Source: Candidatus Poribacteria bacterium (GTDB lineage Bacteria; Poribacteria; WGA-4E; WGA-3G). From it: 64,000 nucleotides of DNA. The translations under genes and the position numbers were made by a program. The stretch is taken from assembly GCA_965197475.1 (NCBI GenBank), contig CBDANF010000003.1, positions 1,568,001 through 1,632,000 of the forward strand. The letters are read 5' to 3'. Below the pieces are notes generated by a model that did not search any database, was not told where the DNA came from, and saw only the letters and a program-made list of their open reading frames with translations. Below are positions 1-64,000 of the stretch, piece after piece; within the stretch, counting starts at the first letter, position 1, and each line of letters begins with the position of its first letter.

Positions 1-1017
1 CGCCTGATCGCTACTGCAAAATTGACACCGATCTCTCTAAAAACGCTTGATATTGAACTCAATAAGTTGAACGATTCTTTATTTCAAATTGAATTTGGTA
101 CGGCTAAGATGTCAGAGGCACGGATTCCAGAGATTGTAAATTTGGATTACTGGTTTTCTGAAGAGGTTATCAAATATCTTGCATATTTATTGAATTGTAT
201 TAACAAGATAGTGGATCAAGCAATTCGTAATTTCATAACGGTAACATTTTCAGAGACGGTTCGTGAGGTTTCCTATACAAGGACAAGTGCTTTTAAACTA
301 CATCGAATGCCAGCAGAAAAACTTGAGAATTTCAATCCTGATGTATTTGGTATCTTTCGCAAAAAACTGAATAGGAACAGACAAGGTTTGGCGGCATATC
401 TTGAAAAACGCAAAAGTGTAGAAGCGTCAGTTTGTGATGCCAACACAGTTAACGGAGAACTACCGATACCACGTCCCCTTGGAGGCTATAATCTGGTGAT
501 TACATCTCCACCTTATGGCGATTCGCAAACTACGGTTGCGTATGGGCAATTTTCTCGGCTTTCCGCAGAATGGATCGGTTTGACCAACGCACGAAAAATT
601 GATAGACTTGCAATGGGCGGATACCGATCAGATGAAACATTGATGGATACCCCTGTTTCATCCGCAATTGAGAAAATCCGCTCAATTGATGAAAAACGAG
701 CGCGTGAGGTTTCCGCTTTTTACATTGATCTGGAGCATAGCATCAATTCAGTGGTGAAGACGCTTTCGCCACGTTCTACAATTTGCTATGTTGTCGGAAA
801 CCGTCGGGTTAAGGACGTTACGCTGCCAACAGACGAATTTGTTGTCTCTGCTTTTAGCAAACATGGGTTTTCTCATAAGGAAACCGTCGTTAGGAACATT
901 CCAAATAAACGGATGCCCATCAAGAACAGTCCCTCTAATATCACAGGACAAACCTCCACAACGATGCACGAAGAAAATATCGTTATTTGCCAGCGAACGG
1001 ATCAAACATGTCCGTAG
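1..1017 (+). CDS. DNA methyltransferase (amino-MTase, probably N4-cytosine), 5' end outside the window
   Basis: Catalytic motif IV VITSPPY; frame is open from base 1. Confidence 0.8.
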   Translation, partial: RLIATAKLTPISLKTLDIELNKLNDSLFQIEFGTAKMSEARIPEIVNLDYWFSEEVIKYLAYLLNCINKIVDQAIRNFITVTFSETVREVSYTRTSAFKLHRMPAEKLENFNPDVFGIFRKKLNRNRQGLAAYLEKRKSVEASVCDANTVNGELPIPRPLGGYNLVITSPPYGDSQTTVAYGQFSRLSAEWIGLTNARKIDRLAMGGYRSDETLMDTPVSSAIEKIRSIDEKRAREVSAFYIDLEHSINSVVKTLSPRSTICYVVGNRRVKDVTLPTDEFVVSAFSKHGFSHKETVVRNIPNKRMPIKNSPSNITGQTSTTMHEENIVICQRTDQTCP

Positions 1018-2156
1018 GTCAGATTATCCTCTCATCTATAACAAAAAAGTTTGGCGATACAGTTGCTGTTGACGATGTCTCTTTGCAGATAGAAGGTGGC
1101 GAGTTTTTCTCCTTACTTGGACCGAGCGGGTGCGGAAAAACAACAACATTACGTATTCTCGGAGGGTTTGTCCATCCTACTGCAGGCGATGTCTTCATCG
1201 ACGGAGAACTGATGCTTGAAACACCTCCCTATCGTCGTCCTGTCAACACAGTATTCCAAAATTACGCCTTGTTCCCACATAAAACCGTTGCCCAAAATAT
1301 CGCATTTGGATTGCAAATGAAAAAGATGCCTAAAGCGGAAATTTCAGATGCAATTGAACGTTCACTTGATTTAATTCAGTTGCCGGGCTACGGTGATCGT
1401 AAACCTAACGAACTCTCCGGTGGCGAGAGACAACGTGTTGCACTGGCACGCGCATTAATTAATGAACCGACTATCCTACTCTTAGACGAACCCCTTTCAG
1501 CACTTGATCTGAAACTCCGAAAACAGATGCAATTGGAACTGAAAGCGTTACAACGCAAAGTTGGGATTACGTTTGTTTATGTCACGCATGATCAAGGGGA
1601 AGCGTTAGCGTTGTCAGATCGGATTGCGGTGATGAACGAAGGGAGAATCCTTCAGGTTGGAACACCATCTGAAATCTACGATTCACCGCAGAATCGTTTT
1701 GTGGCAGATTTTATCGGCACGTCAAACTTTTTTGACGGGACACTCATCAGCACGGATGGTGATTTTGCAGCGGTTGTGTCAAATACTGAACCTTCCTTTA
1801 AGTTCGTTTGTCCGCACAGCGAAGATGCATCGATAGACACCTCTGTAACATTGGTAATTCGTCCGGAGCGGATAGACATATCAGCAGAACCAAACCCAGA
1901 TGTGCCAAATTGTCTACGCGGTGTGATTCAGGACGAAAGTTATCTCGGTACGACAGTGCAATACACAGTGCAAACTGATTATCCGACACCTATCATTGTT
2001 AATCAGCAATGGCGAGGAAACTCAGAAACCCTGCCCTGTAGTATAGGAGAACAGAATAGAGACAAGCGCGAGATGCATCGCTTTCGGCAAGGCGATACGG
2101 TCTATTTGCAATGGGCAGCAGAGAATGCAATTGTCTTGAAAGAGAATTCGGACTAA
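1008..2156 (+). CDS. potA: PotA-like polyamine ABC transporter ATP-binding subunit
   Basis: Walker A GPSGCGKTT, LSGGERQRVALAR signature, VFQNYALFPH, DEPLSALD, TOBE-like C-terminus; ATG at 1008. Confidence 0.8.
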   Translation: MSVGQIILSSITKKFGDTVAVDDVSLQIEGGEFFSLLGPSGCGKTTTLRILGGFVHPTAGDVFIDGELMLETPPYRRPVNTVFQNYALFPHKTVAQNIAFGLQMKKMPKAEISDAIERSLDLIQLPGYGDRKPNELSGGERQRVALARALINEPTILLLDEPLSALDLKLRKQMQLELKALQRKVGITFVYVTHDQGEALALSDRIAVMNEGRILQVGTPSEIYDSPQNRFVADFIGTSNFFDGTLISTDGDFAAVVSNTEPSFKFVCPHSEDASIDTSVTLVIRPERIDISAEPNPDVPNCLRGVIQDESYLGTTVQYTVQTDYPTPIIVNQQWRGNSETLPCSIGEQNRDKREMHRFRQGDTVYLQWAAENAIVLKENSD

Positions 2157-3151
2157 CTCCGAGGCAACGGCAACCTGACTTTTCCATTATCCTGCTGTTG
2201 CGAAGTTAAGAAACCGATTATAATTTCAACAACTTTGTGTCCTTCACTACCCGGTGAAACAGGTTCCCCACCTTCTGCTACAAGTTTTACTAACTCTTGA
2301 ACACCAGCAGGAATACCGACAACATCCCATGTTGGTGCATCAATTGTTTCAATAGAATCTCCTTGATGAATTGTAGCAACCTTGTCATTAATGAGAATAT
2401 ATCCGTTTGTCCCAACAATCTCTACTCGGAAACCAGATTGAGTTGTCTTCGGTCCGCCAGCATAGTATCCGCGTACCCCGTTTGCAAAATGGATATACCC
2501 ATGCGCTGATGGCTCTGTTGACGGATCGTGTCCACCATCGCCTTTATATTCACTGTAGTCGTCGTATCCATCCTCTAATTCTGCAGTAACCCATTCTGGA
2601 GTTGAATCAGCGAAATAGCAGATAGCATCAACACAGTGTGTTCCGTTTCGGAAAAGCATGGCACGTCCGCCGCTCAACGTGCCGATGACATATTGGACAT
2701 CACCGATACGTCCACTACCGACGATCTCCTCTCTGGTCCGCCGCCATAACGGTTGCCATCTTCGCGTGTGGTCAATTGATAGAATCGTGCCGTTTTGCTC
2801 TGTCGCATGCAGCATCCTGTCTGCATCTTGGATGTTGGTAGCCATCGGTTTTTCACAGAAAATTCCTTTGACTCCAGCGTTAGCAGCGTCAACGACAAGA
2901 TCAGCATGTCGATGGTCAGATGTCGCAACCGTTACAACATCTAAATTCTCTGCTGCGAGCATCTCCTGATGGTTCGTATAAAGAGAGATATTATCCCAAT
3001 TGTCCTGCCATTTTGCTTTAAAGGCATCCAGTGTGCTTTGCACAAAATCGCACCCAGCGGCTAATTCAACGTTCGGTAAACTGACTAACCCAGATGCGTG
3101 CGTTGTCCCGATGCCACTACACCCTATAACGCCAACACGTAGTTTTGCCAT
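2153..3151 (-). CDS. Gfo/Idh/MocA family oxidoreductase
   Basis: VGVIGCSGIG Rossmann motif and CEKPMA motif. Confidence 0.9.
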   Translation of the reverse strand: MAKLRVGVIGCSGIGTTHASGLVSLPNVELAAGCDFVQSTLDAFKAKWQDNWDNISLYTNHQEMLAAENLDVVTVATSDHRHADLVVDAANAGVKGIFCEKPMATNIQDADRMLHATEQNGTILSIDHTRRWQPLWRRTREEIVGSGRIGDVQYVIGTLSGGRAMLFRNGTHCVDAICYFADSTPEWVTAELEDGYDDYSEYKGDGGHDPSTEPSAHGYIHFANGVRGYYAGGPKTTQSGFRVEIVGTNGYILINDKVATIHQGDSIETIDAPTWDVVGIPAGVQELVKLVAEGGEPVSPGSEGHKVVEIIIGFLTSQQQDNGKVRLPLPRS

Positions 3152-3336
3152 GTTCCTATTCTCCTCTATCCTACAATCTTATACCCGTGAAATTAACGCA
3201 TTACCACTGAAAAGATTGTATGCTGCAGCAGAATAGATGTCAAGTTTTTTGTGAGGAAAAAAACGATTTGATATATACCGAAAATTTTGGTAAAATATTT
3301 GTAGGTTAATAAATTTCATGATGGAGGAAAATAATT

Positions 3337-3576
3337 ATGGTTAGAATTATCGCCAATCCTGAAATTCTTGGTGGGAAACCTGTAATTGAAGGCACACGCA
3401 TAAGTGTGGAACAGGTCCTGGGATTATTGGCAAACGGTATGACAAACGAAGAGATTATTGCAGAGTATCCGATATTGGGCGAGGAAAGCATTCGGGTGGT
3501 GCTTGCGTACGCAGCACGCGCATTAAAGAACGAAATCGTCATTGACATGCCTTTTCCGCGTGAGGGGGCATCTTGA
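3337..3576 (+). CDS. DUF433 protein (VapB45-like antitoxin)
   Basis: NPEILGGKPVIEGTRISV...EEIIAEYP signature; GGAGG RBS. Confidence 0.9.
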   Translation: MVRIIANPEILGGKPVIEGTRISVEQVLGLLANGMTNEEIIAEYPILGEESIRVVLAYAARALKNEIVIDMPFPREGAS

Positions 3577-3669
3577 CAATGCTGCTTCCACTTGGTCGCT
3601 TGCGGATCCAGCGACTTAAACAGGATAAATGTAAAATTATTACAGAACTTAGATTATAAGGATGCAAAT

Positions 3670-4587
3670 ATGCTACCAGTGATTAGTATTGATGCAAGGG
3701 ATATATGTCAAAGTGGTTTCTCTCTGCATTCAGGCAGAATAGAGCCAATTGGTCAAGCCTACTGGTTTGACTGGCAAAAAGTGAGAAATGCAGCCCAAAA
3801 TGAAGGGATGAATCTTGACAGGTACCTTATCCTGAAAATTGGATCGTTCTTATCCCATAAAAAGTTAAGATCGAATCTTCTGCTATGCTACACACCACAT
3901 CAAGGGCGATTTATGTTAATGGTTTGCTCAAAGCATAATACCAACTTAAGTTTCCTACATTTGCTTCCAGGTTATCTTGAATCTGGCCAAGATTATCTTC
4001 CTACCCGAGCGGCTCCCTTTATATTTTATGGGGGATTGCAACTTTATCGGATTTACTGTATCCAAGAACAACCTGTGACCGGTTTTTACGTTTGCGACTG
4101 TTCACTCTGTGACTTGCCGTATTCAAAAACGGAAACATGGGTTCGCGGGGAAGGAAATCTGCGGCATTTACACGGACAAAGAAGGCACGTGGTAACAGAA
4201 AACGAACTTTTCGGAGAACAAGGTTATTTGTTATATGAAATGCTTGCTCGCGAGCGTCGCAAGTGTATGCATGTAGTTTCTAAGGAGCAAGTTTACTCAT
4301 TATTTCTCCGTCTATACTGCCCTGGGGAAGATACTTTTCCTAATTTGAAACAGAGTTTTTCGTTGTCCCGTTCAAGCTACTATGTTTGCGACATGGGTTG
4401 TCAGTACGGGATTTGTATCGCAGAAGCACAGCGGAAAGACTATGAAGGTATACGAGAGCATCCAGAACACCATTATGATTACTCAGCAGTACCGGTTGAA
4501 CCTAGCGAGGAAATCAAAACCGACAGCAGGCACTTCGCTTTGCAGCATGTTTTCAGTAAGTGGATCAGAGGCGATTTCCAAAGTTAA
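3670..4587 (+). CDS. Hypothetical protein (Cys/His/Tyr-rich)
   Basis: ORF of about 305 codons from ATG 3670; no family recognised. Confidence 0.55.
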   Translation: MLPVISIDARDICQSGFSLHSGRIEPIGQAYWFDWQKVRNAAQNEGMNLDRYLILKIGSFLSHKKLRSNLLLCYTPHQGRFMLMVCSKHNTNLSFLHLLPGYLESGQDYLPTRAAPFIFYGGLQLYRIYCIQEQPVTGFYVCDCSLCDLPYSKTETWVRGEGNLRHLHGQRRHVVTENELFGEQGYLLYEMLARERRKCMHVVSKEQVYSLFLRLYCPGEDTFPNLKQSFSLSRSSYYVCDMGCQYGICIAEAQRKDYEGIREHPEHHYDYSAVPVEPSEEIKTDSRHFALQHVFSKWIRGDFQS

Positions 4588-4642
4588 ATATTTATCATGA
4601 CAATCTTGGCGGTGAGGTGTTACCGCACTGTGGAGACTTTTT

Positions 4643-5104
4643 TTACTTGAAGTTTATCGATCTTAAACGTTCAAGCCAACGAGTATTGAAATCAGCGACA
4701 ATGCTTTCACCGAATCCATCCATATCGTCAAAACGACACGCGTATGTTAGGTGATCCAAAAAAAGCCCGCCCGGTGCCTCTGTCACAATGCTAGTTATGA
4801 GGTTATCCGTGAGATTAATAGGAGATCCTTCAAACCAATGCTGTAAAAAACCTGCAAGTGTCCCTTCTATAACAACTGCCATAAAGATATGTCCCTTTTC
4901 TCGTTCCTCGTTCAGTTTCGGAAAGGGAACTCTCATCCACTTCATCCTTAATCGAAAATCCCAAGGGTCAGTATCGTGCTCAATGATTTCTACGTCACCT
5001 AATTCATATAGAAGGGCTTTGACTAAATACAAACCCGCGGGTACCACATTGTCTTTCGTATCTAGACATTCAACATAAACCCGAAATTTAGGATATTTCT
5101 GCAT
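4643..5104 (-). CDS. Hypothetical protein
   Basis: 153-aa ORF with AGGAGG RBS. Confidence 0.6.
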   Translation of the reverse strand: MQKYPKFRVYVECLDTKDNVVPAGLYLVKALLYELGDVEIIEHDTDPWDFRLRMKWMRVPFPKLNEEREKGHIFMAVVIEGTLAGFLQHWFEGSPINLTDNLITSIVTEAPGGLFLDHLTYACRFDDMDGFGESIVADFNTRWLERLRSINFK

Positions 5105-5219
5105 AAGTTAACGGAGCCTCCTTTTAAGATTTCTTTTCTATGATAGCATAATATTAAACAACGGTTAATTTCTTTTCATTGTTTAAATTCTGAAAGTTTT
5201 TCATTCCGATAGAATCTAA

Positions 5220-5801
5220 CTATCCAAAAATTCGATTGAAAAATATCACAACATCATCCCAGCCAGCAACAATAGAAACCAATGTACCGAAAAAGGTAAT
5301 CCCTCCTATAACTTTACTGATTATAGACGAAAATCTGATTTTATTTTTTGTGTTCCCGCTTATTAGCCCAAACGAATTTAGCATCCAAAGAGGTATATCA
5401 AGCAGGATTAAACGTGCAGTTCGCGTCAACCATACAAAAGGGTTAATTAGTTGCCATATTTTTTTAGAAAAAAGATAATCCAATTTACCGATATAGCGTT
5501 CTAACATACCCTGATTGACAGAATACGGATCGTAGAAATTGATGATTCTATTTCCTCCTATTTCATCCATCATTCTAGTTGAGTTGCGGCGTAACCAACG
5601 TAGTAACCGTTGATAACATTCTTCATCAGAAGAACTTTGCATCCATTGTTCATACTTTGAAAGATATTTTTCTCCAAAACTTTTTCGCTTGATGAGTGAA
5701 TAAAGATCGTAAATTAATCCAATAAAACCGATAACAGCTAAGGTTCCAATTATCGTAAATATATTTAACTCGGCTAACTTTGTCAGGTACCACTTTTTCA
5801 C
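5220..5801 (-). CDS. Hypothetical membrane protein
   Basis: 193-aa AT-rich ORF with N- and C-terminal hydrophobic helices. Confidence 0.6.
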   Translation of the reverse strand: MKKWYLTKLAELNIFTIIGTLAVIGFIGLIYDLYSLIKRKSFGEKYLSKYEQWMQSSSDEECYQRLLRWLRRNSTRMMDEIGGNRIINFYDPYSVNQGMLERYIGKLDYLFSKKIWQLINPFVWLTRTARLILLDIPLWMLNSFGLISGNTKNKIRFSSIISKVIGGITFFGTLVSIVAGWDDVVIFFNRIFG

Positions 5802-5866
5802 TGTTTTTCATACCAATTTTAAATTATAGTGGCAACTTTAACAACCATTGCAACCAATAAACGACA

Positions 5867-6907
5867 TTACTCCACTATCTCAAAGTCAAGAATTCTAAAC
5901 TCTACCTTCGTATGTGGTTCTCTTGAACCATTGCGCGTGTTTGTTGTTAGTTCCTGAACGCTGTTGTCAACTTCGCTTGTTACCCGCCTTGCCAACCCTG
6001 GAGGAATAATTTCCTGAAAAAGCACAGCCTCCACATCAATTGGATCATCTTGTGTGTCGTAGAAAATTACAAGACAATAGACATTCTTTACACCTTCGCG
6101 GAGTCGGTTCCGCAGGGAAAACGTGTACTCGCCGCCTACCCCAAAAGGGTATTTCCAAATAAGTTTTCCACCGGTTACTCCTCCTACGCTTCCACCCCCG
6201 AGATCAGCAAGGATAGATTTTTTTGATCCAGTAGACTTCCCTCTTGACAACGGTTTTACGGGTCCTATCTGTTCCATCAATTTTTTAAGATAGTTTGAAG
6301 GTATAGCGAAATTAAGATTTTGTCCTCCGCGGAAAGTTGCCACAGAAACGCCAATAACTTGTCCTTTATTGTTTAGCACAGGTCCGCCGCTACTCCCCGG
6401 AGAGATCGGCGCAGTGAGTTGAAGAATCTTATCTGTTCCAACTTTTCGGATGCTACTGATAATTCCTTGTAAGAACGTTCCTTCTAATCCCCGTGGGTTG
6501 CCCACGGCATAAATTGGCGCGCCAACTTGAACCGTGTCACTATCACCAAGAGAAATTGCTTGTGCCCGAGGAACTGAAATTTTTAGAATGACCAGATCGC
6601 GTTCTGCATCAACCGCTGTAATGCCTTCAATGTCGTACTTTGTTTTCTGACCTACCAGTTTCGCGTAACCTCGTGAAGCACCTCTAACAACATGAAGGTT
6701 TGTTGCAACTTGACCACTGCGGATAAAGAATCCACTGCCAAGTGAAAGTGGTTGACCGTTAGCATCTTCCATCACCAAAAGCACCGTAGAAGCTAACGCT
6801 TTTTTAGCAATTTGCTGCGGACTTTGGGCATTTGCAGCAGTTATTCCGCAAAACAGGAAAAGTGCCAAACCTGTGAAATACCGTAACAATTTTTTGTTGT
6901 GCGCCAT
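5867..6907 (-). CDS. Secreted trypsin-like (S1C/Trypsin_2) serine protease
   Basis: Signal peptide; GSGF, TNLHVV (His), DLVIL (Asp) and ISPGSSGGP (Ser) triad motifs. Confidence 0.9.
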   Translation of the reverse strand: MAHNKKLLRYFTGLALFLFCGITAANAQSPQQIAKKALASTVLLVMEDANGQPLSLGSGFFIRSGQVATNLHVVRGASRGYAKLVGQKTKYDIEGITAVDAERDLVILKISVPRAQAISLGDSDTVQVGAPIYAVGNPRGLEGTFLQGIISSIRKVGTDKILQLTAPISPGSSGGPVLNNKGQVIGVSVATFRGGQNLNFAIPSNYLKKLMEQIGPVKPLSRGKSTGSKKSILADLGGGSVGGVTGGKLIWKYPFGVGGEYTFSLRNRLREGVKNVYCLVIFYDTQDDPIDVEAVLFQEIIPPGLARRVTSEVDNSVQELTTNTRNGSREPHTKVEFRILDFEIVE

Positions 6908-7034
6908 TGTGTCCTCCTTCTCACATTAAGTTTCAGAAAGTAGCAATTAAGAGGGTATTGGTTAAATAATGATGCGGTAATTAGTGGGTACCCTCTGAAC
7001 CACTCTGCATCACATTTCAATTAGAGTAGAGTTA

Positions 7035-7121
7035 ATGATAACACTTATGACAAAAATTGTCAATCAAAATCAAACTAATAAACTGATTTTGATTGACAGA
7101 TGTATCTAAAACCTATATCCT
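7035..7121. promoter_or_regulatory. Back-to-back sigma70-type promoters inside IS1
   Basis: Minus strand TTGACA-17-TATCAT with extended TG (7063-7035); plus strand TTGACA-17-TATCCT (7093-7121); the -35 boxes sit in a 15-bp inverted repeat. Confidence 0.6.
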
Positions 7122-7157
7122 TATTGAAAACAAACTCGCTGCTCTATAGAGGACACC

Positions 7158-7886
7158 ATGAAGAATTGCCCAAGATGTCAACACACTCACTTCGTCAAAA
7201 ACGGGTTCGTCAAAACTAAACAACGCTATAAATGCAAAAACTGCGGTTATCAATGGACGCGCACAACACCCCGGGGGAAACCACAAGCACAGAAAACTCT
7301 CGCCGTTCTCTTATATTGCCACGGCATCTCAATGAATGCTATCTCAAAACTTGTCGGATGCCACGTAACAACTGTGCTTCAATGGATACGCACCTTTGCT
7401 AAAAAACAGGCACCGAAACAAACACTCACACCCGGCACCACCGCCTGCTTGGAACTTGATGAGATGTGGCACTATATTGGGAACAAGAAAAACAAACTCT
7501 GGATATGGAAGGCACTTGACAGAAACACAGGATACCTCATTGACTGGGAATGTGGTGGGCGTGATAAACAAACCCTTGAAAAACTCACGGCAAGGCTCTC
7601 AACCCTCAATGCTAAGATATATTACACAGACAAATGGCAGGTCTATGAGTCGGTCCTACCTGCCGTAAAACATGTTCAGGATAAAGCGGAGACGCATCGC
7701 ATTGAACGCAACAATGGTCGGATGCGCCACTGGTTCGGACGCTTCAAGCGCAAGTCCATTATTGTTTCCAAAAGCATAGAAATGGTGGATTTGACGATTG
7801 CTTTGTTCGCACGATTTCGTGTCAATGGCAACGTGTTTGACATTTTAAAACTCGACGGAATAGAAAACATGAATATCATTATTTAA
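7158..7886 (+). CDS. IS1-family transposase (single ORF)
   Basis: CPRC...CKNC zinc ribbon, HTH, ELDEMW, YTDKW and IERNN DDE motifs; stop codon lies in the right TIR. Confidence 0.93.
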   Translation: MKNCPRCQHTHFVKNGFVKTKQRYKCKNCGYQWTRTTPRGKPQAQKTLAVLLYCHGISMNAISKLVGCHVTTVLQWIRTFAKKQAPKQTLTPGTTACLELDEMWHYIGNKKNKLWIWKALDRNTGYLIDWECGGRDKQTLEKLTARLSTLNAKIYYTDKWQVYESVLPAVKHVQDKAETHRIERNNGRMRHWFGRFKRKSIIVSKSIEMVDLTIALFARFRVNGNVFDILKLDGIENMNIII

Positions 7887-7901
7887 CCAATACTCTCGCA
7901 A

Positions 7902-8878
7902 TTAAAACCCATCAGTCGGCCAAAAGATGTGATGTGAGCGGATGTCTTGTCTAATCGATTCCACTTGGTAATGCAGGAGATCTGGGAATACATCAATACG
8001 TTTTTTTGCAAATTCTGTAGGGAACGCTGCAGGTAAAATAACACGATACATCGTGCTTCCATGCGCCTCAACTGTAGGGGCGTTAAATCCATCAGCGATC
8101 GGCGCGGGATACTCTACCTCAAGTTTCTCCTCATCCATCTGCGCAATTATATCGGATAACAGAACTTCAAAAAAGGTCGTAGCTTTGTCTTGTGCAAATA
8201 ATTCCTCTGACACAACGAACTCTTTGACACCCAGTTGTTCATTCCGTTTTCTAACAGAAACATAACCTTCAATTACACTATCACGTTCAGCAACCCATGC
8301 GCTTGGCGATTCAGTTTTCACCCAATCTGTCCAATATGCGATGTCATCTCTAACAAAGGTGCCGTTGAATTTGCGGGAAAAGGTATCGTAGAGAGAAGCG
8401 AGCTGCGCAACCTCATCTGCATCTTGAAAATTGACCGGACGGATATTCCAATCCTGCTGTTTTCTACCGAGAAGCGTTTTCTTGGCATAGTAACGGGGAA
8501 CACTTTCCCATCCTTCTACCGAATAGATACGCTGGCTTCCATGGAGCATAGAGATAGCAATTTCTCGGTCCTCCATAAACCGAATCGAATCTTTGAGTAG
8601 TTGAGAAGCAAGCCTCGTTTTCGGTATTCCGATCGCGTGCTAACTTCGCCAATACCGCCAACGGATATCGGTTCACCGTGAAAGAACATCTTTCGGATAA
8701 AAACACGGACTGTGCTGACAATCTTGCCATCGTCAACAGCGACGCGAATACCCTCTACATCTTTCCACGGATCGTTATGCCAATGGTTAGAAAAATACTG
8801 ACGGCTCGCTAAAAAAACGTGTGTGACATGGTCAAGCCATGCCTCCAATTCTTCAGGATAAAGCGAGCGAAACTCCAT
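7902..8878 (-). pseudogene. Eis-like GNAT acetyltransferase split by a 1-nt frameshift near 8610
   Basis: GGIGEVSTRSEYRKRGL acetyl-CoA motif continues as ASQLLKDSIRFMEDRE in another frame; could be a sequencing error. Confidence 0.75.
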
Positions 8879-8893
8879 ATCTACACAGCTCCA

Positions 8894-10927
8894 TCAAAAC
8901 TTTATCGTCAATTCACCAAGGAACTGCCGCGCTTGATTGCGGCTCCCAAAAACCTCATAGAGATCGCCTGAGACATCGTAAAATTTGCGGATAAAATTGC
9001 GGCTTGTTTCAGCAGGATTGAGGTCCGCATAGCGGAACCATAAGTTCGTCCGTGACCAGATATCCCAATTGATCTCAAAAACTGTTGAGTTGGCATCGCC
9101 AGTATCAATTCTGTGCTGTTTATTTAGATCAGGAAAAAGCGCGTCCTGTGTCAAATCTGAGGTGCCGTCAATACGTCCAACGGACAAGTTTAATTCCTTA
9201 TACCGATACGGATTAGGATTGGTGATATACTTCAAATTTACAGCAAACGCATTTTCTAACGCCTGTGTCTCAAAGTCAAAACTATCCTCTATTTTGGCAG
9301 GGGTAGTATACCGCTCGTCCTGTTCTCCATACGTCAGTTCATCAAGGAAAGTTAAATGCCACCGTTCAGAAAGACTATACGTCCACCCGAATAGATTTTT
9401 AAGTTCCAACTGATTAAGCTCATCTTGGACATCGGTTGAAAAGTCAATGTCTTCGTAATCTTCCAAATAGTTGTTACTAATATTAGCGACGCGGGTACTA
9501 TAAAAGCCGTTCATGTGAGAAGGTTTTACAGTAAATCCGGTGACAGAATATTGTGTGATGGTGAAATCGCTGGTGTCTCGCAGGTAGAGATAGCCTGATG
9601 AGTCAAAATCAAGAAAAGTTAGGTCGTGCTTTTGCTCACTCAGCTGGTCTGTTTCATAAATAATTCGTCCAATATACCTACCGTTATTGTCAAATTTCTG
9701 AACGCGTGAGATAACGTTATGAAAAAGTGTCAGTCGGATGTCTGCCCGTTTTAGTTCTTCAGCGAGTTCCTCATCATTTTCTGTTTTTTCATCGTCAAAA
9801 TACCGACGATATTCTGCTTCTTCAAGCAGCCGCAAACGTCTGTTTAGAGAAGTCGCATCATCTGCTGCTGTAGGATTTTGAGCAAACGGACCGTATTGCG
9901 GACGGGTCGCATTCGTAATCGTATCTGCAAGATCAGCTTGACCGGGCGTACTCTCCGTCAACTGCGTTAATGTTGGCGAAAGCGCGATAACCTCAGGCAA
10001 TCCGCCAATTTTCCTACGGAATCGGCTTGCATCCTTAACTAAAACCTCACCTGTCGGCAGTGCAACAAGTGCCATCGGTTTGACAAACTCACCGTTATTC
10101 CGTCCTTTTTTGCCAAAACTATGGACAAAATTTCCATCAGTATCAAATTTAACAATGCGGTGATTTCCTGTATCTGCAACAAAGACGTTTCCGCGAGCGT
10201 CAATTGCTATGTCCGCAGCGTCTCTATCAAATTCACCCTCTCCCGCGCCATACTGACCGAATGTCCGTATTTTTTTGCCATCGGCACCGAACTTATGGAC
10301 ACGTCCCCGTTTTGAGTCCAAAACGTAGAGTTGGCTCTGAGTATTGACAGCAACGCGGAGGGCACGGTCGTGTCCAGTAGGTTGTATCCCGAATGCTGTT
10401 TTACCATCTATATCTACCATTAGTTTTGCGGGTAAAACTACACCTGGGCGTTCGTCAACAGGGTCGACAAAATAGGTATGTAAAAGTTCACCTGTTGCAC
10501 TGAATTTGTAGACACATGGGACAAAAATATATATTTTCGGGTCGGTAGTTTCGGCAATGTGGTGTGCGGTTACATCTGCGACATAGATATTTCCGATGTC
10601 ATCTACAGCGAGGTGTCCCGGTTTCCGTAAAATATTATTGGGAGATTCTGGATCCGCAGGGATTTGTAAGAGAAATTCCCCTGTCGGTGAAAGTTTCTGA
10701 ATAAGCCGATTTTCTGTATCACTGACGTAGATATTCTGTTTAAATGCAAGGTGAATGTCTTTGCTAAAGGCACCTTGAGATGTTCCTTTGCCTGAAAATT
10801 CACGTTCTAATTTAACAAAATCTACTGCAAAAGCAGAATTTAAATATGCGATTTGAAAAAGGAGTGTAATTGTGAAAAAAAGCAGGATGGAAAATTGAAA
10901 AGTTTTCGTGGCGATTATTTTATTCAT
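8894..10927 (-). CDS. Secreted NHL-repeat beta-propeller protein with a probable C-terminal outer-membrane barrel
   Basis: Signal peptide; repeats IYVSDTENRLIQK, IYVADV, VFVADTGNHRIVKF, FGKKGRNNGEF; amphipathic-strand C-terminus ending LTIKF. Confidence 0.8.
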   Translation of the reverse strand: MNKIIATKTFQFSILLFFTITLLFQIAYLNSAFAVDFVKLEREFSGKGTSQGAFSKDIHLAFKQNIYVSDTENRLIQKLSPTGEFLLQIPADPESPNNILRKPGHLAVDDIGNIYVADVTAHHIAETTDPKIYIFVPCVYKFSATGELLHTYFVDPVDERPGVVLPAKLMVDIDGKTAFGIQPTGHDRALRVAVNTQSQLYVLDSKRGRVHKFGADGKKIRTFGQYGAGEGEFDRDAADIAIDARGNVFVADTGNHRIVKFDTDGNFVHSFGKKGRNNGEFVKPMALVALPTGEVLVKDASRFRRKIGGLPEVIALSPTLTQLTESTPGQADLADTITNATRPQYGPFAQNPTAADDATSLNRRLRLLEEAEYRRYFDDEKTENDEELAEELKRADIRLTLFHNVISRVQKFDNNGRYIGRIIYETDQLSEQKHDLTFLDFDSSGYLYLRDTSDFTITQYSVTGFTVKPSHMNGFYSTRVANISNNYLEDYEDIDFSTDVQDELNQLELKNLFGWTYSLSERWHLTFLDELTYGEQDERYTTPAKIEDSFDFETQALENAFAVNLKYITNPNPYRYKELNLSVGRIDGTSDLTQDALFPDLNKQHRIDTGDANSTVFEINWDIWSRTNLWFRYADLNPAETSRNFIRKFYDVSGDLYEVFGSRNQARQFLGELTIKF

Positions 10928-11125
10928 GCTTAACCTTTGCTGTTTTTGTTATATAATACCAGTTATCTGTTTGGATGTCAAGGGTGAAATTAAATGGTGC
11001 AAAGCGGGAGCCTAATTATCTTATCCGAATTATATTGCGTAAAAACGTCCAAAATGTTATTATTGTCTTATCAAGATTTCTTGATCGTAATACCTTCTTC
11101 CATATTTGCCAAGGAGGAAATTGTA

Positions 11126-11969
11126 ATGAAAAAACTATTGTTTCTTCTAATACTAATGATGGTTAGCATTACGATGAATGTCCTTGCACAATCTTCCACT
11201 ATAGTGACAGATGGATTGATAAGTTATTGGACGTTTGACAAACAAGATATTACGAACGGCACAGTTAATGATGTCTGGGGTAAAAACAACGGTGCGATTG
11301 TTGGAGATCCAAAAATTGTTGACGGTCAGGTTAGGGGTGCATTAGAATTTGATGGTTCAGACGATTATGTTAACCTGACTAACCTCGGCAATTTTGGCAG
11401 CCATGTCGGCTCATCAACATTCGAAGCATGGGTCAAAACAGACTTCAAGAAGGATTGGACAACACTTTTTAAAGTTCTTGATGATGGTTGCAATATGGCG
11501 TGGGCACTTGATGTCAACCGAAGTGCGAAAGCCGGTTTTCTTTTTGCTCAAGATATTGTTCACTACTATGTCCGTCATCAAGCTGCCGCAGGATGCATTG
11601 ATATTGCTGTTGAAATTGAGTTCGAACTATCGGATGGAAAGTGGCATCACGGCGTTTTTTGCGATTGAGGATGCGGGTGAACCAAAAATCAGTATCTATA
11701 TGGATGGCAATCCACAGGAAGTAATTGTTGGGAAAGAATCAAAGTTAGATAACTTTGTACCGTTTGTGCGACCTGTCTATATCGGTGCAGCGAACAATCG
11801 TGGCAACGTAGAAAGGTTCTTTCCCGGCGTGATTGATGAAGTCCGTATTTACGACCGTTCCCTCACAGCAGATGAAGTGATCCAGAACTTTGGATCCAAA
11901 GTTGGACTCGGTGTTGAACCTACAGATAAATTGCCGATTATGTGGGGAAAACTGAAATCAACATTTTAG
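11126..11969 (+). pseudogene. LamG-like jellyroll protein, frameshifted in a T run at about 11655-11660
   Basis: LISYWTFD, GALEFDGSDDYV, DGKWHH, GVIDEVRIYDRSLT; six T where five would keep the frame; C-terminal VEPTDKLPIMWGKLKS. Confidence 0.8.
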
Positions 11970-12107
11970 GTATACTCATATTCCTCAACCGGTAATTTGG
12001 AACTGACTATTTTTAATTATACCACGAGACACCACTTAAACATTAAGACATCTTAATCGTCTTAATTTTACAAAATTACATATAATTTGGGTAGGAGGAA
12101 TAAAAAT

Positions 12108-13424
12108 TTGCGTTATTGCAAACCGATTTTTTATCGGCTATTTATCTTTTTTCTTTTAGTTGCCATTCCGATGTCCGCAACCGCCAGCGATTGGCCAAGT
12201 TGGCGTGGACCAAATCAAGATGGCACATCTGCAGAAACAGGGCTAATATCTAATTGGTCAGTTGGAGGTGAAAACCTTCTTTGGCAAGCAGATTTTATAG
12301 GACGTTCCACACCGGTTGTGCTCAACGGCAGGGTCTACGTCATTGGGCGCGTCGGCGAAGATATTACGCAACAAGAACGTATCGCATGTTTTGATGCAAA
12401 AACTGGCGATCTTGTGTGGAATCATCAAATTAACGTTTTTCACACCACAATTTCTTTCAATCGAGTTGGTTGGACAAACCCTGTTGGCGATACGGAAACC
12501 GGTAATATTTACATACACGGTGTCCAGGGACTTTTCATCTGCTTCAACAAAGATGGAGATATTGTTTGGTCACGTTCACTCACAGAAGAATATGGACGAA
12601 TATCTGGCTACGGCGGACGTGTTCACACCCCGATTATTGCAGGCAACCTTGTGGTTGTCAGTTATCTGAACGCAGGTTGGGGCGATCAATCTATTCCACG
12701 ACACCGCTATTTTGCTTTTGATAAACGGAACGGCGACCTAATTTGGGTCTCAACACCTGGTGGTAGACCGCTTGATACGACTTACTCTACCCCAGTAGTT
12801 GCGCAGATTAATGGGCAAATGCTCATCATCGGTGGCAATGCTGACGGTGGTATCTACGCTATGAAACAAACCACTGGAGAGATGGTTTGGGGATTTAAAC
12901 TGAGTAAGCGCGGTATCAATACGTCCGTGATCATTGCTGGCACAAAGATTTACGCTACACATAGTGAAGAAAATGTAGATACCACTGAAATGGGACGTGT
13001 CGTCTGTATTGATGCAACTGGCACGGGGGATGTCACCAAATCACATGAAGTTTGGCGATATAATGCTGTTAACGTTGGATATGCTTCCCCAACGCTCAAA
13101 GATGGACAACTCTACGTCGTTGATAACTCAGCGAATATCCATTCTCTGAATCCTGAAACCGGTGAGGTCTTATGGCAGCACAGTATTGGAACCGTTGGAA
13201 AAGGTTCACCTGTCTGGGCCGATGGGAAATTGTACGTTACCGAAGTCAACGGTAAATTTCATATCCTTCAACCGGGGGCGGACAAATGTGAGTCATTGAG
13301 TGTCCAAGAAATCAACCGAGTAAGTGATGATCAATACGTTGAAATCTACGGTTCGCCCGCAATTGCCGATGGACGTATCTATTTCACAACAGAAGAACGG
13401 ATCTACTGTATCGGGAGGAAATAA
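12108..13424 (+). CDS. Exported PQQ-like (BamB-type) beta-propeller protein
   Basis: Signal peptide, DWPSWRGP start, repeated STPVV / TGxLVW blades; AGGAGG upstream of TTG 12108. Confidence 0.85.
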   Translation: MRYCKPIFYRLFIFFLLVAIPMSATASDWPSWRGPNQDGTSAETGLISNWSVGGENLLWQADFIGRSTPVVLNGRVYVIGRVGEDITQQERIACFDAKTGDLVWNHQINVFHTTISFNRVGWTNPVGDTETGNIYIHGVQGLFICFNKDGDIVWSRSLTEEYGRISGYGGRVHTPIIAGNLVVVSYLNAGWGDQSIPRHRYFAFDKRNGDLIWVSTPGGRPLDTTYSTPVVAQINGQMLIIGGNADGGIYAMKQTTGEMVWGFKLSKRGINTSVIIAGTKIYATHSEENVDTTEMGRVVCIDATGTGDVTKSHEVWRYNAVNVGYASPTLKDGQLYVVDNSANIHSLNPETGEVLWQHSIGTVGKGSPVWADGKLYVTEVNGKFHILQPGADKCESLSVQEINRVSDDQYVEIYGSPAIADGRIYFTTEERIYCIGRK

Positions 13425-14377
13425 TGAAGAAAATTTGTTTCACAACAAGGCAGATAGATTGTGTTTTCGGACAATATATGTTATACGCAAGCTTGATAAT
13501 CTGCCTTTTTGCTGTTGGTTGTGCCAGTAAAGAGATTGCCACGTCAACAATGAGTACTGAACCAGCTGTCGCACTTCTGCTCACTCCTGCCGAAACTATT
13601 ACATCTGGTGACCCTGTTGAATTCAACGTCACCGGATTTGATGTAAACGGAAAACGGACAAGCGCAATTGGTCCAATAGAATGGACGCTCACAGGTTTAA
13701 AAGGCACGGTTAAAGATAGTAAATTTATCCTTGATAAAAGTGCTGGAGCACATGCTGGTTCAGTCACTATACAATCAGGCGAGATGATGGCGACATCACG
13801 AATTCGTGTAATCCCACCACTGCCGTGGTCAGAAGACTTTGAGGCGGTTGAACTTGAAAAAATTCCTACACACTGGATCAGTGCGACTAGCAAATTTTTT
13901 GTTCGTGAAAAAGATGGTAATAAGGTGTTAGTTAAAACGCCTGTCCAGCGTGGCTTGAACCGTTCTAACGTTTTTCTCGGCCTTTCGAATATGAAAAATT
14001 ATCAAATTCAGGTTGATCTGATGGGAACAAAGGACCGCCGCCGACTACCAGATATGGGCTTAATTGCAAACCGATATACATTGGACATGCAGGGTAGACA
14101 TCAACGGCTGCAAATCCGGTCATGGGCATCCGACTTACGTATGGCAAAAACGATAGACTTTTCTTGGGATGTTGATATCTGGTATACCATGAAGATGAAG
14201 GTAGAAGTTATCGCTGATAAAGCGGTAATTAGTGGTAAGGTGTGGCGCACCGGTCAACCTGAACCGAATGAATGGACGATTACTGCCGAAGACCCGCTTC
14301 CAAATAGCGAAGGTAGTCCTGGCATCTACGGTTATTCCCCAACAATAATCTATTACGATAATTTAAAGGTATGGTGA
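13424..14377 (+). CDS. Lipoprotein with Ig-like and concanavalin/DUF1080-like domains
   Basis: Lipobox AVGC; PLPWSEDFE, WYTMKMKV and GKVW...EP..W motifs; translationally coupled to the upstream gene. Confidence 0.6.
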   Translation: MKKICFTTRQIDCVFGQYMLYASLIICLFAVGCASKEIATSTMSTEPAVALLLTPAETITSGDPVEFNVTGFDVNGKRTSAIGPIEWTLTGLKGTVKDSKFILDKSAGAHAGSVTIQSGEMMATSRIRVIPPLPWSEDFEAVELEKIPTHWISATSKFFVREKDGNKVLVKTPVQRGLNRSNVFLGLSNMKNYQIQVDLMGTKDRRRLPDMGLIANRYTLDMQGRHQRLQIRSWASDLRMAKTIDFSWDVDIWYTMKMKVEVIADKAVISGKVWRTGQPEPNEWTITAEDPLPNSEGSPGIYGYSPTIIYYDNLKVW

Positions 14378-14380
14378 TAT

Positions 14381-15973
14381 ATGATTTTAGAAAATAGAAG
14401 CGGTGCCAAAGGCATCGCGACGCTTGCAGGTGTGTTGGGTAAACACAATCGCTTTTTAGGTGGTACGGCAAAGACATTTAATTTTTCCGGATCCTGCCGA
14501 CACACCTCAGCACAGAACTTTAACAATGGATTGCGTTTATCTTCGCCAATCCTTTTTATCTTGATGTTCGGGATGCTTTTTAGCTTTGCCCTGTCTGATG
14601 TGGCGGCTGAAAAGGAAATTGCTTTGTGGGGAGGCTCATTAAGCCGTAACATGGTCTCAGATGAGAAAAATATCCTCGCAAATTGGGATCTTGAAACTGG
14701 TAAAAATATTAAATGGACTGTGGACCTCGGATCACAAAGTTACGCGGGTCCCCTCATCAGCGGTGGCAAGATTTTTGTCGGAACTAATAACGAAGCACCA
14801 CGGAATCCAAAATTGACAGGTGATCGAGGCATCATCATGGCATTTAACGAATCCGATGGAAAATTTCTGTGGCAAATCACCCATACGAAATTGCCCTCTG
14901 GACGCGTAAACGATTGGCCGCTACAAGGTATCTGTTCAACCCCGTTTATTGAAGGCGATCGGTTATACTACGTTTCTAACCGTTGTGAGGTTGTCTGTAT
15001 TGATACCGAAGGATTCCTTGATGGCGAGAACGACGGTCCCTTCATGGAAGAAGCTGAAACAAGCAAGATTGATGGAGACATCATCTGGAGTTACGATATG
15101 ATGTACGAGCTGGATGTTTTTCCGCACAACCTTGCTACCTGCTCTCCACTTGTGGTCGGTGATCTGCTCTTCTTGGAAACAAGCAACGGTGTTGATGAAG
15201 GACATTTTCACATTCCTTCTCCGGATGCACCGAGTTTTATCGCATTGAATAAAAACACTGGCGAACTTGTTTGGGAAGACGCATCCCCCGGCGAAAATAT
15301 ACTACACGGACAGTGGTCAAACCCTTCTTATGGTGTTATCAAAGGTGTGCCGCAGGTTGTTATTCCAGGTGGCGATGGTTGGGTCTATGCGTTTGAACCG
15401 GAAACCGGCAAGATCATCTGGAAGTTTGACTGCAACCCAAAAGATACTGTTTGGGAACTCGGTGCAAGGGGTACACGAAACAACATCATCTCAACACCTG
15501 TCGTGCATGATGACAAAGTTTTTTTAGCAGTTGGGCAAGACCCAGAGCACGGTGAAGGCGTGGGACATCTCTGGTGCATTGATGCTTCACAGACAGGAGA
15601 TATTACTTCTACTGCCTCCATCTGGCACTTTGGTGATGAGCAATTCAATCGCACGATGTCAACTGTTGCTATCCATGATGGACTTCTTTATATTTCTGAC
15701 CTAAGTGGATTCCTCTACTGCTTGGATGCAAACACTGCCGACCTTTACTGGATACACGACACCTACGCTGCTATCTGGGGTTCACCTTATGTTGTTGATG
15801 GCAAGGTCTACCTTGGCGATGCAGATGGCGATGTTGTTATCCTAAAAGCAGGTAAAACTAAGGAAGTGCTGTTTGAAACTAACATGGGCAGTGCTGTTTA
15901 TACGACACCTGTAGCAAAAGACGGTGTGCTTTACATCGTAACTCGTAATCGGTTGATTGCAATTGCAGAATAG
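14381..15973 (+). CDS. Exported PQQ-like beta-propeller protein
   Basis: NIKWTVDLGSQSYAGP, GICSTP, TGELVW, WGSPYV blades; a hydrophobic signal segment follows a roughly 50-aa N-terminal extension, so the start is uncertain. Confidence 0.85.
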   Translation: MILENRSGAKGIATLAGVLGKHNRFLGGTAKTFNFSGSCRHTSAQNFNNGLRLSSPILFILMFGMLFSFALSDVAAEKEIALWGGSLSRNMVSDEKNILANWDLETGKNIKWTVDLGSQSYAGPLISGGKIFVGTNNEAPRNPKLTGDRGIIMAFNESDGKFLWQITHTKLPSGRVNDWPLQGICSTPFIEGDRLYYVSNRCEVVCIDTEGFLDGENDGPFMEEAETSKIDGDIIWSYDMMYELDVFPHNLATCSPLVVGDLLFLETSNGVDEGHFHIPSPDAPSFIALNKNTGELVWEDASPGENILHGQWSNPSYGVIKGVPQVVIPGGDGWVYAFEPETGKIIWKFDCNPKDTVWELGARGTRNNIISTPVVHDDKVFLAVGQDPEHGEGVGHLWCIDASQTGDITSTASIWHFGDEQFNRTMSTVAIHDGLLYISDLSGFLYCLDANTADLYWIHDTYAAIWGSPYVVDGKVYLGDADGDVVILKAGKTKEVLFETNMGSAVYTTPVAKDGVLYIVTRNRLIAIAE

Positions 15974-16032
15974 GAAACGGCTTATACCAGAATCATTTGG
16001 GGTCTCTTTCATATCTTGAGAGGTACTATCAC

Positions 16033-16638
16033 ATGGCGTATAGTAACTTTACTTTACCAGCTGCACGGGCAGCATTTCAATTACAAGAGATTGATACCGC
16101 TGGCATCTTTTCTGATGTAGAACCGCTGATCCCGAGTAAACTTCTTACGGCACTCTTAGCGCGAAATATACCACTAGCCACCGCTATCGGCACCGAGAAA
16201 GCGAAGTCAGAACTGATTGTCGCCAATGTACTTGTTGAACTCCGTGAACAGTTAAACCATCGCGTCAGTCTCTTTTCAGGGATTGATTTCAACGTTGATG
16301 ACGAGAATGGACTGACCGGTGTTTGTGATTTTGTGGTAAGCCTTTCACCAGTCCAATTTCATTTGGAAGCACCGATCATTGTCCTTGTTGAAGCAAAAAA
16401 CGATAATCTTGAAATCGGGCTTGGGCAGTGTGCGGCAGAGATGGTTGCTGCCCAACGCTTTAATGCCGAACAAGGGAATGACATTCCTCGCGTTTATGGT
16501 GCTACCACGACAGGCGTTCTTTGGCGGTTCCTCAAATTGGAAGAGCAGAAACTACACATTGACATGGCAGTCCACTCAATTGAGCGGTGTGACAAAATCC
16601 TCGGTATCCTTTCAAGCATGGTGACACAAAAAGCCTGA
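16033..16638 (+). CDS. Conserved hypothetical protein with a restriction-endonuclease-like fold
   Basis: MAYSNFTL, EKAKSELIV, G.CDF, VEAKND...GQC.AEM, YGATTTG.LWRF. Confidence 0.7.
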   Translation: MAYSNFTLPAARAAFQLQEIDTAGIFSDVEPLIPSKLLTALLARNIPLATAIGTEKAKSELIVANVLVELREQLNHRVSLFSGIDFNVDDENGLTGVCDFVVSLSPVQFHLEAPIIVLVEAKNDNLEIGLGQCAAEMVAAQRFNAEQGNDIPRVYGATTTGVLWRFLKLEEQKLHIDMAVHSIERCDKILGILSSMVTQKA

Positions 16639-16779
16639 GTCTGCTTACTGAGCAAGACTTATTGAAACTAACATAAGTAGCCTGTTTATACGACACCTAT
16701 AGTCAAAAATGTGGACTTTATATCGTAATACGTAATAGTTGATTACGATAAAAGAGAATGAAGTGGCTTGGATAACATA

Positions 16780-17051
16780 ATGTATACCAGCCAATTGGAA
16801 TGGGATGACTACCGCGTTGAGCATATCGCAAAACCTGATGTAGAACCTCATGAAGTATGGGAAGTCTGTAATGATAATTCCCATATAGCTGGCATCAAGG
16901 ACGAAACCGCTATCTTGTTTATGGACAGACCATGGATGGACGATATTTATTTGTAGTATTACAGCAAATCCAAAGGTCTGTCTATAAACCAATCACTGCT
17001 CGGAATATGACTGATCGCGAAAAAAGCAATTTTAGGAGGCTCCGAAAATGA
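16780..17051 (+). pseudogene. BrnT-family toxin, frameshifted near 16890
   Basis: LEWDDYRVEHIAK N-half; GQTMDGRYLFVV...PITARNMTDREK C-half in another frame; overlaps the antitoxin start. Confidence 0.75.
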
Positions 17052-17305
17052 AAACGTTGCAGGTGCCGGAATTCTCGACTTATGAAGAAGAAGCTGCTTT
17101 TTGGGATAACTTGGACACCGCCGATTTTATGGAAGACGATGGGCAGTGGTTCCAATTTGATACCAATAAAGTGATTCGTGTAGCAATTCTTCTGGAAATC
17201 GCTGAAGAGCTGACGAAAAAAGCGAATGCACAAGGTGTCTCAATTGAAACCTTAGTCAATGTTCTATTGATAGACCATATTAAGGAGTCAGCTACGACAA
17301 ATTAA
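17048..17305 (+). CDS. BrnA/CopG-like antitoxin
   Basis: PEFSTYEEEAAFWD motif with a C-terminal RHH-like segment. Confidence 0.8.
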   Translation: MKTLQVPEFSTYEEEAAFWDNLDTADFMEDDGQWFQFDTNKVIRVAILLEIAEELTKKANAQGVSIETLVNVLLIDHIKESATTN

Positions 17306-17338
17306 CTACTCAAATTTGGAAACGACAAGCAAAGGAAG

Positions 17339-18436
17339 TTGCGTAAAAGACTTTTAAAGCAAATGAACCTTTCTCAAAAAATTGAAAATGCCCGAACAGC
17401 ACTTGATACGCACGTGCGGGAAATTGTCAACTGGCACTTTAGTCTAGAGACCGGATGTCCCTTCTGGTTGGAATTCGCAGAAAATTTGGATTTTGATCCG
17501 CGTAAAGAGATCGGTGGTTATACCGATCTCAAATGTCTTGGTCGCTTTCAAGACGAATGGCTTCGTGGTGGACCAGTGCGCCGATGGGTCCCCAAGGCAT
17601 ACGCAGACAAACCGGTATACGTTTTTGAAACCGGTGGATCAACAGGCATTCCGAAATCACGCATCAGCATTCGCGATTTCCAAATCGATTATGAGCAGTT
17701 CAGCAAAACGCTTTCTGATGATGGCTTTCCACCCGGTAGCGATTGGTTGATGTTAGGTCCCACCGGACCCCGGCGGTTACGGCTTGCAGTTGAACATCTC
17801 GCGCAACATCGTGGCGGCATCTGTTTCCTTGTTGACCTTGACCCGCGTTGGGTGAATCAACTTGTCCGTTATGGAAAACATCAGGAATTGGACGTATACA
17901 AGAACCACGTTATCTCTCAAGCACTGAACGTCTTAAAAGCACATGAAAACGTTCAGTGTCTTTTCACTACGCCGAAATTGCTTGAGGCTTTGTGTGAGAA
18001 AATTTCATTACAAAAAGTCGGTATCAAAGGCATTTTTTGTGGTGGCACCGAGATGAACGCCCAATTTCACCGTTTTGCTCGCGAAGAACTTGTGCCGGGC
18101 ATTGATTTTGTCCCAACCTACGGTAATACGCTGATGGGTTTGGCCACTTGTAAACCTTTTAATCCCGTTGATAATTATACGATTGTCTATTATCCTCCGC
18201 AACCGCGTGCTGTCATAGAACTGGTAAATCCGCAAAATTCGGATGAGTCTGTTGATTATGGCGAAACCGGACGCGTGATGCTCACGACATTGACAAAAGA
18301 GTTTTTTGTTCCTCGATTTCTTGAGCGAGACGAAGCGGAACGCGCAAAACCGATTCCGGAATACCCTTGGGATGGTGTTGAAAATCTGCGTCTGCTTTCT
18401 GAACTGCAAGAAAGTGTTGTAGTAGGAGTCTATTAA
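17339..18436 (+). CDS. EhpF/GriC-like adenylation protein (LuxE/PaaK superfamily)
   Basis: WHFSLETGCPFW...FDP N-terminus, ETGGSTGIPK AMP loop, DLDPRWV, YGNTL, GRVMLTTL, ERD; start may be ATG 17363. Confidence 0.75.
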   Translation: MRKRLLKQMNLSQKIENARTALDTHVREIVNWHFSLETGCPFWLEFAENLDFDPRKEIGGYTDLKCLGRFQDEWLRGGPVRRWVPKAYADKPVYVFETGGSTGIPKSRISIRDFQIDYEQFSKTLSDDGFPPGSDWLMLGPTGPRRLRLAVEHLAQHRGGICFLVDLDPRWVNQLVRYGKHQELDVYKNHVISQALNVLKAHENVQCLFTTPKLLEALCEKISLQKVGIKGIFCGGTEMNAQFHRFAREELVPGIDFVPTYGNTLMGLATCKPFNPVDNYTIVYYPPQPRAVIELVNPQNSDESVDYGETGRVMLTTLTKEFFVPRFLERDEAERAKPIPEYPWDGVENLRLLSELQESVVVGVY

Positions 18437-18504
18437 ACTTCATGTAACGATTTTAGTTAAGTCATCTTTAGAACGAATCTTGACTATAAAAGAGGAATCT
18501 GAAC

Positions 18505-19206
18505 ATGCCAACAAAAATTGAAAAGGTCTTTCGGTCCCCCTACGCAGTTCCAAACGGATTGCAAGTTACAGATGATGGTTTGTGGATTGTTGACCAGATT
18601 ACTGACAGAGTTGCTTTAGTTGAAATCACCTGTGATCCGGACTATCATGTGCCGAAACTTATCCATGACATTCCAAGCGATTCCTCTAACACCAGCGGTA
18701 TGGCATTCGGTGGAGGGACGCTCTGGTTAGCTGCAAATGGTCCAGGTGATCGCTGGCGTGCTGTCCGCGATACAGATGCCAAACCGGGTACGGGGGAGAT
18801 ATTTCAAGTTGACCCTGACACAGGTGAAACACTTGGGTGCTTTCCTGTCCCGGAGGGCGGCGGCACACACGGTGTGGAATATGATAACTACGATGAAGGG
18901 CATCTCTGGGTACAAACGCTTAAAAATCAGGAAATTCATAAGGTCAGGATATCTGATTGGTCAGTTCAACACACGTTACCTTTACCCTACGGCAGAGCTC
19001 ATGGCACTGTCCGAGTTGACGACGGACTTTGGGTTACCCATACCTCTGATAGACTTATCGTCAAACTGGATCTTGAAGATGGCACCATCCTTGATCAGAT
19101 AGACGTGTCAGAGAATTGCCCTGAACCACACGGTTTATCCATCTACGGTGATGATTTTCTCTATTGTGATGCCGCCTCTGGATGGGTCGCAAAGATTACA
19201 AGGTAG
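18505..19206 (+). CDS. Small beta-propeller protein (Vgb/glutaminyl-cyclase-like)
   Basis: Blade motifs PNGLQ..DGLWIVD, SGMAFGGGTLW, HGVEYD, PHGLSI. Confidence 0.6.
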   Translation: MPTKIEKVFRSPYAVPNGLQVTDDGLWIVDQITDRVALVEITCDPDYHVPKLIHDIPSDSSNTSGMAFGGGTLWLAANGPGDRWRAVRDTDAKPGTGEIFQVDPDTGETLGCFPVPEGGGTHGVEYDNYDEGHLWVQTLKNQEIHKVRISDWSVQHTLPLPYGRAHGTVRVDDGLWVTHTSDRLIVKLDLEDGTILDQIDVSENCPEPHGLSIYGDDFLYCDAASGWVAKITR

Positions 19207-19321
19207 TAGTCACACCATCGGGTTAGAAACCCCTCCCACGATAACATAAGGTAGTAATCATACTCTCTTGTGAGAGCGGTTTTCAACCGCGATATGGTCA
19301 TTATGTAGAAACCTAACAACA

Positions 19322-20746
19322 ATGAAACACATTCCAATTTTACGTGCAGGACGTTCATATAGAAGCTTGAACACTGTCAGCGTTCCACACATCAAAACAG
19401 GTGAACCGTTAGCTGAGGTCAGTCAAGCCAACACAGGCTTGATAGCCAAAGACCTCCGCGACTTACCACTCCACAAACGGACACTTGCCCAACATTCCGT
19501 TGGAGAATTGATTTCGATGTACAAGGATGCTGCGCGTCTATTCACGACCACTGATTTACCCCTTGATAGTAGAACACAATCTCCAGAGGATTATATTAAA
19601 CAGGTTTCAGGAACAACCGGCTTACCCGAAACACTCTGTCAACAGAACATGGGGAAGATTCAAGGCGTTTTAGAGAATATAGAACAGGTTTTAGACGGTC
19701 TAACACGTAGACTTGATTTGCGGATCCTTGACACAGGTTGGGATGTGCAAAACGAACGGACGTTAAGTTACGTTTGTGAAACAGATGCTCTCGGTGCTGT
19801 GCTGCCAAGCAATTCGCCCGGTGTTCATTCTTTGTGGATTCCTGCTGTCGCCTTAAAAGTACCGCTTGTACTAAAACCTGGGCGTGAGGAGCCGTGGACT
19901 CCTTATCGGATAGCACAAGCGTTTATGGCAGCGGGTGTGCCGCCAGAAGCGTTCGGTTTTTATCCGACCAATTATCCTGGTGCCAACGAAATCCTATTCC
20001 GTTGTGGGAGATCAATGCTATTTGGTGGCGGTTCAACAGTCGCCCCTTGGGTAAATGACCCGCGCGTGGAAATCCACGGACCGGGACGCAGCAAAATCAT
20101 TATTCATGACAGACAGAAGGAGAACTGGGAAGCATATCTCGATCTTATCGTAGAATCGGTTACCAAAAACGGCGGTAGATCATGCATTAATGCCTCTGGC
20201 GTGTGGGTAACAGCACATGGCAGGGATATTGCCGAAGCTTTAGCGGAACGCTTAGTGCTTCTTGAACCGAAACCACTTGATCATCCGGATGCTGGAATTG
20301 CAGCATGGGCAAATCCGAAGGCTGCTCACAGTATTTCATCACTGATTGACCAACATCTCGAACAATCCGGTGCAACAGAATTGACACACGGTGACCGAGT
20401 GGTTGAGTTAGATGGCTGCACCTTCCTCAGACCGACAGTTATCTGGTGTGAAGACTCTGAACATCCTTTGGCAAACACAGAATTTCCGTTTCCGTATGTA
20501 AGTGTCGTAGAAGTTCCTGCTGCGCAGTTGGTAGAATCTATTGGCGCAACATTGGTTGCTACCGTTATTACCGAAGATGCGGCACTCATTGATGCTCTCT
20601 TGGCAACACCTCTCATTGACCGACTGAATTTAGGCGCAATCCCTACGAATCAGATTTCTTGGGATAGTCCACACGAAGGCAATCTGTTTGAGCATCTCTA
20701 TAGACAACGCGCATTTCAACTGGATAACCTACTGAAACAACCTTAA
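19322..20746 (+). CDS. EhpG/GriD-like aldehyde dehydrogenase (acyl reductase)
   Basis: LPSNSPGVH, LKPGREEP, FGG, HGPGRSK, catalytic GRSCINAS, EFPFP. Confidence 0.8.
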   Translation: MKHIPILRAGRSYRSLNTVSVPHIKTGEPLAEVSQANTGLIAKDLRDLPLHKRTLAQHSVGELISMYKDAARLFTTTDLPLDSRTQSPEDYIKQVSGTTGLPETLCQQNMGKIQGVLENIEQVLDGLTRRLDLRILDTGWDVQNERTLSYVCETDALGAVLPSNSPGVHSLWIPAVALKVPLVLKPGREEPWTPYRIAQAFMAAGVPPEAFGFYPTNYPGANEILFRCGRSMLFGGGSTVAPWVNDPRVEIHGPGRSKIIIHDRQKENWEAYLDLIVESVTKNGGRSCINASGVWVTAHGRDIAEALAERLVLLEPKPLDHPDAGIAAWANPKAAHSISSLIDQHLEQSGATELTHGDRVVELDGCTFLRPTVIWCEDSEHPLANTEFPFPYVSVVEVPAAQLVESIGATLVATVITEDAALIDALLATPLIDRLNLGAIPTNQISWDSPHEGNLFEHLYRQRAFQLDNLLKQP

Positions 20747-20778
20747 TGTTAAGATTTTAAAGGAGCCGTCAACACATT

Positions 20779-22272
20779 ATGATCGAAAACCCGAATGTCA
20801 TTCTCATTTACGGCGACGACCTCGGACGCGGTATGCTAAGTTGCTATGGACAGCAACATTTTGAAACACCGAATATTGACCGCCTTGCTAACGAAGGGAT
20901 GAGGTTCAACCATGCATACGGGTGTGCGTTCTGCGCGCCATCTCGTGCAAGCATGTTGACGGGACTCCACGATTGCCATAAGGGAACATGGACATATACT
21001 CAGGGAGGACTCTACAAAAGGATCAGTACTGGTGAAATGACACTGAGTCAAATTACAGAGTCGATCCATACAACAGGTCTTCAGGCAGGACCGGACGACA
21101 TCTTTTTGGCGCAAATCGCTGAAGAGGCAGGTTACGCCACAGGACAGATCGGGAAGCTTGAATGGGGTTTTGCCACAACATCAGAGCGGATTCGTCGCCA
21201 CGGTTGGCAGTATCACTACGGTTACTATGATCATCAGCGTTGTCACGGCTTTTACCCGCCTTTTCTTTTTGAGAACGGACAACAGACAAACATTCGTGGA
21301 AATACACATGCGGACTGCGCGAAGCATCCAAATACGGAATCTGATGAAAATATGGAGATCCGTAGGAATCGTAAAGGCAAAACGGTATATTCGCAGGACA
21401 TATTCAACGATAAAATCATAGAATTCCTTCGCGACCATAAGGATAAACCTTTCTTTCTCTATCATCCTTCCCAGTTGCCACACGGACCGATTGCCATCCC
21501 TGAGATTCATCCATCAGTGAAACAATCATCCGAATTGACGATTTATGAAAAAGAATACGCTTCCATGATCCTGAAACTGGATCAGACAGTTGGAATCATC
21601 TTAGACGAACTCCAACGACTTGGAATTGACGATCGTACGATGATCGTCTTTTGTTCTGATAATGGTCATGAAGTGTATTACCGACAGGAAGGGCGAACTT
21701 CTGGTCGACAGAAGAGTTTGGATGGCGAATCGTTTGATGAAATCAGGACAAAATTCTATTCAGAAATAGGTGGTGATGTTTTTAACGGGAACGATGGTAT
21801 GGGAGGCTTGAAGTTTTCAAGTTGGGAAGGTGGAACACGAATTCCATACATTATCCGCTTACCAAGAATGATTAAACCGGACAGTGTGTCTAACCACATG
21901 CTCGCAAACTACGATCTGATGCCAACGCTTGCAGACATCATCGGCGTGGAAGTACCGCAAGCCAAAGATGGTGTGTCGTTCTTGCCTACTTTGATGGAAC
22001 AAGATGAGGAGCAACAATGCCATGATTGGATTGTATACGCTTCAAGACTTGGTCCTGCTTTGGTGACATCGGATGGTTGGAAGCTGCGTTATATCAACGA
22101 AATGGATAGTTTCCAGTTATATCAACTTAATCACGACTACCGCGAAGAGAACGACATTTCAGCAAATCACCCCGACATCGTTTCGCGACTCAGTAAATGG
22201 ATGCTCAATGCTTGTGACGAAGATTATCAAAATGGTACGCCTGGTGCACATTTGAGAAAAGTACAAAAGTAA
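20779..22272 (+). CDS. Arylsulfatase (formylglycine-dependent)
   Basis: PNVILIYGDDLG, CAPSRAS (CxPxR), SDNG, WEGGTRIP. Confidence 0.92.
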   Translation: MIENPNVILIYGDDLGRGMLSCYGQQHFETPNIDRLANEGMRFNHAYGCAFCAPSRASMLTGLHDCHKGTWTYTQGGLYKRISTGEMTLSQITESIHTTGLQAGPDDIFLAQIAEEAGYATGQIGKLEWGFATTSERIRRHGWQYHYGYYDHQRCHGFYPPFLFENGQQTNIRGNTHADCAKHPNTESDENMEIRRNRKGKTVYSQDIFNDKIIEFLRDHKDKPFFLYHPSQLPHGPIAIPEIHPSVKQSSELTIYEKEYASMILKLDQTVGIILDELQRLGIDDRTMIVFCSDNGHEVYYRQEGRTSGRQKSLDGESFDEIRTKFYSEIGGDVFNGNDGMGGLKFSSWEGGTRIPYIIRLPRMIKPDSVSNHMLANYDLMPTLADIIGVEVPQAKDGVSFLPTLMEQDEEQQCHDWIVYASRLGPALVTSDGWKLRYINEMDSFQLYQLNHDYREENDISANHPDIVSRLSKWMLNACDEDYQNGTPGAHLRKVQK

Positions 22273-22358
22273 TTTCGAACCTTCTCATATTATTGAAAAC
22301 CACGTATTTCATCAAATCCAAATTCATTGTCGCAAAAGACGCGTGATAAATATACATT

Positions 22359-22410
22359 GTAGCACAATCTGTTAGATTGTGCTTTACGCAAACTGACAGT
22401 TTGCGCTACA
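22359..22410. repeat. GTAG-type REP doublet
   Basis: GTAGCACAATCTGTTAGATTGTGC...GCAAACTGACAGTTTGCGCTAC: two hairpins in inverted orientation. Confidence 0.6.
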
Positions 22411-22522
22411 AGACCACCGTGAATAATGAACCACCCTCGATTAATTGTTTCATCTATTCTAATCAACCGCACTATGTTGACAGAAAAATAACATAGCGTA
22501 TATAGAAAAGGAGTATCTATTA

Positions 22523-23803
22523 ATGAAAATTTTGTCTATAGTATCAATCGTAGTTCTAATTGCTTTAGCTGCTGGATGCGATGAAATGCAACAGCAAGTT
22601 ATAAAACCTGTGATGATGCCTGACGACGAGGATCCAAAGGACAAACCCGCTGTTGAGACCGAAACTCCAAAGGATGATCCCAATGTTGATGACGAGGATC
22701 CAAAGGATGATCCCCTTATTGACGACGAAGATCCAAAAGAGGATCCCCCTGTTGAACCTGAAACGCCCGCCGCAGCGTTTGTAAGTGCGACACCCTCAAG
22801 CGGAGATATATCGGAAGACGGTAGTATCAGCCTCACATTTGACAACGACCCTGGGGACGTAACAGTTAGTACAGGTACAGTCGCAGGGGTTGGTGAATCG
22901 CGGACTATCAACGGTCCTTTCCCCGTTGGTGCGCTTGCCCTTACAATCGCGTGGACAAACGGCAACGGAAGCCACACGCTTAACTATAACGTTATTGCCG
23001 TAGATGTTACCCCACTAGTGGTCACCTCCAGCGATCCTATAGATGGTACAGTAGATGTTGACCCCACCGAAGTGTTTGAGAACGGGATAGAGATCACCTT
23101 CAGTAAACCTGTCACCGGAGACCTTAGGCTTATGGATGGCGACGATGATGTCGGTTGGACAGTTGCCTTTGAAGGGGATAGAGTCACCCTCACAGGGAAT
23201 GCTGGGCAAGAGCTCAGCCACGAAACGATGTACGAGATCGTGGGGACTGTCAGCGATAGTGCTGACAACGAAGCCGAAATCAGCATCACCTTCACAACCG
23301 AATTAGCACCTGCACCGCCCCCTACGCCTGTGACACTGGATCCGGGAGAAGGATTAAGTATCGGTGCCGAAGCACCAGATTTTACGTTGCCTGACGGTAG
23401 TGGAACCAACCACACCCTTTCGGACAGCATCGGTAGCAGTAAAGTGGTGCTCGTGTTCTTTAGGGGCAAATTCTGACCGGAGTGTAGGAAGCAACTCGTC
23501 GAGTTGCAAAAAAACTACGATGAAATTATAGAAGCAGGCGGATCACCTATCGCTATCAGCGTTGATGGCACCACTACCACCCAGGAAACAGTTGATAGGG
23601 ATAGTCTCACGTTCACCGTGTTATCTGATAGCGGCAAATCGGCAATTTCTGCTTACAACGTTGTATCTCAAAGTAATACCAATCTTGCCCGACCTTCAGT
23701 CTTTATCATTAAGACGGATGGGACGATTGGATGGAAATCTCTTGATTCTGAGTATTCAAGGGTTGCTACTTCCAGCATTATAAGTGCATTGGAAGATCTC
23801 TAA
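22523..23803 (+). CDS. Selenocysteine-containing lipoprotein: acidic repeats, Ig-like domain(s) and an AhpC/TSA redoxin domain (UxxC)
   Basis: Lipobox AAGC; APDFTLPD...VLVFFRGKF-TGA(23474-6)-PECRKQLVELQ continues in frame into the ORF at 23504; hairpin GCAACTC-GTC-GAGTTGC just downstream. Confidence 0.85.
23491..23507 (+). promoter_or_regulatory. Candidate bacterial SECIS element
   Basis: 7-bp stem with a G-first loop (GTC), 21 nt after the in-frame UGA. Confidence 0.7.
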
Positions 23804-23892
23804 TATTTCTTTTCGCAATGAGTATTATTTGACGAAAATATCATAATGTGATTTTTTGCATCACGATTTATTAATATGATTTGCAATACTGG

Positions 23893-23928
23893 AAAAAGCA
23901 GTCTATGACTACACATAGACTGCTTTTT
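23893..23928. terminator. Bidirectional intrinsic terminator-like hairpin
   Basis: AAAAAGCAGTCTATG-ACTACA-CATAGACTGCTTTTT. Confidence 0.65.
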
Positions 23929-24199
23929 GACTTGACAGAAATATGTAAATTCTGCTATAATACAATGTGGGAAATATGTTATTTGCGTAGCAAACGTAAC
24001 TTGTGTTCAGCAAGCCTTAATTGGCGTTGCATGTCTTTCAAGTTACGTATAAACCTTTGATTTCTTATCTTAGCCATTGCTTGCTTATGGCATATTTGGT
24101 TTTTGGTCAAAGCCACGATTGACACCTCCCATACTTGGCAGTGTTTGTTTGCTTAGCACTGCCATTCTTTTTATCCTATTATAATTATAACATATATTC

Positions 24200-25028
24200 T
24201 TCATATCAGGAGACGTGTATATCACATTTAGAAAATATACGTTGGGGTAACAATCCAGAGTGCCCACATTGCGGTAGTTTCAAAATTAATCGTAGGAATG
24301 AAACCGAAACAGGTAAAATTGGTAGATGGGGTTGTCAAGAATGTAGAGCATCGTTCCGTGTGTTGCATGGCACCTTGTTTCACGGAACTAAAATACCTCT
24401 TCGAAAGTGGTTTTTAGCAATATCTTTGATGATAAACGCTAAGAAAAGTTTATCCAGTCATCAATTAGCACGTGATTTGGAATTGAATCAGAAAACGGCA
24501 TGGTCTATGATGCAAAAAATCCGTGCGGAGATGGCAACGAAAGGTAATACGTTGTTGAAAGGTATTATTGAGGCAGATGAAACATATATAGGCGGCAAGC
24601 CAAGAAAAAGGAATAAAAAGGAGGATCGAGAACCTGTCAAGCGTGGTCGTGGCACATCAAAAACTGCAATTATAGGTGTTGTTGAGAGAGGCGGTCAGGT
24701 TATTGCTAAAGTAACGGAGAATTTGACAGGTCGTGATATACTTAAGTTTATTAGGAAACATGTTAATTTGGCAGAATCTGAGTTAATGACTGATGAATTC
24801 AGGTCATATCAGCGTGTTGGCAAAGAAATAAAGCATCACATCATTAACCACAAGGAGCAATATGTAGATGGTGAAGTTCACACAAACACAATAGAAGGCT
24901 TTTGGAGTTTATTAAAACGTGCTTGGTATGGAACGCATCACCATTATTCTGTGACGTGGACACCTCTATATGTGGCAGAGGCATGCTATAATATAACTAC
25001 CGAGAAACCAACATCTTTGAGAAGTTTC
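24200..25028 (+). pseudogene. IS1595 (ISXO2-like) transposase remnant
   Basis: CPHC, IEADETYIGG, TDE and HTNTIEGFW motifs; the native N-terminus (MDLxKVMERFP in the other two copies) is missing and there is a 1-nt deletion near 24990. Confidence 0.8.
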
Positions 25029-25469
25029 TCACCGAAAGTATAACGTGAGAAATCTGAAAAATAAAAACTTCCAAGTCCAAAACGACTTATTGCGAAAAAT
25101 AATGCCGCACTAATTGCAAAATAAATTAAACAAGTATTTATTGCAATTTCGTTTTCTGTGCCTTTATATTTATAATAACGTTCTAAATCGCCTATTCCAA
25201 GAACAAAAAAACTGGTGATAAAGAAGTTGCAACAAAACAGATTCTTATTAATATTGTGAATGACCAATGCAAAAATTTACCAAACATGTTGAATCCTCCA
25301 AAGATGGATTATTACGAATTACATAAATATAACACGTTGGTAAATTATATCATACTGGACAATATATTGCAAGTTGCAATCATGTAGATTTTTACAAAAT
25401 TTTCTTTTTCAGGTTTTTGACATGAAAATTGCCATAAATCCAGTCTGTATATGCGTTTTCGCTTGACAA

Positions 25470-25775
25470 TCATGCTGCATACTGATATAATATATATGGA
25501 ATTTTGATGGTTTTTGAAAGATGATTTAATTTCGTTTTTGCGTCTTTATCATCAAGTGAAAATCCGAGATTTTTTTCAATATTGCTGATATGATATTCTT
25601 TTATAATCTTCAGCAATCGTTTTTCTTGGTTTATTTCACGTATCTGATTTTCCAGTTCCAACCTTTCTTTTTGCATTATGAAAAGCGGATCGTTAAATAG
25701 TTCGTCCGCATTTTTAAATTCTATAATAAGATCTTGATATATAAAAGTGATCATGGTTTGTTTCCTTTTATTCAA
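25470..25775 (-). CDS. Hypothetical protein (AT-rich, coiled-coil)
   Basis: 101-aa ORF between IS1595 elements. Confidence 0.4.
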   Translation of the reverse strand: MNKRKQTMITFIYQDLIIEFKNADELFNDPLFIMQKERLELENQIREINQEKRLLKIIKEYHISNIEKNLGFSLDDKDAKTKLNHLSKTIKIPYILYQYAA

Positions 25776-26013
25776 GGCACTTTAATCAACTGTAGGAGCC
25801 GTTTGCTCCTGCAGTTGTTGTGCTTTGAATAGATTTAAAATTTTGTATTCTTTAAGTATATCATATTTTCGATCAAAAGCCTACAAAATTTCACTACGCC
25901 TAAAACTATTCGCAGCATTTATTTTTTAACGCAATGAGTAGTTTTGGACTTGATAAATTTGAGAAAAATTTTTCACTTGACAAAATCCTGCCAGTATAGT
26001 ATCCTATTAACAT

Positions 26014-26092
26014 CACGAATTTTGGTAGAGAATGTTAGCCGCGTCGCAAGGCGCGGTCTCTACCTCAACCGCCTAACATCGGAAAATTCGTG
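26014..26092 (+). ncRNA. Predicted pseudoknotted 5' leader RNA
   Basis: Four complementary pairings plus a GCAA tetraloop, directly downstream of TTGACA-17-TATCCT (25977-26005). Confidence 0.5.
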
Positions 26093-26205
26093 TGTGTGAA
26101 TTCGTGAATCAATGCAACACATTTCATATATTTTATGGACTCACACAATGGAGTCTTTGCATCTAAAACCCCATTGTGCTGTGTCCTATGCCAAAGGAGT
26201 TTAGG

Positions 26206-26668
26206 ATGCACAAAAAAGTTGGACCTGGTGGCGTTATTCTTAATCCTGTAAGCACACCACCGTGGGAATCACCAATAGATGAGGTTATAATACCTCCAGC
26301 ATTGTCACGTCCAGATGAATTTAAAACCAACTGGAAACAATTGTCGTTTTCATTCAAAGGTAGAATAAACCGAAAAGACTTTTGGATATATTTCTTAGGT
26401 ACTGGTTTATTATACATAACTTTTTGGGGCATTTTTGATATATACAGTAGGTGAAATTGCGTATTACGCTTTTATGATACCAATTAGTATCGTGAAATTC
26501 TTCTGGTGTGATAACGCTGTTATCGTGAAACGATGCCATGATTTTGGTAGATCTGCTTGGTATCTTATCCTATTTTACATACCTCCGATTGGTATAGTCA
26601 TTTGGTTTATGCTTGCTTTCAGTAAAGGTGATCCCGAACCAAACAAGTATGGCAACCCACCTAAATAA
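26206..26668 (+). pseudogene. DUF805 (YhaH-like) membrane protein, frameshifted near 26430
   Basis: FSFKGRINRKDFW, VKRCHDFGRSAW, KGDPEPNKYGNPP. Confidence 0.8.
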
Positions 26669-26717
26669 CCCAACAACGAGGGGACTCTGTCCCCTCTAAC
26701 CACAAAGGAGAAATCCG

Positions 26718-26969
26718 ATGAATAATTTAGTCCAAGAACAACAAGGACAACTTCAACGAAAAGAAGATATTCAGAAAGGAGTAGCAGAACTTTTAATTAC
26801 TCCACTTCTGGATGACCTTGAAAAAGCATATAACGATTTTAAAAGTAAAGATTTAAAATCTATCCATCAACTAACACAGGCTTTGAGTATATTTGTGAAA
26901 AAGACAAATGAAATTAATTCACAAGTTAGTTATGTGAATAGTGTTCTTAATTATCTTTCACAGAATTAA
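26718..26969 (+). CDS. Small helical hypothetical passenger protein
   Basis: AAGGAG RBS, 83 aa. Confidence 0.6.
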   Translation: MNNLVQEQQGQLQRKEDIQKGVAELLITPLLDDLEKAYNDFKSKDLKSIHQLTQALSIFVKKTNEINSQVSYVNSVLNYLSQN

Positions 26970-27132
26970 CCTTTTGACACATTTCATCAATAAGATGAAG
27001 ACCTTTGTTAAGTCTTTTTGTGTCACCGATATTCGTTCTTTTTACTAAATCAGTCATAGGACCGCGTAGGAATTGGATATGTTGTTCTTTACTGCGTGGT
27101 CCTTCTTTTCTTACTTCAATTTGTTCACTCAT
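26947..27132 (-). CDS. Small hypothetical protein coupled to the transposase stop
   Basis: ATGA overlap with the transposase stop; 61 aa. Confidence 0.4.
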   Translation of the reverse strand: MSEQIEVRKEGPRSKEQHIQFLRGPMTDLVKRTNIGDTKRLNKGLHLIDEMCQKVNSVKDN

Positions 27133-28009
27133 CTCATACTTTCATTGACAAACTTATCAAAGATGCTGTCAACGCTCCTATAGTTATACTTATAGCACGC
27201 TTCCGCCACATATAGCGGTGTGTATCCTGTCTGATAGTGGTGATGACTTCCATACCAAGCGCGTTTGAGAAGCGACCAGAAGCCCTCAATCGTGTTCGTA
27301 TGGACATCACCCTCAGCAAACTGCACCTTGTGGTTGATAACAGCGTGCTTCATTTCTTTCCCAATAGCGTTGTAAGCCTGATATTCATCGGTTATTAGTT
27401 CCGATTTTTTAGGTTTACAGCACTCCGAATAAACTCAAGGATAGTGCGTCCTGTGAGGTTGTGTGCCACTTGTGCGACAACCCTACCTCCACGCTGCACT
27501 GCTCCTATTATAGCAGTTTTTTCAGTGCCTCTGCCACGTTTATGTGGTTCATCATCTTCACGTTTGTTCTTTTTACGAGGTTTACCGCCAATATAGGTCT
27601 CATCTGCTTCAATGATACCTTGTAGTAAAGCCCCGCCTTTCTTCGCCATTTCAGCACGGATACGAGTCATTATAAACCATGCTGTCTTTTGATTCAAGTC
27701 TAAATCGCGCGCAAGTTGATGACTTGACAAACTTTTCTTCGCATTCGTTATCAACGAAATAGCTAAAAACCACTTCTGTAACACTACCTTTGTCCCGTGA
27801 AACACCGACCTGCACGTCACCTTGAAACTCACTTGGCACTCGTGGCAGTTCCAACGACCGATACGACCGATCTTTGTCTCCTCACGCCTGCCCACATGAC
27901 CGCTTTCACAATGCGGACACACAGGTTTACCTCGCCAACGAATCTTCTCTAAATGCGAAATACAACTCTCTTGATCCGGGAAACGTTCCATCACCTTCAA
28001 CAAATCCAT
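27129..28009 (-). pseudogene. IS1595 transposase, frameshifted in an A run near 27405
   Basis: ORFs 27395-28009 and 27129-27353 join into a full-length homologue of 29870-30751. Confidence 0.88.
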
Positions 28010-28068
28010 CAGATAACTCCTTGAAATAGGAGTTGCTTTTTCTGACGGACTTCTGATACAATATCAGA

Positions 28069-28138
28069 TAAGATTAAACCTTCAGAAAGCAACTCTGCTT
28101 TTTGGGTTAATTGGGAGGCTACAACCTCCCTTTTTTCT
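28069..28138 (+). ncRNA. Predicted antisense RNA to the transposase leader (element 2)
   Basis: TTGCTT-18-TACAAT promoter (28033-28062); terminator GGGAGG-CTACAA-CCTCCC-TTTTTT; homologous unit in element 3. Confidence 0.55.
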
Positions 28139-28227
28139 TATCTATATTATACCATATAAACCCAGTGGACACAAGGCTTTATAGCGATTTTTAAAATTTT
28201 TTATCAAGTCCAAAACTACTCATTGCG

Positions 28228-28772
28228 TAGAATTTTGGAGTGAGGGCAACCGACTTGGGGATGAGGTTCGTAAGACATACCAAGATAAGTACGGAGACTC
28301 ACAAACTACGCCACCGATGCACGTAATTGCCGAGTACGTCAATGCAGAGGCAGAACAAAATGAACGTTTCAACGAAACGTACTTAAACCAACAGATTACG
28401 CAAGGGAAACGCGCACGTGCAATAACCCGTATCTCACCTGTCGCGATTGTCCAACACCTTTTCGAATCTTTTGCCGGGACAGGGTTAGAACGGCATCTGC
28501 AATTTATTGAGAATGTGAAACGTTATGCTCGTGAATATCGAGATTTTGTAATTGATACTGACAGGGCGGATCCGATCAGCCTTCATGCTATTGGGGTGCC
28601 TGAGGGTATGTCGCAAAAGCCTGTCAGTCCAAAGGCGATTCCCAAATTTAAAGATAAACTCAGTCTCAACCGAGATTTCAACGCTGCGGCGATGGACTTA
28701 CTACTGTTGGTGCTGTTTCTAGTCGTGCTGTTTTCAGGGGCGTATCTTGCGTTTGTCCGCGTTGAAGTTTGA
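28228..28772 (+). pseudogene. C-terminal remnant of an ABC permease-associated (DUF3526-like) protein, truncated by the IS
   Basis: ITRISPVAIV...GTG...HLQF, terminal helix LLLLVLFLVVLFSGAYLAFVRVEV; frame is open from the TIR. Confidence 0.6.
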
Positions 28773-28988
28773 AAATAGTTTAGGCAAAAAATTCACTCAT
28801 TTGGTGGATAGCTCCCAGAGCGTGCCTGCTGCTTTCAAATCAACACTTAGTGAACGGATAGCAAACGTTGAATTGACACTTGTAGGTTTCACTTTGTTCA
28901 ACCTAACTTACATGATGAACCAACTTTTATACAGCACTCACGTTGTAGTACGATACATTTTTTTAACACCTTTGCACTTTTAGCTCAG

Positions 28989-29109
28989 CAGAACTTACGC
29001 AAATTGGGCAGAAAAAGGAAATATTGGACTTAAAAAGTCGTTATTTAGGTATTTTAACCCCCTAAATCCCTCTTATCAAGGGACTTTTGAACCTAATGCG
29101 TAAGTCCTA
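28989..29109. mobile_element. MITE with (C/T)AG(G/A)ACTTACGCA ends, copy 1
   Basis: 13-bp TIRs, flanking direct repeat GCTCAG; similar to 37897-38018. Confidence 0.8.
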
Positions 29110-29357
29110 GCTCAGTATGAGCACTAATTCAATTAATTTCGTGCGATTTTCCATTTTTACTATCCTTTTACGTTTTGCAGACTCTATTTCGTAACACAAC
29201 AAAAATTGGAGGAATTGAAAATGACAACCACATTGATTATCGGAATAAGTAGTTTTGGACATAAGAAAAACAGCATAAAATCAGACATAGACTGACATCG
29301 TAAGGGCTTCCTGACGAGGAAGATAATTGTTAGACCATTTCTTTTGATGGGAATTGG

Positions 29358-29480
29358 TTATAGATTGTGTTTAATCTTAAGTAGATAATTTTCAATAATC
29401 ATCATAATTAAACGCGATTCTATCACGTTTTGTCCTGCTTTTATTTCGTTGAGCAGGAACTGATTATTTTGGTTATACAT
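29358..29480 (-). CDS. 40-aa small ORF MYNQNNQFLLNEIKAGQNVIESRLIMMIIENYLLKIKHNL
   Basis: Near-perfect SD AAGGAGGTGA just upstream of the ATG; below the ORF-track cutoff. Confidence 0.55.
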   Translation of the reverse strand: MYNQNNQFLLNEIKAGQNVIESRLIMMIIENYLLKIKHNL

Positions 29481-29519
29481 AACTATCACCTCCTTTTATT
29501 TGAGTTAAAAGAGGTGGTC

Positions 29520-29614
29520 TAACAATCGCTTAACAATCGCTTAACAATCGCTTAACAATCGCTTAACAATCGCTTAACAATCGCTTAACAATCGCTTAAC
29601 AATCGCTTAACAAT
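29520..29614. repeat. Perfect 11-bp tandem repeat (TAACAATCGCT)x8 plus a partial unit
   Basis: Counted directly. Confidence 0.97.
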
Positions 29615-29724
29615 TAAAGCATTAAAAAGGAAGTTAATCAAGAAAAAGTAGAAAAGTGCTGTAAATGTAGATGGTTATTGACTTTTTCCTTGATTTAAAT
29701 GGTAAGAAATGGTATAATATAGGC

Positions 29725-29806
29725 AAGAAAATAGGGGGCGGACACCCCCTATTGAACCGAAAAAGCGGAGTTGCTTTTTCTAAGTTCTATCTTATCTATA
29801 TCATAT
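29725..29806 (-). ncRNA. Predicted antisense RNA to the transposase leader (element 3)
   Basis: Minus-strand TTGCTT-18-TATACT (29842-29813); terminator hairpin 29730-29753 with U tract. Confidence 0.55.
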
Positions 29807-29869
29807 TAAGATAGTATAGCACAATCTTTCAGAATAAAGCAACTCCTTTTGACATATAGGAGTATTCTG

Positions 29870-30751
29870 ATGGATTTAATCAAGGTTATGGAGAGATTCC
29901 CAGACCAGTCATCCTGTATTGAGTATCTTGAGAAGATACGATGGAAAGGTAAGCCTCATTGCCCACATTGTGGGATTACCGATGTTTTCAGGCGTAATGA
30001 GACGGCAACTGGTCGGATTGGTCGTTGGAATTGTAATGGTTGTAAGGCAACCTTCAAGGTTACTCAAGGCACAGTGTTTCACGGGGCTAAGATCGCACTT
30101 CAAAAGTGGTTTCTGGCTATTTCACTAATGGGAAACGCAAAGAAGAGCTTGTCCAGTTATCAGTTGAGTCGTGATTTAGACCTGAATCAGAAGACGGCTT
30201 GGTTTATGATGCAACGCATTCGTGCTGAAATGGCTACTAAAGGTCAAACTCTGCTGAAGGGTATTATTGAGGCAGATGAGACTTATATAGGGGGCAAACC
30301 TCGGAAAAAGAACAAGCGCGAGGACGATGAACCCGCCAAAAGAGGAAGGGGAACATCAAAATCCGCTATTCTTGGCGCAGTTGAGCGTGGAGGTAAGGTA
30401 GTAGCTAAACTTGCTGATGATTTAACGGGAAGGGGTATCCTGGCGTTTATTCGGGATGCTGTCAAAATAGATGAATCCGAACTGATAACCGATGAATATG
30501 CTGCTTACAATGAGATCGGAAAGCAGATAAAACATCGGGTTATCAATCACAAAGAACAGTTCGCTGATGGGGATACCCACACGAACACTATTGAAGGTTT
30601 TTGGGCGTTGTTGAAACGCGCATGGTATGGACAGCATCACCACTACTCTACTGGGTATATCCCGCTATATGTGGCTGAGGCTTGCTATAAATATAACTAC
30701 CGGAATGTGGATAGCATATTCTGGAAATTTGTTAATGAAAGTATGAGGTGA
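29870..30751 (+). CDS. IS1595-family (ISXO2-like) transposase, intact
   Basis: CPHC zinc ribbon, HTH, IEADETYIGG, ITDEY, HTNTIEGFW; AGGAG RBS. Confidence 0.93.
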   Translation: MDLIKVMERFPDQSSCIEYLEKIRWKGKPHCPHCGITDVFRRNETATGRIGRWNCNGCKATFKVTQGTVFHGAKIALQKWFLAISLMGNAKKSLSSYQLSRDLDLNQKTAWFMMQRIRAEMATKGQTLLKGIIEADETYIGGKPRKKNKREDDEPAKRGRGTSKSAILGAVERGGKVVAKLADDLTGRGILAFIRDAVKIDESELITDEYAAYNEIGKQIKHRVINHKEQFADGDTHTNTIEGFWALLKRAWYGQHHHYSTGYIPLYVAEACYKYNYRNVDSIFWKFVNESMR

Positions 30752-30893
30752 AAAAATGACTAAAGAAAAACAAGTCTGCCAAGAATGTGGAAACAAAAAG
30801 GCCCGCCTACCTGTAAAAAAAAACAGATGGTAGACCTATTGAACCAATTAAAGCAATATGGAATGGAAGATTTAGGGAATATATCCGAAAAAA

Positions 30894-31178
30894 TTAAGTG
30901 TTCGTCCGAGCAACCCTAATCATATCGTCTAAAGTTTCTATTGATACTTTTAAATCTGAGATGATATTTTGTATATCAGTTTGGAGATTTGGTGGAATTG
31001 CACCGCTTTCAACGATCAAACAGCATTTACAAAGTGGTCGAATCTGTAAGGCACGGACATCTTTGGGGTTAATTTCTAATGCTGTTTCTACATAAGCGAG
31101 GGCATCAACAAAATTACCTGTTCTGAATTCATTGAGGCTAAGTCGGATTAACTCAGCTGCTTGTCTGGTGGATTTCAT
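30894..31178 (-). CDS. Small TPR-like passenger protein
   Basis: ALAYVETALEINPKD TPR pattern; likely ATG at 31178. Confidence 0.55.
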   Translation of the reverse strand: MKSTRQAAELIRLSLNEFRTGNFVDALAYVETALEINPKDVRALQIRPLCKCCLIVESGAIPPNLQTDIQNIISDLKVSIETLDDMIRVARTNT

Positions 31179-31189
31179 GGTTTTCTTCC

Positions 31190-31477
31190 CTATTTGTTGG
31201 CATGTTCGATTATAAACACGCCAAACTGATGTCGGATTTCTTTTGGCATTGAAGTGTCGAGGGTAGTCCACCCGAATTCTTGATTGGAAAGAACCCAATT
31301 TCTTAAATCTGAAGTGAGTGGATACAGGAAATGTTCGTTTTCAATAGCATTAACATACATTTTCCACATCTTTTTAGTATGTTCATCGCTTGATTGATCC
31401 ATCTTTTCTTTGTCAGCTCGAAGATGTGTTACCATAAAAAATACTACGATGATAACAAAGACACTGAAAATTATCAT
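31190..31477 (-). CDS. Small membrane-anchored passenger protein
   Basis: N-terminal hydrophobic helix; AAGGGG RBS; 95 aa. Confidence 0.6.
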   Translation of the reverse strand: MIIFSVFVIIVVFFMVTHLRADKEKMDQSSDEHTKKMWKMYVNAIENEHFLYPLTSDLRNWVLSNQEFGWTTLDTSMPKEIRHQFGVFIIEHANK

Positions 31478-31732
31478 ATTGTACCCCTTAAATTGTAGGT
31501 TTGGTCATCCAGTAAATCCCAACTTCTCCACAAAAGAAGTGGGCATCCCTGGTGACCAAACCATAACACCTAACTTACATTAGATATGGGATACCCATAG
31601 TCCAATGGTGTTATAGTTTGGTCTGTTAAGAATTCTACAATTTTAAGAAGGGGAATGTCAAGTTAAAGGTGGGAATTTTGAAAAAAGTGGAGAAAAAAAT
31701 GAGAAATCTAATGTCCGAAACTACTTATTCCG

Positions 31733-32313
31733 TTGAAAAATGAGAAATTGCTCTCTGCGAAAGCGTTTGATAATCGTGTCGGTGTTGCACTTGTGATTGA
31801 CGCACTTTTGCGACTTGAAGAGCATCCGAATACCGTTATCGGGGCAGGGAGTGTGCAGGAAGAGATCGGATTGCGAGGCGCAAGGACAATGGTAGCAAGT
31901 GTGGAACCTGATCTCGCTATTGTACTTGAGGGACCGCCTGGAGATGATACACCAGGATTAAGCGTCGGATCAACACAAGGGAAACTTGGCAGCGGTGTAC
32001 AAATTCGGATAATTGATTCTTCAATGATTGTCAATCCGAAGTTGGCAGATTTTGTGATTGAGACAGCGAAGCAACATGAAATCCCGTATCAACTCGGTGT
32101 ACGTCAATCCGGCGGGACAGATGGTGGCGCAATTCATCAATTCATCAATTCGGCAGAGGGGTGCCTTCCGTTGTGCTTGGCATGCCATCGCGGTATATCC
32201 ATAGTCATGTCTCAATTATTAACACTGATGACTACACCGCAGCGTTGGATTTGACGATGCATCTTGTGCGTGAAATTGATGCATCTGTTTTGGAAGGATT
32301 TCTGTTCGGTTAG
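31733..32313 (+). pseudogene. M42 family metallopeptidase, N-terminal half deleted at the IS end and frameshifted by an 8-bp duplication
   Basis: AKAFDNRVG, VQEEIGLRGA, GGTDGG; ATCAATTC duplicated near 32136-32151; RYIHSH follows in another frame. Confidence 0.85.
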
Positions 32314-32354
32314 GCACGCTTATTAAGTGTGCCTCTTGCTTGGAGGGATAAACA

Positions 32355-33194
32355 GTGGAAACCACCTTACCGAAAGTCTCATTTTGTAATCACCAGATCA
32401 GTAAGTTGTTGATTGGGGATAATCCGATTTACGGTTATTCTCACTTTAATCAACTGCTTTCACAGCATCAGCAAGCGTATCATACGCCAGAACAGGTTGT
32501 GGCAACACTCAAAAGGGCGGAAGGAGCAGGCATAAATGCTTGGCAGAATAGTATAACGGAACGTTCACTTTCCGACCTACAACGTTATCGCGATGCGGGT
32601 GGCACGATGCGCTGGTTCTGTCTCAGCTGGAGTTCCGTGTGGTACGAGGAACCCGACCAGGTTTTTGAAGATGCCAAACACAAGCCATTCGGTATGGCAC
32701 CTCACGGTGGCGGCGTAGGACAACGTTGTCTACGGGAAAACAGACTCGATCTGTTGCAAGATATTCTCAAACGGATTCGCGATACCGAGACTCTTGTCGG
32801 TCTATCGGTGCATGACCCGAAACTTGTGCATATCGCCGAAGATAAAGGGTGGGATATAGACTACTATATGACAGCACTCTATAATCTACAAAGTGGGAGC
32901 GAGAAATTCAGAGAAAAGTTCGGTTACGCGCCTTTAGGTGAAATCTACGCACGCGAAGACCGCGTTGAGATGTGCAAGGCGATACAACGGACAGATAAAC
33001 CGTGCATTATCTTCAAAGTGCTTGCAGCAGGTCGGACAATCGGAAGTCCACAGCAGATTCGTGAAGAGGTGAAATTCGCTTTAGAGAATTCTAAACCGAT
33101 TGATGTGTTGCTGCTCGGTATGTATCAACAATTCGGTGACCAGATTGGTGAAAATGCTGCGTTGATTACGGAACTTTATGCGGAATTAGGGTAA
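32355..33194 (+). CDS. Aldo/keto-reductase-like hypothetical protein
   Basis: ISKLLIGDNP..GYSH, KPCIIFKVLAAGR, GMY motifs. Confidence 0.65.
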   Translation: METTLPKVSFCNHQISKLLIGDNPIYGYSHFNQLLSQHQQAYHTPEQVVATLKRAEGAGINAWQNSITERSLSDLQRYRDAGGTMRWFCLSWSSVWYEEPDQVFEDAKHKPFGMAPHGGGVGQRCLRENRLDLLQDILKRIRDTETLVGLSVHDPKLVHIAEDKGWDIDYYMTALYNLQSGSEKFREKFGYAPLGEIYAREDRVEMCKAIQRTDKPCIIFKVLAAGRTIGSPQQIREEVKFALENSKPIDVLLLGMYQQFGDQIGENAALITELYAELG

Positions 33195-33221
33195 ATCGTA
33201 TAATGAAGGACAGACTTAAAT

Positions 33222-34046
33222 ATGACACCAAAACAACGTTATCTATTTGATATAACAGGTTATCTTCATTTGGAAAACGTCATCATCGGCGATGCATTAG
33301 CGGAGACTGCTGAGGCGGTTGATAGATATATCACCACACCACCTGATGAATTGCCACCAGGCTTTGAACAGCACGGGCTTCATCAACACGGGTTCGCTTT
33401 TGACAAATCGCTTGAGTGCTTAACGGTGCACACGGCACTATGGCCGATTATTAAGGAGTTGACCGACAATCAACCGCGGTTCGGTAGAGGTTCGCTCAAG
33501 CATGACACACATGATTTATGGAAGGCGGGAGAAAACGCGCATGTGAATCCAGGTGGACTGCACTGTGCACGTGATGACTATGGGTGGTATAGCACACGCT
33601 ATGAGGCGAGTAACGGACGTATCTACTGTGATAATTTCGTCTGTTTTCCCTATTTTACCGATGTCTATCCGGGGGATGGCGGTCTCATCGTAATTCCCGG
33701 TTCGCATAAGAGCGAGTTTGAGCGTCCAAAGCCGCTGCTGACGCTTGACGAAGCGGATGGGATTGATCCTATTGATGACCCTGTTTTTGTCAATATCACA
33801 CCGAAAGCAGGCGATATTGTGATTATTTCGGAGCTGCTAACGCACGGGGTGCTGCGCTGGAAACCAAAAGATCGAGATAGGCGGTTTCTCGTTTTGCGGT
33901 ATTTTCCACAATACACAGGCACGCATAATTTACCGCAACCTATTCTGGATCGGTTATCTCCTGAGACTTTGGAATTGGTAGCGTCTGAACCGTATGGGCA
34001 TATCAAGAAGATTGTGAAGCAGGATGCGGTTACGTTGACCGTGTAG
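33222..34046 (+). CDS. Phytanoyl-CoA dioxygenase (PhyH) family protein
   Basis: RYLFDITGYL, DGGLIVIPGSHK, KAGDIVIISELLTHG. Confidence 0.85.
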   Translation: MTPKQRYLFDITGYLHLENVIIGDALAETAEAVDRYITTPPDELPPGFEQHGLHQHGFAFDKSLECLTVHTALWPIIKELTDNQPRFGRGSLKHDTHDLWKAGENAHVNPGGLHCARDDYGWYSTRYEASNGRIYCDNFVCFPYFTDVYPGDGGLIVIPGSHKSEFERPKPLLTLDEADGIDPIDDPVFVNITPKAGDIVIISELLTHGVLRWKPKDRDRRFLVLRYFPQYTGTHNLPQPILDRLSPETLELVASEPYGHIKKIVKQDAVTLTV

Positions 34047-34716
34047 AAGTACAATGTAAGCGTTTAAGTTCCTCTTGGAGTCGGGCAACTTCTGCCTCTG
34101 CTTCTTCAGCTCTTTCCTCAGCTGATAGCAACCACTTTTCCGTACCAGGATCATGAATGCCGAAACTATCATCCAGCAAATGGAATGTTAAACCCAACGT
34201 TTCTGAGAAAAACCCGCCATCAGGACGTTGTGAAATCTCAACATAATCCCCATCAACAAGCCGAAACGCCATCAACGATGAAGGCAAATAACGCCTTTCC
34301 GCATCATAGAGGAAGTATTCCGAAATGCCAATTCTGGCATAGAGATGCATTTTGTCATCTAAGTCATTTTGGTAGGTGCCTTTGCTTGAAAACTCCAGCA
34401 CGAAGTCGGGCGGTTTCCCTTCTTCCCATACCTTGTAAGTGCGGCGTTGTTTTTTGCCGATACCGAAAGAGACAAGAATATCGGGCGATACAGATTGTTG
34501 CGGGGAACCCTTTACGTAATACATCATGATATTGCCGGAGATATAGACATCCAGTTTTTCAGCGAAATATGCCTTAAGCATCTGCCGCATCCGGATTATT
34601 TCATCCATATAGAGGTCGGTTTCAGCCATAGGTTTACCATCCGATTCGGGGTATATTATATCCGCTGTGTCTGTTGGCGCATAAGGGGGAGGGCGTGCGT
34701 TTGAGTCAGTTCCCAT
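34030..34716 (-). CDS. Uma2 family endonuclease
   Basis: YPESDGKPMAET, SPDILV, PDFVLEFSS, EYFLYD; coiled-coil tail. Confidence 0.9.
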   Translation of the reverse strand: MGTDSNARPPPYAPTDTADIIYPESDGKPMAETDLYMDEIIRMRQMLKAYFAEKLDVYISGNIMMYYVKGSPQQSVSPDILVSFGIGKKQRRTYKVWEEGKPPDFVLEFSSKGTYQNDLDDKMHLYARIGISEYFLYDAERRYLPSSLMAFRLVDGDYVEISQRPDGGFFSETLGLTFHLLDDSFGIHDPGTEKWLLSAEERAEEAEAEVARLQEELKRLHCTSTRST

Positions 34717-34861
34717 CGGTGGTTCTCCTTAAAAGCAGGTGTTGTGTTTGTTCATGCTGCAATCTGGTTTCACAGGCGTTTCGTACGGATTTGTGGTTAG
34801 TATACCTGAAAATACGGGTATGTCAAGGCTTTAATATTCCGTTATATCTTTTGAGTATTTT

Positions 34862-35067
34862 TTGTCTGAATCGCGGATTAGCGCGGATGGCGCGGATTGT
34901 CTGAACCAGGATTTCCAAGATTATAGGATTATCATCTTCTCATCCAAATGTTTGTTTTCGAGATAGATATAACATCTCATCAAGCATCAACGCTTAGCTG
35001 ATCAAAAACATTTATATTCTCAACAATCCTGAAAATCTGGAAATCCTGAAAATCTTGGTTCAGATAA
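34862..35067. repeat. MITE-like palindromic element with 9-bp subrepeats
   Basis: TTGTCTGAACCAGGAT (34897) inverted to ATCTTGGTTCAGATAA (35052-35067); AATCCTGAA-like tandem units; a second left end at 34862. Confidence 0.65.
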
Positions 35068-35181
35068 TTAACAAAACTTTACACGCCGTTACATCTTGAC
35101 ATTCTTCATTGAATAGGTTATCATATTGTTAACAACATGCTCAATCTGCAGGACAAACCATCCCATTAAAAGGAAAATTCT

Positions 35182-36768
35182 ATGAAACATAGAGATAAAT
35201 TATTGTGGACGTTCCCCCAATTCGCTATTATAGTTCTTCTCCTCTTTTGTACAATAAGTGCCGCACCTGCACAAATCACCCTACCCGCCGAAGATATTGC
35301 CGAAAAAGCGTTAGCAGCGACGGTATACTTGGAGATGAAGGATAAAAACGGCAGAACTTTGGGCATTGGCAGCGGGTTCTTTGTCAAACCCAACCTTATT
35401 GCTACCAACTACCACGTGATTGAAGGTGCAGCAAAAGGCACTGTAAAATTAGTTGGTAAGTCCACCACATACAATATAGAAGGCGTTACGGTAACTGACA
35501 AGACGAACGATCTTGCACTCCTAAAGGTTACCGCTTACGGTATCAAACCGCTTTCTCTCGGAGATAGCGATACCGTTCGGATTGGTGAGACAGTCTATGT
35601 TGCAGGCAACCCGAAAGGTTTGGAAGGGACGTTTTCGGATGGTATTATCAGTAGCCGCCGAGATAAAAACACTAAAGAACGGCTGCAGATGACTGCACCG
35701 ATTTCTCCAGGGAGTAGCGGAGGACCTGTGCTAAACCGTAAGGGTGAAGTTATTGGAGTTTCTTTTGCTGGACACCGTGCTTTAGATGCCCAGAATCTCA
35801 ATTTTGCAATTCCGTCAAAATATCTTAAGAAACTGGTGGAGCAGAAGAAGGCAGCAAAACCTATCTTCTCGCAAAAGAGTCATCTATCTATATCTGCGGA
35901 TACTCGTTTCCGATGGGGAAATGTGAAGTTTGATTTAGGGGATTATGCAGGTGCAATTGTAGATTATAACACCGCCATAAGACTACAACCCGAACATGTC
36001 TTGGCATACTACAATCGCGGACTTGCGAAGGGTAAGTTGAAACAATACTTTGCTGCGATTGCCGATTATGACATCGCTATTCGCCTCAAACCTGATTATG
36101 CCATTGCTTACTACGATCGCGGAAATGTGAAGTTCGAGTTGGGACAATATGCTGCTGCTATTGCCGATTATGACATCGCTATCCGACTAAAACCTGACGA
36201 TGCCGCTGCATATTACAATCGGGGAGTTGCGAAAGGTAAGTTAGGACAACACTTTGCTGCGATTGCTGACTATGACATCGCTATTAGACTAAAACCTGAT
36301 GATGCCGATGCATACATCAATCGGGGAGTTGCGAAGGCTGTCTTGAGACAACACTTTGCTGCGATTGCAGATTTTGACATGGCTATAAAACTAAAACCTT
36401 ATTATGCAAAGGCGTACTTTGCAAGAGGCATGGCAAAAGAGGACTTAAGACAATACGCTGCTGCGGTTGCAGATTATGACATTGCTATACGACTAAAACC
36501 TGATCTTGCCACGGCATACTACAATCGGGGAAATGCGAAGGTTGACTTGGGACAATTCTCTGCTGCGATTTCTGACTATGACATCGCTATACGACTAAAA
36601 CCTGATTATATCTTGGCATACATCAATCGTGGAATTGCCAAGTATTTACTAGGTCGAAAATGGGAAGCAAAAAAAGATTTACAAACGGCGTTAAGACTTG
36701 CAAAAAAGGCGAGTGATACGGACCTCAAGGTTAGTGCTGAGAAGGCACTGCGTATTCTCAATGAGTGA
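35182..36768 (+). CDS. Secreted trypsin-like protease with about 8 TPR repeats
   Basis: TNYHV, DLALL, ISPGSSGGP; 34-aa AYYNRG.AK..LGQY.AAIADYDIAIRLKPD repeats; protease domain is a paralogue of 5867-6907. Confidence 0.92.
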   Translation: MKHRDKLLWTFPQFAIIVLLLFCTISAAPAQITLPAEDIAEKALAATVYLEMKDKNGRTLGIGSGFFVKPNLIATNYHVIEGAAKGTVKLVGKSTTYNIEGVTVTDKTNDLALLKVTAYGIKPLSLGDSDTVRIGETVYVAGNPKGLEGTFSDGIISSRRDKNTKERLQMTAPISPGSSGGPVLNRKGEVIGVSFAGHRALDAQNLNFAIPSKYLKKLVEQKKAAKPIFSQKSHLSISADTRFRWGNVKFDLGDYAGAIVDYNTAIRLQPEHVLAYYNRGLAKGKLKQYFAAIADYDIAIRLKPDYAIAYYDRGNVKFELGQYAAAIADYDIAIRLKPDDAAAYYNRGVAKGKLGQHFAAIADYDIAIRLKPDDADAYINRGVAKAVLRQHFAAIADFDMAIKLKPYYAKAYFARGMAKEDLRQYAAAVADYDIAIRLKPDLATAYYNRGNAKVDLGQFSAAISDYDIAIRLKPDYILAYINRGIAKYLLGRKWEAKKDLQTALRLAKKASDTDLKVSAEKALRILNE

Positions 36769-36888
36769 GTAGGAACGCTTTATAAGCACTCTGTCGATCA
36801 AGTTATATCGTTAATTGTAACCACTACTATAAATAAACATTTTCTGTGTGTAGTTATCTAAAACAGATAACTTAAAAGGAGAATTAAT

Positions 36889-37590
36889 ATGGATCAAAAA
36901 TTTGAAAAATGGAAACGCTGGCTTGCTGATGAAATCCATTGGGAAATTGAAGAGTTGGTCACTAACAAACACATTTTTTGGGAAATTCAGAAAATGATTG
37001 ATGACAACCCAAATATTCAGGAACCATGTTCATTTAATTGGTTTATCGGACAAACCTACTCTGACTACGGGGTAATTGCGGTTCGCAGGCAAATCAAGTT
37101 TAACAAATTTAACAAACGGAACCGGAGCATTTCATTCGTCAGATTACTGAAGGAAATAATAGAAACTCCTTGTGTGCTCTCAAGAGAGCGATTCGTGAAT
37201 ATGTATCGAATAGGTATGAAAAATATAGAAGAAAATAGAGCGGAAGATATTGGAAATAGAACTTTCGATCGTCATTTTACGGGAGGATGTACAAATTATA
37301 ATTATATTGATCCTACCTTGGTTCAGGAAGATCTGGATGAACTGAAAAAACACGGTGACAAGCTGGAGGAGTTTGCGGATAAAAGGGTTGCCCACCACGA
37401 TAAGAAAGCACCAAAAACAATACCAACCTTCAACGAGTTAGATGTTGCTATAGATTGTCTTAAGAAACTCACAAGAAAATATAGACTCTCACTTACAGCA
37501 GAAGACTTAGGAGAGGATTTAGTGGCAAGATTCATTGAAGATTATTGGGAAGAAATCTTTAGCCAACCTTGGATAGTGGATACTACCTAA
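36889..37590 (+). CDS. All-helical protein, possible AbiU2-like HEPN RNase
   Basis: SISFVRLL and DKRVAHHD motifs; AGGGAG RBS. Confidence 0.5.
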   Translation: MDQKFEKWKRWLADEIHWEIEELVTNKHIFWEIQKMIDDNPNIQEPCSFNWFIGQTYSDYGVIAVRRQIKFNKFNKRNRSISFVRLLKEIIETPCVLSRERFVNMYRIGMKNIEENRAEDIGNRTFDRHFTGGCTNYNYIDPTLVQEDLDELKKHGDKLEEFADKRVAHHDKKAPKTIPTFNELDVAIDCLKKLTRKYRLSLTAEDLGEDLVARFIEDYWEEIFSQPWIVDTT

Positions 37591-37616
37591 TAAATCATTA
37601 GAACAGGAAGAAGTAT

Positions 37617-37763
37617 TTACGAATTGTTTGCAACCTTAATACGATTTTGTGCACGCGCAAGTGCCGCTTCTGCTCGCGGGCGGTTCAAATCTGGGGCATC
37701 CGCGGCGAGTTGTTCTTGTGCACGTTCAAGTGCACTTTCAGCACGCGATACGTCAATATCCGA
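37617..37763 (-). repeat. Diverged duplicate of the last 147 bp of atpC
   Basis: 12 mismatches in 147 bp versus 41339-41485 by manual alignment; ends in its own TAA. Confidence 0.95.
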
Positions 37764-37896
37764 AAAACGCTATATGGCTATTATTGTGGGCTTGGTTCTA
37801 AAGTCCATCCATTTTTAGTAGCAAGCTGAGCAAGTGCAATTGTAGCAATTTATTATGAATTTCAAAATGCTAAAAATCTCGGTAATGGGACCCTGT

Positions 37897-38018
37897 CAGG
37901 ACTTACGCAAATTGGAAAGAGAAAGACCATATTCTGCTTAAAAAGTCGTTATTTCAGTATTTTAACCCCCTAAGTCCCCCTTATCAAGGGGACTTTAAGA
38001 GAAAATGCGTAAGTCCTG
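37897..38018. mobile_element. MITE with CAGGACTTACGCA ends, copy 2
   Basis: Perfect 13-bp TIRs; 5-bp direct repeat CCTGT; internal AAGTCCCC..GGGGACTT hairpin. Confidence 0.85.
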
Positions 38019-38053
38019 CCTGTTTATGGAATTGGTATAGCGTCCTCCAAAAT

Positions 38054-38620
38054 CTATTCAAAAAGTTCTGCCACTGGACATGAAAACCCTGGTACGACAT
38101 CCTCACCTGTTAAAGTCCCTTCATAGTTTAGCAGCGTAAAGTCTGTTTCAGAACGATGGACCATAACCGTTTTCATAATCGGTTCAATAACCCAAACAAG
38201 CCGTGTTCCCGCCTTCAGATAGGCTAACGTTTTTTCGGTAACATCATAATGCTTATCTGTCGGAGAAACTATTTCAATAGCGAGGTCAGGGGCATCAGCG
38301 AAACCTTTTAATTTATCTTCCGACAACCGTTCTGTTGATACAAACGCAATATCCGGTTTTACCACCCGATCACCTAATTGGAATGTCGTTTCCGCAATAT
38401 ATAAACGCCCTAATTTATTTTCGCGAACGTGTGATGTTAAAAGAAAATGGACGTTAGATCCTATTTCACCATGGACAATTGCTGCAGCTGCCATTGGCAC
38501 TAATTCCCCTTTTACATACTCATAACCCTCTAAATCGTTTTCAAGAAATTCCGCCATCGTCATCGTACCGTGAGGTAGCATTTCTTGCACAGATTCAGGG
38601 TTCGCTTGCGAATTATGCAT
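38054..38620 (-). CDS. Uma2 family endonuclease
   Basis: YEYVKGELV, KPDIAFV, APDLAIEIVSP, GTRLVWVI. Confidence 0.9.
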   Translation of the reverse strand: MHNSQANPESVQEMLPHGTMTMAEFLENDLEGYEYVKGELVPMAAAAIVHGEIGSNVHFLLTSHVRENKLGRLYIAETTFQLGDRVVKPDIAFVSTERLSEDKLKGFADAPDLAIEIVSPTDKHYDVTEKTLAYLKAGTRLVWVIEPIMKTVMVHRSETDFTLLNYEGTLTGEDVVPGFSCPVAELFE

Positions 38621-39048
38621 CAGATTCCTCCTATGTTATACCATTTCCAAAGCGGTAGATAATTTTCAGGTTTTAGGAAATCTACGTCCATCTCTGTATC
38701 AATGTTCGTGCCCCAAACTTTGAAGTGCTCTGCCTCATGTTCTCCGATTTGAAGATGTAATTGCCGTTCGTTTTTGTACCATACTGCGGTTACATTGCCG
38801 TCTCCATCACTGGAGATAGATGGCGTATCACACCGATATCCAGCAGAAATAACAGAATCCAACATTGCGTCTATAACCTTTTTCGCATGAATTAGGGTCA
38901 AAACAGTTGGTTTTTGTGAACCGCGTCCATCCCAATTATTTTCCCGTTGTGATAGGATATCAAATTGCTCTGATATTTCACGCTTTTGCTTTTCGACTTG
39001 GGACTTACTGTGTTTATATTGAATAGATTCATAATTCTCAAGGCGCAT
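38620..39048 (-). CDS. Hypothetical protein
   Basis: 142 aa, NWDGRGS.KP motif; coupled to the Uma2 gene. Confidence 0.6.
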   Translation of the reverse strand: MRLENYESIQYKHSKSQVEKQKREISEQFDILSQRENNWDGRGSQKPTVLTLIHAKKVIDAMLDSVISAGYRCDTPSISSDGDGNVTAVWYKNERQLHLQIGEHEAEHFKVWGTNIDTEMDVDFLKPENYLPLWKWYNIGGI

Positions 39049-39252
39049 ATTTCGGACAAACCTCTCGTATACTTGGGAACTATTTTAACATATCACTGAA
39101 AAAATATCAAGAAATTCCTAATTTTCGCAAGGCACAAGGTAAACGCATAACGCACAAAAATGGTGAAAAGCGAAGCGATTTCATTTTCCTTGCAATTGAT
39201 CGCAGATGTGTCTATAATTGATTCAAAGTCATCACCAATAGGAGAAGAAACA

Positions 39253-40704
39253 ATGGACGCCTACATTAACGTAAAAAACTTCGGTCCGATAGAAAAGGCA
39301 GAGATAGACCTGCGTCCGCTGACTGTATTCGTCGGTGAGAGTAACACTGGTAAGACGTATCTCGCCGCTCTTATTTACGCATTACACCAAAATTTTGGGG
39401 GCATCTCACAATTTCCTTGGGCAGGTAGTATTGCTAATTATTATAGTTTTGCTTCCCGTTCAGGAGACAGCTCTTCACAAGATCAGCAGACGGAGTTAGA
39501 ACAAGAAGCGTTTGAGGCACTAGAAAAGTTAAACACGCCTGATCGACCATTTATATTTTCCGATTTACCTCAGCGGACACGCAGCCTGTTGGATTTTATG
39601 CTCACACATCAGGAGGAGTTCTCAAACGAGCTAATACGGTGTTTCGACCATGAATCTGTTTCTAAGCTAATTCGATTCACTGGCAACCAAGACAACGAAA
39701 TGAACGTTTCACTGTCAGTTCGCGAAGGTAATCAAACGTATTGGGGTTTTGAGGTGCAAACCTTAGTGTCCACCGATCCCGCTATAACCGGGCTTATTAA
39801 TCCAGACATGATTCTTCATGATGCAAACGAACCAATGAGTAAAACTGATTTCCGTGGAAAATCCGATATTGAACGTTTATTTCGGACTTTACACACTGAT
39901 CTGTGGCGAACAAGTGCTTCATACTATCTGCCCGCTGCTCGGAGTGGTGTCATGCAAAGCCGCGATATACTTGCGACTGCCCTCATCAAGCGGTCGACTC
40001 GTATAGGTTTGGACCGTTTTGAAGTATCTACATTTTCGGGAATGATAGCGGATTTTCTGGAGCAGATCGTCAGCTACAAGGAACGCAAGGGATCGTCAAG
40101 CAGAATAAGTCGCGTCGCTGAGCAACTGGAGGCGGAGCTGCTGGAGGGCAAAATAGAGGTTAAACGCCCCACACCAGAAGCGTATCCGGAATTTCTGTAC
40201 CGTCCAGATCAGGCGGAAGAGGCATTGCGGATGAGCCACTCCTCGGCGATGGTATCCGAGCTTGCACCTTTAGTCCTCTTTCTGCGAGGTATCGTTAAAC
40301 AGGGTGACTTGATCATTATTGAAGAACCTGAATCTCACCTGCATCCGGGTGCACAAACCAAAATTGCTCAAACCCTTGCTCGTTTAGTCCGAGCCGGTGT
40401 TCGCGTCGTGATTACAACACATAGCAACTGGCTCCTCCAACAAATCAGCAACCTGATTCGCGAAGGTGAATTGCGAAAACAGGGAGAACCCACAAGTGAA
40501 TCTGCAGACTACCTGAAAGCGGAAGAGGTCGGTGCGTGGTGGTTTCATAAGAACGAGCCGGTCAAAGAACTACCGTTTGACCTTATTGAAGGGATAGAAC
40601 CGGAAGATCACTTGGATATAGCGGAGGATCTCTATAACCGTTCGGCAGGACTACAAAATAGAATTGAAGAAAAGAAAGGAGGGGATGCCGTTGAATCTGA
40701 GTAA
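39253..40704 (+). CDS. AAA_15/AAA_21 (AbiEii/OLD-like) ABC-type ATPase
   Basis: NFGPI, GESNTGKT, PAARSG, SSAMVSE, IIEEPESHLHP, TTHS. Confidence 0.88.
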   Translation: MDAYINVKNFGPIEKAEIDLRPLTVFVGESNTGKTYLAALIYALHQNFGGISQFPWAGSIANYYSFASRSGDSSSQDQQTELEQEAFEALEKLNTPDRPFIFSDLPQRTRSLLDFMLTHQEEFSNELIRCFDHESVSKLIRFTGNQDNEMNVSLSVREGNQTYWGFEVQTLVSTDPAITGLINPDMILHDANEPMSKTDFRGKSDIERLFRTLHTDLWRTSASYYLPAARSGVMQSRDILATALIKRSTRIGLDRFEVSTFSGMIADFLEQIVSYKERKGSSSRISRVAEQLEAELLEGKIEVKRPTPEAYPEFLYRPDQAEEALRMSHSSAMVSELAPLVLFLRGIVKQGDLIIIEEPESHLHPGAQTKIAQTLARLVRAGVRVVITTHSNWLLQQISNLIREGELRKQGEPTSESADYLKAEEVGAWWFHKNEPVKELPFDLIEGIEPEDHLDIAEDLYNRSAGLQNRIEEKKGGDAVESE

Positions 40705-41194
40705 AGGGCTTACCCACATTCAAGGGCAGGTGTCCCCAAACAGTATCACTAAAGATTGCGGCGGAGAAGGATGTCAGGTATACCGTACCGGTTTACCCAG
40801 GAAGCGGGTTGTGATAAATGTAGAGAAAGAGTTTGACGCACGCGGAGAGCGCGGAAAACGGGGTGACCGTCTGCTGTTTTACAGGAACGCTGGTAAAAAC
40901 ACCTTCGTCGCGGTTCCAATTGAACTTAAAAGCGGTAAAGCCGATGAATCCGAGGTCCGTGAAAAATTAGAAAACAGTTTGCAACTTGCCGTTACTGTTG
41001 CTCCTGATCGGAAGGGGAGTGGGGAAACCGTCTACGTTCCAGTTCTCTTCCATGGACGCGGTATTAACTGGACGAATCCAAGATGCCGACAACTAACCGT
41101 GAATTCCCAAGGCGAACCTGTACCGGTTCTGATAGGGCGATGTGGTAGAAAAAAGAACCTCGCGAACTTACTCTCCAAGGCAGGTTATCTCTAA
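40691..41194 (+). CDS. Hypothetical protein with a PD-(D/E)xK-like motif, overlapping the ATPase gene
   Basis: KRGDRLLF...PIELKSG; 14-bp overlap. Confidence 0.6.
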   Translation: MNLSKGLTHIQGQVSPNSITKDCGGEGCQVYRTGLPRKRVVINVEKEFDARGERGKRGDRLLFYRNAGKNTFVAVPIELKSGKADESEVREKLENSLQLAVTVAPDRKGSGETVYVPVLFHGRGINWTNPRCRQLTVNSQGEPVPVLIGRCGRKKNLANLLSKAGYL

Positions 41195-41338
41195 TCTTAA
41201 TTCAATCTAACCGACTCGTAACTGAACAACTATGGTAGATGTCAGAATTACTTGGACACTCTACACCGGTACCCCTTCCCAGTAACGGGTGGGACCGGTT
41301 AAGAAATCTTGCATACCAGAGAATTGGAAGGAGTGCGA

Positions 41339-41746
41339 TTACAAATTACTCGCAACCTTAATACGATTCTGTGCACGCGCAAGTGCCGCTTCAGCACGCG
41401 GGCGGTTCAAATCTGGGGCATCTGCGGCGAGTTGTTCTTTGGCACGTTCAAGTGCACTTTCGGCACGCGACACGTCAATATCCGATGCCCATTCTGCTGT
41501 CTCAACTAATGCGGTGACACCAGTGCGTAGCACTTCAAAAACCCCACCGCTTGTCGCCATTGATCGTGGTGTTTCCGATTCGCTGATACGGATTTCACCG
41601 ACATCTAATGCCGTAAGGAAAGGGATGTGTCCCGCCAGAATCTGAAAGTTGCCCTCAACGCCCGGCGCGCCAACGCTTGTCACATCACCTTCATAAATCA
41701 ATTTTTCCGGTGTTCGTATTTCAAGGTGAAAACTTCTATTTTGCAT
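41339..41746 (-). CDS. atpC: ATP synthase epsilon subunit
   Basis: LEIRTPE, ILAGHIP, AEWASDIDVSRA; last gene of the operon. Confidence 0.95.
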   Translation of the reverse strand: MQNRSFHLEIRTPEKLIYEGDVTSVGAPGVEGNFQILAGHIPFLTALDVGEIRISESETPRSMATSGGVFEVLRTGVTALVETAEWASDIDVSRAESALERAKEQLAADAPDLNRPRAEAALARAQNRIKVASNL

Positions 41747-41770
41747 ATCTATGTTGTTTTAATGATTTCC

Positions 41771-41975
41771 AGCACTCCAGAGGAGTACTATGTCTATAGA
41801 AAACGTGATCTCAAGTTCTTGCACTCCGTAGGAGTGCTATGTGTGGTGAAACCATATACCGCTCCTACGGAGCGGGAGTGTTAATTAGATGTATGCTATA
41901 GACATATTGCTCCTACGGAGCAAAGGTATGTGTTTTGGGTCTATGTTGGGTTTCGCAAGCTCTACCCAACCTACG
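41771..41975. repeat. REP-like palindrome cluster between atpD and atpC
   Basis: GCACTCCGTAGGAGTGC and GCTCCTACGGAGC units, plus GTTGGGTTTCGCAAGCTCTACCCAACCTAC; related to 56202-56358. Confidence 0.75.
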
Positions 41976-41987
41976 AACTACTAACCA

Positions 41988-43430
<1,443 letters not shown>

Positions 43431-43485
43431 TTACAATCGCGCTGCTGACGAATCGCGAATTGAGGTTGCTTTCACAAGAGAATTG

Positions 43486-44364
43486 TTAACCTTCCAATGC
43501 GGCTGCGCCACTGACGATTTCCGAAATTTCCGTTGTAATCTGCGTTTGGCGTGCCCTATTGCGTTGGAGCACTAATTCGTCAATGAGTTCTTTTGCTTTC
43601 TGTGTGGCGTTTTCCATCGCAGCCATCCGTGCTGCTTGTTCTGCCGCGTTTGAGTCTAAAAGCACCTTCCACATTTGCATGTTCAGATGTTTGCCGAGCA
43701 GCATTTCAAAGAGTTCCGCCTGTCCCGGTTCATAGATATAATCTAAAAAAAGTGTATCGCCTTCTGGTGCCTCAGGTACAAGTGGGAGAAGTTGCTCAAC
43801 AAGCACGGTCTGTAGGATTGCGGATTTGAAATTGTTATAGATAACCTCAACCTTGTCAATCTTTTTGTCAACATAGAGATGTTCAAACTCGTGAACAACA
43901 TCAACAGCCGTCTGGAATTGGAGTTGGCGGAAGATATTGATGTATGCATCTGTAATGTCGTATCCACGGCGTGCAAAATGCTCTTGCCCTCGTTTGCCGA
44001 TGCAGATAAGCGTTACGTCCGCGCCACTTTCTTGGTAATGTTGTATCTGTTGTGTAGTTGTGCGGATAACATTGCTATTGAAACTACCGCATAAACCACG
44101 GTCACTAGAAACGGAGATAATACAGACATGTTTGATCTCACGGGTTTCCAGTAGCGGATGTGTCAAAGCCTGTTCCTCAGTGTCCATCTGTGAGATTAGA
44201 TGTCCGAGGATAGCGTTGAGTTTGTCCGCATACGGACGCGTGGCAGTTATATTTTCTTGCGCACGACGTAGCCGTGCTGCGGCAACGACGCGCATCGCAT
44301 CGGTTACCTGCTCAATGTTTTTAATACTGGCGATACGGCGTCGTATTTCTCGTAACGTTGCCAT
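43486..44364 (-). CDS. atpG: ATP synthase gamma subunit
   Basis: SDRGLCGSFN, ARMAAMENAT, RQTQITTEISEIVSGA. Confidence 0.97.
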   Translation of the reverse strand: MATLREIRRRIASIKNIEQVTDAMRVVAAARLRRAQENITATRPYADKLNAILGHLISQMDTEEQALTHPLLETREIKHVCIISVSSDRGLCGSFNSNVIRTTTQQIQHYQESGADVTLICIGKRGQEHFARRGYDITDAYINIFRQLQFQTAVDVVHEFEHLYVDKKIDKVEVIYNNFKSAILQTVLVEQLLPLVPEAPEGDTLFLDYIYEPGQAELFEMLLGKHLNMQMWKVLLDSNAAEQAARMAAMENATQKAKELIDELVLQRNRARQTQITTEISEIVSGAAALEG

Positions 44365-44366
44365 GG

Positions 44367-45968
44367 TTATTCACCTTGAGTTAGGGCTTCCTCTGCGGAG
44401 GAGTCTTCCGATGGCACAGCCGCAATTTGCGACTGTGGTGCAGGCGGTGTATCACTCCAATTTTCCTTGAATGCCTTGACAGCAGCGTGCATTGTTTCAA
44501 GCAATTCATCACCCAGCAGACCGGTTTCTGCGATTTCGGAGAGGAGTTCCGCATGATTTCTGTCAAGGTATTGCAGAAATTCAGATTCAAACCGCGCAAC
44601 TTCTGATTCAGGAACTTCGTCTAAGTAACCGTTTGTGCCACAGAAGATAGAGGCGACTTCCCGTTCAACAGGCATCGGTTGATATTGCGGTTGTTTCAGC
44701 AATTCCACGAGCCGCGTGCCACGAAGGAGCAAAGATTGTGTTGATGCATCCAGATCAGAACCGAATTGTGCAAAGGCAGCAACTTCTCTGAAACTTGCGA
44801 GATCAAGTTTCAGCGTGCCTGCAACCTCATCCGATTTCATCGCTTTAACTTGCGCATCGCCTCCGACACGAGAGACGGATGTACCGACATCAATTGCGGG
44901 TCTCACACCTTGGTTAAATAGATCCGTTGTGAGGTATATCTGCCCATCGGTAATAGAAATAACGTTTGTTGGGATATAAGTTGTTAAGTCGCCTTCAAAG
45001 ATTTCAATAATCGGTAGTGCGGTAAGGGAACCGCCACCCAATTCATCGCTGAGTTTTGCTGCGCGCTCTAACAGGCGTGAGTGTAGATAGAATACATCGC
45101 CGGGATACGCTTCACGCCCTGGAGGTCTGCGTGAAAGCAGAGACATTTGTCGGTATGCCCATGCGTGTTTTGTTAGGTCATCATAGATAATCAGCGCGTG
45201 CTTACCGTTAGAACTGAAGTATTCACCCATTGAAGTGCCAGAGTAGGGAGCGAGATATTGCAGCGGTGACGGTGCACTCGCGGAGGCAGAAACGATGATG
45301 GTATATTCCAATGCGTTGTGTTCACGAAGGGTATTTGCCACTTGTGCCAAAGTTGAACCTTTTTGACCGATAGCGACATAGATGCAGTAGACATCTGTGT
45401 TCTTTTGGCTCAGAATAGCATCTATTGCGATTGCAGTTTTGCCAGTTCGGCGGTCACCAATGATAAGTTCGCGCTGCCCTCTTCCGATCGGTGTTAAACT
45501 ATCAATAGCTTTCAAACCTGTGTAAAGAGGTTCGTTAACGGGTTGTCGTTGAACAATGCCTAACCCTTTCTGTTCCACGGGGAGTCGGTGTTCTGTATGA
45601 ATGTCTCCCAAACCATCAATAGGATTCCCAAGTGCGTCAACGATCCGTCCGAGGAGTGCATCACCGACAGGCACTTCAGGCAGTCTGCCTGTGCGTTTAA
45701 CGGTATCGCCTTCATGTATAAGTTGGTCTTCGCCAAACAACACACAACCGACGTTGTCTTCTTCAAGGTTAAAAGCGATGCCGTAAACATCGTTCGGGAA
45801 TTCAATCATTTCGCTTGCCATTGCATTGGCAAGCCCATGCACCCGCGCGATACCATCGCCTACCTCCAGCACAGTGCCGGAGTCATAGACATCCACGTCC
45901 TGTTCAAACTGTTGCAGCTGCTGTTTTAGTATATTCGATATTTCGTCCGGTCGGACTTCTCTTGCCAT
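44367..45968 (-). CDS. atpA: ATP synthase alpha subunit
   Basis: [38 protein letters not shown]; likely ATG at 45968. Confidence 0.98.
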
Positions 45969-46086
45969 ATTTTCGATCCTCTGCGGAGTCGCAATTGTCT
46001 TCAATTAGATGGGAAACCTGCGAAATTCGGGGTAGCCACTCCTACTAATAGATGTGTGGTGGTGTATTCTATACCGTGCAGCCAAT

Positions 46087-46626
46087 TTAACCTTTTGCGA
46101 GTTGACGTTTCAAACGTTGGAGTTGTGCCGTGACGCTTGCATCAAAAACGGTGTCGCCTAACTGCACAATAAACCCACCCTGAATCTGTTCATCGGTTTC
46201 GGTTTCCAACTGTACCTGTTTTCCCGAATATGTGCTTAATTGCTGGACAAGTCGTTGCTCTTGGTTTTGTGTAATCGGCACAGCTGTTGTCACTTTTGCG
46301 ATAATCCTGCCCGCAGCTTCATCAGCAATCGCTGAAAAAACATCCATTATTGCGACAAGATAACGTTCGCGTTGCTTTAATGCAAGAAGTTTGAGGAAAT
46401 TAATCATCAGCGGATGCATTCCATCGGTAAAAAGCTGCTGAAACGTGTCGCTTTTAAATTGTGGGGACAGCAGAGGGCTGTTGAGAAATAGCGTGAATTC
46501 CTCAGACTGTTCAATCAACTCCCGCAGCTTCTCAATATCAGCGGCAATAGATTCTAAAACACTCTGTTCGCCAGCCGCTTCGTATAACGCGCGAGCATAA
46601 GGTTTTGCGACCCGAATGTCTCTCAT
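46087..46626 (-). CDS. atpH: ATP synthase delta subunit
   Basis: AKPYARAL, GGFIVQLGDTVFDASV. Confidence 0.95.
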   Translation of the reverse strand: MRDIRVAKPYARALYEAAGEQSVLESIAADIEKLRELIEQSEEFTLFLNSPLLSPQFKSDTFQQLFTDGMHPLMINFLKLLALKQRERYLVAIMDVFSAIADEAAGRIIAKVTTAVPITQNQEQRLVQQLSTYSGKQVQLETETDEQIQGGFIVQLGDTVFDASVTAQLQRLKRQLAKG

Positions 46627-46673
46627 TGTCCGTTTTCACCTATGAAATAATTTGGATGTCTAAAAGGTAAAAT

Positions 46674-47267
46674 CTACTGACTTGAATCCGCTGACAACCT
46701 GTTAATAGAGGCATCAATAATATTTTGGTGTCTCTCAGGGGTCAGTTCCGCACTGATAATTTTGCTGGCTGCATCAATCGCGAGTTCAGCAACAACGCCA
46801 CGCAGTTCTGATATAGCCTCGTCTTTTTCGCGCTGAATTTCAGTACGTGCTCTTGCGATCTCATCTTCAGACTCTTGTCGCGCTTGTGCAATGATTTGCT
46901 GACGTTCTGTGTTCCCTTGATCAATGGCGGCTTGGATTTTGGCTTGCGACTCGTTTTCAATATCGCCTAAACGTTGTCGTGTTTCAGCGGTGAGTCGGTC
47001 CAATTCTTCTCGGTCAGTCTTCAATTGTTCCAACTGGGTCGTTATTTCAGTTCGACGTTCGTCTAAAAGTCCACCGACTTTACCAAAGACAAACTTCCAT
47101 AGGATGGCAAGCACGACGAGAAAGCCGATGACTTGGACAACAATCGTCTTGGGATCAATCCCAAGCAATCCTAAAAGTCCACTTTCAGCGGGAGCATCCG
47201 CGGCGAATACACTGGTGATACATATTCCCATTAAAATGAGACAACATGCATATATCTTTTTTCTCAT
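46674..47267 (-). CDS. atpF: ATP synthase subunit b with a signal-peptide-like N-terminus
   Basis: TM helix QVIGFLVVLAILWKF, LDERR, coiled coil; likely ATG at 47267. Confidence 0.92.
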   Translation of the reverse strand: MRKKIYACCLILMGICITSVFAADAPAESGLLGLLGIDPKTIVVQVIGFLVVLAILWKFVFGKVGGLLDERRTEITTQLEQLKTDREELDRLTAETRQRLGDIENESQAKIQAAIDQGNTERQQIIAQARQESEDEIARARTEIQREKDEAISELRGVVAELAIDAASKIISAELTPERHQNIIDASINRLSADSSQ

Positions 47268-47349
47268 AAGTTTCTTGGACTCGCTAATAGGTCCCCAACT
47301 TTTTTGGGGCATTTCTTTTTTCCATGCCCCAATTTGTTGGAGGTTGCAT

Positions 47350-47697
47350 TTATTGGTTTTCGCCTGCATCTTCCATTTCGACACCGTTTGCGGCGTTTTC
47401 CTGCACCTGTTCAATCTGAGCTTTTCCAGCTTCGGCATCAAACAATCCTCTCAGCATTTCATCTGCAGGAAGTTTTGCCTGCAACATTAAGAACATTAAA
47501 AGTGCATAAATAACAAGCGATTCGATGAGAGCCAAACCGATAATCATCGCGGTTTGTATTTTCGCAGCTGACTCAGGTTGACGCGCAATTCCTTCAAGAG
47601 CAGTACTTGTTGCCTTTCCTTGCGCCGTTGAGGCAAAAATAACAGCGATCGGCAACCCTAAGGTTACACCAAACGCTAACACTGCTAAATAAATCAT
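47350..47697 (-). CDS. atpE: ATP synthase subunit c with an acidic C-terminal extension
   Basis: EGIARQPE loop and LALIESLVIY carboxylate; 115 aa. Confidence 0.95.
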   Translation of the reverse strand: MIYLAVLAFGVTLGLPIAVIFASTAQGKATSTALEGIARQPESAAKIQTAMIIGLALIESLVIYALLMFLMLQAKLPADEMLRGLFDAEAGKAQIEQVQENAANGVEMEDAGENQ

Positions 47698-47747
47698 GAA
47701 ATGTCCTCCTTGGACAGATAGGGCAAGTTAACACTTGACCCACAGAA

Positions 47748-48635
47748 TTAATGATGCGCTTCATGCGCTTCTTCGTCGTGTTCTATAAACAGCACGATAT
47801 AGATAGACGTTAAGATAGTAAAAACGAATGCCTGCAGAAAACCACCGAACAACCCAAAGAACATCATTGGAACTTGAACTGGTATCGGTAGAAAGAAAGA
47901 ACCGGCAATCGTGATGATACCAAGACCTGTAAGTTGAATAATAACTGATTCTTCCCCGAAGATATTACCGAAAAGGCGTACAGCAAGCGAACCAGCACGC
48001 GATAGCTGTGTGATGACTTCAAGCGGAAACATCAAAACACCTAACCACGGTGGGTTGCCCATAAGATGCTTAAGATATCCGCCGATTCCGTTCTCTTTAA
48101 TAGCGATGATTTGAACGCCCAACACGGCTGTTATGCCGAGGGCGATTGTTGTATTCAAATCTGCTGTAGGGGCTTGAAAACCTGGGATGAGTCCGAGATA
48201 GTTCAGGGAGAGAATAAAGATGAAAAAAGAACCAACAAAGGGAACATATTTTTTGCCGTGTTCGCCGAGGATGCCCCCAAAGAAATCAATTATACCCCCT
48301 ACTATAAGCTCTAATAAGGTTTGACCTTTTCCTTCGGGGATCCGTTTCAATTTGCTTGTGGCAAAAATGAAAAGAACGGCTAAAACAAGGACTGCAAAAA
48401 ATGTATTTGGAATCAGGTCCGGTTGATGCCACTTACTTGGTTCTGGAATGATGTTATTCGGTAACAACTGTGAAATCGGAGAGAGCCAAGAACGGTGGCT
48501 ATGGTCATCGGAATGTGCCTCATCATGCGCATCGGCATGGGTTTCCGTTGAGGGGGCATCCTCAGCTGCGAAAGTTCCGGTCCCCGCTACGAAACAGAGT
48601 CCGATAACCAAACAGATAAACGATATTTTTTTCAT
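47748..48635 (-). CDS. atpB: ATP synthase subunit a
   Basis: SLAVRLFGNI, LQAFVFTILTSIY; His-rich termini. Confidence 0.95.
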   Translation of the reverse strand: MKKISFICLVIGLCFVAGTGTFAAEDAPSTETHADAHDEAHSDDHSHRSWLSPISQLLPNNIIPEPSKWHQPDLIPNTFFAVLVLAVLFIFATSKLKRIPEGKGQTLLELIVGGIIDFFGGILGEHGKKYVPFVGSFFIFILSLNYLGLIPGFQAPTADLNTTIALGITAVLGVQIIAIKENGIGGYLKHLMGNPPWLGVLMFPLEVITQLSRAGSLAVRLFGNIFGEESVIIQLTGLGIITIAGSFFLPIPVQVPMMFFGLFGGFLQAFVFTILTSIYIVLFIEHDEEAHEAHH

Positions 48636-48707
48636 ATTTTGTTGTTAATGTCTTTTAAATGTAAAATTATTTCACTTCCCACTTCAAAGTAAACTTTTAG
48701 GTTTCTC

Positions 48708-49115
48708 TTAAGGTTGATCAGGGTCTTTTTTTCTAAGAATAGTTATCATCAAACCGATTGCTTTGAGAATGATTGCACCTTGTACTAAAACAATTCCCCC
48801 GCCGAACGCGTAAATATCCATCCACTTCATTTTAAACAAGAAATAGAGCAGCACACCAAGCACTGTATATTTGCCGAGTGCGATGAAACCGAGCAAATAC
48901 TTTGTTCGCTGCGTTTTTCCCGGACGAATCAGTCTTCGAATCACGAATTCGATTGACCAGAATAGACTAAGACCAATAACACTACCGATCAGAAAACTGG
49001 GAAGTGCGATACGTTTGAAGCCTAACAACACTGCGCCAATCACAACAGTAAGGCAAATTGTTAAGATATAAACTTGTCGAATAAACCGGTCACCAAATTC
49101 AAGTGTGGGACCCAT
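48708..49115 (-). CDS. atpI: ATP synthase protein I
   Basis: Four TM helices, immediately upstream of atpB. Confidence 0.75.
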   Translation of the reverse strand: MGPTLEFGDRFIRQVYILTICLTVVIGAVLLGFKRIALPSFLIGSVIGLSLFWSIEFVIRRLIRPGKTQRTKYLLGFIALGKYTVLGVLLYFLFKMKWMDIYAFGGGIVLVQGAIILKAIGLMITILRKKDPDQP

Positions 49116-49234
49116 TTAAGTAGATGACTCCTTTGTCAAAGTAACGGCGAATCGTTAACGTATAATTGTGGATGTGTCATTAAGTCACGACTTCATGACG
49201 TTTTGCATCAGAAAAACGATACGCATTAACGTAT

Positions 49235-49846
49235 TTACTTATCTGGAACACGTGCAATTAAACAATCTTCCATTTCTATGATGAATGAAAAACCCTTTAC
49301 CGTGCCTATTACCAAAACATCGTCACCTTTTTTTAGCTGAGCGAGCAAAGGACGCTGATCTGGATGCATCTCACAAGTGAGACTCTTCATAAAAACTTCC
49401 GTTTTCAAATTGATTGAGGCTATTCCAAACATATCTGAAAAATTACTAATCTCACCCCGCACTAATATAAGTTTCCCTTTATACTTTTTATCTGCTGCGA
49501 ATTCATTGTTATCATAATCTTGCGCTAAAACTGTTGCATGCACCTTATGAGCAACTTTTTCCATCGCAACTTCGAACGCTGATTTTTGGGGTGGTGGGGG
49601 TGATGGTTCAGGCGAAACTTCATTAAGCTTTTCTTCCCACGTGGAAATATCAATTTTCGATTTTGGCTTAGGAGGTCGTTCTCCTGCGGGTTCTATTATA
49701 GATCCATCTTCCTCCGATTTTTCTTCAACTGGCACATCAGGCAAAACACCTGCCAACTCCAAAATAATGAAAAGCAAAAAGATGCCGACAAAGAAACCAC
49801 CAACCGTCAAACAGCCGATTTTCAATACTTTTTTCATATCATTCAC
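49235..49846 (-). CDS. Membrane-anchored tRNA_anti-like OB-fold protein
   Basis: YDNNEFAADKKYKGKLI.V.G, LKKGD.V.V.G...C. Confidence 0.75.
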   Translation of the reverse strand: MNDMKKVLKIGCLTVGGFFVGIFLLFIILELAGVLPDVPVEEKSEEDGSIIEPAGERPPKPKSKIDISTWEEKLNEVSPEPSPPPPQKSAFEVAMEKVAHKVHATVLAQDYDNNEFAADKKYKGKLILVRGEISNFSDMFGIASINLKTEVFMKSLTCEMHPDQRPLLAQLKKGDDVLVIGTVKGFSFIIEMEDCLIARVPDK

Positions 49847-49870
49847 CGCTATTGCAAAATGGGTCGCTAT

Positions 49871-50236
49871 TTAATCCCATAAGGTTTTAACAGCAATTTC
49901 TAATTGTTGTTCCACCTTCACCCAGTCATCCCACTTCTGATCTTTAGCGAGTTCTAACACCTTCTGCTTGGCGAATTCAACTTGCTCTTTCACCTTGGCT
50001 TTGTCAATTTCGGGTTCATATTTTACAAATACCTTGATTGCATTCTTGTCAGGAACCTCAAAAAATGCGACCACAACCGGCCCTCTGGTCACAGAATAAA
50101 GAGCATTTAACTTAAGTGCTAACCACTCCAGGCGCGTCGGTTGATAAAGCTGCTTTCCTTCCAATACGGACTCTGCAGCAGATGTTTTTGTTATCTGTGG
50201 TGCGGCATCAATCTGTCCTTCAGATCTTTTGAGCAT
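49871..50236 (-). CDS. Hypothetical protein
   Basis: AAGGAG RBS before ATG 50236; YQPTRLEWLAL motif. Confidence 0.6.
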   Translation of the reverse strand: MLKRSEGQIDAAPQITKTSAAESVLEGKQLYQPTRLEWLALKLNALYSVTRGPVVVAFFEVPDKNAIKVFVKYEPEIDKAKVKEQVEFAKQKVLELAKDQKWDDWVKVEQQLEIAVKTLWD

Positions 50237-50388
50237 GTTTTCTCCTTTGTGAGTGAATATTGGTAAATATTCATTTGTTACTATTATTAATGTCTTCGGC
50301 GGTGAGGGACACGAACTTGGTAACATTTACCACGCCTTCGCTTTCCATTTCGTATTGGAATTCAGTTGATTCTCGAAAGTATCAGAGA

Positions 50389-50682
50389 TTATTCTCCTTC
50401 AGTGTCTTGTGCTTGTTGTGCTTCATCACGACGTTGTTTTTCCATGCGTTCCATTTTTCGGTTCCATCGTGCTATTGACCGAAACATTTCCATGAATCCG
50501 GCAGCGGTCCCGAGTGCAAACCCGATGTACGATCCGATTTCTGCGTTGCCCAATTTTCCACCGATCCACTTACCCCCGAAATAACCGATAGCAATAGCGA
50601 GTGCAAGCGTTATTCCAATGGAAGCGAGGTCGAACATCCCTACATTTTCATGTTTGAATTGGTCTAACCGTCGTTTAAACAT
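50389..50682 (-). CDS. atpZ: AtpZ/AtpI-family (ATPase gene 1) membrane protein
   Basis: IGITLALAIAIGYFGGKWI...GFALGTAAGF; first gene of the operon. Confidence 0.75.
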   Translation of the reverse strand: MFKRRLDQFKHENVGMFDLASIGITLALAIAIGYFGGKWIGGKLGNAEIGSYIGFALGTAAGFMEMFRSIARWNRKMERMEKQRRDEAQQAQDTEGE

Positions 50683-50804
50683 GACGTTTGCTCCCACAAA
50701 ATGAAATGATGTTAGAACAGATTCCCTCCTTAAGCAACGCTATAAATTATACTACAAGATTTGTGTTAATGCAAAAATTTTGACACATTTTCTTTACTTG
50801 AACT

Positions 50805-52241
50805 TCATTTTGATTGAATCAAAACTGCCCAATGTGCTTCGGTCGGAGCAGACAGTGTTATGCTATCGTTGAAAGGGATTTCCTCTTGTTTTTTCCATTC
50901 GCTTTTGCGGATATTTAGCCATCTGATTGTTACTGTTTTGGCATCTATCTTTTCACCAGCACTCAGATTGAGGTTTACTGAACCACCTTTTGGGAAGTAG
51001 ACTGCATATTCTTTTCCTGGATTTGCGATGGTATACGCGCCGTTATCTTCTCTGTTGGAAAGCAAGTCATTGTGAGGCTCACACGTAAAAACGTCCATCT
51101 CGCCTGTGATGGTTCGCATACTCTTGAGGCTCGCTTGTGCTGTTTTGCTCAAACCGAGTCCGTTGGGAGGACGGTGGAACCGTGCTGATGCAAATCCACC
51201 AAAGATATTTCGCCAGAATCGCGCTAATCCATCTTGTGTTTTACCGTATTTCCCGCTATCAGCACCGTAAATCTTAATATTATTGATAGGACGAATCGGT
51301 GAAAGTTCTGACCGATATTTCTGAGCGTTATCCCAATGTGTCTGTCGCTTCTGCGTATTATTCTGTGATATATCGCAAAACGAGTATATTTCTGGATGAT
51401 CGCTTGTCTCTCGATGTTTTTTATGATATATTTCCCACGGATTCCACATCTCAGTCGTTTCAACGGCACGTCCAGCTTCGGCTGCTCGCTTCTTGATATA
51501 GGTTGACCAGTATTTACCCCATTCAGGCGTAACTTCAGTTTCATTGTCCATACAGTAGAGTATGTGCCCGTACTGAAGCGTTTCAGAGAGAAGTTTATCT
51601 ACATACTTTTCCTGATATTTCAAGACGATTTCCTGATTGCGTTCTTTCGGCACTGACCAGAAAAAGTTATTATCTGTTCCAACAGGATGGGTTTTAACAA
51701 CAGTGGGTAACCCTGTTTCCTCTGCTGTGTAATTGCTGTTATTTTTTGGATTGAAAGGATTCGTATCCCACGGTTCACGATAATAGCTGAAGGTTGCCCA
51801 CACCTCAATCTGGACAATAATATCCATTTCATGTGTCCACGTGATAAAGTTGCGAAAACGCGTCCAAAATTCATCGTTCCACTGATTTAAGTCATATTTC
51901 TCACCGACTTTTTTGTGGGGAGGCACATCGCCTTCATCAACCCAACTCATCGTAGACCGCACATAGTTACCACCGACCGACTTCAACAGTTCAAGATGCT
52001 CTCTGAGATTCGGTATCTGAAATAGGTTGTCCTCGACTGAACCACCGATTAATAGAATTGGCTCACCTTTATACTGCCAGTAACGCGGATTTTCTGCATA
52101 AATTTGGATACGATTTTTTTCCATGTCTTTATCCTTTTGGGCATTAGTTTCCTTTGCTGTTATTAAGAACAGGGATACGAATACGAGTAAAGCCAACACA
52201 AGTTTGCCGTTAGCGAAGTGCGGCTCCCGCAGACTTTTCAT
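50805..52241 (-). CDS. Secreted glycoside-hydrolase-like protein (DUF4038-like barrel plus C-terminal beta-sandwich), paralogue 1
   Basis: Signal peptide, NPRYWQYKGEP, MDNET putative acid/base, EYAVYFP...WLN. Confidence 0.6.
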   Translation of the reverse strand: MKSLREPHFANGKLVLALLVFVSLFLITAKETNAQKDKDMEKNRIQIYAENPRYWQYKGEPILLIGGSVEDNLFQIPNLREHLELLKSVGGNYVRSTMSWVDEGDVPPHKKVGEKYDLNQWNDEFWTRFRNFITWTHEMDIIVQIEVWATFSYYREPWDTNPFNPKNNSNYTAEETGLPTVVKTHPVGTDNNFFWSVPKERNQEIVLKYQEKYVDKLLSETLQYGHILYCMDNETEVTPEWGKYWSTYIKKRAAEAGRAVETTEMWNPWEIYHKKHRETSDHPEIYSFCDISQNNTQKRQTHWDNAQKYRSELSPIRPINNIKIYGADSGKYGKTQDGLARFWRNIFGGFASARFHRPPNGLGLSKTAQASLKSMRTITGEMDVFTCEPHNDLLSNREDNGAYTIANPGKEYAVYFPKGGSVNLNLSAGEKIDAKTVTIRWLNIRKSEWKKQEEIPFNDSITLSAPTEAHWAVLIQSK

Positions 52242-52269
52242 AAGATTGCCTCCTGAATATAACGGATAT

Positions 52270-52456
52270 AATACCAAATTAACTTGATTCGAAGTTTTCC
52301 GATAAAGTCGGCATTGCGAAGAATACCCGGGACCTCGCGCTACAAATCGGGGTAAGTGGGGATAATATCAAATTAACTTGATTTATCTCATTTTTCTTGG
52401 TATAAGGTGCGGTTAGAAACCGCACCTACCGAGTGGGATCAAGTTAATTTGGTATA
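52270..52456. repeat. Compound MITE/REP element
   Basis: ATACCAAATTAACTTGAT inverted ends, internal copy of the end motif, AGGTGCGGTTAGAAACCGCACCTAC palindrome; left half matches 62203-62292. Confidence 0.75.
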
Positions 52457-52504
52457 ACACACCTGTGGATTGAACAACGGGAAACCCAACAATTTACTTG
52501 AACT

Positions 52505-53941
52505 TCATTTTGATTGAATCAAAACTGCCCAATGTGCTTCGGTCGGAGCAGACAGTGTTATGCTCTCGCTGAACGGGGTTTCCTCTTGTTTTTTCCATTC
52601 GCTTTTACGGATATTTAGCCATCTGATTGATACCGTTTTGGCATCTGTGCTTTTACCAGCACTCAGGTTGAGATCAACCGTGCCACCTTTTGGGAAGTAG
52701 ACTGCATATTCCTTTCCTGGATTTGCGATAGTATACGCGCCGTTATCTGCTCTGTTGGAAAGCAAATCATTATGAGGCTCACACGTAAAAACGTCCATTT
52801 CGTCTGTGATGGTTCGCATACTCTTGATGTGTGCTTGTGCGATTTCGCTTAAACCAACTCCACTGTCCGGACGGTGGAACCTTACTGATGCAAATCCGCC
52901 GAAGATGTTTCGCCAAAATCGCTCTAACCCATCTCGCGTACTGCCGAATCGTCCGCCATCAGCACCGTAAATCTTAATATTATTGATGGGACGGATCGGT
53001 GAGAGTTGTGCCCGAATTTTCTGAGCGTTATCCCAGTGCCGCTGCCGTTTCTGATGATTATTCTGTGATATATCGCAAAACGAGTAGGTTTCGGGATGGT
53101 CAAATGTCGCTTTATGCTTCTCATCGGATAGATCCCATGGATTCCACATCTCAGTCGTTTCAACGGCACGTCCAGCCTCTGCTGCTTTCTTCTGAATATA
53201 GGTTGCCCAGTATTCACCCCATGCAGCCGTGACGGCAGTCTCGTTGTCCATACAGTAGAGTATATGCCCATAAGGAAGCGTCTCTTCAAGGAGTTTATCC
53301 ACAAACTTTTCCTGATATTTTAAGACGTTTTCCTGATTGCGCTCTTTCGGGACTGACCAGAAAAAGTTATTACCCGTTGCAGCAGGATGGTCTTTGACAA
53401 CAGTAGGTAACCCCGTTTCTTCTGCGGTATAATTGCTGTTATTTTTTGGATTGAAGGGGTTGACATCCCAATTATCTCGGTAATAGGTGAAGGTTGCCCA
53501 CACTTCTATTTGGACGATAATATCCATCTCGTGGGTCCACGTTATGAAGTTCTGAAGACGGTTCCAAAATTCTTCGTTCCATTGATTTAAGTCATATTTG
53601 TCGCCGACTTTTTTGAAAGGTGGTATATCGCCTTCATCATTCCACCCCATCGTAGATCGCACATAGTTGCCACCAACCGACTTCAAAAGCTCGAGATGCT
53701 CTTTGAGATTCGGTATCTGAAATAGATTGTCTTCGACTGAACCGCCGATTAGCAGAATGGGTTCGCCTTTATACTGCCAGTAACGCGGGTTTTCTTTGTA
53801 AATCTGGATCCTGTTTTTTTCCATCTCTGTATCCTTTTTGGCTTTGGTATCCCATGCTGCTACTGAGCAAGCGGATACAAATATAAACAGAACTAACACA
53901 AGTTTGCCGATAGCGAAGTGTTGTCTGCACAGACTTTTCAT
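52505..53941 (-). CDS. Secreted glycoside-hydrolase-like protein, paralogue 2
   Basis: Highly similar to 50805-52241 along its whole length. Confidence 0.6.
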   Translation of the reverse strand: MKSLCRQHFAIGKLVLVLFIFVSACSVAAWDTKAKKDTEMEKNRIQIYKENPRYWQYKGEPILLIGGSVEDNLFQIPNLKEHLELLKSVGGNYVRSTMGWNDEGDIPPFKKVGDKYDLNQWNEEFWNRLQNFITWTHEMDIIVQIEVWATFTYYRDNWDVNPFNPKNNSNYTAEETGLPTVVKDHPAATGNNFFWSVPKERNQENVLKYQEKFVDKLLEETLPYGHILYCMDNETAVTAAWGEYWATYIQKKAAEAGRAVETTEMWNPWDLSDEKHKATFDHPETYSFCDISQNNHQKRQRHWDNAQKIRAQLSPIRPINNIKIYGADGGRFGSTRDGLERFWRNIFGGFASVRFHRPDSGVGLSEIAQAHIKSMRTITDEMDVFTCEPHNDLLSNRADNGAYTIANPGKEYAVYFPKGGTVDLNLSAGKSTDAKTVSIRWLNIRKSEWKKQEETPFSESITLSAPTEAHWAVLIQSK

Positions 53942-54065
53942 GAGATTGTCTCCTAAATATAAAGGTTATAACACGAAAATACATTCAGCAATATATATTA
54001 TACCATGAGGTTTAGGGCAAACAACCAGCCCGTTTATGAACAACACACGGATATCCGTGAAAATT

Positions 54066-56057
54066 CTAAAATGCCCGGATAACTTTTGCCACCAATCGCT
54101 GTTTGAATTCTGGGGAATTTGGATCGCCGAGGATGATGAAAAAATCTGTACCAGCATAGCCAGAGCGACGCAATGCAAAGTAGATGTTGATCCCTTCTAC
54201 TTGCCAGATTAACCGACTGCCGAGGCTTAAGGCGGGACTTAAATCGTATGTGAGGGTTAGAATCTGTTGGTAACGTCTTTCAAAATGATGTTGGATACTG
54301 GTAGAGAGTCCTGCAGTGAAACCGTAGACACGTAAATTCAGATTTCCACTGACGCGATGAATCCGCTCATCAGCTCGTTCACCCCAACTATAGTTGATAC
54401 TGACATTGTTGAACCGATCCGAGGCCCGTGCTCTTAATCCAATGTTAAAAATATTATCAGTGAATTCTTGAAATTGTCCACCAACCCTGCCAATATAAAG
54501 TTCGTAATCACTATGTGTCAAGAAGTTTGAAAAGACAGCGAAGTCTTGCTGAAATACCTCACCTTCATAAGTGTTATTCGCTATTACATTGGCCCCGATG
54601 AAGATACTACGGATTAGTCCCTGGCGCCATTCGTTCGAGATAATTCCTTCTAAAGCACCACCGCGGAGGCCGGTGAACGGTTGATAGCCGAGGTTATTTA
54701 CAAAATCTGGATCCACAAAATTCACATATATGCTCGATTGAAAAAGCGAGCCATTGTAATTTAAATTGACATCTCCTGTTCTTCCATCTGACTGTCCTTC
54801 CCAGCTTTGAGTGAAACTTGATCCCACCGAAAACTTACCGTGTCTCACATTTCCTGAGAGGTGGCCAATACTGTTTGTATCAGTGTCGGGACGATGGTGT
54901 GATAGGAACGCCGCACTGATGTTAGAAGTTGCCGTTAAAGATTGTGAGGCGCGTAAAATAAAATTCTGGTTGTTGCGATGATAGGTGCCTAAGGTGCCGA
55001 CTGAGGTGTTCTTTCCTACTTTTCCAAAGAGTTTAAGCCCTCCATCCATATCCATTATCCGACGTGAATAGAAAAGGTTGCCGAGATTGTAGACATTTCC
55101 ACCTTCTGAGAAGAACGGACGCCGGTCATCCACGTAGCGTTCACCGTAAGAGAAATCAATACCTTCAACGCTTTGTTCAATGTTATCAAAATCGGGGTTA
55201 GCTGTGCCGATGAGTCGTAGTTGTGGTGTAACCTGATAGCGTAGGTCTGCTCCTGTACGGGCAGTGTATTTTCGTTTATCCATTTCTGTTTCACTAATAC
55301 CGCCAATCAGATAGGGCAATAACTTTAGTTCACGCTGCCGCGGCGGTGGCAGCACATCAATCCAATGTCCATCGTTCTCTCGAAATTCTTGAACGCCAAG
55401 ATTACACCACCATGAACGTTCTCCGGTGCGTTGTTGAAATCTGTCAAGGTTGATACCCATCCGAACGGGTTCTGTTGTGTCGGGGTAATCCAGTATCTGC
55501 CATGGGATTTCCATCTCTACAATCCATCCATCTTCTATTATCTGGGCTGCAGCATTCCATAGTCCGATCCATTCGCTTTTTTCTGCGCGTCCAGTGGCAA
55601 GATGTGCAAATTTAGTGCCGAGTGGATTTACGATAAAGAAATTTCTGTCAGAAAATTGGTGTGTATGGAACGGATCAAGGCTAAAGGAAACCCAGTCTTC
55701 TCCCCCGAATCCGGTTTGGTCTTTAACTCGGCGCGCTACGATTTTATCGGGTATATCATCATAGAGGCGAAGCCCAACGTAGATTGCCTTGTCGGTATAA
55801 ACAAGCCTGCCGACAGATTGATTCTTGGCAGGTTTTTCGGTGCGTTCATCGGTGAAGCCGATAGCCTTTTGTGCGTCTTGCCAACAAGCATCGTTGAGGA
55901 TGCCATCAATGGTTGGTGGTCGTTCAGTTTTGACTGCGGGGAGTTCTTTTTGGACGGTTTGTGTGTTTTGCGCCTCTACGATCTGTAAGTTTATGATCAA
56001 AATAAGCGATAGTGTGATGAGCAATACTATCGCATGAATTTTTTGTAGGTTCACCAT
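54066..56057 (-). CDS. CBM9-like plus DUF5916 outer-membrane protein
   Basis: PTIDGILND..W, GWIVEMEIPW, ANPDFDNIE, DRRPFFSEG, FYSRRI; terminal Phe. Confidence 0.8.
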   Translation of the reverse strand: MVNLQKIHAIVLLITLSLILIINLQIVEAQNTQTVQKELPAVKTERPPTIDGILNDACWQDAQKAIGFTDERTEKPAKNQSVGRLVYTDKAIYVGLRLYDDIPDKIVARRVKDQTGFGGEDWVSFSLDPFHTHQFSDRNFFIVNPLGTKFAHLATGRAEKSEWIGLWNAAAQIIEDGWIVEMEIPWQILDYPDTTEPVRMGINLDRFQQRTGERSWWCNLGVQEFRENDGHWIDVLPPPRQRELKLLPYLIGGISETEMDKRKYTARTGADLRYQVTPQLRLIGTANPDFDNIEQSVEGIDFSYGERYVDDRRPFFSEGGNVYNLGNLFYSRRIMDMDGGLKLFGKVGKNTSVGTLGTYHRNNQNFILRASQSLTATSNISAAFLSHHRPDTDTNSIGHLSGNVRHGKFSVGSSFTQSWEGQSDGRTGDVNLNYNGSLFQSSIYVNFVDPDFVNNLGYQPFTGLRGGALEGIISNEWRQGLIRSIFIGANVIANNTYEGEVFQQDFAVFSNFLTHSDYELYIGRVGGQFQEFTDNIFNIGLRARASDRFNNVSINYSWGERADERIHRVSGNLNLRVYGFTAGLSTSIQHHFERRYQQILTLTYDLSPALSLGSRLIWQVEGINIYFALRRSGYAGTDFFIILGDPNSPEFKQRLVAKVIRAF

Positions 56058-56201
56058 CAATTGGCATCCTCCATGATAGGTGCGTTTAAAAAGTGTCAAA
56101 CCAATACCGAATGCGCCTATAGGTAAGTTCGTAGGTTGGTTGAACGGATAGAACCGCATAAGTGTCAATTTAAGGACATGAATTTGTTTTGGTTTGTATA
56201 T

Positions 56202-56358
56202 AAGCCTCGTAGAGGCGGTATGTTTATAGAAAAGGCGTTACCCCCGTTCTTGAGCCTCGTAGAGGCGGTATGCTTATAAAATCTATATGTCGCTCCTACG
56301 GAGCTCAAGAGACGTGTAAACTTTTTTCTATAAATATATCGTCCCTACGGACTATAGA
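56202..56358. repeat. REP-like palindrome cluster
   Basis: AGCCTCGTAGAGGCGGTATG twice, GCTCCTACGGAGC; same layout as 41771-41925. Confidence 0.75.
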
Positions 56359-56453
56359 AACCAGGCTTAGAAAGCCTTCCCACAAGAAAGATTAGATGCT
56401 AAATTGGCATCTATGGTTTCACTGTGCTCCCCCGAACTTACATCTATATTATC

Positions 56454-58157
56454 CTACTTTTGTCCCAGAACCTTCAGAAACTCTGGATCATCTTTTACAT
56501 CCGAAAATTCAGGTGTTCCAAGGAAAGATGGGTAGTAGCTATCCCGAAAATTATAGGAATCTACCACATAGTAATCCTGAGCGATCTTTAGATGATGTAA
56601 AGTCTTCTCGCGATCCTTCTCCGATGCCCAGATGCTCACAGCGAGCATGAAGTGCCCATAATGGTTGTTATTTCCCAAATCACTGGCGACCTGTAGGAAA
56701 CGTCTCGCTTCGCTATACTTTTTCAACCACACCAGACAACAACCAATATCGTGAGTAAACCAGACAAGGTCGTCAAGATTTACGGGTTGCCCTGCATCCC
56801 ATTTTTTCAACTCTACTTCCATATACGTGCTCACTTCCGTAAGTATTTGATCGAAACGCTCCCACTCTTTCCTTCTGGCATACAGCAATAGGCGATTCGT
56901 TCTTACAGCCAACCAGAATCGAAAAAAATGTTTCCAATCCTGTTTGGTGTTCGTCCGTTCCAATTTTTCTATCTCAAGAAGTGCCTCATCAGACCTACCG
57001 TTGGCTCGTAAGACTTCTGCTGCGATTTGTAGGGAATCGCAGCGGCTGTAGCAGCTCACTTCAGGGTTTTCTAAGCGTTCAGATGCCTCATTATAAAGTT
57101 GAATCCAGTCATCAATACGATCTTCTGCTGCCCAACATCCAGCACTGTTCAGATTGGAAATAATCTGCAATACATCTTTATCAGGCACGTTGTGGTTGCA
57201 TGCCCAATGGTAAAGTCGAGAATGTTCCTCAATAGCTTCTCGGTTTTTCCCCAGAAAAGCGAGGCTATTGACTAACCCCTCATGCGACCAATAACGCTCC
57301 TTATCATCTGCCGTGTCATCCATATACTTACGCAGTAAAGATGCACGTTTTTCCATGCCAAGTTTGCCCATATATGGGTATATTTTATCGACCACAAGAT
57401 GCGCCAGCTCAGGTGTAATTTCACCCTTGAGCGCAGCATCAATTTCGCTGTCTGCTTCTTTAAGTATATCCTCTCTTGATGCAGGATCAGATTTCACTTT
57501 TTCCATGAATGAATTGAACTTGCTGCGAATTTCTTCTAATTGACTCATAATATTCTCCTTCAGATTATCTGATAATTGTAAATGACCAAAGAATTCTTGA
57601 TCCAAGAGTTCCTGATCAGTTTGCATACGTTTTCGCGCGCGTTGAAGTCGGCTCGTAATTGTATTCACCGATACTCCCATGAATTCACCGATCTCTTTCG
57701 TTGACATTTCGTCAAGATAGTAGAGTGTGACGACCGTGCGTTCATTTTCTGGCAGTTTTTCTAAAAGCTTTTTCACAAGCTCATGGCAATACTCAACTCT
57801 GTCTGTCACCTGCTGTTCCGACCTGTGGTGTGTATAAGAGGATTTCTCGATTTCTTCTGGACGTGTGTTTTCCAAGGATTGCATCGCAGGCTTTTGCTTT
57901 CTTACCCAATCAATGCAAAGTCGATTTGCGATGACATGGATCCACCCAGCAAATTGATTGTGATTCTTGAGTGTCGGAAGTTTTTTGTATGCCTTAAGGA
58001 AGGTGTCTTGCATAATCTCCTCCGCATAGTGAAAATCGTGAATCTTCCGCCATGCAAGGGCGTGAATGCTCTTTTGATACTTTTCGACCAGGATGCTAAA
58101 CGCAGCGTCGTCGCCCGATAAGATTTTGCGAATCAGTTGAACATCGTCTCTTTCCAC
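56454..58157 (-). CDS. ECF sigma-70 factor with a long TPR-like C-terminal extension
   Basis: AEEIMQDTFLKAY, FAGWIHVIANRLC, LPENERTVVTLYY...KEIG...VNTITSRLQRAR. Confidence 0.9.
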   Translation of the reverse strand: MERDDVQLIRKILSGDDAAFSILVEKYQKSIHALAWRKIHDFHYAEEIMQDTFLKAYKKLPTLKNHNQFAGWIHVIANRLCIDWVRKQKPAMQSLENTRPEEIEKSSYTHHRSEQQVTDRVEYCHELVKKLLEKLPENERTVVTLYYLDEMSTKEIGEFMGVSVNTITSRLQRARKRMQTDQELLDQEFFGHLQLSDNLKENIMSQLEEIRSKFNSFMEKVKSDPASREDILKEADSEIDAALKGEITPELAHLVVDKIYPYMGKLGMEKRASLLRKYMDDTADDKERYWSHEGLVNSLAFLGKNREAIEEHSRLYHWACNHNVPDKDVLQIISNLNSAGCWAAEDRIDDWIQLYNEASERLENPEVSCYSRCDSLQIAAEVLRANGRSDEALLEIEKLERTNTKQDWKHFFRFWLAVRTNRLLLYARRKEWERFDQILTEVSTYMEVELKKWDAGQPVNLDDLVWFTHDIGCCLVWLKKYSEARRFLQVASDLGNNNHYGHFMLAVSIWASEKDREKTLHHLKIAQDYYVVDSYNFRDSYYPSFLGTPEFSDVKDDPEFLKVLGQK

Positions 58158-58540
58158 GAGACATCCTCCTAATGAGCAGGTAGGTTGAATTTGCTAAAAG
58201 ACTTAATCAAATGCTGAGGTTTGTAGAATGGAGTAATATAATACGGTTCACACCTTCTGTTAATAAAGACGAAACTTTGATCAGAAAACGTGCATCATGT
58301 CAAAAAATGAAACTTGGAACGAAGAAACCTTTGCATTTTCACCTGTAGGGTGGGGCACAGAGAACCACCCTACAATAGGAGTTTTGTATCCTTTGACAGA
58401 AACTTTACATACCTTAAAGGGATTAAAATAAATTATAAGCGCGACCTATCTCGGCAAGTGGGAAAGATCGCGACCTCCATGAGGAGCGTTCGCAAAACGC
58501 TCCTCATGGAGATTATGTGTGTGGTGGATATATTGAGGAT

Positions 58541-60550
58541 TTAAAATGCCCGAATCACTTTTGCGACCAGCCGTTGTTTGAATTCTGGGGAATTTGGATC
58601 GCCGAGGATGATAAAAAAGTCCATGCCTGCATAACCAGAGCGGCGCAATGCGAAATAAATATTAACGTTCTCTGCTTGCCATATTAGACGGCTGCCAAGA
58701 CTTAAGGCGGGAGTGAAGTCATACGTGAGGGTTAGAATCTGTTGGTAACGTCTTTCAAAATGCCATTGAATTTGGGAGGTCAATCCAGCAGTGAAGCCGT
58801 AAGCGCGGAGATTCAGATTCCCACTAATGCGATGAATCGTCTCACCTGCCTGCTCACCCCACGTGTAACTAATATTGACATTATTGAACCTGTCGGAGTC
58901 GCGTGCACCTAATCTGATACCGAAAACACTGTCTGTGAATTCTTCAAACTGACCGCCGTACCATCTGACAGAAAGCGAGTAGTCGCTATGCGTTAAGATA
59001 CGTGAAGTTATGGACAAGTTACGCCGGAAGATTTCATCTTTGTAAGTATTAGAGGCCTGGCTTTCAACAGAAAGGGCCGCACTGCGAATCAACCCTTCGC
59101 GCCATTCGTTCTTGATGAAACTACCCAAACCTATGCCGTGGTAGCCGGTGAACGGATAGTAGCCGAGTCTATTGACGAAATCCGAATCCACAAAAAATGC
59201 GGACAGGTAGGGTTGGAAAATCGGTCCGTTGTAGCCTAAACTGACAAACCCATTCCTTCCGTTTGATTCGCCTGTCCAAGTTTGCACGAGATTAGAACCT
59301 ACTGAAAATTTGCCGTGGCGTACATCTCCGGAAAGATAACCTACATTGTTCAATCCAGTGTCACGGTGATGGTGGGACAAGAACGCTGCATTTATGTTAG
59401 ATGTCGCCGTTAGAGACTGTGAGGCACGGACAATAAAGTTCTGATTGTTTCGATGATAGGTGCCTAAGGTACTTACAGAAGTATTTTTTGCTGCTTTCCC
59501 AAAGAGTTTTAGCCCTCCATCCATATCTGCTATCCGCCGCGAATGAAAGGAATTTCCAAGCCTATAGACATTTCCGCCTTCGGAAAAGAAAGGGCGTCGG
59601 TCAAACACGTAGCGTTCACCATAGGAGAAATCAATCCCTTCAACATCTTGTTCAATGTTATCAAAATCTGGGTTGGCAGTGCCGATGAGCCGTATTTGTG
59701 GCGTAACCTCATAGCGGATGTCTCCGCCTGCACGGGCGGTATATTCACTTCGCGACCGGGAGGTCGCTCCTACAGAAGCTTCCGTTTCACTGATGCCGCC
59801 AATCAGATAGGATAGCAGTTTTAGTTCACGTTTTCGGGGCGGTGGCAACACATCAATCCAATGCCCATCGTTTTCGCGAAATTCGTTAACACCCAAGTTA
59901 CACCACCACGAACGTTCTCCGGTACGTTGTTGCTCTCTGTCAAGGTTGATGCCCATCCGAACCGGCTTGTTTGTGTCTGGGTAATCTAACATCTGCCATG
60001 GGATTTCCATCTCTACAACCCACCCGTCATCTACAATCTGCGCTGCAGTTTTCCATAGTCCGATCCATTCGCTTTTTTCTGCGCGTCCAATGGCAAGATG
60101 TGCGTATTTCGTTCCGAGCGGGTTTACGATGAAGAAATTCCTATCAGAAAACTGGTGTGTGTGGAAAGGGTCGAGACTAAAGGAAACCCAGTCTTCTCCT
60201 GTGATTCTTGTCTGATCTTTGGTTTGGCGCGCCACAATTTTGTCGGGCATATCATCGTAGAGGTGAAGTCCAACGTAGATAGCTTTGTCGGTGTAAATGA
60301 CCATGCCAACGGATTGATCCTTGGCAGGTTTTTCGGTGCGTTCATCGGTGAAACCTATGGCTTGCGGTGCGTCTTGCCAGCAGGCATCGTTGAGGATGCC
60401 ATCAATGGTTGGTGGTCGTTCAATTTTGACTGCGAGGAGTTCTTTTTGGACGGTTTGTGGTTTTGCGCTTGTGCAGTTTGTAAGTTTGTGGTTGATATAA
60501 GCGATAGTGTAATGAGTAAAATTATTCCATAAATTCTCTGTGATTTCATC
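58541..60550 (-). pseudogene. Paralogue of the CBM9/DUF5916 protein, frameshifted near 60460
   Basis: CAAAACCACAA here versus CAAAACACACAA in the intact copy (1-nt deletion). Confidence 0.8.
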
Positions 60551-61358
60551 AATTAGTTTTCTCCGTTTTTAGGTATTTTAGTGGACTTTCGAGGATGTAA
60601 TCACCTGAATCCTCAAGAAACTGCTGCACCAGATAGACATGTCCGCCACCGATAATCAGCAGAATGCGATCATTTGCAGATTCAGTAATACGCGTCAAGT
60701 TAACAAAGATTTTAAGATTTCGAGCATACCAACGATGTGCAACCCAATTCGCTCCAGGGTATTGGTCGCCTAAGCCAACCCGTGCTCTCCGAAGGTATAG
60801 CTGATGTTCGGCGCGCCTGCCTTCAGGTTCGTTACCACGGATGTACATGTCTATGAGTGATTCGTATTTTACGGGTTCAATCCAGACTCTGCCATCTTCC
60901 TCCTCATGGAATTCCACATCGGAATCAGCATAAAAGTCCTCTACGCTAGGCAGCAAGTGTTCTTGATTGTGTTCCTTTGCGAATTTGTCAGCATCCGTCA
61001 AATCCGAGTCAAAATCTTCTGGAAAAAACGGGTTATGCTTTGGCCAATAATCAACACCGTACAACTTCGGGTGTCCCATCTGCTTAGCTAACCTAAACCC
61101 AATCTGGTCACCTTCTCCACGCTTGAGTTCGTACGTGCCTTCCAGATAGCCTTGGTAGTTTGCATTGATCTCAGAATCAAACCTTTCATCTGCCTCAAGG
61201 GCTATCTTAGTGGGACGAAACGGTTTAAGTAGTGTCACCAGTTGTTCTATTTCACGTTGTCGTTTGGGAGCGAGCACATCGTCCATTCTGAAATTGAATG
61301 CGTCCGCACCGGGATTTGCTAAGTGTCCACCGCCGAGAATCATGATTGTTGGTTTCAT
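60549..61358 (-). CDS. DUF5694-like protein
   Basis: ILGGGHLANP..D, RQREI, QIGFRLA, WYARNLKI, IGGGH. Confidence 0.75.
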   Translation of the reverse strand: MKPTIMILGGGHLANPGADAFNFRMDDVLAPKRQREIEQLVTLLKPFRPTKIALEADERFDSEINANYQGYLEGTYELKRGEGDQIGFRLAKQMGHPKLYGVDYWPKHNPFFPEDFDSDLTDADKFAKEHNQEHLLPSVEDFYADSDVEFHEEEDGRVWIEPVKYESLIDMYIRGNEPEGRRAEHQLYLRRARVGLGDQYPGANWVAHRWYARNLKIFVNLTRITESANDRILLIIGGGHVYLVQQFLEDSGDYILESPLKYLKTEKTN

Positions 61359-61503
61359 ACTTGTGTTTCCTCCTTTGATATTTTGACATTATAGCATGCT
61401 TGAGAAACCTGATGCTATTGTAAACTAACAGTAGGAAAGCTATTCAGTTTTGTTTCTGAATACAAAAGCAATTATTGCGGATTTAAAAATATTAAAGTAC
61501 TAA

Positions 61504-61542
61504 AACCGACGCCGAATACGCTTATGGCATTCGGCGTCGGTT
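61504..61542. terminator. Hairpin, probable terminator
   Basis: AACCGACGCCGAAT...ATTCGGCGTCGGTT. Confidence 0.55.
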
Positions 61543-61590
61543 CATTACGGTTACCTATATTTGTACAGTCATTTTGGATAAGGGAACAGT

Positions 61591-62133
61591 CTACTTACGG
61601 AAATTAGACATGCCAGGATCTGTATCACGTTCGATCCTGTAAGAGGCACCATCGTATCGACTAAAAGCACTTTGTACATTTATAAATGCGCCAAGTTCAA
61701 TCGGGAGCACTTGATTGTGATTTCCTCTGTCAAAATTTCCTTCACCGTTAAATTGAACAATCAGACGAACTGAATTGGAGCTATTATCGTTCATAGAGTC
61801 AATGTTAGTACAAGTCAGTTTGACTGAAATATGCGGCTCCTCGGAATCTAACGAAAATGTCTCGCTAAAATCCTGTGTAACAGAGTATTTCTTTTCGTTA
61901 TTGTGGATGACAACTTTATTACCGAAATTGCCCTTCTCTTCTCTGTAGTCGGTAGAAATAACCAGTTTGAATGCTGCTTCTGCGGGTGCCTCTACGGTTA
62001 CAGTAGCACTTTCAGGTAGGTCAGTGTCAGGGAACATCATTTCGCGTTCCCCTTCGGCACAACCGGTAAGAAAAGACGATATAAGTAGAAAGGCAAAAGC
62101 CGTAAAACTGAAAACAATGTTCAATTTTTTCAT
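61591..62133 (-). CDS. Hypothetical lipoprotein
   Basis: Lipobox LTGC; AAGGAG RBS. Confidence 0.7.
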   Translation of the reverse strand: MKKLNIVFSFTAFAFLLISSFLTGCAEGEREMMFPDTDLPESATVTVEAPAEAAFKLVISTDYREEKGNFGNKVVIHNNEKKYSVTQDFSETFSLDSEEPHISVKLTCTNIDSMNDNSSNSVRLIVQFNGEGNFDRGNHNQVLPIELGAFINVQSAFSRYDGASYRIERDTDPGMSNFRK

Positions 62134-62202
62134 TAGAAACTCCTTCAAATTAGAGAAAAATTAAAATATACTCATAGATGTATCTTAGATTCAATAGTAG
62201 TA

Positions 62203-62313
62203 ATACCCAATTAACTTGATTAGACGTTTTCGGATAAAGTCGGCATTGCAAGGCACGGGGACCTCGCGCTACAAATCGGGGTAATTGGGTATTATACCAA
62301 ATTACCCCGATTT
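62203..62313. repeat. MITE copy plus a truncated second unit next to the IS1 end
   Basis: Matches 52271-52365 (GATAAAGTCGGCATTGC...GGGACCTCGCGCTACAAATCGGGGTAA). Confidence 0.75.
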
Positions 62314-62323
62314 ATCTTATTTT

Positions 62324-63248
62324 GAGGGTATTGCCTAACTAATGGTATTTGATGTTAGTTTATCGAGATTTAAAATGTCAAATACATTTCCATTAACACG
62401 AAATCGGGCAAACAAGGCAATCGTTAGATTTACCATCTCCACGCCTTTTGAAACAATAATTGATTTGCGCTTGAAACGTCCAAACCAATGCCGCATCAGG
62501 CAGTTGTTGCGTTCAATGCGATGTGTTTCCGCTTTCGTCTGAACATGTTTTGAGGCAGGTAATACGGATGTATAGACCTGCCACTTGTCCGTATAATATA
62601 TTTCAACGTTCAATGCAGAGAGGCGATCAATGAGTTTTGCCAGCGTTTGTTTATCGCGTCCACCACATTTCCAGTCAATAAGATGTGCGGTGTTTCTATC
62701 AAAGGCTTTCCATATCCAAAGTTTGTTCTTTTTGTTGCCGAGGTAGTGCCACATCTCATCAAGTTCAAGAATAACAACTTGGGTGTTGGACAGCTGAGGT
62801 TTTTGGGCATGAGTTTTTGCGAATGTCCGTATCCATTTTAGCACCGAGGAAACATGAACAGAGAACAAATTGGAGATAGCGTTCATTGAAATACCATGAC
62901 AATATAACAAGACAGCGAACCTCTTTTGTTCGGGTGGATGTCCACGGGGTGTTGTCCGTGTCCATTGGTATTGACAGTGCGGACATCTATAGCGTTGAAC
63001 TTTGTTGACGTGTCCGTATTTAACGAAGTGTGTTGATTGATTGACATCTTGGACAGTTCACAGTATGCCTCCGGTGCGTTGATTGTTTTCGGAGATAAGC
63101 ATACAGTGTCTATCAAAAGAAGTCAAGCAAGATAACCATTTTTCTTGAAGGTTTTGCCAAGTATGTTATCATCTTTACAATTGATGCCATATAATGCGGT
63201 TAAGAGGAGTACCGATAGTTCAGGAATCATTAGTTAGGCAATACTCTC
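62324..63248 (-). mobile_element. IS1-family element 2; transposase (62335-63061) broken by a 4-bp duplication
   Basis: TIRs GAG(G/A)GTATTGCCTAACTAATG; (TCAA)x3 near 63033-63044, and removing one unit restores CPRCQSTHFVK...; no target-site duplication. Confidence 0.9.
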
Positions 63249-63264
63249 TTCATATCGTTGTTTA

Positions 63265-63960
63265 TCACTCGTCAATTGGTATTGTTTCTGTGCTTGTTGT
63301 GATGGTTACCTCTAAATTATGTCCTTCTATCAGAGACGGATCTATCTGACGTAGCACCGTGAGGACATGCATCAATTGCCTATGATTTTCCTGCTGTTCC
63401 TCAGGTAAAACCTCGATCCATGCCTCAAAAAGCGCAGTGAGATCCTCAAGTTCGACGGGACCCCCGGACATCTGTTTTAGTCTGTCTATTATTGCTTCAA
63501 CTGCTTCTTCGGATTGACCATATTTCTCCTGCAGATACGCCTGTGCATTTGCAAAGTCTTCCTCCTCTGTTTCTCCATCTAAGAGTGAAGTAACTTCCTC
63601 TGGTAACCCAAAAGCGGGAAGCAGGTGTGTCGGATCAAATTCGGATTCCTCTGTTTTTTCTGCCGATACTTTTTTATCTTCTGTGATATCAATCGGCTCA
63701 GACTCAACTGTGGTTTTTGGTTTAACTTCAAGATTTCCGTTAACCGATTCTGGTGATAGTATTGAATTAGATTGTTCGGAAGACTTGATTGTATCATCTT
63801 CGGATACAGATTCAGATGGCGTAGTGGACTGCGGAGGCACTCCAAGTTCTGATGTAAAACGTTTGTAACTCCACTGTGAGTATAAGTAGATGCTTGCTAG
63901 GAGAAGAATAGCAATAATTACTATACCCCCAATTGCTTTGAGATCAAGTTGTTTGAACAT
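63265..63960 (-). CDS. Hypothetical membrane-anchored acidic protein
   Basis: N-terminal TM helix; AAGGAG RBS; 231 aa. Confidence 0.7.
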   Translation of the reverse strand: MFKQLDLKAIGGIVIIAILLLASIYLYSQWSYKRFTSELGVPPQSTTPSESVSEDDTIKSSEQSNSILSPESVNGNLEVKPKTTVESEPIDITEDKKVSAEKTEESEFDPTHLLPAFGLPEEVTSLLDGETEEEDFANAQAYLQEKYGQSEEAVEAIIDRLKQMSGGPVELEDLTALFEAWIEVLPEEQQENHRQLMHVLTVLRQIDPSLIEGHNLEVTITTSTETIPIDE

Positions 63961-64000
63961 GTTTTCTCCTTTTTCATTTATGGTAGGTGCGGTTTCCTAT

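Follow-up and report, generated by a model that had tools for sequence, protein, structure and literature searches.

The leaders of a group of IS1595-family transposase genes contain a real, conserved RNA control module. Within the mRNA leader, a segment that we call B can pair either with an upstream segment, A, or with the Shine-Dalgarno (SD) sequence of the ribosome-binding site (RBS), and on the opposite strand the same B contains the -35 box of a promoter whose predicted product is a short antisense RNA. Judging from the sequence, the leader is probably an antisense-operated attenuator of the plasmid type that was acquired by one clade of IS1595 elements.

The window, by which we mean the whole stretch of 64,000 nucleotides that was analysed, belongs to a genome of 5.7 Mb with relatives among Candidatus Poribacteria, which are sponge-dwelling bacteria. 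Three IS1595-family elements lie inside the window:

23814-25094: element 1, IS1595 family
25930..28227, minus strand: element 2, IS1595 family, end to end; four copies in the genome
27129..28009, minus strand: element 2 transposase, frameshifted near 27400 (Pfam)
29241..31732, plus strand: element 3, IS1595 family, end to end; six copies in the genome
29870..30751, plus strand: element 3 transposase, 293 aa, Zn-ribbon and DDE_Tnp_IS1595 domains (Pfam)

Pfam models PF12760 and PF12762 score above their cut-offs in elements 1 to 3, which gives the Zn-ribbon and DDE_Tnp_IS1595 combination of the IS1595 family. Terminal inverted repeats of ~20 to 30 nt are found at both ends, as expected for the family, and element 3 carries a transposase and passenger ORFs along with its repeats. 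IS1595 elements generate an 8-bp target duplication. Identical 8-bp flanks were found at 10 or 11 of 44 end pairs by eye and at 10 by script, and most of the remaining flanks, including those of elements 2 and 3, match the flank of another copy. About a quarter of the elements thus retain matching flanks, and the matches across copies are expected from rearrangement between copies (or from assembly); the flanks of element 2 match copies at C3:3190844 and C3:3422850. The ISNha5 subgroup of IS1595 has ends beginning with CGG and carries passenger genes; the ends here start with CGGAAT or CGCAAT and passenger ORFs are present. The close subgroup comprises 40 loci in this genome, and ~35 further loci at 25-29% identity make up a second, distant IS1595-like group, with ends that begin GGCTCATG, a very short leader and no module.

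Several features of these elements deserve mention in their own right. All four copies of element 2 share one transposase frameshift yet occupy different sites, a pattern that points to transposition in trans or to a programmed frameshift. In element 3, the left end holds an 11-bp tandem repeat of about nine units (29520-29615) upstream of the promoter, and complete copies of element 3 vary from 2437 to 2492 nt, probably through the number of repeat units. Element 1 has neither the leader module nor a transposase start. It has instead, at 23930-24200, a plus-strand sigma-70 promoter facing a minus-strand 45-aa basic ORF with a good SD, a start near 24116 and a hairpin upstream, a layout that resembles a type I toxin-antitoxin or small-regulator pair and occurs once in the genome. 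Three other loci of the same genome (L076, L080 and L081) have the same terminal repeats and promoter, no transposase at that end and unrelated ORFs, and are likely non-autonomous passenger carriers.

The first-pass annotation had proposed the switch from elements 2 and 3, and every part that it claimed was found where it had been placed. The leader of element 3 contains:

29690..29718, plus strand: transposase promoter, TTGATT-17-TATAAT with TG before the -10 box (promoter scan)
29760..29782, plus strand: target hairpin of an upstream A-run and segment A (core 29768-29777), the pre-emptor for B (folding, covariation)
29829..29847, plus strand: extended B, the anti-RBS (outer arm 29829-29835, core 29836-29847)
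29858..29872, plus strand: SD (29858-29863), spacer and ATG (29870)
29813..29842, minus strand: antisense promoter, TTGCTT-18-TATACT with TG before the -10 box (-35 box 29842-29837, -10 box 29818-29813; from the sequence)
29730..29753, minus strand: antisense terminator stem, U-tail to ~29725 (terminator scan)
29725..29806, minus strand: predicted antisense RNA, ~82 nt, two hairpins (deduced from promoter and terminator)

The leader of element 2 contains:

28146..28174, minus strand: transposase promoter, TTGTGT-17-TATAAT with TG before the -10 box (read from the sequence; absent from the scan list)
28086..28103, minus strand: target hairpin with segment A (core 28095-28086; folding, covariation)
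28028..28047, minus strand: extended B, the anti-RBS (core B 28039-28028; folding)
28007..28021, minus strand: SD (28021-28016), spacer and ATG (28009; from the sequence)
28033..28062, plus strand: antisense promoter, TTGCTT-18-TACAAT with TG before the -10 box (-35 box 28033-28038, -10 box 28057-28062)
28113..28130, plus strand: antisense terminator stem, U-tail to ~28139 (terminator scan)
28069..28139, plus strand: predicted antisense RNA, ~71 nt (deduced)

The transposase mRNA is predicted to start near 29725, ~145 nt before the ATG, in element 3 and ~130 nt before the ATG in element 2; the -10 columns of this promoter are almost invariant in the leader alignment. The antisense promoters of both elements fall under the 9-of-12 threshold of the promoter scan and hence were not listed by it. 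A terminator scan of 27900-30000 gave 6 sites, compared with 1.4 in shuffled sequences, and both antisense stems are among them, on the antisense strand. The A:B duplexes of the two elements reach -20.4 and -21.0 kcal/mol, values matched by 0 and 2 of 1000 shuffles, and segment A also has a local pairing partner immediately upstream. Folding of the leaders gives z scores of -4.8 and -5.1, and the leaders and predicted RNAs of both elements fold better than all 200 shuffles.

For comparison, we cut 84 leaders from homologue loci after excluding 17 loci with an insertion-broken leader or no module, three without a clear start and seven that were not transposase starts. Clustering at 90% left 45 leaders, and the removal of two mis-cut rows and addition of three by hand gave 46, of which 40 were aligned; the other six contain long insertions and were used everywhere except in the alignment. 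Later, 46 candidates came from matches to a leader covariance model, 35 of them new at 90%, for a total of 81 non-redundant leaders. These 35 are not fully independent, because the model that found them contains A:B, and they were anchored on the TTG of A. Some leaders carry small palindromic insertions: a 60-nt near-perfect hairpin in the B:SD loop of L014:120-339, which retains the stem; a 150-nt insert at the SD of L007; and one 125-nt insert within A that is common to two genomes (L040 and L044).

The pairing of A with B is conserved and covaries across IS1595 leaders, a check that the first-pass annotation had itself named. On the 40 aligned leaders, 85.4% of cells are paired compared with 79.1% after shuffling (0 of 500 shuffles), and two-sided changes number 28 compared with 10.4, although shuffle statistics overstate significance because the leaders are related. 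Slid registers pair at most 51.5% of cells. Cognate A:B pairing beats the non-cognate mean in 43 of 46 leaders and in 32 of the 35 further ones, 6 of which show a new A-U to G-C swap outside the -35 hexamer; L235 has a one-base insertion on both the A and the B sides. Mismatches lean toward the mRNA strand, with G-U outnumbering A-C 19 to 10 in the 46 leaders and 18 to 6 in the 35, and over the whole duplex the energy is better on the mRNA strand in only 26 of 46 and on the other strand in 18. All of these counts are inflated by the relatedness of the leaders. By definition, A and B form an inverted repeat, and as DNA such a repeat could be bound by a protein, either the transposase or a host factor. 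The wobble bias and the compensatory changes point to RNA pairing instead, and the A-to-B distance varies from ~47 to 106 nt, so we consider a protein site extremely unlikely, as we do a role of the antisense RNA as an activator, taken up below.

On the opposite strand, 77 of 81 leaders have a TAnnnT -10 box at a distance of 17 or 18 nt from the -35 box; it is mostly TACAAT or TATAAT and is preceded by TG in 54 of 81. A control that read A's own TTG as the -35 box of a second sense promoter found only 6 of 81, and such a promoter was rejected. Among 46 leaders the antisense terminator stem has 24 distinct 5' arms, 39 have a richer U-tail on the antisense side, and non-canonical pairs are wobbles 13 times on the antisense strand and 4 times on the sense strand. 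Across the 81 leaders, the antisense promoter and a terminator whose stem varies in sequence while keeping its pairing are conserved, as had been surmised from two elements. The predicted RNA has a median length of ~72 nt in the 46 leaders, and A lies inside the covered region in all 46. In most predicted RNAs the loop of a first hairpin exposes the complement of the A core and is followed by the terminator hairpin; the first loop of the element 3 RNA is complementary to A. We judge it very probable that the antisense RNA is made. Seven sequencing runs contain element 3, four of them RNA and all as contigs, and we compared contigs of three RNA runs and one unlabelled run at 90% likeness. The RNA contigs, which are blind to strand, ends and small RNA, cover 20 to 23 of 30 bins at low depth, and none of them spans 29740-29824, a gap that speaks neither for nor against the RNA.

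As had been proposed, the predicted RNAs of elements 2 and 3, 71 to 82 nt long, cover A, and they stop ~50 nt before the SD; because of this distance, the RNA would have to act through refolding. The earlier description of an antisense switch over the RBS is true only of the switch, because the RNA, with 5' ends at ~29806 and ~28069, does not overlap the SDs. Could the RNA act mainly in trans as a short anti-SD, with its B-like loop pairing directly with the SD? This loop has the sequence of the B core and thus is complementary to the SD. Such contact would comprise only 5 or 6 pairs, against full complementarity at A, and A tracks B even where the SD does not, which makes this mode very unlikely. 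Another candidate, a short ORF starting in A, was by eye not conserved across leaders, and element 3 has no ATG there.

A natural experiment bears on the double use of B. In four leaders (L013, L047, L089 and L095), a duplication has split B into two copies. SD pairing has been lost from the upstream copy, which retains the -35 box and the -10 box that goes with it. Pairing with both the SD and A is found in the downstream copy, and in L013 this copy and A have changed in step. Because the duplication separated the two roles of B, as a -35 box and in SD pairing, both appear to be under selection.

The fold in which B occludes the SD is longer than the first-pass annotation had it. The B:SD pairing that it described is present, and in addition the bases 5' of B pair with the spacer and start codon in an outer helix, so that the occluded region also includes the start codon. 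For 78 of 81 leaders, this extended OFF hairpin has a predicted energy of -5 kcal/mol or better. Taken by itself, the inner hairpin falls short of -3 kcal/mol in 20 of 81, and the strengths of the inner and outer helices trade off (rho -0.44). The core B:SD helix shows no two-sided covariation beyond shuffles in the 40 aligned leaders (74.6% compared with 74.0%, 162/500), as expected because the SD is fixed; 10 of the 40 have U in place of C opposite G, and a test of cognate B:SD pairing was mildly positive (55 of 80 leaders). An inner stem of -10 kcal/mol or better occurs in 13 of 81 leaders, and 12 of these have a U-tail, defined as six or more U in the eight bases after the inner hairpin, compared with 16 of the 68 with weaker stems. 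Because they combine a strong SD hairpin with a U-tail, these 12 variants look like transcription attenuators. In elements 2 and 3 the inner stem is weaker (-7.0 and -7.6 kcal/mol) and the U-tail is broken; both are of the outer-helix type. The term translational switch consequently fits elements 2 and 3 and not the whole family. Together with its 3' extension, segment A is similar to the stretch from SD to ATG and may have originated as a copy of it.

Folding of a chain that ends just after B predicts that A:B dominates in 74 of 81 leaders, with a probability of 1.0 in elements 2 and 3. This predicted folding order supports the anti-anti-SD logic with which the switch was originally credited. 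Among the full leaders, 53 of 81 have an ON fold no more than 2 kcal/mol away from the ensemble (the gap is 2.3 in element 3 and 0.35 in element 2), and ON is predicted to be a first-formed, near-even state, as for a pre-emptor. At equilibrium without the RNA, element 3 is OFF by 2.3 kcal/mol and element 2 is near even. Unaided relaxation of this kind could make the leader a cis-only kinetic timer, in which nascent ON relaxes to OFF, there is no functional antisense RNA and the promoter-like appearance is a by-product of B, of which the -35 box is part. The -10 box and its spacing are nevertheless kept in 77 of 81 leaders and, where B is split, go with the separate -35 copy, and the terminator has antisense polarity. 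A timer could act alongside the RNA; that it acts instead of it seems to us improbable.

When the region covered by the RNA was masked, the SD was harder to open at equilibrium by more than 1 kcal/mol in 23 of 46 leaders; the cost stayed within 1 kcal/mol in 22 and fell in 1. The last number matters for the possibility that the RNA activates in the manner of Asr9 of ISPpu9, which raises transposase translation (PMC8450116): an activating RNA would need to cover B, which the predicted RNA does not, and masking eased opening in that single leader. Activation is included in the extremely low probability given above for a protein site. The equilibrium cost changes from 7.2 to 8.2 kcal/mol in element 3 and from 7.6 to 7.9 in element 2, and because masking barely changes SD opening at equilibrium, the ON state of these two elements would depend on folding kinetics. 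The same small change is compatible with repression mainly through RNase III decay of the duplex or collision between the convergent promoters, with A:B setting basal translation. Full complementarity over 70-82 nt and promoters that lie face to face also agree with this, as does the precedent of IS256, whose antisense RNA lowers transposase mRNA (PMC10266640). Decay or collision would leave unexplained why the covered region includes A in all 46 leaders, why its complement is placed in the first loop and why some SD hairpins are U-tailed, and we judge it unlikely as the main route.

We favor a model in which the RNA represses through the A/B/RBS switch, and we regard this as likely. In the nascent mRNA, B would emerge before the SD and pair with A, so that the SD and ATG emerge free (the ON state of the folding predictions). 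The convergent promoter, with its -35 box in B, would make a two-hairpin RNA of 70-82 nt complementary to the first part of the mRNA. By analogy with known systems, the first loop of this RNA would contact the loop of the A hairpin and sequester A, which would leave B to pair with the SD, the spacer and the first part of the ATG (OFF). The output in elements 2 and 3 would most likely be a block of translation, and in relatives with a long stem and U-tail it would most likely be termination just before the ATG. The predicted RNA loop is common to all seven subtypes in this genome; cross-subtype duplex energies carry little information on loop recognition. Because the RNA can diffuse and the loop is shared, repression should, by analogy, rise with copy number, and because the genome holds about 40 copies, any such brake must be leaky. 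More tentatively, we entertain the possibility that this IS clade built a plasmid-grade copy-number controller out of its own parts, in which A is a decoy of the RBS region, B is both anti-RBS and -35 box, the output is tuned between translation block and terminator, and ~38 copies form one pool and take a family-wide census of the transposon load.

The distribution of the module follows that of its host elements. The leader covariance model has 38 matches in the genome, 37 strong and one truncated, all at close-subgroup IS1595 transposases, and the module is present in 38 of the 40 close copies. In the phylum it matches 65 of 121 genomes: the family to which the window belongs accounts for 61 (of 81 genomes), a second family for 3 (of 19) and the rest for 0 (of 20). 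Of 71 model hits, 42 have IS1595 transposase sequence within 1 kb downstream. The remaining 29 have no transposase within 1 kb and open no ORF longer than 147 aa, and several of them are interrupted at the SD by a different insertion or start with the first residues of the transposase. Among the 71 hits, the module was not found before genes other than the IS1595 transposase. In a narrow search outside Poribacteria, 0 of 20 homologue loci matched the model, and most of the loci inspected have a short leader with the -35 box within the terminal repeat. An exact three-motif pattern, likewise searched narrowly, gave 1 metagenome stretch, located before an IS1595 transposase, and 0 viral ones. Rfam gave no match at the gathering score in 23500-32000 of the window or in six loci of relatives. 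In a quick tree built from 69 transposases, one clade of 44 (support 99) contains the 41 module-bearing rows, and the distribution needs three changes, perhaps one gain and two losses. One module-free relative (L147) has, after its promoter, an ORF of ~60 aa, hydrophobic and then charged, 260 nt before the transposase.

Self-limitation of insertion sequences is known for few families, and in the tested cases of repression the antisense RNA covers the start region or lowers the mRNA. If our model is true, the module would instead repress by refolding at a distance, and our searches found no such control for its family. The 81 natural variants, with their compensatory changes, split B segments and both outputs, form a series for the interconversion of translational and transcriptional attenuators, and they are also a source of compact RNA switches. 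The module bears as well on why sponge symbionts tolerate dozens of active copies.

The comparison with known systems draws on the portions of the cited papers that describe them. IS10 RNA-OUT and IS200 art200 are likewise cis-encoded antisense RNAs against a transposase leader. RNA-OUT acts in trans, with repression that rises with copy number, and blocks ribosome binding by its own duplex; art200 begins pairing loop to loop, covers the 5' untranslated region and the first three codons, and acts independently of the SD-hiding stem in the tnpA leader (PMC4513863). A direct block of that type would require overlap with the SD or the start codon, and the RNA predicted here overlaps neither. Antisense RNAs have been reported at staphylococcal transposase leaders (PMC2873960). 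Asr9 of ISPpu9 (IS110 family) also changes the structure of a transposase leader, with the opposite sign, since it helps open the RBS (PMC8450116). Within the searched portions of the literature, including PMC4513863, PMC5703833, PMC2873960, PMC10266640 and PMC8450116, a repressing refolding switch on IS1595 is undescribed, and a search of non-subscription papers for IS1595, antisense RNA and transposase returned nothing on topic by title or abstract start.

The closest parallels come from plasmids. The pT181 RNAI is an 87-nt RNA that frees the 5' arm of an RBS-containing stem-loop from its pre-emptor, whereupon the stem-loop terminates transcription (PMC5703833). With A as pre-emptor and B as 5' arm, the layout of pT181 repC (and of pIP501 RNAIII) fits the 12 U-tailed relatives with strong hairpins. 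Elements 2 and 3 differ from it in their weaker inner stem, broken U-tail and added outer helix over the start codon, and unlike in pT181, a single family seems to contain both types of output. Elements 2 and 3 are best matched by the RNAI/rep leader of pSK41, one of the RepA_N staphylococcal plasmids. Its RNAI is a ~83-nt counter-transcript with two stem-loops, complementary to the rep leader well upstream of the RBS, and is proposed to induce an RBS-hiding stem-loop without termination (PMC5703833). The sequence signals of the module match what pT181 and pSK41 have in common, namely a counter-transcript unit complementary to the 5' end of the leader and off the RBS, and a pre-emptor and an RBS stem that exclude each other through one shared arm. 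pSK41 targets a replication initiator, whereas the gene downstream here is an IS1595 transposase in a poribacterial host, and the likeness is drawn from layout rather than from sequence homology. The module works like the antisense attenuation of pSK41 and pT181 and is not a member of those plasmid systems.
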